A stretch of DNA of 32,000 nucleotides, taken from Candidatus Lokiarchaeum ossiferum. Lineage in GTDB: Archaea > Asgardarchaeota > Lokiarchaeia > Sigyniarchaeales > Promethearchaeaceae. This document shows positions 1 to 32,000 of this stretch, one piece after another (the first letter of the stretch is position 1; every line of letters begins with the position of its first letter). The translations under genes were made by a program, and so were the position numbers. Where the stretch lies: contig CP104013.1 in assembly GCA_025839675.1 (NCBI GenBank), positions 5,580,001 through 5,612,000 on the forward strand. The letters run 5' to 3'. The notes under the pieces are model-generated. The model was not told the origin of the DNA. It was given only the letters and a program-made list of their open reading frames with translations, and did not search any database.

Positions 1-81
1 CAAAGCCAATTAACCCATACACGAAACTTGACAGAAAAACAAAAATTAATATCCAATACTCATTCAAGATAAGGAAAAAAA

Positions 82-663
82 TTAAACATGGTTAAAAAAA
101 TCTTGTAATAATTCTGAGAAATTCGTTACGGGTAAAATTTGGGTAAATAATGATGGTTTATGGGCTAATATTAGATAGTTTGCATATATAGCGGGTTTGT
201 TTTCTTGAATTGCCATATTCGTAAAATCCTTTTCGATTATTAAATGATCGGGAAAATCTTGTTTGAATTGGTTCAATCGCTCATTAATATCTGGATATGA
301 TTTTATATCTTGTGAAAGACTACTTTTAGGGATGAGTTCATGGTTATTAACTAGTGTGATCCCATTTGGTCTTAGATATTGGAGATTTCGTAATAATTCT
401 AACGGTTCCAAAGCGACCATTAGATCTATCTCTTGAATTGGAGGGGAAGGAGATAAAAAAGGTATGGTTTTAGAGGGATCTAGATTGTAACGAACTAAGC
501 AAAAAACTGATCCTTCTCGTTGAGAGACTCCCCGTGATTCCATTGAGACTAATCCATGAATTTGAGATGATTTTAAGGCCATTTCTCGGAAAAATTTTCC
601 TAAAGTCATGACACCTTGACCTCCGACTCCGACAATCATAATATTGAAAGAAAATTTGTTCAT
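82..663 (-). CDS. iorB: Indolepyruvate:ferredoxin oxidoreductase beta subunit (gamma-type domain of 2-oxoacid:Fd oxidoreductases)
   Basis: 193-aa ORF. The N-terminal IMIVGVGGQGVMTLGK glycine motif and the SRGVSQREG segment are typical of the IorB/gamma family. Its start overlaps the iorA stop in an ATGA arrangement (660-663), which implies one operon. Confidence 0.8.
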   Translation of the reverse strand: MNKFSFNIMIVGVGGQGVMTLGKFFREMALKSSQIHGLVSMESRGVSQREGSVFCLVRYNLDPSKTIPFLSPSPPIQEIDLMVALEPLELLRNLQYLRPNGITLVNNHELIPKSSLSQDIKSYPDINERLNQFKQDFPDHLIIEKDFTNMAIQENKPAIYANYLILAHKPSLFTQILPVTNFSELLQDFFNHV

Positions 664-2828
664 TTTGATGGATTCTCCTTTGATGGATTTGGTTGAGTAA
701 AATGTAAATGGGGGTTGATTACTGTTTTATAAATTGCATGGTTTGGACAAACCTCCAAACAACTAAGACAGTCTTCTCCTAAACATCGGGATGTATCAAT
801 CTTATATTTATCTTCACTCATTTGGATGGCAGTACATCCTAAGACTGAAAAGCATTCATCACACTTTGTGCAGTGATCCGCGATCTGTAAAAATGTACAT
901 TGATTGTTGGCTTTTGTCTCCTTTTGTATTCTGCGTTTATAATTTAAAGCACATTCCGCCTCTACGAGAATAAATTTCAAACCATCTAGGGAGAAAAACT
1001 GCAAAAAGTCTCGAGTCATTTTCTTTATTGAATACCCATTTAAGGTTTTGATTGGATAAGTGCCTAAGGTTTCTAAAAATTGTTTAATCTTAAATGGTTG
1101 AATATTTACCTCAGAATTCTCTGTATTTAATTGTTTAGGTGTGGAGGGTGATATTTGATGGCCAGTCATAGAACAAAAATAATTATCTAGTATTACAACA
1201 GTGGCGGGGGTATTGTTTTTCGCTAAATTATAAATTGCTTGGATACCTGAGTGAAAAAAAGTGCTATCCCCAATTAAACTTACTACATGCTGCGTTTTTG
1301 GATTAACAAATCTTCCAACCCCATTAGTGATACCTACTCCAGCTCCCATGCATATTAACCAATCCATTACGGCGTAGGGTTCTGACATTCCAAGCGTATA
1401 ACATCCGATATCACCACCAAAAATGGCTCTTTTATTTTGTTTTTGATAGAATTTGTCCGTGGCTTTTCGGAGGGAATAAAAAACATTTCTATGTGAACAT
1501 CCTGGACAGAATGTTGGTTCACGGATAGGTAAACTCTGTTGGATATTTTTTATAGAGTTTGGAATTTTTTTTAAAACTTGATGAAATGCTTCGAAATATA
1601 CAAGGTTATCTTGCAAGAAAAGTGGTTTGGACAAGAGATCTATGATTTTTTGAGGAGATAAAGTTCCTTCCCTCGGAAATATGTTTTTCCCCAAAATTGG
1701 GACCATCATATCATAATCATAAAGAATATCTTTAATTTGCATTTCTAAGAAAGGTTCTTGTTCTTCAATAACTAAAAGTAACTCAATTTCATAGTCATCA
1801 ACAAAATCCACAATGATCTGTTTATTTATGGGGTATGTTTGAAGTAAACGTAGTCGAGGAATATCTTTTTCAATAATTGCACATATTTCATGGGAGTATG
1901 TCCAAGACAGACCACTAGTAATAATTCCAACGGAAACATCTTGTTTTTCAATAATGATTTGGTCTTCATCCTTTGATTTTTCTTGAGTTTCTTCTTTTTC
2001 TTTTAAAGTACATTGAGTTAATTTAACCTCACTTTTTCCCTCAATTGAATGCAGATCTTGATCTTCTAACTCGAAATATCCTTGTTCTTGTTTAAAAATA
2101 ATAGAATTTAAGCGAGTCTGATTATTTTGGGCCCAGTGAATTGCATTTAAAAATTTATTAAAATCTTTTCTGAAATATCTTTGTTCTTGCTGGACAAATT
2201 GGTGAGAAAGCTTGCTAAATTGAACGATACTGGACGCGTGGTTTAAAGAAGCCGGAGAATAAATCATGACTGGAAGATTTATCTTTTCTGAAAGTTCAAA
2301 GGCTATAGATACAAAATCTTTGCATTCTTGAATCGAAGCGGGTTCTAAAATTGGGAGTTTGGAATGAAATGAAAAAAGTCTAACATCTTGTGCATTAGTA
2401 GAGGATTTTATGCCGGGATCTCCACCACAAATTATTACTAATCCCGCTTTTCTTTGTCCCTCTATTCCTGAATACATTACGGAGTGGAGTGCATCAGAAA
2501 TTAAATTCATGCCTAAATGTTTGAAAACGACTGCTGCTCTTATCCCGGTCCAACTAGCGCCCACGGCTGCTTCAAAGGCGACTGTTTCATTAATAGATAA
2601 ATCATAATCGATTAGTACTTCTCTACCGGCATACCATCTCCACATATCTCCGATTTCAGAAGTTGGAGTTCCAGGGTAATTTGCTAAAAACTGTACTCCT
2701 GCTTCATATAAACCTCTTGTAAAGGCTTCATTGCCAGTCATGATGATGGGTTTTATATAATTTTCTAAAAAAATTTGTTCCAAATGGGATTCTTTAACAT
2801 TCATTCCTATAATCATATTAAAATTCAT
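660..2828 (-). CDS. iorA: Indolepyruvate:ferredoxin oxidoreductase alpha subunit (TPP-binding, C-terminal 2x[4Fe-4S] ferredoxin domain)
   Basis: 722-aa ORF. N-terminal GNEAFTRGLYEAGVQFLANYPGTPTSEI. TPP-binding region GGDIGCYTLG ... GDSTFFHSGIQAIYNLAKNNTPATVVILDN. C-terminal Cys clusters CTKCDEC...C and C...CLSCLEVCP. Carries a K/E/Q-rich low-complexity insert at about aa 265-297. Confidence 0.85.
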   Translation of the reverse strand: MNFNMIIGMNVKESHLEQIFLENYIKPIIMTGNEAFTRGLYEAGVQFLANYPGTPTSEIGDMWRWYAGREVLIDYDLSINETVAFEAAVGASWTGIRAAVVFKHLGMNLISDALHSVMYSGIEGQRKAGLVIICGGDPGIKSSTNAQDVRLFSFHSKLPILEPASIQECKDFVSIAFELSEKINLPVMIYSPASLNHASSIVQFSKLSHQFVQQEQRYFRKDFNKFLNAIHWAQNNQTRLNSIIFKQEQGYFELEDQDLHSIEGKSEVKLTQCTLKEKEETQEKSKDEDQIIIEKQDVSVGIITSGLSWTYSHEICAIIEKDIPRLRLLQTYPINKQIIVDFVDDYEIELLLVIEEQEPFLEMQIKDILYDYDMMVPILGKNIFPREGTLSPQKIIDLLSKPLFLQDNLVYFEAFHQVLKKIPNSIKNIQQSLPIREPTFCPGCSHRNVFYSLRKATDKFYQKQNKRAIFGGDIGCYTLGMSEPYAVMDWLICMGAGVGITNGVGRFVNPKTQHVVSLIGDSTFFHSGIQAIYNLAKNNTPATVVILDNYFCSMTGHQISPSTPKQLNTENSEVNIQPFKIKQFLETLGTYPIKTLNGYSIKKMTRDFLQFFSLDGLKFILVEAECALNYKRRIQKETKANNQCTFLQIADHCTKCDECFSVLGCTAIQMSEDKYKIDTSRCLGEDCLSCLEVCPNHAIYKTVINPHLHFTQPNPSKENPSK

Positions 2829-2868
2829 TCCTAATTAACTATTTAGCCAAAAAAAAATAATATCATAT

Positions 2869-4059
2869 ATGGATGCTGAGGTAATAGTTGTTGGAGCGGG
2901 ACCTAGTGGAATAACCGCTGCTAAAAATCTCGCATCTCATGGTATTTCTGTTTTAATCTTAGAAAAATTGTCATTCCCACGAAAAGTTATTTGTAGTGAT
3001 ATAATTTTTTATCAAGCAGTGAAGGATTTTCCATACATAGAACCTATGATTGAAAGCTACAATTATTCTGTTGAAATTAGATCCAATAAACAAACCAATC
3101 GGGTAGTAATTGATTCCAAAACTCCATTTTTTGCAACATTTTCTGATCGAGCTAGGTTTGATTCCTTTCTTTTAGAAAATGCTCAACATCCAAAATTATC
3201 TATAAAATTTAATGTTGAAGTAAACAATGTCAAATCTTATTATAATTTTATTGTTGTTCATACAAATCAGGGCTGTTTTCGAGCTAATATGGTAATTGGT
3301 GCGGATTCTATTAATTCAATTGTCGCTCGGCGATTAAATATTGGATTAAAACCTTTTCCATCACAGTTTGGCCTTTCCATTAATCAACTATTTCCTTTAG
3401 ATAAAAAAACCTGCATTGAACATTATGGTGATCGTCTAAAAGCAACTTTGTTACTCAATTATAATCAAATTCCCGGTATTACAAAGATTGTTCCTAAATT
3501 AAATTCTGTGTTGGTTGAAATTTCTACCCCAATTTCGCGTTATCCGCATATTCGGAAAGATTTTGAAAAACTAATCCAAGATCTTATTGAATGGAGGGAT
3601 CTCCCAAATTTAGAGTTTGATCTTCATCCTACGATAGGAGTTTTTCCTATTCAATTAGCTGAAAAAAGAACTTATGGACCACGTTGCTTGCTTGTTGGAA
3701 ATGCTGGGGGGTTTTGTTCTTCTTTATTTGGAATGGGCATTTATCATAGCATGTTAAGTGGTTTATACGCATCTCAAGCGGTGCAGAAGATGTTGAACTC
3801 GCCATTATATGCTTTCGGTGTGGTCCCTCCATATTATCGCATTTGGCAAAAAAATCTAAGATCTAATTTAAAACTTCATCAACGAATTCGAAATTTAATT
3901 CTCCTTAATCCCGCAGGATCTGTTAATTTTGTGAATTGGATTAAAAACAACCCATCTCTGCATAAAAGAGTTCTAAATGTCATCCAATGCGATTTATCTG
4001 CAAAAATATCACCTGCCAAATTAAGTTGGCTTTATTATCGTTCCTTGCGAAAAAGATAA
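2869..4059 (+). CDS. FAD-dependent oxidoreductase, geranylgeranyl reductase family
   Basis: 396-aa ORF. N-terminal Rossmann dinucleotide motif VIVVGAGPSGITAAKNLASHGISVLILEK and a second motif VIGADSINSIVARRL, both typical of GGR/FixC-type flavoproteins. The substrate cannot be inferred. Confidence 0.7.
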   Translation: MDAEVIVVGAGPSGITAAKNLASHGISVLILEKLSFPRKVICSDIIFYQAVKDFPYIEPMIESYNYSVEIRSNKQTNRVVIDSKTPFFATFSDRARFDSFLLENAQHPKLSIKFNVEVNNVKSYYNFIVVHTNQGCFRANMVIGADSINSIVARRLNIGLKPFPSQFGLSINQLFPLDKKTCIEHYGDRLKATLLLNYNQIPGITKIVPKLNSVLVEISTPISRYPHIRKDFEKLIQDLIEWRDLPNLEFDLHPTIGVFPIQLAEKRTYGPRCLLVGNAGGFCSSLFGMGIYHSMLSGLYASQAVQKMLNSPLYAFGVVPPYYRIWQKNLRSNLKLHQRIRNLILLNPAGSVNFVNWIKNNPSLHKRVLNVIQCDLSAKISPAKLSWLYYRSLRKR

Positions 4060-4140
4060 TTAACATTTTCACCCCAAAATAAAAAAATCGCATTTTTACC
4101 AAAACATTTTTACTCGGTTTTAATATTAATAAAATAATTT

Positions 4141-4749
4141 ATGTCAATTTGGGATTCGAGTTTTAATACTCTTTGGCTTTCCTTATGTGGTGCATTTTTT
4201 GTTATTTTCCGGATTTGGCTTACCGAAGTTAAATTGCATAAAGAATTAGGAAGTAAACGCGGTCATACTTCTCGATTTATCTCTTTATTTTTCTTCATTG
4301 CAATGTTGCTGAATTTTGAGAATAATGTATTTACATTGATTTCGGTCGTTGGAGCTCCTGCAATGCTAATGGCTTTTTTTGCATTCGATGTTCCGTATTA
4401 TATTAAGGATGTTCCCCAAATAAAAGAGAAGAAATTTTGGCTAATAATAGAGCGTTTAACAATGCATCCACCAGCAGTTTTTTTTGCTGTGTATTTTTAT
4501 GCTTACGCTCGTCTTGATTTTTATTTAACATTGTTTACAATCCCAAAATTTTGCGGTGCCCTTATTCTTGTGATAGGTCCATTATTTCTTTTTGATCCTC
4601 GAGTTATTAAACGTGAGGATTGGCCTCGGGGTCCAGCATGTATTATTGGTGCGATCTTAAGTATTGTGGGCAATCTGCTATTTTATTTCCAAAAAAAAAT
4701 GGCTAATATCGATATAATAACAGAGCTAGGAATTGAAGGTTTACTCTAA
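4141..4749 (+). CDS. Polytopic membrane protein, unknown function
   Basis: 202-aa ORF with about 5-6 hydrophobic helices (e.g. LWLSLCGAFFVIFRIWL, FISLFFFIAMLL, AVFFAVYFYAYA, FCGALILVIGPLFLF). No recognisable catalytic motif. Confidence 0.5.
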   Translation: MSIWDSSFNTLWLSLCGAFFVIFRIWLTEVKLHKELGSKRGHTSRFISLFFFIAMLLNFENNVFTLISVVGAPAMLMAFFAFDVPYYIKDVPQIKEKKFWLIIERLTMHPPAVFFAVYFYAYARLDFYLTLFTIPKFCGALILVIGPLFLFDPRVIKREDWPRGPACIIGAILSIVGNLLFYFQKKMANIDIITELGIEGLL

Positions 4750-4965
4750 AACAGTATATAAAATCAATCCGATCCCAATAGCAACTCCTCCACCGCCTAT
4801 CCAAAAAGATACACTAATAAATGTGTGTATTGCATCTGGTAAGGGATTATATAGTGTCAATAATTCATATCTACCCCAGAAAGACATAGCGATCCAAGTC
4901 AAGGAAACCAAAAATATAAAGACAAGGTGTTGTAATTCAAGTTCAAAGTCAAGAAAATTTACCAT
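4741..4965 (-). CDS. Small (74 aa) two-TM membrane protein, probably translationally coupled to the upstream CTP-transferase-family gene
   Basis: Internal ATG of the 4741..5034 ORF lies at 4965-4963. It overlaps the TAA stop (4967-4965) of the 4965..6122 gene as TAATG. Product MVNFLDFELELQHLVFIFLVSLTWIAMSFW...FISVSFWIGGGGVAIGIGLILY has two clear hydrophobic helices. The opposite-strand ORF 4733..5029 looks non-protein-like. Confidence 0.4.
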   Translation of the reverse strand: MVNFLDFELELQHLVFIFLVSLTWIAMSFWGRYELLTLYNPLPDAIHTFISVSFWIGGGGVAIGIGLILYTVLE

Positions 4966-6122
4966 TATACTCCAAATACATTTATGCTTGGAATGTTTAA
5001 AAGGGATAGCATTGCGAAGACAAAAGTGATGCAAATTGGCATGAGTAAGTTATCTGAAACTTTTATAGGTTTTGGTGTAACCAGATCTAAAACTGCGAAC
5101 ACTGTTGCGCCGATAATACTGTAAATTGGTCCCACGAGGGCACTCATTGTTAAAAATGCTGCTAATGATCCTCCAAGTGTTCCTTCAAGGGATTTCTGAT
5201 TCCATGAATATCTTTTTTTCCCGAATTTCATACCAATCATGCTTGCGGCAGGATCTGCGAAAGCAGCTAAACATAATCCTGCTAAAAACAACATGGGAGG
5301 CAAAACCATCGCCGAAGCCAGATATCCTACGGCAAAATGGCTATAGGATGCAAAAGTATCAATTTCCTTGTATAACAATTTTTTTTGTGTCTCTTTATGA
5401 AAAACACAATGCAAGAAATTAGATAATCGGGTGATTTCCACTACCAGAAGAACCATAACCATCCCGTACATGACCATTATAAGAATAGTTTGTCCTAAAG
5501 GAATAGAATGTCGAATAAAAGCAATTTCAAGATATCCTTCTCCTTGACTATTTCCCCAAAAGCTCTCAATAATTGTTCGAAATTCTGCTGAATCTTTAGA
5601 TCCAACGAAATTTTTAGTTGTATTAATACTTCCTAATAATAAAAAGGTGCTAAGTAAAATAAACGCAATAAAATGCCAAGATTTACGTTTATAATCAATC
5701 GTTCGCATAGTTTTATGGGAAATTGTATGGTTTTCGTTTTCTAGTCCATAGCGATGTTCTTTTTTTTGCCCTCTTGCATACATATACACGTTGTAACCTA
5801 TGAATAAGAAACCTATTATAACTGGAATTATTGCTAACAAAAGTCCGGGTAAGTCGCCAGATGTACCATTGAAATCAAAGCCAACTTTAATTTGAATCAC
5901 AACTAATTCAAAAAGAAGTAATATCATCATTCCAACGAGATTAAATGGTTCTTCAATAGTATGAACCCGTTCGGTACTGTTTGGGTGATTTTGGCTCCAC
6001 AAGGCAAATACTTTAGATGATTTTAATAAAACTCTTAGGATGGATAAAATAATGACTCCAAAAATCGTTATGATAAAAAATTGACACAAAATTCCCGGAT
6101 TGATTGCCATCGAAGTGTACAA
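4965..6122 (-). CDS. Polytopic membrane enzyme of the CTP-transferase-1 superfamily (dolichol/polyprenol kinase or CdsA-like cytidylyltransferase)
   Basis: 385-aa ORF with many TM helices. The C-terminal motif FADPAASMIGMKFGKKRYSWNQKSLEGTLGGSLAAF matches the D-x-x-A-x-x-x-G...G...K-S/T-x-EG-S/T signature shared by CdsA, SEC59 dolichol kinase and phytol kinase. Confidence 0.6.
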   Translation of the reverse strand: MYTSMAINPGILCQFFIITIFGVIILSILRVLLKSSKVFALWSQNHPNSTERVHTIEEPFNLVGMMILLLFELVVIQIKVGFDFNGTSGDLPGLLLAIIPVIIGFLFIGYNVYMYARGQKKEHRYGLENENHTISHKTMRTIDYKRKSWHFIAFILLSTFLLLGSINTTKNFVGSKDSAEFRTIIESFWGNSQGEGYLEIAFIRHSIPLGQTILIMVMYGMVMVLLVVEITRLSNFLHCVFHKETQKKLLYKEIDTFASYSHFAVGYLASAMVLPPMLFLAGLCLAAFADPAASMIGMKFGKKRYSWNQKSLEGTLGGSLAAFLTMSALVGPIYSIIGATVFAVLDLVTPKPIKVSDNLLMPICITFVFAMLSLLNIPSINVFGV

Positions 6123-6708
6123 TCTTACATGTTTGAAAAAATTTCTGTTTGCCCTTAGATTGGAATTCTAAGAAAGAATTCACTGAAATAATTCTTGTTT
6201 TGCCACTGAGAAGGTGATACTTCTCCAAAAATATCATGTTTTTAGGATAGTAGGATGAAAATCTAAAAGAATTCAAATTGTTTAACCATATATTAATTTT
6301 CATTCCGCTTGGTGTTTTGAGCAGAATCTCATCTATTTTTGATCAAAAATCTAATTTGACTCATTTTTCCAAAGAAAATATTCCCATTAAGAATGGCTTA
6401 TGACATTGCTTTTATTTATTGACAAATCTATTGTAAGATATTCTACCACAAATCGAATTTTTACCACAAACAGAATAAGAGAAATATGAGAGATCAAAAA
6501 ATAATCCAAAAAAGACGATATATACAATTTAATTAATGGAAGAATCTAATTGATAAATCTTTATTAAAATTTTTCGAAAAAAGGAAAGCTTCAGCACTAT
6601 AACTTAATTATCATCGATTTAACTAATGTTTTGAGCAAATCTCCACCAAATACCTTGTCATCATCAGCTTGTAATTTTGATAAGTTTTGAAATAAAAAAA
6701 ATTTATGT

Positions 6709-8406
6709 TTATTCTTTCTTCCCGATGTGTGGGAGAGTATCCCTTTTATTTAGGATAAACACACCAATTCCTAGGAAAACTATGTAGATTGAAGCCATTA
6801 TCAACCACTTCCACCAACTAAAACTAGATGCCCACCCAAAGCAAATTAAGGCAACTGAGATGCACATTAAGAATGTAATTGGTGCTGTTTTTTTAATAAT
6901 TTCACCTTCAATCCCCACTTCATCGATGGTTGCTGCTGCATTTTGAATTTTTGCGGGTGAAATTACTGATGCAAGGCCACCTCCTACTCCATTGGCCGTA
7001 CCAACAGCTATTGGATTCATTCCTAAACTTACAGCGGTTTGAGCGTGGAAATTTGTAAACATTGCAATTGCTGATGTCTCAGATCCAGATATAAATCCCG
7101 CAAACAAACCAACAAACGGAACCACCAGAGGGTAAAATCTGCCAAAAGTTTGGGCTGTTCCCTCCGATAAAATACTCACCATATTATTAGAATTTACTTT
7201 CTCCCATGCCCCATTGATGAGAATGGTTCCAGAATTTATGAATAGAAATGCAATACCGAAGAAAATCGCTGCAGTAAATACCGGGCGAAGAGATCTTTTT
7301 ATCCAAATTTGTGCCGATTCTTTTAAGGATCCTTTCTTATATTTTCTCAGAATAGGAATAGAAAGCAATGTTGAAATCAATACCCAAAAATATGCATGGG
7401 AAAATACTTCAGTCTTCACAACAACTTCACCAATGGTGACTGGTAAAGCTAAATCCTCAGTTAAAAATTGATGAATCGCTGGAATTAAATTGGTAACAAT
7501 AGCGAATATAATAAGGAGAATCCAAGGGAAAAATGCTTTCCATAATGGCATAGATTGATCCACCAGTTTCTCTTCTTCGGATAACACGGAAGGATCAAAT
7601 ATTTTAATTTTCTTTATTTTTGCAACTAGCAGTAAAGCAAGAGCCGTGGCCAATCCAGAAATAACACCTGTGAGAGTAACAATTCCGAAGTAATTTGTTA
7701 CAATTGCAGTTCCTCCTGCTACTAATCCTGCAGTGATTGCAAATACCAAACTCTCTTTATTAAATAATAATTTTTTTCCTCCCGCTAACCATAACATCCC
7801 AAAAGCAATCCCCAAGGTGATTATAGGCATATAGAGCGAAAATGCAAATCCTGCTTCTTGAAGCGGAATTCCCATAAATTCAGCAAAAAAGACTGCTGGA
7901 ACTGCTAATAAGGCAAAGGTGCATAAGGGGTCATACCCTATTGCAGGTAAAGATACTGCTGCAAATGCACTATACCCCATAGCAAGCAATACTGGGGGTA
8001 GCATAGTTACTGGTGTGGCACCAATTGAGACTAAAAATGTTCCCAAGGCTAAATTAATGAACATTATTTGGAAAGCTTGATTTCCTCCTCCGATTTTTTT
8101 AAAATTTACCACAATTTTTTGAAGAGAACCTGTCTTTTCTTGATAGGTCATCATGAAGATAGAGGTCAAAACCATCATGGATATGGGAAATGATTTAAGC
8201 ATGCCTGCAAGAGATGCTAAAATTCCTACTTTCCAATTTGTTTTAAATATGATTATTGCCAATACGAACATGATTGCATAAATAATAATACCAACTTGAT
8301 GAGCTTTCATTTTAAAATAGATAAGCAAGAAAACTCCTACAATAAATGGCAATAAAATAAGAACAATGTTTAGAAATAACCCCATAATAATGAACAAGCA
8401 AGTCAA
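6709..8406 (-). CDS. lctP: L-lactate (glycolate) permease, LctP family
   Basis: 565-aa polytopic ORF. The C-terminal segment FVGLFAGFISGSETSAIAMFTNFHAQTAVSLGMNPIAVGTANGVGGGLASVISPAKIQNAAA aligns with the conserved [20 protein letters not shown]...ANTTGGVTGKMISPQSI block of E. coli LldP (from memory). Confidence 0.85.
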   Translation of the reverse strand: MTCLFIIMGLFLNIVLILLPFIVGVFLLIYFKMKAHQVGIIIYAIMFVLAIIIFKTNWKVGILASLAGMLKSFPISMMVLTSIFMMTYQEKTGSLQKIVVNFKKIGGGNQAFQIMFINLALGTFLVSIGATPVTMLPPVLLAMGYSAFAAVSLPAIGYDPLCTFALLAVPAVFFAEFMGIPLQEAGFAFSLYMPIITLGIAFGMLWLAGGKKLLFNKESLVFAITAGLVAGGTAIVTNYFGIVTLTGVISGLATALALLLVAKIKKIKIFDPSVLSEEEKLVDQSMPLWKAFFPWILLIIFAIVTNLIPAIHQFLTEDLALPVTIGEVVVKTEVFSHAYFWVLISTLLSIPILRKYKKGSLKESAQIWIKRSLRPVFTAAIFFGIAFLFINSGTILINGAWEKVNSNNMVSILSEGTAQTFGRFYPLVVPFVGLFAGFISGSETSAIAMFTNFHAQTAVSLGMNPIAVGTANGVGGGLASVISPAKIQNAAATIDEVGIEGEIIKKTAPITFLMCISVALICFGWASSFSWWKWLIMASIYIVFLGIGVFILNKRDTLPHIGKKE

Positions 8407-8476
8407 AAAGAATTAAAAAGATTCGGAATGTGGGAAAAAAGTGGATGTATGAACACGATAAAAGGTGATTTCAGGT

Positions 8477-8935
8477 CTATCCTTTACCATGTTTTCCCGC
8501 ATAAAATGCCATTCCCAACTGCGCGAAGAGAAAAATACTCGTTAAGATCCAAGGGAAAATTCCCAGTTCACGAAGAGAGATTGTCATCATCAGCAAACTG
8601 TAATAATAGAAAATTAAGAATGGGACGAGAATTTTTAGTTGTTTGGGATTTCGAAATTCAATTTTTTTCCAATAATCGACGATGAAGCAAAGAATACTGA
8701 ATAGAGTATAAGTGAATGCTCCGATAGTGTGATAAAATTCGTATTCCTCATTTAAAATAATTGTTCCGAGAATTAAAGTCAGTATTCCCAATGAAATACT
8801 AATTAATCCTAAAATATGTTCTATTTTTTTTCCCCATTTCCCCCCTTTTACCCTTAGATAGAAGTTAAGTGATTGCGAAAGATTTACCCAATTCACAATA
8901 ATGAAAAATAACCAAAGAATTGTCATAAGTTCCAT
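8477..8935 (-). CDS. Small membrane protein (4-5 TM), unknown function
   Basis: 152-aa ORF that is almost entirely hydrophobic helices. No motif recognised. Confidence 0.45.
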   Translation of the reverse strand: MELMTILWLFFIIVNWVNLSQSLNFYLRVKGGKWGKKIEHILGLISISLGILTLILGTIILNEEYEFYHTIGAFTYTLFSILCFIVDYWKKIEFRNPKQLKILVPFLIFYYYSLLMMTISLRELGIFPWILTSIFLFAQLGMAFYAGKHGKG

Positions 8936-9041
8936 GGCTATTAGATAGAAGTCAAGCTTTATAAAATTTCAAAAAGTATATTGAAATAAAAAAAGGGATA
9001 AAAAAAAGAAGATATCATAACCTGAAAAGAAATGCTTGATT

Positions 9042-9923
9042 TTAATTTTTCTTCCCATATTGTTGTTCTTTGAAGCCATTTTTCATAATATTGGAGTTAT
9101 ATCCCGTTGCAATGGATTTTTTGTCTGCATAAACAAATAATGCTGTATTATATACTGATTCTGCGACTCCAAACACTAAGGATAGGATAATCAGAAATAC
9201 TATAAATATCCCTATTCCGATCAGAATACCAACAAAATCGAATGCTAAATATAGGAAATATGATCCAACTGCACAAGCGATGAATCCTAAGAATCCGAAA
9301 ACAAATTTTATCAAATTCATACTGAAATATCTTACCAAACTTTCTCCCCAGGTTTCTCTTAAAGTTGCCACAGATTTTTTTATAGCTTTTCCTGGACCTA
9401 AATCATAGTATACCATTCCTGGAACAACGAAAATTGTCATTATTGACCATGCTAATCCAAGAATGCCTCGAATCGCATCCAAAATGAATCTTCCCCATTT
9501 TCCTGCTCCTCTAGATGCTTGCTCTAAAATATAGAAAATCAACCCAACAGTGGCGGATAAAAGACTCCACATAAAGATTAAATGGATTTTTGAAAAAGCA
9601 AATTTAAGACTTTGACCAAAAGTTGCATTTCCCCCTTCAAATCTTATTTTTGTTGTATAAACAACACATACATTAAAGAAGGTGGCGATAAATGCTAATC
9701 CAAGATATGTGAGGAAAACAAATACATACTCCAATGTATCAAATGCACCGTAACTATTGGGATCATCAAGTAATTGCGTAATTATTGTAGGAAATAGCAA
9801 CGCAAAGGAATAGAGTCCTGAGAATATCGCTGATAAAAATGGAAACCAGAGCATTTCTTTATCCTTTCCAACCGTGCTGAAGGAAACTTTCGTAATTTCC
9901 CAGCTTCTGCCAAATACACCCAT
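9042..9923 (-). CDS. Polytopic membrane protein, unknown function
   Basis: 293-aa ORF with about 6 TM helices and short soluble loops. No catalytic motif recognised. Confidence 0.5.
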   Translation of the reverse strand: MGVFGRSWEITKVSFSTVGKDKEMLWFPFLSAIFSGLYSFALLFPTIITQLLDDPNSYGAFDTLEYVFVFLTYLGLAFIATFFNVCVVYTTKIRFEGGNATFGQSLKFAFSKIHLIFMWSLLSATVGLIFYILEQASRGAGKWGRFILDAIRGILGLAWSIMTIFVVPGMVYYDLGPGKAIKKSVATLRETWGESLVRYFSMNLIKFVFGFLGFIACAVGSYFLYLAFDFVGILIGIGIFIVFLIILSLVFGVAESVYNTALFVYADKKSIATGYNSNIMKNGFKEQQYGKKN

Positions 9924-10037
9924 AATTTTTCACGTTTTTTTTTTGAATAAACACATCATATTTTCTATGATAAATCATAATTTTTTTTATCTTTCTTAAA
10001 TATATCTCAACTATACTAAATTGTGAATTGAGTAAAC

Positions 10038-10325
10038 ATGGCTGAAGAAAAGAAAAAAAATATTTTAACACAGTTGAATGGAGAAATCCTAAATTTTAGC
10101 GAAAAAGTCTTTGGAAAACAAGGAAGGGAGTTTTTAGAATCTACCCAGAAACAAATTCACGATTTTAATATTGGAGCTATTCGCTCATTCGTTAATTTTA
10201 CTGATCAGTTAATAGCCGATACAAAACTCCAAGAAAATGAATTGGTGAAAAAATCCTCCAATACGGTGAAAGATCTGTTGCGCCAATTTGGAGTAATAGA
10301 AGAAGATTCTGAAGATGATTTTTAG
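10038..10325 (+). CDS. Small helical protein with acidic C-terminal tail (…IEEDSEDDF), unknown function
   Basis: 95-aa ORF with an ATG start, no TM segment and amphipathic-helix-like composition. Coding status is plausible but unsupported by any motif. Confidence 0.4.
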   Translation: MAEEKKKNILTQLNGEILNFSEKVFGKQGREFLESTQKQIHDFNIGAIRSFVNFTDQLIADTKLQENELVKKSSNTVKDLLRQFGVIEEDSEDDF

Positions 10326-10581
10326 AAATAACAATATTTAAAATTGATTCCATCGAAATCATTGTTTTTTTTGCTCAATATTATATATTCTCAGTTATTT
10401 CTTATGATTTTTACTATTGAAGGTTCAAGCAACTTTAATAAAGTAGATTTCGATTTTTTTTCAAACATGGTATATCACAAAATTCAACATTAAGATTTCT
10501 ACTTGTGAGAACAATTGGAAGCTTTCCTAAAATTTTTATTAATCCAAAGAATTTAGTCACGTTGTTTCTTAATTGTTTTGA

Positions 10582-10908
10582 TTGCTAATGAATCAAAATA
10601 GAATCATCATAGAAGTCATTGGTCGGACTTTTATTCTCCCGATGGATGCTGTTTATAGTTTTAATAATGCCGTTCTTGATGTATATGCTCCAAATTTTGA
10701 ATATAAGTTTAATAAAGCAGATATCCAACAAATTTCGTTATTGGACATGAATACAAAAATCACAACTGAGTTGCTTATGCTAAAAAAACTTATAGATCAT
10801 ACTATACCAAAAACAAATGATCCTTCTAACCAAGAATTCAAAAAATTGGATGATTCTAAGCCCAAAGAACCCAAAAAAGAAGTTAAATTAACCTCTGGAA
10901 TGATTTAG
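10582..10908 (+). CDS. Hypothetical protein with K/E/P-rich C-terminal tail
   Basis: 108-aa ORF. No recognisable motif. Confidence 0.35.
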   Translation: MLMNQNRIIIEVIGRTFILPMDAVYSFNNAVLDVYAPNFEYKFNKADIQQISLLDMNTKITTELLMLKKLIDHTIPKTNDPSNQEFKKLDDSKPKEPKKEVKLTSGMI

Positions 10909-10918
10909 GAAATCATTT

Positions 10919-11356
10919 TTATAAATTTTTTAATCCTTTATAATTCAAATCAATAATCTTATCGATTTTTTCAGCAATTAATTTTTGCTCTGGCATTACA
11001 TTACGAAAAGATGCTTTAGCTTCCATAAAAATACGAGTTGAGAGGGATCTTAATTGCTTTAAATCAACTTCTCCACGAATAAAGAAAACAAAGAAGATTT
11101 GTTTATGTAATGAAAATAATTCTTTCGATATTGTTACAATTTTACTTGTTTGAATGCCCATGTTTTCTCCAAAGGTGATTGTTGCGATATCCTGGTTAAA
11201 CAGCGATTTACCAATAGTTCCAATTGCGGATAATAAGCCTGAAAGTAAAGCATCATCAATTTTGACGAAATTATCGAAGTCGCGACTATAAAATGGGATA
11301 CCGCCATTATCACAGATGAGCATAGATTTTAAATTTGACATGGTTCCAATTTCCAA
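10919..11356 (-). CDS. Longin/roadblock-fold-like small regulatory protein (candidate)
   Basis: 145-aa soluble ORF. The pattern LICDNGGIPFYSRDF...DDALLSGLLSAIGTIGKSLF...ITFGE...IFFVFFIRGEVD (beta-beta-alpha-beta-beta-beta-alpha) recalls archaeal longin/roadblock (MglB-like) domains. The assignment rests on motif and secondary-structure pattern only. Confidence 0.4.
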   Translation of the reverse strand: MEIGTMSNLKSMLICDNGGIPFYSRDFDNFVKIDDALLSGLLSAIGTIGKSLFNQDIATITFGENMGIQTSKIVTISKELFSLHKQIFFVFFIRGEVDLKQLRSLSTRIFMEAKASFRNVMPEQKLIAEKIDKIIDLNYKGLKNL

Positions 11357-11638
11357 TAAGGTCTATCTATTGTACTATGTCTAGTACCTTCTAAATATTC
11401 TTACTTTTATACATAAATGTACATCCATTGGTTTTTAAATTTTCTTTCTTCGACATTCAGATAATTCTTATGATTATTTTTCTTCTTCTTCAATTCACTT
11501 TTGCAGTGGAAAACAAAAAATTATATTTTATAAACGTAAAAAATTAAATTCAAGTACTTAAGTCCGAAACATGTATTTTTTCTCTTAAGTGTTGACGACT
11601 TACGCAAAAAGTTATTAATTTATTTGGTGAATATTGCA

Positions 11639-12169
11639 ATGGAAATTAAAAATTGGTTCTCAGTCGAAGAATGTAAGGCTGCGATGGATGGGTTCAAAGC
11701 ACGGTTTGAAGCTAAAGATCTTGATGGTAAAGCCGATGCTGCTTATTATTTCCAAGCTTGCTTCGGAACAATTGCTGCTTCTCAAGCAGAAGAAGATGAC
11801 GAAGATAAACAAGAATTGTGGGAAAATTTAGCCGATAATTTAGAAGAATATCAAAGTATTGCTTATTTCATTGAAATTCGAGATAATGGACCAAAAATCG
11901 TTTTCTTGATGACCGAAAAAGAACAAAAAGTAGGTCTCTGGGATGGGGTCTACAGCAAAGAAGAAGCAGAAAAAATATGTCCTGCTAAAAATTATGTATG
12001 GATGGATTGGACTCCTGCTTGTCAATTGAAGATTATGATGGGTAACCCAAACACTGATGCAGAATTCTTCTCTGGTGATTTGAAGGTTGATGGATCTTTG
12101 AAATTAGCATCTATGCCCCGACAATTAGGGTATGACTTCTTTGAATTCTTAGAAATTGAAATTGATTAA
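11639..12169 (+). CDS. SCP2 (sterol-carrier-protein-2)-like lipid-binding domain protein
   Basis: The ORF track starts at TTG 11624; ATG at 11639 (MEIKNW...) is more likely. The C-terminal WMDWTPACQLKIMMGNPNTDAEFFSGDLKVDGSLKLASMPRQL matches the SCP2 signature (...G.l.p..AF..GKLKI.GN..LA.KL..L). An oligo-T run follows the stop. Confidence 0.55.
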   Translation: MEIKNWFSVEECKAAMDGFKARFEAKDLDGKADAAYYFQACFGTIAASQAEEDDEDKQELWENLADNLEEYQSIAYFIEIRDNGPKIVFLMTEKEQKVGLWDGVYSKEEAEKICPAKNYVWMDWTPACQLKIMMGNPNTDAEFFSGDLKVDGSLKLASMPRQLGYDFFEFLEIEID

Positions 12170-12182
12170 ATCTCTTTTAATA

Positions 12183-12191
12183 TTTTTTTTT
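12183..12191 (+). terminator. Oligo-T tract (T9) downstream of the SCP2-like gene, candidate archaeal terminator
   Basis: A run of nine T begins 14 nt after the TAA stop at 12167-12169. Oligo-T is the known archaeal termination signal. Confidence 0.4.
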
Positions 12192-12398
12192 CTTTTCCAA
12201 ATTTATCATTCAGATTAATTTTGTCGCTTCATGAGGTCATTTTGAAGAGATATTTGTATGCAACTGCAAAAAATGCTTGGTTATTAAGTTGTTCTTCTAA
12301 TTTTTGTCCCAATATTATCACGATCTAAAAATAATATCCTATGATTCCAAATTCCGCAGATTTTTTACTCAAGAAGGTATTCTTTATTATGAAAATCA

Positions 12399-13136
12399 AT
12401 GATAGAAATTCACAATCTGGACTTAAGAAATAAAACCATTTTGGAGGTGGGCACAGGACGAGGTGGCACCACATTGGAATTGATTGAGTTACTAAAGAAG
12501 TTTCCAAGTGCAAAATTGATCACTTCTGATATAATTGATGTAAAAGAAGAACTGATGCAATTTTGTCAAGGATTTATGAATGTCCAAAATCGCATTACAT
12601 TTATCCAATCAGACGCAACTGATTTGAATTCAATTCCTAATGAATCCATTGATATTATTATTGTGAATTATACCCTCTGCGCCATTAATTCTATTATTGG
12701 AAAACTTACTATGGCAATAAATCGCTTTTTTCACTTGCTAAAACCAGGTGGTATATTGCTAATCGAAGAAGAATACCCAATTGAAAGCGCAAAAACTGAA
12801 AATCAATGTATTTGGGCGGACAAATGGCGTATGTTAAAAACAGCCTTGATTTCTTCAGGAAATTTACCTTTCAATGAAATCCATCCTGATCAATTAACAC
12901 AAATTCTATCTCTACTTAATTTTATTGAAATTGAAAAGGAAGATGGCCTTAATATGTTACATCATTCCGAAATTCTCCCTCTCTTCGAATATCAAATCTC
13001 TGGTAGTATTTCTTCTAATGGAGATTCTTATCTTGAAAAAGGATTACTGAAGTGGGCTGGTAAAATCAAGAAAAAAATCGAAAAATTAGAGTTTATGGAA
13101 ATTCCTTACTATAGATTGAGTGCAAAAAAGACTTGA
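12399..13136 (+). CDS. Class I SAM-dependent methyltransferase
   Basis: 245-aa ORF. Motif I ILEVGTGRGGTTLELI, an acidic residue after beta-2 (ITSDI), motif post-I/II IQSDATDL, and LKPGGILLIEE. Confidence 0.8.
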   Translation: MIEIHNLDLRNKTILEVGTGRGGTTLELIELLKKFPSAKLITSDIIDVKEELMQFCQGFMNVQNRITFIQSDATDLNSIPNESIDIIIVNYTLCAINSIIGKLTMAINRFFHLLKPGGILLIEEEYPIESAKTENQCIWADKWRMLKTALISSGNLPFNEIHPDQLTQILSLLNFIEIEKEDGLNMLHHSEILPLFEYQISGSISSNGDSYLEKGLLKWAGKIKKKIEKLEFMEIPYYRLSAKKT

Positions 13137-13202
13137 ACAAATTATTCTTGAAAAATTATTGACCCCTTCTTTTTTAAAAGGTAATTCTGGAGAATTTACA
13201 CA

Positions 13203-14468
13203 ATGCCGATTCAAATTGATGATCTTCCTACCATATCCAAATCTCAATTACAAAAATTGTTCATCGTAGGTACCCACTTACATAAATGGCAAAATGAATC
13301 ATCTACTGGTATAGAAGATGTGTTTGTGGAACAAGGTTTTGTCCAAATTGATCCTTTAAATCCTGCGGGAAGAAATCATGATCACTTTTTTTTGTCTCGA
13401 ATGCCTCAATACCTGCAAGGAATGGCAGAAAAACAACTTTATTCAAATAATGTACTTTTTGAAAGTTATTTTCATTCTTTGAATATGATTTCAATGAAAT
13501 ATTTTCCATTGTTCTATTGTCGAAGATCTCGCCAGTATCTTCATGATTATTATTTGCGACAACTCAAAGTATTGGAATCGAATCATCCCCAGCTTATACC
13601 CAAAGTTAAAGAATATATGCAATCCAAAGGTCCGTTAAAAATTGATGATGTTAAACAATTTGGGAAACCCGCATCAGGAGATACAAAATGGACGACTAAT
13701 TCTTTTCGGGCAAATATTCTGGAGATATTGTGGGCCTTGGGGGAACTAAAGGTAGTGAAAAGAGATGAAAATTTCCGCAAATATTTTGATTTTATCGAAA
13801 AATATGTTGATCCTCCCCAATTAAAACGAACCCAATTGTCTGATAAATTACTTTACAATAAACGAATGTCCCTTTTTCTTCATAGTTTTCCTGTAATTGC
13901 TTCCAAGATAACTGTCGGAAAAGCAGATAGACTTCGCTTACCTCGTGGAAAAAAAACATGGGTCAAGCTTTTAGATTCTCCTATTGAAAATTTAATAGAA
14001 ACAAAGTCACGCGGAAAAAAAGCTCGTTTTACCCCCAATCTTGTATATTACAAAGAAAAAAAGCGGATTTATTTTGTTCCTCAATCTTGGGAATCTATGT
14101 GCGAACAAGATTTCGATTCAGAAATGCGTGCTATTGCTCCCTTAGATCCTTTAATTTGGGATCGTGATATACTTCAAGATGTATTTAATTTTGAGTATAA
14201 ATGGGAGGTTTATACACCTATCGCACAGCGAAAATGGGGTTATTATGTTTATCCGCTATTATTTCAAGGAAAGTTCATTGGGCGTTTAGAAGCAAAAAAA
14301 CTTAAAAAATCCTCAGAATTAATGTTGTCAAACTTTCAACCCATTCCACGTTTGAAATATACTTCACTTCTGAAAAATAAGTTTGCTGAACTTGCATCTC
14401 GATGGCAGATTATGATTGGGGCCGATTCTGTAAAATTTGATGAAAGCTTTTCCAAATTACTAAATTGA
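13203..14468 (+). CDS. Winged-helix AlkZ/YcaQ-like protein (DNA interstrand-crosslink glycosylase family, HTH_42/DUF1006)
   Basis: 421-aa ORF. FVQIDPLNPAGRNHDHFFLSR near the N-terminus and RKWGYYVYPLLFQGKFIGRLEAKK near the C-terminus match conserved blocks of the YcaQ/AlkZ family (from memory). Confidence 0.65.
   Translation: MPIQIDDLPTISKSQLQKLFIVGTHLHKWQNESSTGIEDVFVEQGFVQIDPLNPAGRNHDHFFLSRMPQYLQGMAEKQLYSNNVLFESYFHSLNMISMKYFPLFYCRRSRQYLHDYYLRQLKVLESNHPQLIPKVKEYMQSKGPLKIDDVKQFGKPASGDTKWTTNSFRANILEILWALGELKVVKRDENFRKYFDFIEKYVDPPQLKRTQLSDKLLYNKRMSLFLHSFPVIASKITVGKADRLRLPRGKKTWVKLLDSPIENLIETKSRGKKARFTPNLVYYKEKKRIYFVPQSWESMCEQDFDSEMRAIAPLDPLIWDRDILQDVFNFEYKWEVYTPIAQRKWGYYVYPLLFQGKFIGRLEAKKLKKSSELMLSNFQPIPRLKYTSLLKNKFAELASRWQIMIGADSVKFDESFSKLLN
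14197..14468 (+). repeat. Direct repeat copy A (3' end of the AlkZ-like gene)
   Basis: 272 nt align without gaps to 17181..17452. My manual codon-by-codon count gives about 30 mismatches, roughly 89% identity. Confidence 0.85.
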
Positions 14469-14573
14469 AGGTTATTAATTTCATTTTTAATAGTATTTAA
14501 ATCAATTACTACATAGGTAATTCTGAGACAATTAGCATCTGCTCTCTAATTTATATCCAAAATATTGACTTGA

Positions 14574-14586
14574 ATTGATATTTGGT
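14574..14586 (+). repeat. 13-nt direct repeat ATTGATATTTGGT, left copy
   Basis: An exact 13-mer is also present at 17050..17062. The two copies bracket the wHTH plus beta-helix gene cassette. Confidence 0.35.
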
Positions 14587-14664
14587 GGGATATCTGGGAG
14601 TTCAGTGTCTGGAGTGGCGAATTTATAAGAATTTGATAATGGACTCTATTGGATTTTTATCCTC

Positions 14665-15039
14665 TTACTTTTTAAATGAATTCACACTATTGAGTATGTT
14701 TTCAATTTCCCTGAGATATATTTCTAGTTTTTCTCCACCGTTCGAAGTTATTTTGACCATTTTCAAAGGTCGAGGGGAAAAATAGATAAAATCATTTACC
14801 CAACCTTCATTTTTTAAGATCTTTAGATGATGATCCAAATTTCCTGAGGTTGTTTTTAAAAGTTTTTGCATCTTCGTAAATCCCAGGCGATCGTAATTAT
14901 ACAAGAGAAACATTATATTGAACCTCAATGGAACTTTCAATATTTTATCTGAGCTAAGAAGAGGAAGTGAAATTTGATCATCCGTTTCATTAGAATTGTG
15001 CGGAATGAAATCATTGATTGATTTAGATTTTTCTTGCAC
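14665..15039 (-). CDS. Winged-helix transcriptional regulator (ArsR/HTH_34-like)
   Basis: 124-aa ORF. LRFNIMFLLYNYDRLGFTKMQKLLKTTSGNLDHHLKILKNEGWV fits the wHTH recognition-helix pattern T-x-G-N-L-x-x-H-L-x-x-L-x-x-x-G. It starts 4 nt after the stop of the upstream beta-helix gene. Confidence 0.7.
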   Translation of the reverse strand: MQEKSKSINDFIPHNSNETDDQISLPLLSSDKILKVPLRFNIMFLLYNYDRLGFTKMQKLLKTTSGNLDHHLKILKNEGWVNDFIYFSPRPLKMVKITSNGGEKLEIYLREIENILNSVNSFKK

Positions 15040-15043
15040 TTTA

Positions 15044-16966
15044 TTACACTTCCTTTTGATTCCCTATTTCCGAAATATCGGTTCCAATTGATGAAATTTT
15101 CTTCCCTATTATCCCGATTAATAAAAAGAGTAATATCATTAAGAAATTAAGTTCACTGATTATATATCTATTAAATATCAGGAATAATAAGTAAGATCTT
15201 CTAAATAATCCATAATTATTTATTGAAGATATCAGTATGAAGAACCCTATAAGAATTACTATAATGATGATCAGCATTCTTTTGGTTATTTTCTTATCAA
15301 GGTTTGAAAGACTTGAAGAGATAATATAGAAAATTGTGAAAATAACAATGATATAGAAAATAATATAGGTGGAAAATAAGCCGTTCACAATTGATTGAAT
15401 AACAATGAAATGTACTAAATTTAGAAGAATAGAAATCCCAAAAGTTTTCCCAAGCAGTCTTTTTGAGTGTTTAGGATTATTAAAAGTAATACTTTTTGGG
15501 ATTTTTCTTAATTCTATTGTAGAGTAAATCGCTGCTAAGAGATAAAGTGTGGCCAAAATCCATTGAATTGTATTCAAAACAGGGTATGTTTTGTTTTGAA
15601 AGGTGGAAAAGATAATGAAATAATAGAGAATACTTCCAGTGATTAGTAACCAATAAATCACTTTTTTAAATCGAAATTTTTCATACAACTCCAATCTTCC
15701 ATAATTGTCGTAAATAAAATACCATGAATCACTATTTTCAAGATTAATTACTTCTTTAACTTGATTTATACGAAATTGTATCAAATTCAATTTATGACGA
15801 AATATTAATGATATATTCACAATTAGGGGAATAACAGCTAAGGAAAAGATCATTAATATCAAGTATCCTGACGAAATAATCGTAGAATTGAAGAAATAGA
15901 AAAATTTCAATGAAAAATTTTCTGAAATCCCATATTGTGAGAGATAAAAACAATTATGATGAACGTGAATTTTATTTAGAATACTCCCAGAAATTTTCTC
16001 AAGTACAGAATCACCATGTTCGATTCTTAAAAGAAAATCATCGAAATTTAAAAAGTAATTATCAATTATCCAAACTTCATAACACATAGAGATGAAGACT
16101 GGATACTCACTTCCACTAAAAATATTGTCTAAAATGGTAATATTTTGTCCGTCATGAACTCCAAATGCGTAGGATAGATAAAATATTTCATTTTCATATC
16201 TTGCCTCCAATGCAGAAAATATATTTCCAGATAATTCAGCATTTTTTACCTTTTTTAAATATACATTTCGAAGTGAATTCTCGGATAAAACAAGATTTGA
16301 GATGTTTGAAAAATGATTCGCACCCCAAGAATACAAGCCACGATTCTCTATTATTTCACAATTTAAGGAATTCGTGAAAAAAAGAGTATATTCAGAAACA
16401 CCTAAAATGCTATTGTTGAACATGCGAATATTTTGGCTATTTGAAACAAAAACTAAAGAATAAGCATATCCACTCCTTATTTCACAGTTTTCTATCCGAA
16501 TATTCGAAGAATCTTCAATCCAAAGTACTTTCTCAATATCATTTTAATTTGCCACCGAAGTATGAAAATAACAATTCCGAATGATCAGATAATCCGTGAT
16601 ATTCTCTATCCTAAGTCCATGGGTAGTATTATCTGAATAAAATCGAAAATTCTCGATAATGAAAGCCGATTCCCAAGATTTCCCATCTCCTGTCTGCGAA
16701 ATATTCTCCAAGTCAGATAGATTAGTTATATTTATTGAGAAGAAATCAATCATATCGTCTTTATCGTCGAGAGTGAATGATTTGATACCGTCTATACTCT
16801 TTTGAGCTAGAACTTCAGCTTCTATTTCATTGATGCTGGGATTGATCAAATATTGGGATAATCCTCCAAGAAACACTAACCCTACGAGAATATAAAGAAA
16901 AATGAATAAAAATGTCTCAAAATTTCCTTTTCGAATTTCTTTCTTATTCGTTAATTTTTTATGCAT
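15044..16966 (-). pseudogene. Membrane protein with N-terminal anchor, right-handed parallel beta-helix repeats and a C-terminal ~7-8 TM domain; interrupted by one in-frame TAA (16546-16544)
   Basis: ORFs 16544..16966 and 15044..16423 are in the same frame. The 40 codons between them are open and continue the repeat pattern (...CYFHTSVAN*NDIEKVLWIEDSSNIRIENCEIRSGYAYSLVFVSNSQNIRMFNNSI...). Units of the I-x-I-x-N-x-x-I type (GLRIENITDYLIIRNCYF, LFFTNSLNCEIIENRG, GQNITILDNIF) are typical of NosD/pectin-lyase-like beta-helices. Confidence 0.6.
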
Positions 16967-17049
16967 AGTACAAATTTAGTTTGCCCCTATTTAAATCGGG
17001 GATATTCTCTGTACTACAGAGAAACAAATAGATCTATATTTTTATTATT

Positions 17050-17062
17050 ATTGATATTTGGT
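17050..17062 (+). repeat. 13-nt direct repeat ATTGATATTTGGT, right copy
   Basis: Exact match to 14574..14586. Confidence 0.35.
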
Positions 17063-17122
17063 CAGTAGGATTATTTGATCTAAAGGAAGTGTGAGAAAAC
17101 TGAAGAAATGAAAACAATTTGA

Positions 17123-17452
17123 ACTTTTTATAATGCGGATGAAACTGTTGTTGATACCAGTGGTGAAATTATTAAATCTAATAAATGGGAGGTTAATACA
17201 TCAATCACACAACGAAAATGGGGTTATTGTGTATATCCTCTATTATTTCAAGGAAAGCTCATTGGACGTATAGAAGCAAAAAAACTTAATAAATACTCAG
17301 AATTAATGTTGTCAAACTTTCACCCCATTCCACGTTTGAAATTAACTTCACTTCTGAAAAACAAGTTTGCTGAACTTGCATCTCGATGGCAGATTATGAT
17401 TGGGACCGATACCGTGAAATTTGATGAAATCTTTAAAACATTACTTGATTAA
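17123..17452 (+). pseudogene. Truncated paralogous copy of the AlkZ/YcaQ-like gene (C-terminal ~90 codons only, no start codon)
   Basis: Open frame after the TGA at 17120-17122. It reads ...KWEVNTSITQRKWGYCVYPLLFQGKLIGRIEAKKLNKYSELMLSNFHPIPRLKLTSLLKNKFAELASRWQIMIGTDTVKFDEIFKTLLD*, co-linear with the last ~90 aa of 13203..14468. There is no ATG/GTG/TTG upstream of the homologous part. Confidence 0.7.
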
Positions 17453-17466
17453 TGTTTTAAAATGAA

Positions 17467-18357
17467 TTAAAAAATACTGTTGCCACAATGATCGCAGTAA
17501 ATGGAGGCTAGGTTTTTTATATTCTTCCCACAAGAGGGACATTTTTTTGAAGTTTTTGCAGTGTTTAGACCCGCTTTTGAAATTCTAACAGGATTAATTA
17601 TCCGAGTTTCTTGTGAATTCGAGATCGGGTCAAAGATTGGATTTGTTGTTGTTTTTGGGGTGTTATTAAAGATTGGATTTGTTGTTGGTTTTGGGGCGTG
17701 GTCAAAGATTGGATTTGTTGTTGGTTTTGGGGTGTGGTCAAAGATTGGATTTGTTGTTGGTTTTGGGGTGTGGTCAAAGATTGGATTTGTTGTTGGTTTT
17801 GGGGGGTTATTAAAGATTGGATTTGTTGTTGTTTTTGGGGTGTTATCAAAGATCGGATTCGTTGATGTTTTTGGTGCTGGTTTGTATGCTGTTTTCTTGC
17901 TTGATTTGACCTTGGGACTAATTTTCGGAGATACGGGTTTTGTTTTATTAGGTTTTGCAATGCTGTTTGTTTTAAAGGTAGGGTTTCCTATGGCTACTGA
18001 ATTAATTTGAGGTGGAATATTTGCACTTTGATTAGAGGTTTCAGGATATAATGCCTTAATTCGTTTCTGGGATATGATCATTGCTGGTAGAAAAACAATA
18101 TAAATTATTAATCTTGCCATGGCTGTACCCGCTGATGCGCCTCCGTAGACTATTCCTCCTTTCATTGATTTTTTAAAAGATCTAAAAGCAACCCAAGAAA
18201 AAAATAATAAAACAAGGAAAAACCCCACATACATTCCGAAATGACCAAATATCAATCCACTCATAAAAATATCAAACGAAACAAAAATTAATTCCAAGAT
18301 TAGCGTATTTATGAAAAAGTTGGAATAACTCTTTGAAATGGCTTCATCTTTCGTCAT
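17467..18357 (-). CDS. Membrane protein: N-terminal TM helices, P/T/N/K-rich disordered region with 7 tandem 12-aa repeats, C-terminal zinc ribbon
   Basis: 296-aa ORF. TM helices in aa ~15-100, the PKPTTNPIFDHT-type repeats, and C-terminal CPSCGKNIKNLASIYCDHCGNSIF (CxxC...CxxC). Confidence 0.65.
   Translation of the reverse strand: MTKDEAISKSYSNFFINTLILELIFVSFDIFMSGLIFGHFGMYVGFFLVLLFFSWVAFRSFKKSMKGGIVYGGASAGTAMARLIIYIVFLPAMIISQKRIKALYPETSNQSANIPPQINSVAIGNPTFKTNSIAKPNKTKPVSPKISPKVKSSKKTAYKPAPKTSTNPIFDNTPKTTTNPIFNNPPKPTTNPIFDHTPKPTTNPIFDHTPKPTTNPIFDHAPKPTTNPIFNNTPKTTTNPIFDPISNSQETRIINPVRISKAGLNTAKTSKKCPSCGKNIKNLASIYCDHCGNSIF
17623..17874 (-). repeat. Tandem coding repeat, 36-nt unit x7 (PKPTTNPIFDHT)
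   Basis: Units read PKTSTNPIFDNT, PKTTTNPIFNNP, PKPTTNPIFDHT, PKPTTNPIFDHT, PKPTTNPIFDHA, PKPTTNPIFNNT, PKTTTNPIFDPI. The central units are near-identical at the DNA level (gtcaaagattggatttgttgttggttttggggtgtg on the + strand). Confidence 0.9.
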
Positions 18358-18465
18358 ATGCTATAAGTTGTTGGAACTAAATAATAAATCTTATTTTTAG
18401 AAACTTACTTCAATAATTATATTTTTATAAATAATTATTACAAAGGCTGATTTTATTATAAAAAA

Positions 18466-18482
18466 TCATATGTCCCATATGA
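18466..18482. promoter_or_regulatory. Perfect inverted repeat TCATATG-TCC-CATATGA in the divergent promoter region; a third TCATATGA palindrome lies at 18496-18503
   Basis: Read directly from the sequence between the divergently transcribed zinc-ribbon gene (start 18357) and the flotillin gene (start 18651). This is a candidate operator; no binding factor is known. Confidence 0.3.
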
Positions 18483-18650
18483 ATTTTTATTTTCCTCATA
18501 TGATACCATGATAAATTTGGATTTTATTCAAATGCTTATTTTTCTTATTATCAGATAGGGTTGAATCGTTAGTCAAATTAAAGCCTTGGTAAGAAACTTT
18601 AATTTGAAACCAGAACAATTCACCTTTACAGTATATATGAGGAAAAAAAA

Positions 18651-19871
18651 ATGATATTACAAACAGCTGGAGATATTTTTGTTGGTGTTCTTGTTGGAGG
18701 CCTTATTTTAGGGGCCATTTTGTTAATTATTTATTTAAAGAATATGATCGTGGTCCCTTTTAACGAGATCCACGTAATCAGTAGAGGAAAGAAGATTAAC
18801 ACTCTTGACGGAAAAGGGCGTTATCTTTATCTTAAACCATTGATGGGGAGAACGATTATTCCTAAGCACGTGCTCGATATTGAACCAGGTCTTTTGGAAA
18901 TGCACGATTGTGATAACTTACCCTTTGGAATTGAAATCAGTGTTAAGGTACAAGTCACAGATCCACAGAAAGCGGCAGCTACTTTAACTCGAATTGATCA
19001 TACAACTGTTTCCAAAGTTGTAGAAGATACTGTCATGTCTGCAGCTCGCTCTATTGCAATGGAACGAACTATTTTAGATATAATGAAAAAACGGGAGGAT
19101 GTCGAACAATCCGTATATAGCATGGTTTCCGATGCTCTTGGAAAATTAGGATTATCGGCTATTATCTTTGACATTAAAAATATTCGCGATATCGATCAAA
19201 GCCAAGTAATATCCTCAATGGAACGGGTTAAAATTGCGGAATTACAAAAAAATGCTCAAGTTTCAGAAGCGATTCATAAAAAAGAAGCCACTGTTAAACG
19301 AGAACAAATGATGCAAGAAGAAGCTGCTGCAAGATTAACTCGGGAACAAGAGATTATTACACAACAAGTTAAAGTGGACCAAGAACAGTTGATCCTCGAA
19401 AAACAACAATCTTCGAAAAAAGCAGAAATTGAACGTGAAAAGCAACGCATTTATGCAGAAGCTGCTAAAGAAAAATTGATGATAGAAACACAAGCTGCTG
19501 CTGATGCTATCAAATTAAAGGCTGAATCTGAATCTCATGCAATCAAAATCCGTGCTGAAGCAGATGCGGACGCAATTCTCAAAAAGGGACAAGCTGAAGC
19601 GACAGTCTTAGAAATGAAAAATAAAGCCATGGGAGGTAATTTTGCTGCCCAAATTGAATTATCTAAAATAATGTCTGTTGCTCAAATTGATTCAGCCGGA
19701 AAAATTGCCGAAGCGTTAGGTAAAAATAATAAAATCATGTATCTACCTACAGGTGGAGATAATGGAATTCTTTCCAATTTTATGCCTAAAATGGATGCCA
19801 TAATGCAATCTGGTTTACCTGCAGAAATCATGGAAACTCTTGGGAAGAAAAAATCGACCAAAAAACAATAA
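18651..19871 (+). CDS. Flotillin-like SPFH/Band-7 protein (FloT/YqiK type)
   Basis: 406-aa ORF. N-terminal TM helix (IFVGVLVGGLILGAILLIIYL), an SPFH core, and a long E/A/K/Q coiled coil (AEAAKEKLMIETQAAADAIKLKAESESHAIKIRAEADADAILKKGQAEA). GAGG lies 9-12 nt upstream of the ATG. Confidence 0.85.
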   Translation: MILQTAGDIFVGVLVGGLILGAILLIIYLKNMIVVPFNEIHVISRGKKINTLDGKGRYLYLKPLMGRTIIPKHVLDIEPGLLEMHDCDNLPFGIEISVKVQVTDPQKAAATLTRIDHTTVSKVVEDTVMSAARSIAMERTILDIMKKREDVEQSVYSMVSDALGKLGLSAIIFDIKNIRDIDQSQVISSMERVKIAELQKNAQVSEAIHKKEATVKREQMMQEEAAARLTREQEIITQQVKVDQEQLILEKQQSSKKAEIEREKQRIYAEAAKEKLMIETQAAADAIKLKAESESHAIKIRAEADADAILKKGQAEATVLEMKNKAMGGNFAAQIELSKIMSVAQIDSAGKIAEALGKNNKIMYLPTGGDNGILSNFMPKMDAIMQSGLPAEIMETLGKKKSTKKQ

Positions 19872-19945
19872 TAAGATTTGTTTTTATTTTTTTGTTATCA
19901 TTACTCATAATATATTTTTTAATCAATCAATCATAGGTTAAACAA

Positions 19946-20599
19946 ATGGTAAAAGTTCCAATTGGAAAGGAAGTTGAAATTAATCTTTGGGATTCGAAGA
20001 AAAAGCACGGAATGGTCAAGTATTTTACTGACACAATGGATTTAGTCCGTGCCGAAAGCGAATTTTCTTTAAAAAAAGGTGATTCTGCCATTGTGGTTGA
20101 ATCCTATGATAGTTTTGTAGTTGTTGTTCCTGAAGATGAATATACTCAATTGCTACATGGTTCACATTTAGATGGGATTGATATTCAAGGCTTAAATGAA
20201 TTAATTTATAAATTATTAAAGGAGAGGATAAAAGATACTGGAGGAATTCTTTCTTTTGATGAGTTATGGTCAATTTTTAAGCGATCATCTATTCAAAGTG
20301 TTATTACGAAAAAGCATTTAAAAAAGGCTATAAAAATTCGACAAAGCTCATTTGATCGAATTAAAGATGATGGAGATACCATTGTCGCTCTAAAACCTCA
20401 AGAATGTTTGAATGATATCACTCAAATCGTGCGCCATTCTTCCAATACTTCATATGTTACAAAAGATTTTTTACAAAGCACTTTGCACTGGTCTGATTTG
20501 AGAATTGAACGGATATTGGATTATTTGACTAAAGAAGGGCGCTGTAGGGTTGAAGATTCATTTCGAACAGGCACCCGATACTATATGAAATTTTCATAA
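19946..20599 (+). CDS. Soluble fusion: NfeD-like OB-fold domain + ESCRT-II-type (EAP30, Vps22/36-like) tandem winged helix
   Basis: 217-aa ORF. Aa ~1-65: HGMVKYF...VRAESEFSLKKGDSAIVVESYDSFVVVVPE fits the NfeD C-terminal OB pattern. Aa ~85-217: TGGILSFDELWSIF...KKHLKKAIK...TIVALKP...STLHWSDLRIERILDYLTKEGRCRVED...RYYM is co-linear with SNF8/Vps22 (NGGLITLEEL...; SLKWETERARQVLEHLLKEGLAWLD), recalled from memory. No TM segment. Confidence 0.55.
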   Translation: MVKVPIGKEVEINLWDSKKKHGMVKYFTDTMDLVRAESEFSLKKGDSAIVVESYDSFVVVVPEDEYTQLLHGSHLDGIDIQGLNELIYKLLKERIKDTGGILSFDELWSIFKRSSIQSVITKKHLKKAIKIRQSSFDRIKDDGDTIVALKPQECLNDITQIVRHSSNTSYVTKDFLQSTLHWSDLRIERILDYLTKEGRCRVEDSFRTGTRYYMKFS

Positions 20600-20672
20600 A
20601 GATTACTTTTTCCAAATTCTAATCGCCCAACAACAAAGAAACTTTATTAATATCTATGGTTTTCTCAAGATC

Positions 20673-21677
20673 ATGGTTGTATCTAATGAAGAATCTCTTA
20701 TTGAAAATAAAATTGAGTGTCATTCTACCACTCTTCTTGTTCAAAGGAAGAAAGGTATTCTTCTATCCGTCATATCACTACTATTTTTAGGGTTTTTGCC
20801 CATAATTGCAAATAGTCGCCCAACTAATCTTTCTGCCTTGAGTTATGCCTTCTATCTCTCCTTTTGGGAACTTATATGTTCTTTACCTTTGCTATTTATT
20901 GAATTGAAATCTCATGATAAAGGAATTTTTACCATGGATATTGAACCACTAGTAAGAAAGAAAACCTACTTTATAATGGCTATAACTGGTGTAATTTTTT
21001 CCGTTTCGACTTATTTCTATGTATTTTCTTTTGAAAAAGCGGGAACTGTAAGTGCTGCTATTGCGATACAAACTTATCCCCTTTTTTCAATTGTATGGGA
21101 AAGTATTTTCTTGAAGAAAAAAAAAAGGTGGGATGAATTGTTTTTTACGGGATTAATTATTCTGGGAATTTATTTCATTGGGACAGAAGGAACTTTTGCC
21201 ATCCATGATTTTTCAATTTGGTTTGGTGTTGCTCTAATAACTCCGTTCCTATGGAGCATCGCCCATGTAACCATCAAAAATACCATTGATCAATCTCCAA
21301 TCTCTCCAAATCAGGTAACTTTCTTTCGGGTACTAATTTCTAGCTTTTTATTGTTTCTATTATCAATGTTCATAGATGGTCCACAATCGGTCTTCGGAGG
21401 GTTTACCAATTTTGAATTCCAAAAATATGCCTTCTTAATGGGATTAGTTTACTATTTGGAATTAGTCAATTGGTTTTATGCGGTGAAATATGTGAATGTT
21501 TCGGTCGCGAGTACTATAACCACTCCCACTCCAGTGTTAACTATGATCCTTGCAGTTATATTTTTAAGCGAGAAAATTTTAGTATATCAAATTATTGGTA
21601 TGGTGGTAGTTTTCATCGCTCTCTATGGTTTGATTTGGCGAGGTAATAAGAATCTCGAAAAAAAGAACAAAATATGA
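20673..21677 (+). CDS. EamA/DMT-superfamily transporter (10 TM)
   Basis: 334-aa ORF with two internally similar 5-TM halves. Each half ends in an EamA-like helix (AIQTYPLFSIVWESIFLKKK; TPTPVLTMILAVIFLSEKI). Confidence 0.75.
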   Translation: MVVSNEESLIENKIECHSTTLLVQRKKGILLSVISLLFLGFLPIIANSRPTNLSALSYAFYLSFWELICSLPLLFIELKSHDKGIFTMDIEPLVRKKTYFIMAITGVIFSVSTYFYVFSFEKAGTVSAAIAIQTYPLFSIVWESIFLKKKKRWDELFFTGLIILGIYFIGTEGTFAIHDFSIWFGVALITPFLWSIAHVTIKNTIDQSPISPNQVTFFRVLISSFLLFLLSMFIDGPQSVFGGFTNFEFQKYAFLMGLVYYLELVNWFYAVKYVNVSVASTITTPTPVLTMILAVIFLSEKILVYQIIGMVVVFIALYGLIWRGNKNLEKKNKI

Positions 21678-21819
21678 ATGTAATTTATTTTTCATTCATT
21701 AGGGAAAAATAACCTCTTTTATTCTTAATGGATCCAAAAATAAGTTTTTTAGGGTTTGAGTTCTTCTTTACCTGTTTAGCGTTTTTTATCTCCTAATTCT
21801 TAACTCGTCGAGATTTCTA

Positions 21820-23283
21820 TCAGACAGTACAATTTATTAACACAGGAAAATGGTCACTATAATAGTGAGCTAATCCATCTTCTGCAATATAGGTTTCTCG
21901 TGGAATTTCACAAGCATGAACTGTAATGGCTTCGCTTACAAAGATGTAATCTATCATGTTTTTGGGATCATCTTTACTGTCTGAAAACCCATTATAGGTT
22001 TGCAATTCATGAGGACCTGGACCATAAATATCAGAATAACTGCTGTGCAATGGTTTATCTCCGTAATTTTCTAAATATTCAAATCCTGCCATCGATACAT
22101 TCGCATTAAAATCGCCTCCCAAAATAAGCGGGACATCTTGGGACACTTGGGCAAGTTTATCATTTAGCAACCGACTGGCATTGCCCGTAAAATCTGCTCC
22201 AAAATCATAATGGACGCAAGCTACTACGATTTGATCACTTGAAACTGTGTCAACAAATCGTCCCCAACTACAAACTCGTACATTACTTGCTCCCCAAGAT
22301 TGCAGCGGAAGATTGGGATTTTTTGACAGCCAAAAGGATCCCCCTGTCAAAAAAGTAAATCGATCTTGATCATAAATGATAGCTGAATGCTCTCCGCTCA
22401 GTGTTCCGTCTTCTCGTCCAACTCCTGTATAACGGTAATTACGTACATCAAGATTTTGGATCAGATAGCGGAGTTGAAAATCATATGCTTCTTGCACTAA
22501 GATAAAGTCCCGATCCCAATGATCAATATATTCAACCAGGTTAATTTTTCGAACATTCCATGAGTCATAAGGATTTGATTCCGGAGTGTTTCCCTTCCGA
22601 ATGTTATATGTCATCACACTCAAATCTAAGTTTCCTGAAGGAGAATAATTGCTTGAGGGGAGCGCAATAGGACGATATAAGCCACTAAACGCAAATATAA
22701 GTGTAAATCCAAGGAAGATTCCGCTTTCCCATCTAATTATTTTGTGTTGATGGTTATGGGTCGAACAATAAACCCAAAAATTGTGCCAGAGATTGGATAA
22801 TTGCAATTTTTTAAGTAAAATGATGCCATAAAATATGAAAGATACTCCAATTCCGATTAAGAATAAATTAGAAATCCATAATCGCCAGAAATAGGTAAAA
22901 ATAAATGCTCCTACGATTTCAACAGTAAGTCCAATCCCATTCACACAAAAAAGGATGATTCGGTTTCTTCTTGTTTGTTCTTGTTTTGTGGTTATTAATG
23001 CAAAATTAAAGAGAAAAAGCGTCCCGATTAGCGCACCCGACAGTAGTGGGAAAAACAATGCTATGAATGTGCTCAATATTAGGATTACGCTCTTTTTTTC
23101 CGCCTTTATTTCTGGAATTGTGATATCTGTGCGTGGTTTTCGATAAAGAATCGCATGAATTAAGAAATGGAAGAATAATCCAACAATAACTAGAATTATC
23201 CCATATCCCACGGTTAAGAAACCCGCGGGGAATATAAATTGGAATATCCATTCCCAAGATGAACTAAAGGTTCTAACTCCCAT
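21820..23283 (-). CDS. Membrane-anchored endonuclease/exonuclease/phosphatase (EEP) family phosphoesterase
   Basis: 487-aa ORF. About 200 aa of N-terminal TM helices are followed by EEP motifs: LSVMTYNIRKGN, DFILVQEA, LILGGDFNA and the C-terminal YSDHFPV. Confidence 0.8.
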   Translation of the reverse strand: MGVRTFSSSWEWIFQFIFPAGFLTVGYGIILVIVGLFFHFLIHAILYRKPRTDITIPEIKAEKKSVILILSTFIALFFPLLSGALIGTLFLFNFALITTKQEQTRRNRIILFCVNGIGLTVEIVGAFIFTYFWRLWISNLFLIGIGVSFIFYGIILLKKLQLSNLWHNFWVYCSTHNHQHKIIRWESGIFLGFTLIFAFSGLYRPIALPSSNYSPSGNLDLSVMTYNIRKGNTPESNPYDSWNVRKINLVEYIDHWDRDFILVQEAYDFQLRYLIQNLDVRNYRYTGVGREDGTLSGEHSAIIYDQDRFTFLTGGSFWLSKNPNLPLQSWGASNVRVCSWGRFVDTVSSDQIVVACVHYDFGADFTGNASRLLNDKLAQVSQDVPLILGGDFNANVSMAGFEYLENYGDKPLHSSYSDIYGPGPHELQTYNGFSDSKDDPKNMIDYIFVSEAITVHACEIPRETYIAEDGLAHYYSDHFPVLINCTV

Positions 23284-23410
23284 AGTTATTGTTATATCGA
23301 TATACAGATAAATGTTTACCAGTAACAGAGATAAAGTTTAAAAAAGAAATCAATGTTAGAATCGCTCAAACGATCGTTCCTATTTTTAGGAACGACTTGA
23401 GAGTAGGTTT

Positions 23411-24760
23411 TTACTTGCTCTCTTTTTGTAAAAAAGCAATAAAATATCCGATACTATCATTAAGTCCGGGATAAAATCGGATCATTTGTTGGCATTCCTC
23501 ATCAGAGAGATCCATGCGAGAAATTCCTGGTTGTCCTATTTTTCGATATTTTTTGGGGATTGATACCACTTTATATCCCAATTTGTGAACTGCATAGGCA
23601 ATTATGTCCTCGTTTTCTTCTTTTGGAATTGTACATGTATTATACATCAAAAATCCCCCCGGTTTTACTAGATTGTCTACAATTTTTAATAGACGACGTT
23701 GATTAACCGGATAATCTAAAAGATCTTTCATAGTTTTATCAAGAAATATTTTTGGACGTGTTCCCAAAGCACTACATGGTGGATCAAACATCAAAAAATC
23801 TGCACTTTTTTCGAGTTCAGGGCGTAATTTTAATAATTTTCGTAAGTTACATGCCAAAACCTCGATATTTTGAAGTCCCAACCTTGTGATGTCGTTTCTC
23901 AAATGTTCTAATCGATTTGTTGATCTATCAATAGAAATTATCTTTGGCCACTTAGGTTTGCCTTGACTGCGTGAGAGATAAAATCCCCATTCAGCTAAAG
24001 CAGAAGTCTTATGCCCAGGAGCAGAGCAAGTATCAATAATTAAACCAGTGCTTTCAGGAAATACTTTTAAGTATTTCTCCATAAAAATTGCGGATGCTAA
24101 ATTTGGAGGGAGATTTTGTTCAGTAATCCATCCTTTTTTATATAAATCGCCATCACGATAATCGGGAATAGAATATAGTGGATTATGGTTTTTCACAAAA
24201 ATTCCTTTCAAATATTTGGGAAAATCTCGTGAAGAGATCATTGCTTCTCCATTAGCAATATGAAAATACTTTTCGAGCTCATCTGGGGTAAAATCAGAAT
24301 TTTTCACAATCTCAGGATATTTTTTTGGAGCAAGCGTTATTGAAACAGCTTCTCCTTTCGGAAATTTTCCATTGAAACCTTTAATTCCAGGTACAAAGAG
24401 ATTTGCGCCAAGCATAATTGATTCTGCAGCAAATTTATCACAATATACAATTCTATCATGAAGCTTTCCAACTTCTTTCTTTGTAATAGGGATTTGCAGA
24501 ACATTGGGAAGGGATCCGAGTTGACTTAGGACAGTGGGGAATATATTTTGAGTAAAAGAAAGAGCATTTTCTGGACTTATTTTTGATAAATTAATTCTCA
24601 AGTTATAATATTGAGGAGGTGTATGAATTGCCTGAATAATTTTTAACATATCTTCCGGATCGGTTATTGTTGCACTTAATCTTTCAATTACTGCTTTACC
24701 TATGAAATTTTGTTGTGCGTATTGGAGTACTAAGGAACTTTGAGAATCATCATTAGCCAT
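23411..24760 (-). CDS. RNA cytosine-C5 methyltransferase, NOL1/NOP2/Sun (RsmB/Trm4) family with PUA domain
   Basis: 449-aa ORF. PUA-like segment GANLFVPGIKGFNGKFPKGEAVSI, SAM motif IIDTCSAPGHKTSALAE, and catalytic motifs IV FDPPCSALG and VI MYNTCTIPKEENE. Confidence 0.85.
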   Translation of the reverse strand: MANDDSQSSLVLQYAQQNFIGKAVIERLSATITDPEDMLKIIQAIHTPPQYYNLRINLSKISPENALSFTQNIFPTVLSQLGSLPNVLQIPITKKEVGKLHDRIVYCDKFAAESIMLGANLFVPGIKGFNGKFPKGEAVSITLAPKKYPEIVKNSDFTPDELEKYFHIANGEAMISSRDFPKYLKGIFVKNHNPLYSIPDYRDGDLYKKGWITEQNLPPNLASAIFMEKYLKVFPESTGLIIDTCSAPGHKTSALAEWGFYLSRSQGKPKWPKIISIDRSTNRLEHLRNDITRLGLQNIEVLACNLRKLLKLRPELEKSADFLMFDPPCSALGTRPKIFLDKTMKDLLDYPVNQRRLLKIVDNLVKPGGFLMYNTCTIPKEENEDIIAYAVHKLGYKVVSIPKKYRKIGQPGISRMDLSDEECQQMIRFYPGLNDSIGYFIAFLQKESK

Positions 24761-24876
24761 GATTTTAAATTGTTTAACATTGCATTCGGAAAAAAATTTT
24801 CGTAAAGATTTTTGGCTTTTAATGACTTTATTGCCTATAGTTCTTCATATTAGATATTTTAAAGGATTCTGGAAAA

Positions 24877-25275
24877 ATGAATTTAAATACTGTACTTGCA
24901 AAGGAAATAATGAGTTCTGCAATTTCAACAACAACGCCAATGGAAAAAGTGTCTAATGCAGAAATCTTGATGATTAAAAAGAATATTGGGGGTTTACCTG
25001 TTGTTTCTGCTGAGACAAATCAATTGATTGGAATATTGACCCAACGCGATGTCCAACTAAGCCGTTCTATTATAGGTACCAATGTATTCCATGTTGATGA
25101 TCTTTATTCTAAAAACCCTGTCAAAGCCCTATTAGATGACCCTTTACCCGATATAATTAAAAAAATGAATGATTATAACATTGAGCGAATTCCTGTTGTT
25201 GATGAGAATAATTTCGTCCAAGGCATTATTGTAACTCAAGATATCATCTCTCTTTTAGGAAAATATTTCGCATAG
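24877..25275 (+). CDS. CBS domain pair protein
   Basis: 132-aa ORF with two CBS repeats (IMSSAISTTTP...GGLPVV...LIGILTQRDV and ...NIERIPVVDENNFVQGIIVTQDII). Confidence 0.85.
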   Translation: MNLNTVLAKEIMSSAISTTTPMEKVSNAEILMIKKNIGGLPVVSAETNQLIGILTQRDVQLSRSIIGTNVFHVDDLYSKNPVKALLDDPLPDIIKKMNDYNIERIPVVDENNFVQGIIVTQDIISLLGKYFA

Positions 25276-25291
25276 AAATAATATTTCTCTA

Positions 25292-25321
25292 TTTTTTTTT
25301 TGCCAATTTCTATTTTTTTTT
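25292..25321 (+). terminator. Two oligo-T tracts (T10 at 25292-25301, T9 at 25313-25321) after the CBS gene
   Basis: Read directly from the sequence. Oligo-T tracts are the established archaeal termination signal. Confidence 0.45.
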
Positions 25322-25403
25322 AAGTTGTCGTGCCCATAGAAATTTAAGAGCTATTTATTTTCATTAAGTCATAAATAGTAGATCATTAACTGGAGTTGAC
25401 TAG

Positions 25404-25811
25404 ACAATAGGGCACGGAAAAAAAAAGTATATCCCCCATTCTCAAGATGTATTTCCTTATATTTCTGAAGTAAAAAGTCCTGATTGGGTTCCATTTACTA
25501 CACTGTGGCCTATACCGGAAGCCTATTATCCTCATGTCTCCATTCCTGCTCTACGATCCTTATCTTATGCATATCAAGAATCATCCCTAGAAACGATTTT
25601 TTGGTTCTTTCTATTAAAGAAATATCTGAAACTTCCGATTGAAAAACATGATTACGAATTTTATGATGAATTATTAAAATGTGAGGTCATTGAGGAGAAA
25701 AAAAATGGTTTTAAGGCAAATCCATTACATTTATGGAATGTAACCCGTGATAAACAAAATATTCGTTCTGCTCCTGATTTATCTTCAACTTTTTATGCGC
25801 TCCACATTTTA
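25404..25811 (+). pseudogene. Start-less 135-codon open frame, probable displaced 5' part of the giant ORF (prenyltransferase/terpene-cyclase-like alpha/alpha repeats)
   Basis: My manual translation of the frame of the giant ORF gives TIGHGKKKYIPHSQDVFPYISEVKSPDWVPFTTLWPIPEAYYPHVSIPALRSLSYAYQESSLETIFWFFLLKKYLKLPIEKHDYEFYDELLKCEVIEEKKNGFKANPLHLWNVTRDKQNIRSAPDLSSTFYAPTF*. It contains no ATG/GTG/TTG codon, so it is absent from the ORF track. Its repeat motif (KNGF...DLSSTFYA) parallels QKPNGGF...DVNDTFWIGY in the downstream ORF. Confidence 0.5.
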
Positions 25812-25871
25812 AAATATATCGGTAGATTAAATGAATATCTCCAAGATCAGAATGGAGAAAAGCGAGATTTT

Positions 25872-28800
25872 TTGTTAAATTATATCGAAGATTTTGAAGA
25901 ACATTTAAAAAATCGTCAAAATAAAGCTATATCGGAATATAAGATCCTCTTTTTTATAATTTCAATTTATGATCTCCTTGGAGTTCCCCCAAAGACACTT
26001 AATAGTCGATTTATACGAAAATTGTCCCAATCTTGTAAAGGGACTGATCAGATTTATCGCCTACTCTGCCTACAATACATCGGTAATAGAGATTTGATTA
26101 ATGATGTTGAGTTATTCAAACTCCAAAAGTATCAAAAACCAAACGGCGGTTTTACCATTCAAAATTCTGCTTATGCTGATGTGAATGATACATTTTGGAT
26201 TGGATATACTTTAGAATCTTATAAATGGCTCCTTCCTTATAGGGCTGGACCATTATATTCGTTTATTGTGGCTGTTTTTAGACACGTAAATCTTTCTCAA
26301 AAAGAAAATTTTGATCAACAAATCCAATATTTGGCTCAAATGGTGGTTCTCCAGACAAATATTTTTAATAGTTTGATGAATGAAGCCGAAAAATTGATTT
26401 TTTCTAATCTTTCACCCAACGGATTGTTAGATTTGAAAATTCTATCCATTCAAGGAGGATTTTCAGGTTCCGAACAAGATATTATTCGTCATATTAACAA
26501 TAAATATCAAATCCAGTTGGATATTATGGATAATAAAATCCTTTTCCGACGATTTTTGAATAAAATTAATACATTTGAAGAAAAAATTGCTATCAAATTG
26601 AAGGATAAAATTCAAACTCACTCGCAATTAGACATAACTGAATTTCGAAAAGGATTTAATCGACGAATGGCAAAAAATTTGCGAATCAAGGATGAAGAAC
26701 TGATTAAATTGCTTCAGAGCATGATGCAAGAACACTTTTTTACTGGTAAGATAAATAAAAAGAGTCGGTTTCCATTTTCTCACAATTTTTATTTTATCCG
26801 GGAAAGTTATTTAGAATATTTAATTGTATGCAACAAACCCGTCTCTTGGGAAAATATCCGTCATGAAAAACGTCGATTAGACGAAATTTCTAAAGACATA
26901 TATAGCATGACTCGGGAAATGGAAATTTCTACCTCAAATATTATGAATGAGATTGAATCTTTGATCATTGTAGGAATTGACCCTGAATTCATTGAAGAAC
27001 GCCTAACTTTCAATATAAAGAAAACTTTGATGGATGCTTCTTTTTTCAATAAAACGATAGAATCTTTTGAATCTGAGTTTGAATTAATTAAACCTCAAGT
27101 TGCACTTGAAACCTTATTTAAAAGATGGAATTTTATATATTCATCTCTTCAAAAGAATTTTCAGAACGTAAGACGTATTTTGACAATTAAAATTGGAACT
27201 TTGCGTGAAGAAATTGATCAGCACCAGTTAACTGTGGATTTAGAAAAATTAATTTCAAACAAAATTGGTTTCTTGATGGAGCAATTTGATGGATTCGATA
27301 GAACTTTTCGAATTAAGTTGGAGAGTGAATATTCCCGAGATAATGTGAATAGACTTGAAATTTTTCTTCAAGAAATTGAAACAAGTACAGAAGATGCAGA
27401 TCACCAGGTGCGGGCTTTATCATTGCGTATATCAAGTAAAGAAAAAAATATTGCTTCTTTCCGTAAAAAAGTGATTTCCCGATGGATCTCTCAACTTGAT
27501 GAATTTAAAAACGTAATTTCTTACTATAACTTGGGAATAAGCTTGTGGAACAAGAAAATTGGTGAGATTGATATTAATTTTAACCAATTTACTTCAACTA
27601 TTGAAAAATTCAAAGATCAAATTAATCAATTTATCCAAGATCATGATTATTCTCAAGCTTTGAAGAATACAGAAACGGGATTTGTAGAAATATCTAAGAA
27701 TATTGGCAAATTTTCTAAAAATTTGAAGAAAGATATTGGAAAATATTATAAAAAAAATCGGAAACTCGCCCCCTTGATAAGAACTATCCAAAATGAATGG
27801 CTAGAAATGCAAAACATTCTGGAAGAAGACATTCAAACAACTCGAGATCAATATTCACAGTCCATACAAATGGATCTTAAAACTCATTTGCGAGAAACTT
27901 TGAATTTAAAAGTGACAAAGGTAATTACCGAAATGAGACAAGAAATCATAAAGGTCGAGAAGCAGATTAATTCTGAAATTCTTAAAGAAGGAGACTTTCC
28001 GAAATCTCAATATATTACTAAGATCCAAGACTTAAATGAAATTGTTATTGATAAATCTCAAGATGTATCGCAAGCGGTCAAGTCTGCTGTAAGTAAATAT
28101 AAAAAATTCGATTTTTCCCCCATTATTTCCAATTTTGAAAAATTCAAAATTGATTTTCTCGAAGAAATTAAGAATTTGGAGAGAAAATTTCAAGGTGATG
28201 AATTAATTTATTGCATTTTACAACATGCAAAAAATCAGAAGTTAAATTTTATCCCAATGTCGGAGATAAGTCAATTAGTTAAAACCGATGAGAAAGAACT
28301 TCTCGACCAGTTGTCATTATTAGTTACTGATGGAAGATTAAATGCGAGAATTTTCGGAGATCCTATAACTATTGAAGTTCATAATGAATCTTGGCGGAAT
28401 TATAAAAGATTAAGGGCCCACAATTTAATTCTTCTCCGTGAATTAAATTCTTCCACAAATAAAATTGAAATCTTTTTTGAAAAATCCATCCAAAGTAATG
28501 AATTTATGAGTTCTATCGTCCAAATTCGTCAACTTTGTCTGAATTTTAAACAATCTATATTCCAAACTTTAGAATCTTATGAAATTTTCATCCAAAAGAA
28601 TAATATAGATATGAAAAACACGCTGTTGGAAAAAACATATCGTGACTTTTACTTACAACTAGAGAAATTAACCCAAAGAGTTGAATCTTTTGCTAAAAAT
28701 TGTGACCTTGCAGAAAAATATCAAGATTTTCTAAATCAGAATACAATTCTACTTGAAGAGAACATCAATTCTGAAATTAGGCGTTTGCATCGTTATGTCG

Positions 28801-29867
28801 ACTCTAGGCCAAAAACTTCTTCTTCGAAACAATCTATTGAATGGTTGAACTCTCAAAAAAATGCTTTAAACAATGGAATTACTCTAATCGACAATAAAAT
28901 TGAAGAATTTGCACAACAAAATGTGATGGGTGATATCCATTTAGTGGTTCGCCATCTTGATAATTCATATCAACAACAAAAACACAATTTATTAAACGAA
29001 TATCAGAATGCTCTTGAGGACCTTCTTGAAAGAATTGCTTTACAAGAAATAAATTCAATGCAAAAGGATATGGATAAAATACTTCTCGGCCTCCAAAATT
29101 CCTTGAATGATTTTATATATAACTATGATCTTGAAATAACAAATAAAATTCGCAGCAAAGAGTTTTTGCTCGCTTCCAAAAAACTTAAGATAAGAACTCA
29201 ATTAATCGAAGAACGGGTTAAAAAAATTGAGAAAAAAATGGCAATTTCTAATAAGTCATTATCAAATAGGTCCAAAATTTTTTCAATCAAATATTCTAAT
29301 TATTATAAAGAACAATGGGAAGAATTCTTAAGTGATTTTATCAAAACTCAATTGCAAGCTAAGTTTATAGCACTTCAAACCGAAATGATTCTCCATTTCA
29401 CTTTTTTTTCTATGAAATCTCTCAAAGGTAATTATGTTCCTCTTCGAGTTTTTACAGAGGATTTGAAAATAAAGCACACGGTTGTAAAACATGCCTTAAT
29501 GACCTTGATTTCAGAAGATATTTTACCTGGAAAAGTAGATCTTTCTTATGATATATATTTTGAGGGATCTGATGAATTGGATGCTGAAACTATTGCATCA
29601 TTGGATATAATAAAAAAGACAAATGTAAAATTTTACATGGGAATTTCGCGTGTGTCAAATGTAATGAAATTATTGTATCCCTTTCTAGCGTCAATTCCTC
29701 CAATAATTACAATAATTTATCTAATTGGTGATTCTACTTCAAGAGTTCTTTGGGTTCTTGCCCCAATGCTCATTCTAATTTTTATAATCTCCGTTGTTTG
29801 GATTAAAAAGGGAAAAGACAAAGTCAAAAAAGACCAACTTTTAAGAAAGTCACGGCAACTAAATTAA
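25872..29867 (+). CDS. Giant (>=1331 aa) tail-anchored protein: prenyltransferase-like alpha/alpha repeats, ~900 aa coiled coil with embedded winged-helix-like modules, two C-terminal TM helices
   Basis: Uninterrupted 3996-nt ORF. N-terminus: YRLLCLQYIG...QKYQKPNGGFTIQNSAYADVNDTFWIGYTLESYKWL (Q-x-x-x-GGF repeat signature). Long K/E/Q/N/I-rich heptad-like region. WH-like modules, e.g. IPMSEISQLVKTDEKELLDQLSLLVTDGRLNARIFGDPITIEV (aa ~794-836) and VPLRVFTEDLKIKHTVVKHALMTLISEDILPGKVDLSYDIYFEG (aa ~1189-1232). TM helices LLYPFLASIPPIITIIYLIG and VLWVLAPMLILIFIISVVWI. In-frame ATGs also exist at 25830 and 25851. Confidence 0.7.
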   Translation: MLNYIEDFEEHLKNRQNKAISEYKILFFIISIYDLLGVPPKTLNSRFIRKLSQSCKGTDQIYRLLCLQYIGNRDLINDVELFKLQKYQKPNGGFTIQNSAYADVNDTFWIGYTLESYKWLLPYRAGPLYSFIVAVFRHVNLSQKENFDQQIQYLAQMVVLQTNIFNSLMNEAEKLIFSNLSPNGLLDLKILSIQGGFSGSEQDIIRHINNKYQIQLDIMDNKILFRRFLNKINTFEEKIAIKLKDKIQTHSQLDITEFRKGFNRRMAKNLRIKDEELIKLLQSMMQEHFFTGKINKKSRFPFSHNFYFIRESYLEYLIVCNKPVSWENIRHEKRRLDEISKDIYSMTREMEISTSNIMNEIESLIIVGIDPEFIEERLTFNIKKTLMDASFFNKTIESFESEFELIKPQVALETLFKRWNFIYSSLQKNFQNVRRILTIKIGTLREEIDQHQLTVDLEKLISNKIGFLMEQFDGFDRTFRIKLESEYSRDNVNRLEIFLQEIETSTEDADHQVRALSLRISSKEKNIASFRKKVISRWISQLDEFKNVISYYNLGISLWNKKIGEIDINFNQFTSTIEKFKDQINQFIQDHDYSQALKNTETGFVEISKNIGKFSKNLKKDIGKYYKKNRKLAPLIRTIQNEWLEMQNILEEDIQTTRDQYSQSIQMDLKTHLRETLNLKVTKVITEMRQEIIKVEKQINSEILKEGDFPKSQYITKIQDLNEIVIDKSQDVSQAVKSAVSKYKKFDFSPIISNFEKFKIDFLEEIKNLERKFQGDELIYCILQHAKNQKLNFIPMSEISQLVKTDEKELLDQLSLLVTDGRLNARIFGDPITIEVHNESWRNYKRLRAHNLILLRELNSSTNKIEIFFEKSIQSNEFMSSIVQIRQLCLNFKQSIFQTLESYEIFIQKNNIDMKNTLLEKTYRDFYLQLEKLTQRVESFAKNCDLAEKYQDFLNQNTILLEENINSEIRRLHRYVDSRPKTSSSKQSIEWLNSQKNALNNGITLIDNKIEEFAQQNVMGDIHLVVRHLDNSYQQQKHNLLNEYQNALEDLLERIALQEINSMQKDMDKILLGLQNSLNDFIYNYDLEITNKIRSKEFLLASKKLKIRTQLIEERVKKIEKKMAISNKSLSNRSKIFSIKYSNYYKEQWEEFLSDFIKTQLQAKFIALQTEMILHFTFFSMKSLKGNYVPLRVFTEDLKIKHTVVKHALMTLISEDILPGKVDLSYDIYFEGSDELDAETIASLDIIKKTNVKFYMGISRVSNVMKLLYPFLASIPPIITIIYLIGDSTSRVLWVLAPMLILIFIISVVWIKKGKDKVKKDQLLRKSRQLN

Positions 29868-29928
29868 AATAAATTTTTGAAGAGAGCATGTAAAAATATA
29901 TAGAAAAGCTAATTTAAAAATAGTTAAA

Positions 29929-31053
29929 TTAGGAAAGATTTTTCCAGTGTTGATAAAAGGAGAACATTTTAGTTAAGCGTTCATTTTCCAACGAATAATA
30001 ATTAGATCGACCTTTCTTTTGGATCATTATTAATCCGCATGTTTCCAAAATACGTAAATGGTGGGATACTGAAGCTTGTGATTTCTCTATTAAATTTTCA
30101 ATCTCTGGGATCGTACTCGGACTTTTTCGCAGAAACTCTAAAACTTTCATCCGATCGGTATTACTTAAAGCATCGAAACATTCCGGATAATTTTCAGCAT
30201 TTCTATCAGAAAGGAAATCCAAATTTTTTGTTAGAGAAAAGTGAATATATTTGCCACTTATTTTTCCAATTATGATTCCTAAATTTTCTAACGTAGTAAG
30301 ATGGTGTTTAACAGTGGTCCTAGCCTTATTTAACAAGTTTTCCAATTCATTAATCTTTCTTGGTTTTTCTTTAATATATTTTACCATGTGAAATCTATCG
30401 CTATTCCCGAGAGCATTAAACCATTTAGGGAGATTTGGATCTTGAAATAAGTCCTCAAAATCTATTTTAATTGATTTATTTAGTGAGCTGGAAAGTGAAG
30501 TTTCTGTAGAAGGACTATCAATTTGCAAAAGTTGTTTAATCTGGTCGAATTTCTTTTCACTTTTCTCAAGTCGATCTTCAGTTTCTTCGAGAACTTTTTC
30601 ATATTTCTGTTTTTCTTCTTTTTTTTTTTGGTGATTATGTAATGTTAGTTCAATTGTTGTTCGCAAATCATTCTCGTTTGTCACAGGTTTTACAATATAG
30701 CTTGAAGGCTCTGTATCTTTAGCTTTTTCAAAAGTTTTTATGTCACTGTATGCAGTAAGGAAAATTATCGGAATGTCCATCGTCATATTAATTGTTTTTG
30801 AAGCTTCAATTCCAGTCATATTGCCTCGCAACATAATATCCATCAGAATCAAATCGGGTTGGTCATTCTTTGCCTTTTGTATTGCTTCTTCACCTGTGAC
30901 TGCTATACCAATTACTTGATATCCCATTTCAGATAGCATTTCTTTAAGATCTTTACTGGTGATGAATTCATCTTCTACAATGAGAATTTTTTTTACTTCC
31001 ACATGACTAATTTTCTCATTCTTCCATAAAAATGATATGGAATTTCGTACCAA
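29929..31053 (-). CDS. Response regulator: REC domain, coiled-coil linker, two tandem ArsR-type winged-helix HTH domains
   Basis: 374-aa ORF. REC: KKILIVEDEF...PDLILMDIML...PIIFLTAYSD. K/E-rich linker. Two HTH units: ALGNSDRFHMVKYIKEKPRKINELENLLNKARTTVKHHLTTLENLGII and ALSNTDRMKVLEFLRKSPSTIPEIENLIEKSQASVSHHLRILETCGLI. An alternative GTG start at 31002 would remove the 38-nt overlap with the kinase gene. Confidence 0.85.
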   Translation of the reverse strand: MVRNSISFLWKNEKISHVEVKKILIVEDEFITSKDLKEMLSEMGYQVIGIAVTGEEAIQKAKNDQPDLILMDIMLRGNMTGIEASKTINMTMDIPIIFLTAYSDIKTFEKAKDTEPSSYIVKPVTNENDLRTTIELTLHNHQKKKEEKQKYEKVLEETEDRLEKSEKKFDQIKQLLQIDSPSTETSLSSSLNKSIKIDFEDLFQDPNLPKWFNALGNSDRFHMVKYIKEKPRKINELENLLNKARTTVKHHLTTLENLGIIIGKISGKYIHFSLTKNLDFLSDRNAENYPECFDALSNTDRMKVLEFLRKSPSTIPEIENLIEKSQASVSHHLRILETCGLIMIQKKGRSNYYSLENERLTKMFSFYQHWKNLS

Positions 31054-32000
31054 AATTTCGATATACTTTTATCGTTCCACCTAGTTGTTTTGCTAAACCT
31101 ATAATTAATTGAAGACCTAGAGTTTCAGTTTTTTCTAAATTGATCTCCTTCGGTATCCCTATTCCTGTATCTCCGGCAATTAATTCAATTTTATTGTCGG
31201 TTCTCTTCTTTGCTTTGATAAAGATGGTTCCTCTACTCTTTTCTGGGAAAGCATACTTCAATGCATTCGAAATAATTTCATTTATGATCAACCCGCAACT
31301 AATCGCTTGATCTAAATTTAGTTCGAAATCATCAATATCTATCTCTAAATGGATTAATTCGGGTGATTTTTGATAAGTTCTAAATAAATTTGAGACTAAA
31401 TTTTGGATATAATTACCAAAATCCAGTTTTCCCAGATCATCCGATCTATACAATGTTTCATGAATAAGTGACATCGTTTTGACTCGATTTTGAAAATCTA
31501 TATTTATTTGAAGGGTTTTATCATCAGAGATTTTAGGTTTTTGTAAACGGATTAGGCTTGAAATAATTTGTAAATTATTTTTAACTCTGTGATGAATTTC
31601 TTTTAAGAGTACATCTTTTTCTTGCAAAGATTTTTTTAAATCGTTTTGTTCTTTCTCTAATAGGATTTCATATTTTCGTCTTTGAGTGATATCAATTCCA
31701 TATCCAACAAAAAAATCTAATTCATTTTCATCATTAAAAATTGGTTGTCCATGCCATTCGGTCAGATATTTTTTTCCATCTTTTGAGATGATGTAATTCT
31801 CACTCAAAGTTGGGTTAGGATGATTTATCATATTCTCAAAAATTTTACTGACATATTGTTGCTCTTCTTTAGGTATAAAATTTTGTAAATAATTTTTTCC
31901 AACAACCTCTTCCAACTTATACTTCAATGTTTCCCTCATTTTTCTATTCATCATGATAGTTTTTCCTTCTTTATTAATTGCAACAAAAAAGGCTGGAGAT
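31016..32000 (-). CDS. PAS-domain sensor histidine kinase (HisKA_2 + HATPase_c), 5' end outside the window
   Basis: EIHHRVKNNLQIISSLIRLQ is the HisKA_2 H-box. ATPase motifs: IINEIISNALKYAF (N box), GDTGIGIP (G1), GLQLIIGLAKQLGG (G2). The PAS-like segment begins before the listed ATG: the frame stays open to the window edge (...SPAFFVAINKEGKTIMMNRK...), so the gene is probably longer than the 312-aa ORF. Confidence 0.85.
   Translation of the reverse strand, partial: SPAFFVAINKEGKTIMMNRKMRETLKYKLEEVVGKNYLQNFIPKEEQQYVSKIFENMINHPNPTLSENYIISKDGKKYLTEWHGQPIFNDENELDFFVGYGIDITQRRKYEILLEKEQNDLKKSLQEKDVLLKEIHHRVKNNLQIISSLIRLQKPKISDDKTLQINIDFQNRVKTMSLIHETLYRSDDLGKLDFGNYIQNLVSNLFRTYQKSPELIHLEIDIDDFELNLDQAISCGLIINEIISNALKYAFPEKSRGTIFIKAKKRTDNKIELIAGDTGIGIPKEINLEKTETLGLQLIIGLAKQLGGTIKVYRNFGTKFHIIFMEE

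Follow-up and report, generated by a model that had tools for sequence, protein, structure and literature searches.

A flotillin gene paired with a gene for an OB-fold/ESCRT-II-type winged-helix protein in Loki-type Asgard archaea suggests a link between membrane microdomain cages and ESCRT

The window analyzed here, a 32,000 nt stretch of Candidatus Lokiarchaeum ossiferum contig CP104013.1, carries a flotillin-type SPFH gene that is followed on the same strand by a gene for a 217-residue protein with a predicted N-terminal OB fold and a C-terminal winged-helix region of the ESCRT-II type. The 406-codon flotillin reading frame and the second reading frame 74 nt downstream of it have exactly the coordinates given in the original prediction (Table 1). 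The spacer between them contains a T-rich run immediately past the stop codon of the flotillin gene and, about 30 nt ahead of the partner's ATG, an AT-rich, TATA-like stretch (ATAATATATTTTTT), so strict co-transcription of the two genes is not assured in the window and the partner gene may have a promoter of its own. As had been claimed, there is no other ESCRT gene among the scanned window ORFs of at least 90 aa. The window contains no tRNA or Rfam feature and no match to the defence-system models; a sigma-70 promoter scan gave no enrichment, the model being a bacterial one that does not apply to archaea.

Table 1. Features of the flotillin/OB-EAP30 gene pair in the L. ossiferum window
Feature	Position	Strand	Basis
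Flotillin-type SPFH gene, 406 aa, NEF87_004764	18651-19871	+	ORF and Pfam Band_7
Flotillin TM anchor	aa 9-27 (nt 18675-18731)	+	Hydropathy
Flotillin SPFH/Band_7 core	aa 34-207 (nt 18750-19271)	+	Pfam
Flotillin E/A/K/Q-rich predicted coiled coil	aa ~206-345 (nt 19266-19685)	+	Composition only
Spacer between flotillin and 217-aa ORF, 74 nt	19872-19945	+	Sequence read directly
217-aa partner ORF, NEF87_004765	19946-20599	+	ORF call
Partner N-terminal OB-fold domain (predicted)	aa 1-65 (19946-20140)	+	AF2, Foldseek
Partner single helix preceding the winged helices (predicted)	aa 80-93 (20183-20224)	+	AF2 secondary structure
Partner winged helix 1 of EAP30/ESCRT-II-type tandem (predicted)	aa ~95-149 (20228-20392)	+	AF2; aligned to SNF8, Vps22
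Partner winged helix 2 of EAP30/ESCRT-II-type tandem (predicted)	aa ~155-214 (20408-20587)	+	AF2, Foldseek

The upstream protein is 100% identical to L. ossiferum protein NEF87_004764. It matches the Pfam Band_7/SPFH profile (PF01145) with an E-value of 1.5e-13 (51.6 bits; cutoff 23.6), it has one strong N-terminal transmembrane (TM) segment (19-residue hydropathy of 3.0, starting at residue 9), and a stretch rich in E, A, K and Q behind the SPFH core is predicted, judging by its composition only, to be a coiled coil. Its sole PDB matches at E < 0.01 are human flotillin-1 (2.3e-12) and flotillin-2 (1.6e-4), and by such sequence comparisons it is closer to the flotillins than to stomatin, prohibitin or HflK/C. 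It does not reach the bacterial FloT equivalog NF058507 of NCBIfam (58.8 bits; cutoff 700) and has no match to the Pfam Flot C-terminal domain, PF15975.

Residues ~85-217 of the partner had been read as an ESCRT-II-type tandem rather than a generic winged helix-turn-helix, and this was borne out as follows: the protein matches Pfam EAP30 (PF04157) over residues 86-203 with 32.8 bits (gathering threshold 26.8; E = 7.4e-8), a family profile of the winged-helix half matches human SNF8 at 6.5e-12 (48.7 bits), and Foldseek ranks 1-5 for the full model are all ESCRT-II subunits (2zme_B, 2zme_A, 3cuq_A, 3cuq_B and 1u5t_A; E = 9e-7 to 4e-5). The same profile matches yeast Vps22 at 3e-8 and VPS36 at 1e-3 (22.2 bits), so that by profile score this half appears to resemble Vps22/SNF8 more than Vps36; in Foldseek VPS36 and SNF8 have essentially equal E-values, with VPS36 at the top for the full model. 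AF2 predicts the first winged helix to consist of helix 95-98, strand 101-103, helices 104-112 and 122-129 and strands 136-141 and 144-149, and the second to consist of helices 155-165, 173-180 and 184-196 and strands 200-205 and 209-214. On these profile matches and this predicted structure, residues ~95-214 form a genuine tandem winged helix of the EAP30/ESCRT-II family. The EAP30 match covers positions 95-218 of the 219 in the profile and leaves positions 1-94 unmatched; the predicted helix at residues 80-93 is the sole remnant of the N-terminal helical region of Vps22/Vps36, and the OB barrel lies ahead of it at residues 1-65. The 217-residue protein has no Pfam match to a GLUE/PH domain, and a word-indexed search with its winged-helix half returned family members only. 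In eukaryotic ESCRT-II it is established that the domain of Vps22/Vps36 equivalent to the second winged helix binds Vps25.

The N-terminal ~65 residues had been taken for an NfeD-type OB domain, and here the fold stood but the sequence assignment did not. A five-stranded OB barrel is confidently predicted for residues 1-65 (strands at residues 9-62; pLDDT 90.9 in the full protein and 85.5 when the domain is modelled by itself), and in Foldseek an NfeD domain is the best PDB match both for the N-domain of the full model and for the isolated domain. The first-ranked match to the isolated domain is 3wwv, the NfeD domain of the P. horikoshii "stomatin operon partner protein" (E = 4.4e-3, TM 0.62/0.69, rmsd 2.5 Å, 25% identity), although the E-values are marginal and no match to this domain alone lies at E ≤ 0.001. 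All five solved NfeD OB domains (3wwv, 2k5h, 8z5g YbbJ, 3cp0 and 2exd) were recovered at rmsd values of 2.2-3.2 Å and identities of up to 27%; these rmsd values are the lowest among the OB folds found, most of the others being at 3.3-6.6 Å. Pfam NfeD (PF01957), on the other hand, has no match at E ≤ 10 to the 217-residue protein or to 16 family members, and an HMMER profile of the OB domain searched against 1.84 billion representative proteins found no NfeD and recovered only proteins of the same architecture. Weak matches of that profile in long proteins were rejected as repeat artefacts (Ig-like, FG-GAP, etc.). In Pfam and NCBIfam the N-domain gave only Hfq and DUF4926, both sub-threshold noise. 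HHalign aligned the domain with a set of seven NfeD domains over 46 columns, the whole barrel (P = 2.2e-4, probability 45%), and none of 300 column shuffles reached its score, but at 23.7 that score stands only a narrow margin above the short local matches to other beta-barrel families (Hfq 21.7, cold-shock (CSD) 18.7 and IF1 17.7); comparisons with single NfeD sequences were uninformative. We regard the domain as NfeD-like by its predicted fold, NfeD membership not being demonstrable by sequence. Conservation in the family is highest in this domain and lower in the winged-helix half, and the domain begins with an MVK(V/I)P N-terminus that is invariant across the family. The claim that the partner lacks a TM segment and a protease was correct; its maximum 19-residue hydropathy is 0.77 and it has no protease domain.

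Among 13 distinct genomes (window included) the flotillin gene lies directly upstream of the OB-EAP30 gene and in the same direction in 12, and in the exceptional genome the two genes share contig and strand, with the flotillin ~9.6 kb upstream. Since this arrangement recurs in so many genomes, always co-directionally, and the remaining flanking genes differ among all loci, the adjacency is far beyond chance. The gaps between the two genes in the other genomes are 3, 4, 6, 18, 37, 40, 57, 59, 79, 151 and 157 nt, so that co-transcription is likely in some of them. An ESCRT gene adjoins the pair at none of the 13 loci. The three findings on which the original prediction had been made to depend beforehand (an ESCRT-II-type match for the winged helices, an N-terminal OB fold and conservation of the gene pair in related genomes) were thus all obtained. 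A scan of GTDB species found five loci only, the peptide patterns used limiting its reach. Some of the contigs that bear the pair are labelled Hermodarchaeota or Hodarchaeota, lineages in which, according to Makarova et al., the varied ESCRT families of Lokiarchaeia are all missing; should this labelling be correct, a genome with little ESCRT machinery can still carry the module. The label Sigynarchaeota also occurs among the contigs.

In the sister lineage Helarchaeota the arrangement is different. Two genomes have an orthologous flotillin (~40% identity) that is preceded by a protein with three TM segments, an NfeD OB domain and a zinc ribbon; this protein matches PF01957 over the full profile (E = 0.0025 and 0.0035), and no EAP30 gene follows the flotillin in either genome. 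These matches indicate that the Helarchaeota flotillin retains the classical membrane-anchored NfeD partner.

In the classical SPFH-NfeD pairs (E. coli QmcA-YbbJ, 8z5g; P. horikoshii PH1511-PH1510, 3wwv; B. subtilis FloT-YuaF/NfeD2) an SPFH gene is likewise adjacent to and co-directional with a gene for a five-stranded NfeD-type OB domain. The Loki partner differs from classical NfeD in having neither TM helices nor a ClpP-like protease, in lying downstream rather than upstream of the SPFH gene, in lacking a Pfam NfeD sequence match and in its C-terminal ESCRT-II tandem winged helix, for which we found no report in any NfeD. Its winged-helix core is similar in sequence and structure to those of ESCRT-II Vps22/SNF8 and Vps36 (PF04157; 3cuq, 2zme, 1u5t), and like Vps36 it has an N-terminal accessory domain ahead of that core. 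Unlike these subunits it misses most of the N-terminal helical region, the GLUE/PH domain, the zinc fingers and the steadiness box, has an OB domain instead, and is encoded outside ESCRT clusters by a gene tied to that of flotillin. The canonical Asgard Vps22 (asCOG cog.002769; Hatano et al. 2022, Makarova et al. 2024) is also an EAP30-family tandem winged-helix protein, but it has the N-terminal helical/steadiness-box region, its gene sits with vps23/vps28 or with vps25, ESCRT-III and vps4 genes, and it homodimerises. Hatano et al. (2022) described one Vps22/36-like gene per Asgard genome and no Vps36, which they placed as arising during eukaryogenesis, so a second paralogue of the OB-EAP30 kind was not considered there, and the main text of the L. 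ossiferum genome paper does not list canonical ESCRT-II genes.

The fusion and the pairing had both been thought undescribed. The fusion was in fact reported for MK-D1 in a November 2025 preprint (Naripogu et al., bioRxiv 10.1101/2025.11.01.685982), while we found no paper on the pairing with flotillin. The preprint describes an MK-D1 "VPS36" composed of an OB fold and EAP30 which, over-expressed heterologously in HeLa cells, co-localises with human VPS25, VPS22 and VPS36; the protein also increases retrovirus release, and its OB fold is read there as an independently evolved cargo-recognition domain. The main text makes no mention of stomatin, flotillin, SPFH, NfeD or gene neighbourhood. This "VPS36" is almost certainly the MK-D1 orthologue DSAG12_02218 (62% identical); the preprint prints no accession, but the architecture is the same, its Table S2 has the same Foldseek matches as we obtained (3CUQ-B, 2ZME-A, 3WWV and TEN1), and MK-D1 has a single locus with this OB domain.

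SPFH scaffolds and ESCRT-family machinery have been found associated repeatedly, genomically or functionally: Methanomicrobia have "Meth_adaptin" ESCRT loci with an SPFH gene, B. subtilis has YdjI(SamI)-PspA, and eukaryotic flotillin-1 is linked with ESCRT-0/I. Those links use Vps4/ESCRT-III/adaptin-like loci, PspA or Hrs/Tsg101, and in none of them is an NfeD-like OB domain joined to a module of the ESCRT-II type.

The domain identities, the soluble rather than anchored topology of the partner, the conserved adjacency and the classical NfeD protein in the sister lineage are observations, and the explanation that we prefer, to which we give slightly better than an even chance, is that the 217-residue protein acts as a soluble adaptor of the NfeD type and tethers ESCRT-II-like winged helices to flotillin cages on the cytoplasmic side, the two genes forming a module specific to Loki-type Asgard archaea. 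The flotillin would be anchored by its single N-terminal TM helix, and by analogy with solved SPFH proteins its SPFH and coiled-coil parts would assemble into a cage at the membrane's cytoplasmic face. The OB domain would correspond structurally to the "partner-binding" domain with which NfeD proteins dock onto their SPFH partners in the classical operons; in the Loki protein it has no membrane anchor, is fused to a Vps22/SNF8-like tandem winged helix and would occupy the place of the membrane-targeting GLUE domain of eukaryotic Vps36. Its binding to flotillin subunits would display many ESCRT-II-like modules at the membrane, for which the QmcA-YbbJ structure (8z5g), with 26 YbbJ chains, offers a precedent of 1:1 OB-SPFH assembly, and the displayed winged helices could engage Vps25 (QEE17860.1 in MK-D1) or canonical Vps22 and, through Vps25, ESCRT-III. 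We infer the docking of the OB domain on flotillin, the docking stoichiometry and the recruitment of Vps25/ESCRT-III. The original reading of the pair as a hybrid module of a flotillin scaffold and an ESCRT-II-like adaptor is thus supported by the domain identities and the conserved adjacency, the linkage itself being inferential, and the whole suggests that membrane microdomain cages and the ESCRT machinery are physically linked in a way not noticed before.

The partner might instead serve flotillin alone, as a soluble replacement for NfeD whose winged helices, although derived from ESCRT-II, act as an oligomerisation, capping or regulatory module with no functional tie to ESCRT-III or Vps4. 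That the module never adjoins ESCRT genes, that the EAP30 profile finds no counterpart for its N-terminal helical half, that some contigs with the pair bear the labels of lineages described as ESCRT-poor and that the OB domain is conserved more than the winged-helix half all fit such a role, but the strong sequence similarity to eukaryotic SNF8 (6.5e-12) suggests that an interface of the ESCRT-II type has been kept and the presumed MK-D1 orthologue co-localises with human VPS25, VPS22 and VPS36; we consider this explanation unlikely, though it is a serious competitor. We think it distinctly improbable that the protein is no more than the Vps36 arm of a canonical ESCRT-II in the Loki clade, with an OB domain that recognises a cargo or ligand other than flotillin and an adjacency that reflects co-regulation or flotillin as the cargo. 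The preprint does give it the name VPS36, on the strength of a neighbour-joining tree and of superposed structures, and reports it at the ESCRT sites of human cells, VPS36 is the top Foldseek match of our full model, and the sequence evidence for NfeD is weak. Set against these are the profile scores (48.7 bits for SNF8 and 22.2 for VPS36), the fact that it is specifically domains of SPFH partners that the OB domain matches best in structure, the tie to the flotillin gene in 12 of 13 genomes and the true NfeD protein beside the sister lineage's flotillin.

Stn1 has the same domain order, an OB fold and then two winged helices. A role in binding nucleic acids like that of Stn1/RPA32, or in regulating transcription at the flotillin locus through the winged helices, would accord with the Ten1/Stn1, cold-shock, S17 and eIF1A OB folds and the several DNA-binding winged-helix proteins that stand lower in the Foldseek lists. 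We find this very improbable indeed: Ten1 superposes with an rmsd of 6.6 Å compared to 2.2-2.5 Å for NfeD, the sequence of the tandem scores above the curated threshold for EAP30, and the conserved partner gene encodes a membrane scaffold rather than a protein of DNA metabolism. The much poorer structural fit and the EAP30 sequence match led us to reject a Stn1/RPA32-like identity.

The module bears on how Asgard ESCRT-II reaches membranes. These archaea have no GLUE/PI3P-binding Vps36, and the Loki clade has a second EAP30 paralogue whose gene is tied to flotillin and whose N-terminal domain resembles one that docks SPFH proteins. Docking of the partner on flotillin cages, the reading we prefer, gives a testable membrane-targeting hypothesis in which the order would be flotillin cage, OB-EAP30 protein, Vps25 and ESCRT-III, and the unexplained OB fold of the preprint gains a new reading. 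MK-D1 and L. ossiferum are two cultured organisms that carry the module, and in another Asgard archaeon SPFH baskets have been seen by cryo-ET on the inside of the membrane, which makes structural tests realistic. Should the connection to ESCRT prove false, the pair would remain an SPFH-NfeD partnership in an unusual, soluble form. A more tentative and in our view somewhat doubtful extension is that, in Loki-type Asgard archaea, flotillin cages bring ESCRT-II to the membrane through an NfeD-derived OB domain that was captured from flotillin's own anchored partner and fused to a Vps22 paralogue, creating a "Vps36-like" arm that reads a protein scaffold rather than PI3P or ubiquitin. Such a capture possibly left TM + zinc-ribbon proteins behind at some flotillins. 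This arrangement, if true, would be an archaeal way to position ESCRT-III nucleation around a membrane microdomain, and it could be an evolutionary forerunner of the link between flotillin and ESCRT in the endosomal sorting of eukaryotes.

Proteins with TM segments and a zinc ribbon do adjoin some of the Loki-type flotillins of the pair. These might conceivably be NfeD remnants; their BLASTP similarity is restricted to the zinc ribbon (E ~ 1e-3).

The flotillin-type gene and the gene for the 217-aa protein lie on the same strand at exactly the positions originally predicted, separated by 74 nt, and their products are 100% identical to NEF87_004764 and NEF87_004765 of Candidatus Lokiarchaeum ossiferum, respectively. 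A T-run and a TATA-like element lie in the spacer, and the second gene may accordingly have a promoter of its own as well. The window is ~29-36% G+C and has no tRNA or Rfam features. Besides the pair it carries a mix of housekeeping and other genes: those for subunits of pyruvate:ferredoxin oxidoreductase, a two-component system, methyltransferases and an AlkZ-like glycosylase, a lactate permease and an EamA transporter, and the RsmB/PUA and CBS genes. No ESCRT gene is among them.

Coordinates of the gene pair and of associated features in the window and in related loci (L-numbers)
Feature	Position	Strand	Remark
Flotillin-type SPFH ORF	window 18651-19871	+	406 aa
OB-EAP30 ORF	window 19946-20599	+	217 aa
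Invariant N-terminus of OB-EAP30 protein	window 19946-19969		aa 1-8
TM, repeat and zinc-ribbon protein	window 17467-18357	-	296 aa
DNA tandem repeat in its gene	window 17630-17874		period 36, 6.8 copies
RsmB/PUA gene	window 23411-24760		
CBS gene	window 24877-25275		
ORF with weak PCI-domain match	window 25872-29867	+	1331 aa
Split pair	L008:4001-4669 and L018:4001-5251	same strand	both on 86-kb contig ERR12304477_159
TM + zinc-ribbon proteins, Loki-clade or Helarchaeota	L007:2056-2514, L009:2048-2515, L011:3376-3954, L020:2889-3476		
E3_UFM1_ligase + PCI protein	L003:7056-9449, L004:5339-7735		~797 aa

The 406-aa protein has a Band_7/SPFH match at aa 34-207 (E 1.5e-13), a single strongly hydrophobic segment at aa 9-27 with basic residues after it, and a stretch rich in E, A, K and Q (aa 206-345). 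Its only solved relatives are human flotillin-1 (2.3e-12) and flotillin-2; no stomatin, prohibitin or HflK/C was among the solved structures matched at E<0.01. Given the Band_7 match, the TM/coiled-coil-like layout and these relatives, "flotillin-type SPFH protein" is a fair label; identity with the bacterial FloT equivalog was ruled out (58.8 bits versus a cutoff of 700). By the positive-inside rule most of the protein would be cytoplasmic. Two metagenomic homologues, P0116 and P0117 (46-54% identity to the window flotillin), have the SPFH and coiled-coil regions fused to a C-terminal Ras-family small GTPase (Ras match in P0116 at aa 264-424, E 1.4e-38), and loci L001, L010, L011 and L019 have separate Arf/Ras-type GTPase genes no more than a few kb from the pair. 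This is a hint that Asgard flotillins are connected with small GTPases, although these genomes are in any case rich in GTPase genes.

The C-terminal half of the 217-aa protein is of ESCRT-II type. Pfam EAP30 matches at 32.8 bits (curated threshold 26.8), over profile positions 95-218 of 219 only, which are the two winged helices; the N-terminal helical region of the profile is absent from the match. A single-sequence PDB search found human SNF8 (1.4e-4) and yeast Vps22 (0.012), and a profile of the winged-helix half built from 20 family members found SNF8 at 6.5e-12, yeast Vps22 at 3e-8 and VPS36 at ~1e-3, and by sequence this half is nearer to Vps22 than to Vps36. The confident AlphaFold2 model (29 homologues, pLDDT 90.9, pTM 0.83) predicts a helix at aa 80-93 and then two winged-helix modules, and the best five PDB matches of the full model are ESCRT-II chains (E 9e-7 to 4e-5). 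The co-linearity with SNF8/Vps22, as originally proposed, is correct. Winged-helix repeats of UFL1/DDRGK1 are also among the Foldseek matches, and in one lineage the second gene downstream of the pair encodes an E3_UFM1_ligase + PCI protein with a faint DDRGK match.

What is the N-terminal domain? The full and domain-only models agree on five beta strands within residues 9-62 (pLDDT of the domain-only model 85.5), and on these models the OB fold is established. Searched alone, the domain has as its top PDB match 3wwv (E 4.4e-3, rmsd 2.5 Å, 25% identity), which is the OB domain at the C-terminus of an NfeD, the P. horikoshii "stomatin operon partner protein". The remaining four solved NfeD OB domains (2k5h, 8z5g YbbJ, 3cp0 and 2exd) were all recovered at rmsd 2.2-3.2 Å, versus mostly 3.3-6.6 Å for generic OB folds (S17, cold-shock, eIF1A, Mpa, Ten1), making NfeD the best structural match of the modelled domain. 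The original claim of an NfeD-type OB domain survives as to fold, but support from sequence is weak: PF01957 gave zero matches at E<=10 for this protein or 16 family members. Among 1.84 billion representative proteins, a HMMER profile built on the domain found 23 clusters at E<=1e-10, all with the same ~215-aa architecture or fragments of it, and no NfeD. HHalign against seven NfeD OB domains (five PDB, two Helarchaeota) aligned the whole barrel in the expected register (46 columns, P 2.2e-4, probability 45%) and beat 300/300 column shuffles; its score of 23.7 compares with nearly as high control scores over short local stretches for Hfq (21.7), cold-shock (18.7) and IF1 (17.7). Homology to NfeD is a well-motivated inference from these results. 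The first residues, MVK(V/I)P, are invariant in 29 family members and lack regular secondary structure in the AlphaFold2 model; they may be a contact element for flotillin.

The OB-EAP30 family comprises 41 clusters at 90% identity, nearly all of 214-222 aa. In every genome with upstream sequence available the neighbour was checked. Of 13 distinct genomes, the window's included, 12 have flotillin as the immediate upstream neighbour in the same orientation (gaps 3-157 nt), while all other flanking genes differ. The 12 comprise the window, two Harpocratesius genomes and P. syntrophicum MK-D1, several "Promethearchaeota" MAGs, contigs with the labels Hermod-, Hod- and Sigynarchaeota, and locus L019, which holds the most divergent family member examined. 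In several genomes the gap is as short as 3-6 nt, which suggests co-transcription there. In the one exception the flotillin orthologue is ~9.6 kb upstream on the same strand and contig, and the pair looks to have been split by insertion or rearrangement; a TFIIS-type zinc-ribbon gene directly follows this flotillin and an ArsR-type HTH gene directly precedes OB-EAP30. These results show the domain identities, the topology and the conserved adjacency, and the original interpretation, which could have failed on the EAP30 match, the OB fold or conservation of the pair in related genomes, held on each. Source labels of the pair-bearing contigs L009, L010 and L012 and of protein P0133 are Hermodarchaeota, Hodarchaeota, Sigynarchaeota and even Bathyarchaeota; if correct, the module reaches beyond Lokiarchaeia, into lineages reported to be without most ESCRT components.

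The flotillin family spans wider than the OB-EAP30 family: its next-closest members are from Helarchaeota (~40% identity), and beyond these the scores drop abruptly to those of bacterial flotillins. Flotillin in two independent Helarchaeota genomes has no EAP30 gene downstream; the gene before it encodes a ~195-aa protein that combines three TM helices with an OB domain and, at the C-terminus, a zinc ribbon. This OB domain matches nearly the whole PF01957 profile below threshold (E 0.0025 and 0.0035, ~18 bits versus 29.1). One flotillin lineage therefore has two partners, a classical membrane-anchored NfeD-type protein in one clade and, in the sister clade, the soluble OB-EAP30 protein. Of the contextual arguments for the OB domain of OB-EAP30 as the flotillin-binding element, this is the strongest. 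A gene divergent from the window's flotillin gene encodes a 296-aa protein that has three TM segments, some nine copies of a Pro/Thr-rich "PKxTTNPIFD" repeat and, at its C-terminus, a CxxC...CxxC zinc ribbon; two other Loki-clade loci have a similar TM + zinc-ribbon protein, lacking the OB domain, just upstream of flotillin. It might be a remnant of an NfeD that lost its OB domain; BLASTP similarity is confined to the ribbon (E~1e-3).

SPFH proteins build large membrane-attached cages and have NfeD proteins as operon partners. There are 26 YbbJ chains in the QmcA-YbbJ structure (8z5g); the YbbJ OB domain reportedly covers the SPFH domain, and the YbbJ TM helices are said to bridge adjacent subunits. 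Vps22 and Vps36 of ESCRT-II each hold one Vps25 by their second winged helix, and Vps25 nucleates ESCRT-III (Makarova et al. 2024; Hatano et al. 2022). Combining this background with the domain, conservation and Helarchaeota evidence, we consider the following mechanism most likely: the soluble 217-aa protein would dock through its OB domain onto the cytoplasmic flotillin cage and display an array of Vps22-like winged-helix tandems at the membrane, and these would engage Vps25 and/or canonical Vps22, coupling a flotillin-delimited membrane patch to ESCRT-III. The OB domain would then have the role of the Vps36 GLUE domain, yet read a protein scaffold. Docking, its stoichiometry and ESCRT recruitment are predictions.

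There are three main rivals. The protein could be an accessory of flotillin only, its winged helices merely oligomerising or regulating the cage. Or it could be a canonical ESCRT-II arm that uses its OB domain for a ligand other than flotillin. The third, a Stn1/RPA32-like nucleic-acid binder, has low probability.

An SPFH gene occurs in euryarchaeal "Meth_adaptin" ESCRT loci, and SPFH-ESCRT links have been remarked on (YdjI-PspA; flotillin-1 with ESCRT-0); the main text and the supplement text searched do not describe the Asgard flotillin/OB-EAP30 pair (Makarova et al. 2024). Asgard genomes were said to have a single Vps22/36-like gene and no Vps36 (Hatano et al. 2022), so the second EAP30 paralogue was overlooked there. 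The fusion, originally thought undescribed, is already in a preprint on an MK-D1 "VPS36" (10.1101/2025.11.01.685982), which is almost certainly DSAG12_02218, orthologue of the 217-aa protein, since only one MK-D1 locus has this OB domain (no accession is printed). That protein is shown there to increase retrovirus release and to co-localise with human VPS25, VPS22 and VPS36, the sites being centrosomes, midbodies and some endosomes; MK-D1 has separate canonical VPS22 and VPS25 genes. Table S2 of the preprint lists the same Foldseek matches as ours, including 3WWV "stomatin operon partner protein" at rank 1; the OB fold is read solely as independently evolved cargo recognition, and stomatin, flotillin, SPFH, NfeD and gene context are all absent from the preprint's main text. 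No description of the flotillin pairing, the other part thought undescribed, was found there or elsewhere in the literature searched, and as far as that literature shows the pairing and the NfeD reading of the OB domain are new. The module presents the SPFH-NfeD partnership and ESCRT-II subunits in a new form, a moderate novelty, and offers a concrete, testable answer to how ESCRT-II gets positioned on membranes in cultured Asgard archaea.

Elsewhere in the window, the 1331-aa ORF, whose sole match is a weak one to a PCI domain, is syntenic with L008 together with the RsmB/PUA and CBS genes; there a 1475-aa protein comes after the same two genes.

Follow-up and report, generated by a model that had tools for sequence, protein, structure and literature searches.

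A length-conserved Asgard archaeal protein combining a prenyltransferase-like toroid, PCI-type winged helices, helical rods, and a C-terminal membrane hairpin

A long open reading frame in the window that we analyzed (32,000 nt of Candidatus Lokiarchaeum ossiferum, contig CP104013.1, positions 5,580,001 to 5,612,000) raises the question of whether it is a real gene and what kind of protein it encodes. The 3996-nt ORF is NEF87_004770 (25872..29867, + strand, 1331 aa), with a TTG start assigned by mechanical rule; an earlier note, made from the letters alone, had taken about 470 nt upstream of it to be coding as well. This is borne out by the open frame and by alignment: the frame is open in the 5′ direction as far as a TAG stop (25401-25403), 156 codons without a stop at ~31% GC having a chance probability of ~3e-6 (calculated from composition), and homologues align over the upstream ~470 nt, with the alignment of relatives of 1460-1504 aa reaching the in-frame stop at 25401. 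The upstream stretch is thus part of the gene. The corrected coding sequence (25407..29867, +) encodes 1486 aa plus stop, in agreement with homologue alignment and with 61 complete orthologous ORFs, and the annotated model, being 155 residues short, lacks roughly half of the first domain. Residues are numbered below in the extended 1486-aa protein.

No ATG, GTG, or TTG lies in this frame between the TAG and the TTG at 25872. The proposed start is the noncanonical codon ATA (AUA; 25407..25409, +), which stands opposite the ATG of ‘ATG GGA AAA AAG’ (MGKKKK) in Promethearchaeum MK-D1. ATA GG(G/A) is kept in four Lokiarchaeum-clade genomes (the window and three related), one to two codons past the in-frame stop in each, and none of the four has ATG, GTG, or TTG for 33-155 codons past the ATA. 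Furthermore, a Shine-Dalgarno-like GGAG that may serve in initiation (25392..25395, +) is found 11 nt 5′ of the ATA, and GGAG, GGGG, or GGTGAG occurs 9-11 nt 5′ of the homologous first codon in the window, in L001, L003, and L007, and at the MK-D1 locus (L010). Translation probably starts at AUA 25407, as judged from these comparisons; to our knowledge AUA initiation is very unusual in archaea, and the database model is cut short because the apparent start is this unusual codon.

A conserved N-terminus without a canonical start codon before it, and a homopolymer run just inside the 5′ end, are also what one would see if the ORF were an artefact, either a low-complexity frame such as AT-rich genomes contain, or else a pseudogene or a pair of genes fused by assembly error at the A9 run 25419-25427. 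This reading is hardly credible, and the comparative data refute it: the frame through the run is kept in an independent Illumina assembly (A10 in L001, A9+G in the window) and also in L003 and L007, from which the run is absent; 61 orthologues are intact; and the substitution pattern is that of coding sequence, with synonymous changes in ~58% of identical-residue codons among the three Lokiarchaeum-clade genomes compared. NEF87_004770 is a real gene for a protein of ~1,486 residues whose length is conserved in >100 Asgard archaeal species. Orthologues were found in at least 106 species-level genomes, and the 61 complete ORFs span 1460-1504 aa, with a median length of 1470 aa. An exhaustive search of 1.84 billion proteins matched only the toroid-winged-helix-rod family itself, in which every named member is Asgard (mostly Promethearchaeota), as had been suspected; most members come from Lokiarchaeia, and a few from MAGs labelled Thor-, Hermod-, Hod-, or Odinarchaeota. 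No conserved gene neighbourhood or operon partner was found, so that guilt by association yields nothing. A literature search returned no paper on the family, and the earlier note was right in that it could name no described family with this combination.

The architecture, obtained from AlphaFold2 (AF2), Pfam, Foldseek, and hydropathy, is well supported. From N to C terminus the protein consists of a peptide, a toroid, two winged helices, a ~460-aa rod, a PCI-like winged helix (WH), a ~345-aa rod, another PCI-like WH, and a two-helix membrane hairpin; every element that had been proposed (toroid, winged helices, helical region, C-terminal anchor) was recovered with these tools. Conservation is highest in the toroid and WH1, in the first unit of the rods, and in WH4 together with the helix preceding the membrane anchor.

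The N-terminal peptide (F/Y)PYI(S/T)E(V/F)K..(D/E)...F (residues 17-31; 25452..25496, +) is conserved at >90% by column in 62 family members, and its low pLDDT in the model suggests that it is probably flexible. The alpha/alpha toroid of prenyltransferase-beta-like type (residues 46-335; 25539..26408, +) includes beta-hairpins at KNGF (94-103) and NGGF (243-259) and a long exit helix (303-335), and its AF2 model (pLDDT 79.3, pTM 0.76) contains about 12 helices, as six hairpins would. The top Foldseek PDB matches are beta subunits of GGTase-I, GGTase-III, RabGGTase, and FTase, all of them weak (TM <= 0.54, E >= 4e-3). PF00432 is matched by four of nine close relatives and by further members (e.g., P0035, E = 1.7e-21), whereas the L. 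ossiferum sequence scores under the Pfam cut-off. The prenyltransferase-type toroid anticipated in the earlier note is borne out by these two lines of evidence, but ligand binding by it is an analogy only. The motifs quoted for it are all present (ETIFWFFLLKKYL, KKNGF, DLSSTFYALHILKYIG, IYRLLCLQYIG, QKPNGGF, and DVNDTFWIGYTLESYKWL), but only two complete ‘NG(G)F ... DxxxTF[YW]’ units were found, not four.

The toroid might be catalytically active as a prenyltransferase or class II terpene cyclase at the membrane, the site of isoprenoid substrates, given a PF00432 match of up to 77 bits (P0035), a sequence match of P0035 to RabGGTase beta (E = 1.1e-5), and the title ‘prenyltransferase/squalene oxidase repeat-containing protein’ of several relatives at NCBI. 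We regard such activity as very unlikely, however, because the family toroid shows no conservation of an Asp/Cys/His zinc triad, the family alignment has no invariant Cys for a zinc site, DxDD occurs in only one of 61 members, just the two canonical repeat motifs are left in the L. ossiferum protein, and the head lies at the chain end most distant from the membrane anchor. The best conserved Cys columns form an optional H-C-x4-C-x2-C knuckle absent from the L. ossiferum protein, and the RabGGTase-beta zinc ligand Cys240 stands opposite Asn in a low-confidence alignment. The exhaustive profile search (E <= 1e-3) also returned no canonical prenyltransferases, with P0069 (425 aa, E = 9.9e-4) a borderline possible exception. 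As far as sequences tell, the family lacks a conserved catalytic signature and the head is probably non-enzymatic.

WH1 (residues 340-385; 26421..26558, +) is modelled by AF2 as strand-helix-helix-strand (pLDDT ~80-90), and WH2 (residues 405-476; 26616..26831, +), which is basic and has a long beta wing in the AF2 model, gives a weak PCI match as an isolated fragment (E = 0.019). The PCI-like WH3 (residues 945-994; 28236..28385, +) has a Pfam PCI match at residues 946-983 (E = 1.8e-4, 22.1 bits vs. a cut-off of 22), and its AF2 model has a confident helix-turn-helix core and a low-confidence wing. WH4, also PCI-like (residues 1341-1390; 29424..29573, +), is modelled as strand-helix-helix-strand-strand; Pfam PCI is found at its position in P0022 (E = 1.8e-10) and P0046 (E = 1.2e-6), and at WH3 or WH4 in eight of nine relatives. 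WH3 and WH4 match each other by hhalign (probability 84%, E = 7e-6). WH2, WH3, and WH4 are the three WH-like segments given as examples in the earlier note, and its fourth is WH1, identified by AF2; the PCI likeness stands by Pfam and AF2, but that to ESCRT-II comes down to a weak structural match (3cuq_A, E = 0.059).

Four winged helices, chiefly the basic WH1-WH2 pair, could instead hold DNA or RNA at a set distance from the membrane. The net charge of +10 over residues 331-490, weak DNA-binding HTH matches at WH3/WH4 of distant members (HTH_24, E = 4.8e-7; AsnC-type; MarR), and a SarA-family match for WH3 are compatible with such a nucleic-acid tether, but neither WH3 nor WH4 is basic (acidic or neutral, net charge -1 and -3, respectively), the family they fit best is PCI, which serves mainly in protein-protein contacts, and the toroid and N-terminal peptide would be left without a role. 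We consider it quite improbable.

Helical rod A (residues 482-944; 26847..28235, +; AF2 model 2, periodicity, and heptad score) comprises nine helices, long ones (65-77 aa) alternating with short ones (31-36 aa) in about four units of ~110 aa, the first unit being highly conserved; rod B (residues 995-1340; 28386..29423, +) comprises seven helices in about three units of ~110 aa. The rods have a 3.5-residue hydrophobic periodicity, and the heptad score exceeds the 95th percentile of shuffled controls in 64% of rod A, 30% of rod B, and 0% of the toroid and winged-helix regions. Sequence identity to distant members is lowest in the middle rod units, at 11-19%, although indels are nearly absent from them. 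The ~900 aa of coiled coil claimed earlier is thus a long heptad-patterned helical region, but of ~810 aa and broken into 16 helices. The AF2 model of the rod monomer (pTM 0.35) accommodates extended coiled coil and folded bundles alike; instead of pairing as a two-stranded coiled coil, the helices of the rods may pack into bundles within one chain.

If the ~110-residue long/short units were spectrin-like three-helix bundles, the protein could build a submembrane lattice giving shape or stiffness to the cell body and its protrusions, with PCI-type winged helices linking adjacent molecules sideways, as in the proteasome-lid or CSN horseshoe. The regular alternation of long helices of 61-77 aa with short ones of 31-36 aa, weak in-register profile matches between units (e.g., U2-U4, U3-V3, and U4-V3; E ~4e-4, 94-108 columns), and the high pLDDT of the monomer model, which suggests intramolecular packing, agree with such a skeleton, and winged helices of the PCI type are known to mediate oligomerisation (PMC10936438). 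It nevertheless seems unlikely, as no spectrin repeat was matched in Pfam or among the top 50 Foldseek matches, the profile autocorrelation lacks a clear 110-residue peak, and helical composition alone could explain the unit-unit E-values.

The protein has only two hydrophobic segments, which agree with the two C-terminal transmembrane helices reported earlier, at 29664-29804: helix 1 (residues 1421-1441; 29664..29726, +; Kyte-Doolittle peak 1.99), found in all full-length relatives, and helix 2 (residues 1447-1467; 29742..29804, +; peak 2.77), also conserved, joined by the five-residue loop GDSTS (1442-1446). The hairpin is present in 61 of 61 complete ORFs, and no N-terminal signal sequence was found by hydropathy scan. 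A conserved short helix precedes the anchor (residues 1394-1405; 29583..29618, +; AF2; 33-63% identity to distant relatives), and translation gives a basic C-terminal tail, KKGKDKVKKDQLLRKSRQLN, after it (29805..29867, +, with the stop codon). With positive charge on both flanks, the positive-inside rule would place both ends of the hairpin in the cytoplasm, and because only 20 residues follow it, insertion would be post-translational, like that of a tail anchor.

We tentatively propose that the protein is not an enzyme but a tether or scaffold, anchored in the membrane and lying in the cytoplasm, whose head serves in binding. Almost all of its 1486 residues would be cytoplasmic, fixed in the cell membrane by the C-terminal hairpin. 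The two heptad-patterned rods, of nearly invariant length across the family, would reach out from the membrane, punctuated and capped by PCI-type winged helices acting as docking or oligomerisation sites, and would carry a distal head made of the toroid, two winged helices, and the flexible conserved peptide. The rods would act as a fixed-length spacer holding the prenyltransferase-like head at a set distance from the membrane, and the toroid, having lost or never had catalytic residues, would most likely bind a hydrophobic or isoprenoid ligand or a partner protein.

Several known systems share parts of this architecture. FTase, GGTase-I, and RabGGTase/GGTase-III beta subunits (PF00432) have the same ~290-residue alpha/alpha toroid with ‘GGF ... 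D..T(F/Y)’ motifs, and 3dra_B, 6o60_B, and 1dce_B are the top structural matches; the Pfam threshold is passed here by relatives only, the zinc-ligand Cys is unconserved, two canonical repeats remain, there is no sign of an alpha-subunit partner, and the toroid is fused to ~1150 more residues and a membrane anchor. PCI subunits of the 26S proteasome lid, COP9 signalosome, and eIF3 (PF01399) likewise place a PCI winged helix after helical repeats, with a helix behind, and CSN2, Rpn, and eIF3 subunits are among the Foldseek matches obtained with each of the two models, though weakly (E >= 0.018). Unlike them, the NEF87_004770 protein is archaeal and membrane-anchored, has several winged helices per chain with rods of ~350-460 aa between, and gives no hint of belonging to a multi-subunit PCI complex. 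The tandem WH1-WH2 pair resembles ESCRT-II (EAP30/Vps22, Vps25, and Vps36), with human 3cuq_A a weak Foldseek match (probability 0.66), but the protein has no EAP30 or Vps25 Pfam match and no linkage to ESCRT genes. As a separate observation, a genuine EAP30-family gene is located 5 kb 5′ of NEF87_004770.

DDRGK1/UFL1, a UFM1 ligase scaffold anchored in the ER that has PCI-like and tandem winged helices, shares a membrane anchor, a long helix, and PCI-like winged helices, and DDRGK1 and DDRGK1-UFL1 chains are weak, nonsignificant profile matches of WH2 and WH3 (E 0.026-0.5). The DDRGK1 anchor is N-terminal, however, and the toroid is absent. Spectrin-repeat rods, including that of the membrane-anchored bacterial EzrA, share the long/short helix alternation with a ~110-residue period; bundle geometry is only putative here, and the rods have no Pfam Spectrin or Foldseek match to them. 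Golgins are fixed to the membrane at their C terminus, extend a long helical stalk through the cytoplasm, and bear a short conserved motif at the distal N terminus. The golgin- or tether-like character suggested earlier, with its resemblance to tail-anchored coiled-coil tethers (giantin and golgin-84), is a functional analogy only, with no sequence or structural homology detected. Compared with golgins, the NEF87_004770 protein has a two-helix hairpin instead of a single-helix anchor, a stalk broken by winged helices, and a toroid domain as its head.

We investigated the extent of the giant gene (NEF87_004770) on a residue numbering (extended aa) taken from the translation of window 25404-29864 (1487 codons; nt = 25404 + 3 × (aa − 1)). 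The 3996-nt ORF described in the earlier note is present at 25872..29867 (+), its 1331-aa product is 100% identical to hypothetical protein NEF87_004770 of Candidatus Lokiarchaeum ossiferum, and every sequence motif quoted in that note was found in the translation. The frame is open upstream as far as a stop (TAG, 25401-25403), with no in-frame ATG, GTG or TTG between this stop and the annotated TTG at 25872; by our own calculation, the chance of 156 stop-free codons at ~31% GC is ~3e-6. That the ~470 nt upstream belong to the gene, as had been suggested, is confirmed by relatives of 1417-1488 aa, which cover 95-99% of the extended translation and align with it from 'FPYISEVKSPDWVPF' onwards. 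Furthermore, ~58% of identical-residue columns in three Lokiarchaeum-clade genomes have differing codons, the 5′ extension included, which is the pattern of translated sequence. An artefact ORF is excluded by these comparative data.

A sequencing frameshift at the A9 run was also rejected, the frame being kept in independent assemblies. The orthologue locus L001, from an independent Illumina assembly of a relative at 88% identity, has the same frame and upstream TAG as the window, and the total length of the A-run is equal in the two (A10 in L001, A9+G in the window), which excludes a homopolymer sequencing error; orthologue loci L003 and L007 (71% and 49% relatives) lack the A-run and keep the frame. 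On comparative evidence (the alignment of ATA with ATG, the upstream stops and Shine-Dalgarno (SD)-like elements), we infer that translation starts at ATA (AUA) 25407, giving 1486 aa. Four Lokiarchaeum-clade genomes share a conserved 'ATA GG(G/A)' where Promethearchaeum has an ATG start, the homologous codons in Promethearchaeum syntrophicum MK-D1 and three congeners being 'ATG GGA AAA AAG' (MGKKKK). L003 and L007 have an in-frame stop 1-2 codons ahead of it, and an SD-like GGAG, GGGG or GGTGAG lies 9-11 nt upstream of the homologous first codon in every genome compared (start regions: window 25392-25409; L001, 4440; L003, 2231; L007, 2995; L010, the MK-D1 locus, 3001). Other candidates were rejected: read-through of the upstream TAG (the frame has no start codon further upstream either), a conserved out-of-frame TTG at 25396 (its phase varies among genomes), an ATG at 25447 in the +1 frame (missing from L001) and a CTG/TTG at 25503 (CTT in L003). 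With the ATA start, the public model, whose TTG is extended aa 157, would be 155 residues short, or about half of the toroid, and modelling or expressing NEF87_004770 as annotated would yield a broken toroid domain. A conserved AUA start, if confirmed, would mean that gene callers go on cutting this gene short throughout the clade, and perhaps other genes too.

Among 5.8 billion proteins, a word-indexed search returned 9-11 relatives, and an exhaustive HMMER search with a profile of extended aa 1-500, run over 1.84 billion representatives, matched only 62 proteins at E ≤ 1e-3 (27 of 1394-1499 aa, three paralogue-type proteins of 1230, 1231 and 1318 aa, and the remainder fragments). When one genome per GTDB species was scanned, 106 genomes encoded a relative; 61 complete ORFs came from the 80 loci kept (1460-1504 aa, median 1470), and the C-terminal hydrophobic hairpin is present in 61/61. 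Named sources are nearly all Promethearchaeota or Promethearchaeia (the Lokiarchaeial phylum in NCBI taxonomy), including MK-D1 (DSAG12_02389, annotated 'hypothetical') and Ca. Harpocratesius; a few MAGs bear Thor-, Hermod-, Hod- or Odinarchaeota labels, and Helarchaeota labels are confined to the shorter paralogue-type relatives. One full-length relative (L044, DATKTW010000086.1) comes from a 14-kb contig assigned to a 'Candidatus Nanopelagicaceae bacterium' bin; the contig is most likely Asgard and mis-binned. Some relatives are named 'prenyltransferase/squalene oxidase repeat-containing protein' by NCBI, and no description of the family was found in the literature on prenyltransferases in L. 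ossiferum, on Asgard PCI or toroid proteins, or under NEF87/DSAG12_02389 tags. The family is among the largest conserved function-unknown proteins of Lokiarchaeia.

The head (extended aa 1-480) was modelled with AlphaFold2 from an 11-sequence alignment (pLDDT 79.3, pTM 0.76). The N-terminal alpha/alpha toroid that had been proposed is recovered as 12-13 helices over extended aa 46-335, with one beta-hairpin at the KNGF motif and another at NGGF. Model confidence is low for extended aa 1-22, and extended aa 17-31 ((F/Y)PYI(S/T)E(V/F)K...F) are >90% conserved in the 62 members. The best PDB matches of the toroid by Foldseek are the beta subunits of GGTase-I, GGTase-III/RabGGTase and FTase, followed by squalene-hopene cyclases and GH105 toroids (TM up to 0.54, 'prob' 1.00, but E ≥ 4e-3). 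In the Pfam scan the L. ossiferum protein does not reach the curated cut-off of PF00432 (26.5 bits), which was found in 4/9 close relatives and exceeds the cut-off both in hairpin-bearing full-length orthologues (P0035: 77.4 bits, E 1.7e-21; P0042: 62.8; P0046: 37.5) and in hairpin-less paralogue-type relatives (P0050: 51.3 bits; P0053: 43.4; P0011: 39.2). By sequence, P0035 matches RabGGTase beta with E 1.1e-5.

These matches bear on a rival reading, that the protein is an active prenyltransferase or cyclase. The Asp/Cys/His zinc site of RabGGTase beta, which we take to be D238, C240 and H290, was not recovered: the family alignment has no invariant Cys in the toroid, and a low-score alignment of 'ADVNDTFW' with RabGGTase-beta 'PDVCYSWW' places Asn opposite the zinc ligand Cys240. 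The DxDD of class II terpene cyclases occurs within the first 360 residues of 1/61 orthologues, and the 62 HMMER matches include no canonical prenyltransferase, bar one possible borderline exception (P0069, E 9.9e-4). Given the catalytic-site result, we conclude that the giant protein is not a prenyltransferase enzyme. Within the 32-kb window there is no gene for a partner alpha subunit (PPTA repeats). Two Cys motifs were observed in the toroid: an H-C-x4-C-x2-C zinc-knuckle-like insert at extended aa 167-176 (window ~25902-25931), present in 44/61 orthologues and reduced to its His in the L. ossiferum clade, and 'KCE' (Cys93), 94% conserved in the family and missing from some clades.

The toroid is followed by an exit helix of 33 residues and two winged helices, WH1 (extended aa 340-385) and WH2 (405-476). 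The WH1-WH2 region carries a net charge of +10, and WH2 scanned alone gives a weak PCI match (E 0.019). WH3 (extended aa 945-994) is the site of the Pfam PCI match of the L. ossiferum protein, which is marginal (22.1 bits at aa 946-983; curated cut-off of PF01399, 22 bits); a PCI match is present in 8/9 relatives (best E 1e-8), and the AlphaFold2 model of WH3 has a confident helix-turn-helix core and a low-confidence wing. Of the winged-helix-like segments reported earlier, WH4 (extended aa 1341-1390) is modelled as strand-helix-helix-strand-strand, a clean winged helix, and the strongest PCI matches of the relatives fall at its position (P0022: 41.3 bits, E 1.8e-10). A profile comparison of WH3 with WH4 shows the two to be related (hhalign probability 84%, E 7e-6). 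Foldseek matches of the stalk model to PCI subunits of eIF3, CSN and the proteasome lid are all weak, and PDB profile searches with WH3, WH4 and WH1-2 returned CSN1, CSN2, eIF3e, DDRGK1 and SarA, thematically consistent and non-significant. A second rival reading has the protein tether nucleic acid to the membrane; in our preferred reading, as a cytoplasmic tether or scaffold, the PCI-type winged helices would act as docking or oligomerisation nodes.

The stalk model (AlphaFold2, extended aa 480-1487; pLDDT 81.4, pTM 0.35) has nine helices in rod A (extended aa 482-944) and seven in rod B (995-1340), long helices (61-77 aa) alternating with short ones (31-36 aa) at a period of ~110 residues. 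Most rod helices have a hydrophobic period of ~3.5 residues family-wide, and, by a crude heptad score, 64% of rod A, 30% of rod B and none of the toroid/winged-helix residues rank above the 95th percentile of shuffles. Rod units match one another weakly but in register (best E ~4e-4 over ~100 columns), rod A matches rod B by profile (E 3.4e-4), and the profile-score autocorrelation of the rods has no clear peak. A spectrin-like sub-membrane lattice, a rival that overlaps the tether or scaffold reading, would suit the helix-length pattern, which fits the spectrin repeat (three-helix bundles of ~106 residues), but Pfam and Foldseek detected neither spectrin nor any other rod family in the rods, and Pfam scans of single rod units gave helical families only, all sub-threshold. 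We estimate that the stalk would span roughly 120 nm if fully extended, or ~35 nm if folded as seven bundles.

Identity to distant members is highest (31-37%) in the toroid, WH1, the first rod unit and WH4 with the pre-anchor helix, and lowest (11-19%) in the middle rod units, where indels are almost nil. Conserved ends and a divergent, nearly indel-free middle are expected of functional ends joined by a length-critical spacer. The densest family-wide invariant block outside the head lies in rod A unit 1 (extended aa 497-555, window ~26892-27068; …DIY.MT…I..EIES……RL…..LM.A.F…IESF), and is probably an interaction surface rather than plain spacer.

Two C-terminal transmembrane helices, at extended aa 1421-1441 and 1447-1467 (nt 29664-29804), agree with the placement in the earlier note. 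They are the only hydrophobic segments of the whole protein and lie within its last 67 residues, joined into a hairpin by a five-residue loop (GDSTS), with a short conserved helix ahead of the hairpin and a basic tail behind it. Since the hairpin is basic on either side, the whole protein is predicted by the positive-inside rule to face the cytoplasm. The paralogue-type relatives P0011, P0050 and P0053 (1230-1318 aa; Helarchaeota and other MAGs) have the toroid, winged helices and rods and lack the membrane hairpin; the C-terminus of P0050 and P0053 is conserved and globular-looking (…VALIIDG..SDW…W.GEL..F…), with no Pfam match.

The giant gene is preceded by a CBS-domain gene (24877-25275) and followed by a convergent response-regulator gene (receiver domain and two ArsR-type HTH domains; 29929-31053, −) and a PAS/HisKA_2 histidine kinase gene (31016-31954, −), neighbours kept within the Lokiarchaeum clade only. 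The response-regulator gene overlaps the end of the kinase gene by 38 nt, and the latter probably continues beyond its listed start, since relatives encode an 834-aa multi-PAS kinase. Upstream genes in other clades encode a legumain-like peptidase or aromatic amino-acid biosynthesis. In several genera a DEAD/ResIII helicase gene (~715-720 aa) is convergent just downstream of the orthologue (L003, 9257-11416; L004, 12409-14562; L006, 12416-14563), and by size and position alone a convergent 720-aa ORF in MK-D1 (L010, 7486-9648) may be the same helicase; in the Lokiarchaeum clade the giant gene and the helicase are separated by inserted genes, two-component genes among them. This recurring arrangement could be residual synteny, and the neighbourhoods compared across genera hold no other conserved partner, so that no functional partner can be inferred from them. 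Rfam and tRNA scans of the window gave zero matches.

Further upstream, 5 kb from the giant gene, are two adjacent genes: an SPFH/Band 7 gene (18651-19871, +; E 1.5e-13) and, immediately after it, a gene for a 217-aa protein of the EAP30/Vps36 family (ESCRT-II-like; 19946-20599, +; E 7.4e-8, which passes the Pfam cut-off). Of the two, L001 has kept at least the EAP30 gene; archaeal SPFH-ESCRT links have been discussed (PMC10936438). The gene at 17467-18357 (−) encodes a predicted membrane protein of 296 aa, in which a 12-residue unit (PKPTTNPIFDHT) is repeated in tandem about seven times and the C-terminal end has a zinc-ribbon-like CxxC...CxxC. The DNA repeat within its gene (17630-17874; period 36, 6.8 copies, 91% matches) accounts for the GC-skew spike (0.36) at 17-18 kb and for overlapping spurious ORFs on both strands.

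The best-supported reading is that the giant protein is a cytoplasmic membrane-anchored tether or scaffold. The hairpin anchor would be inserted post-translationally, the stalk would be of fixed length, and the non-catalytic toroid with its conserved flexible peptide would form the distal binding end. A bolder version, which we consider improbable, is an Asgard-wide fixed-length tether that combines two domain types elsewhere characteristic of eukaryotic machinery, the prenyltransferase-beta-like toroid and the PCI winged helix. With its distal head and N-terminal peptide it would catch a vesicle, a cytoskeletal filament or a membrane inside the cell and keep it a set distance away from the cell membrane, as a functional forerunner or analogue of golgin-type tethers in cells without visible endomembranes; independently, it would include natural AUA-initiated translation in an archaeon. 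A fixed-length membrane-anchored spacer with a binding head would bear on Asgard membrane, protrusion and cytoskeleton organisation, which is central to eukaryote-origin models. The protein is of interest for its size and conservation, for its presence in both of the cultured Asgard model strains (L. ossiferum and P. syntrophicum MK-D1) and for its mis-annotation in one of them, and localisation, pull-downs and cryo-tomography are feasible now.

Every component is of a known fold class; what the literature searched does not describe is the combination of toroid, winged helices, rods and anchor, with its strict length conservation and Asgard restriction. The giant protein belongs neither to ESCRT-II nor to the golgins, and is probably no spectrin either. 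Its resemblance to ESCRT-II consists of a weak Foldseek match to 3cuq_A (E 0.059, TM 0.24), and Pfam scans of the giant protein and its relatives gave no EAP30 or Vps25 match. With golgin-like tail-anchored tethers it shares a C-terminal anchor and, by the positive-inside rule, a putatively cytoplasmic bulk, a likeness that is functional analogy only. By kind it would be a membrane-anchored helical tether or scaffold, in a new combination.
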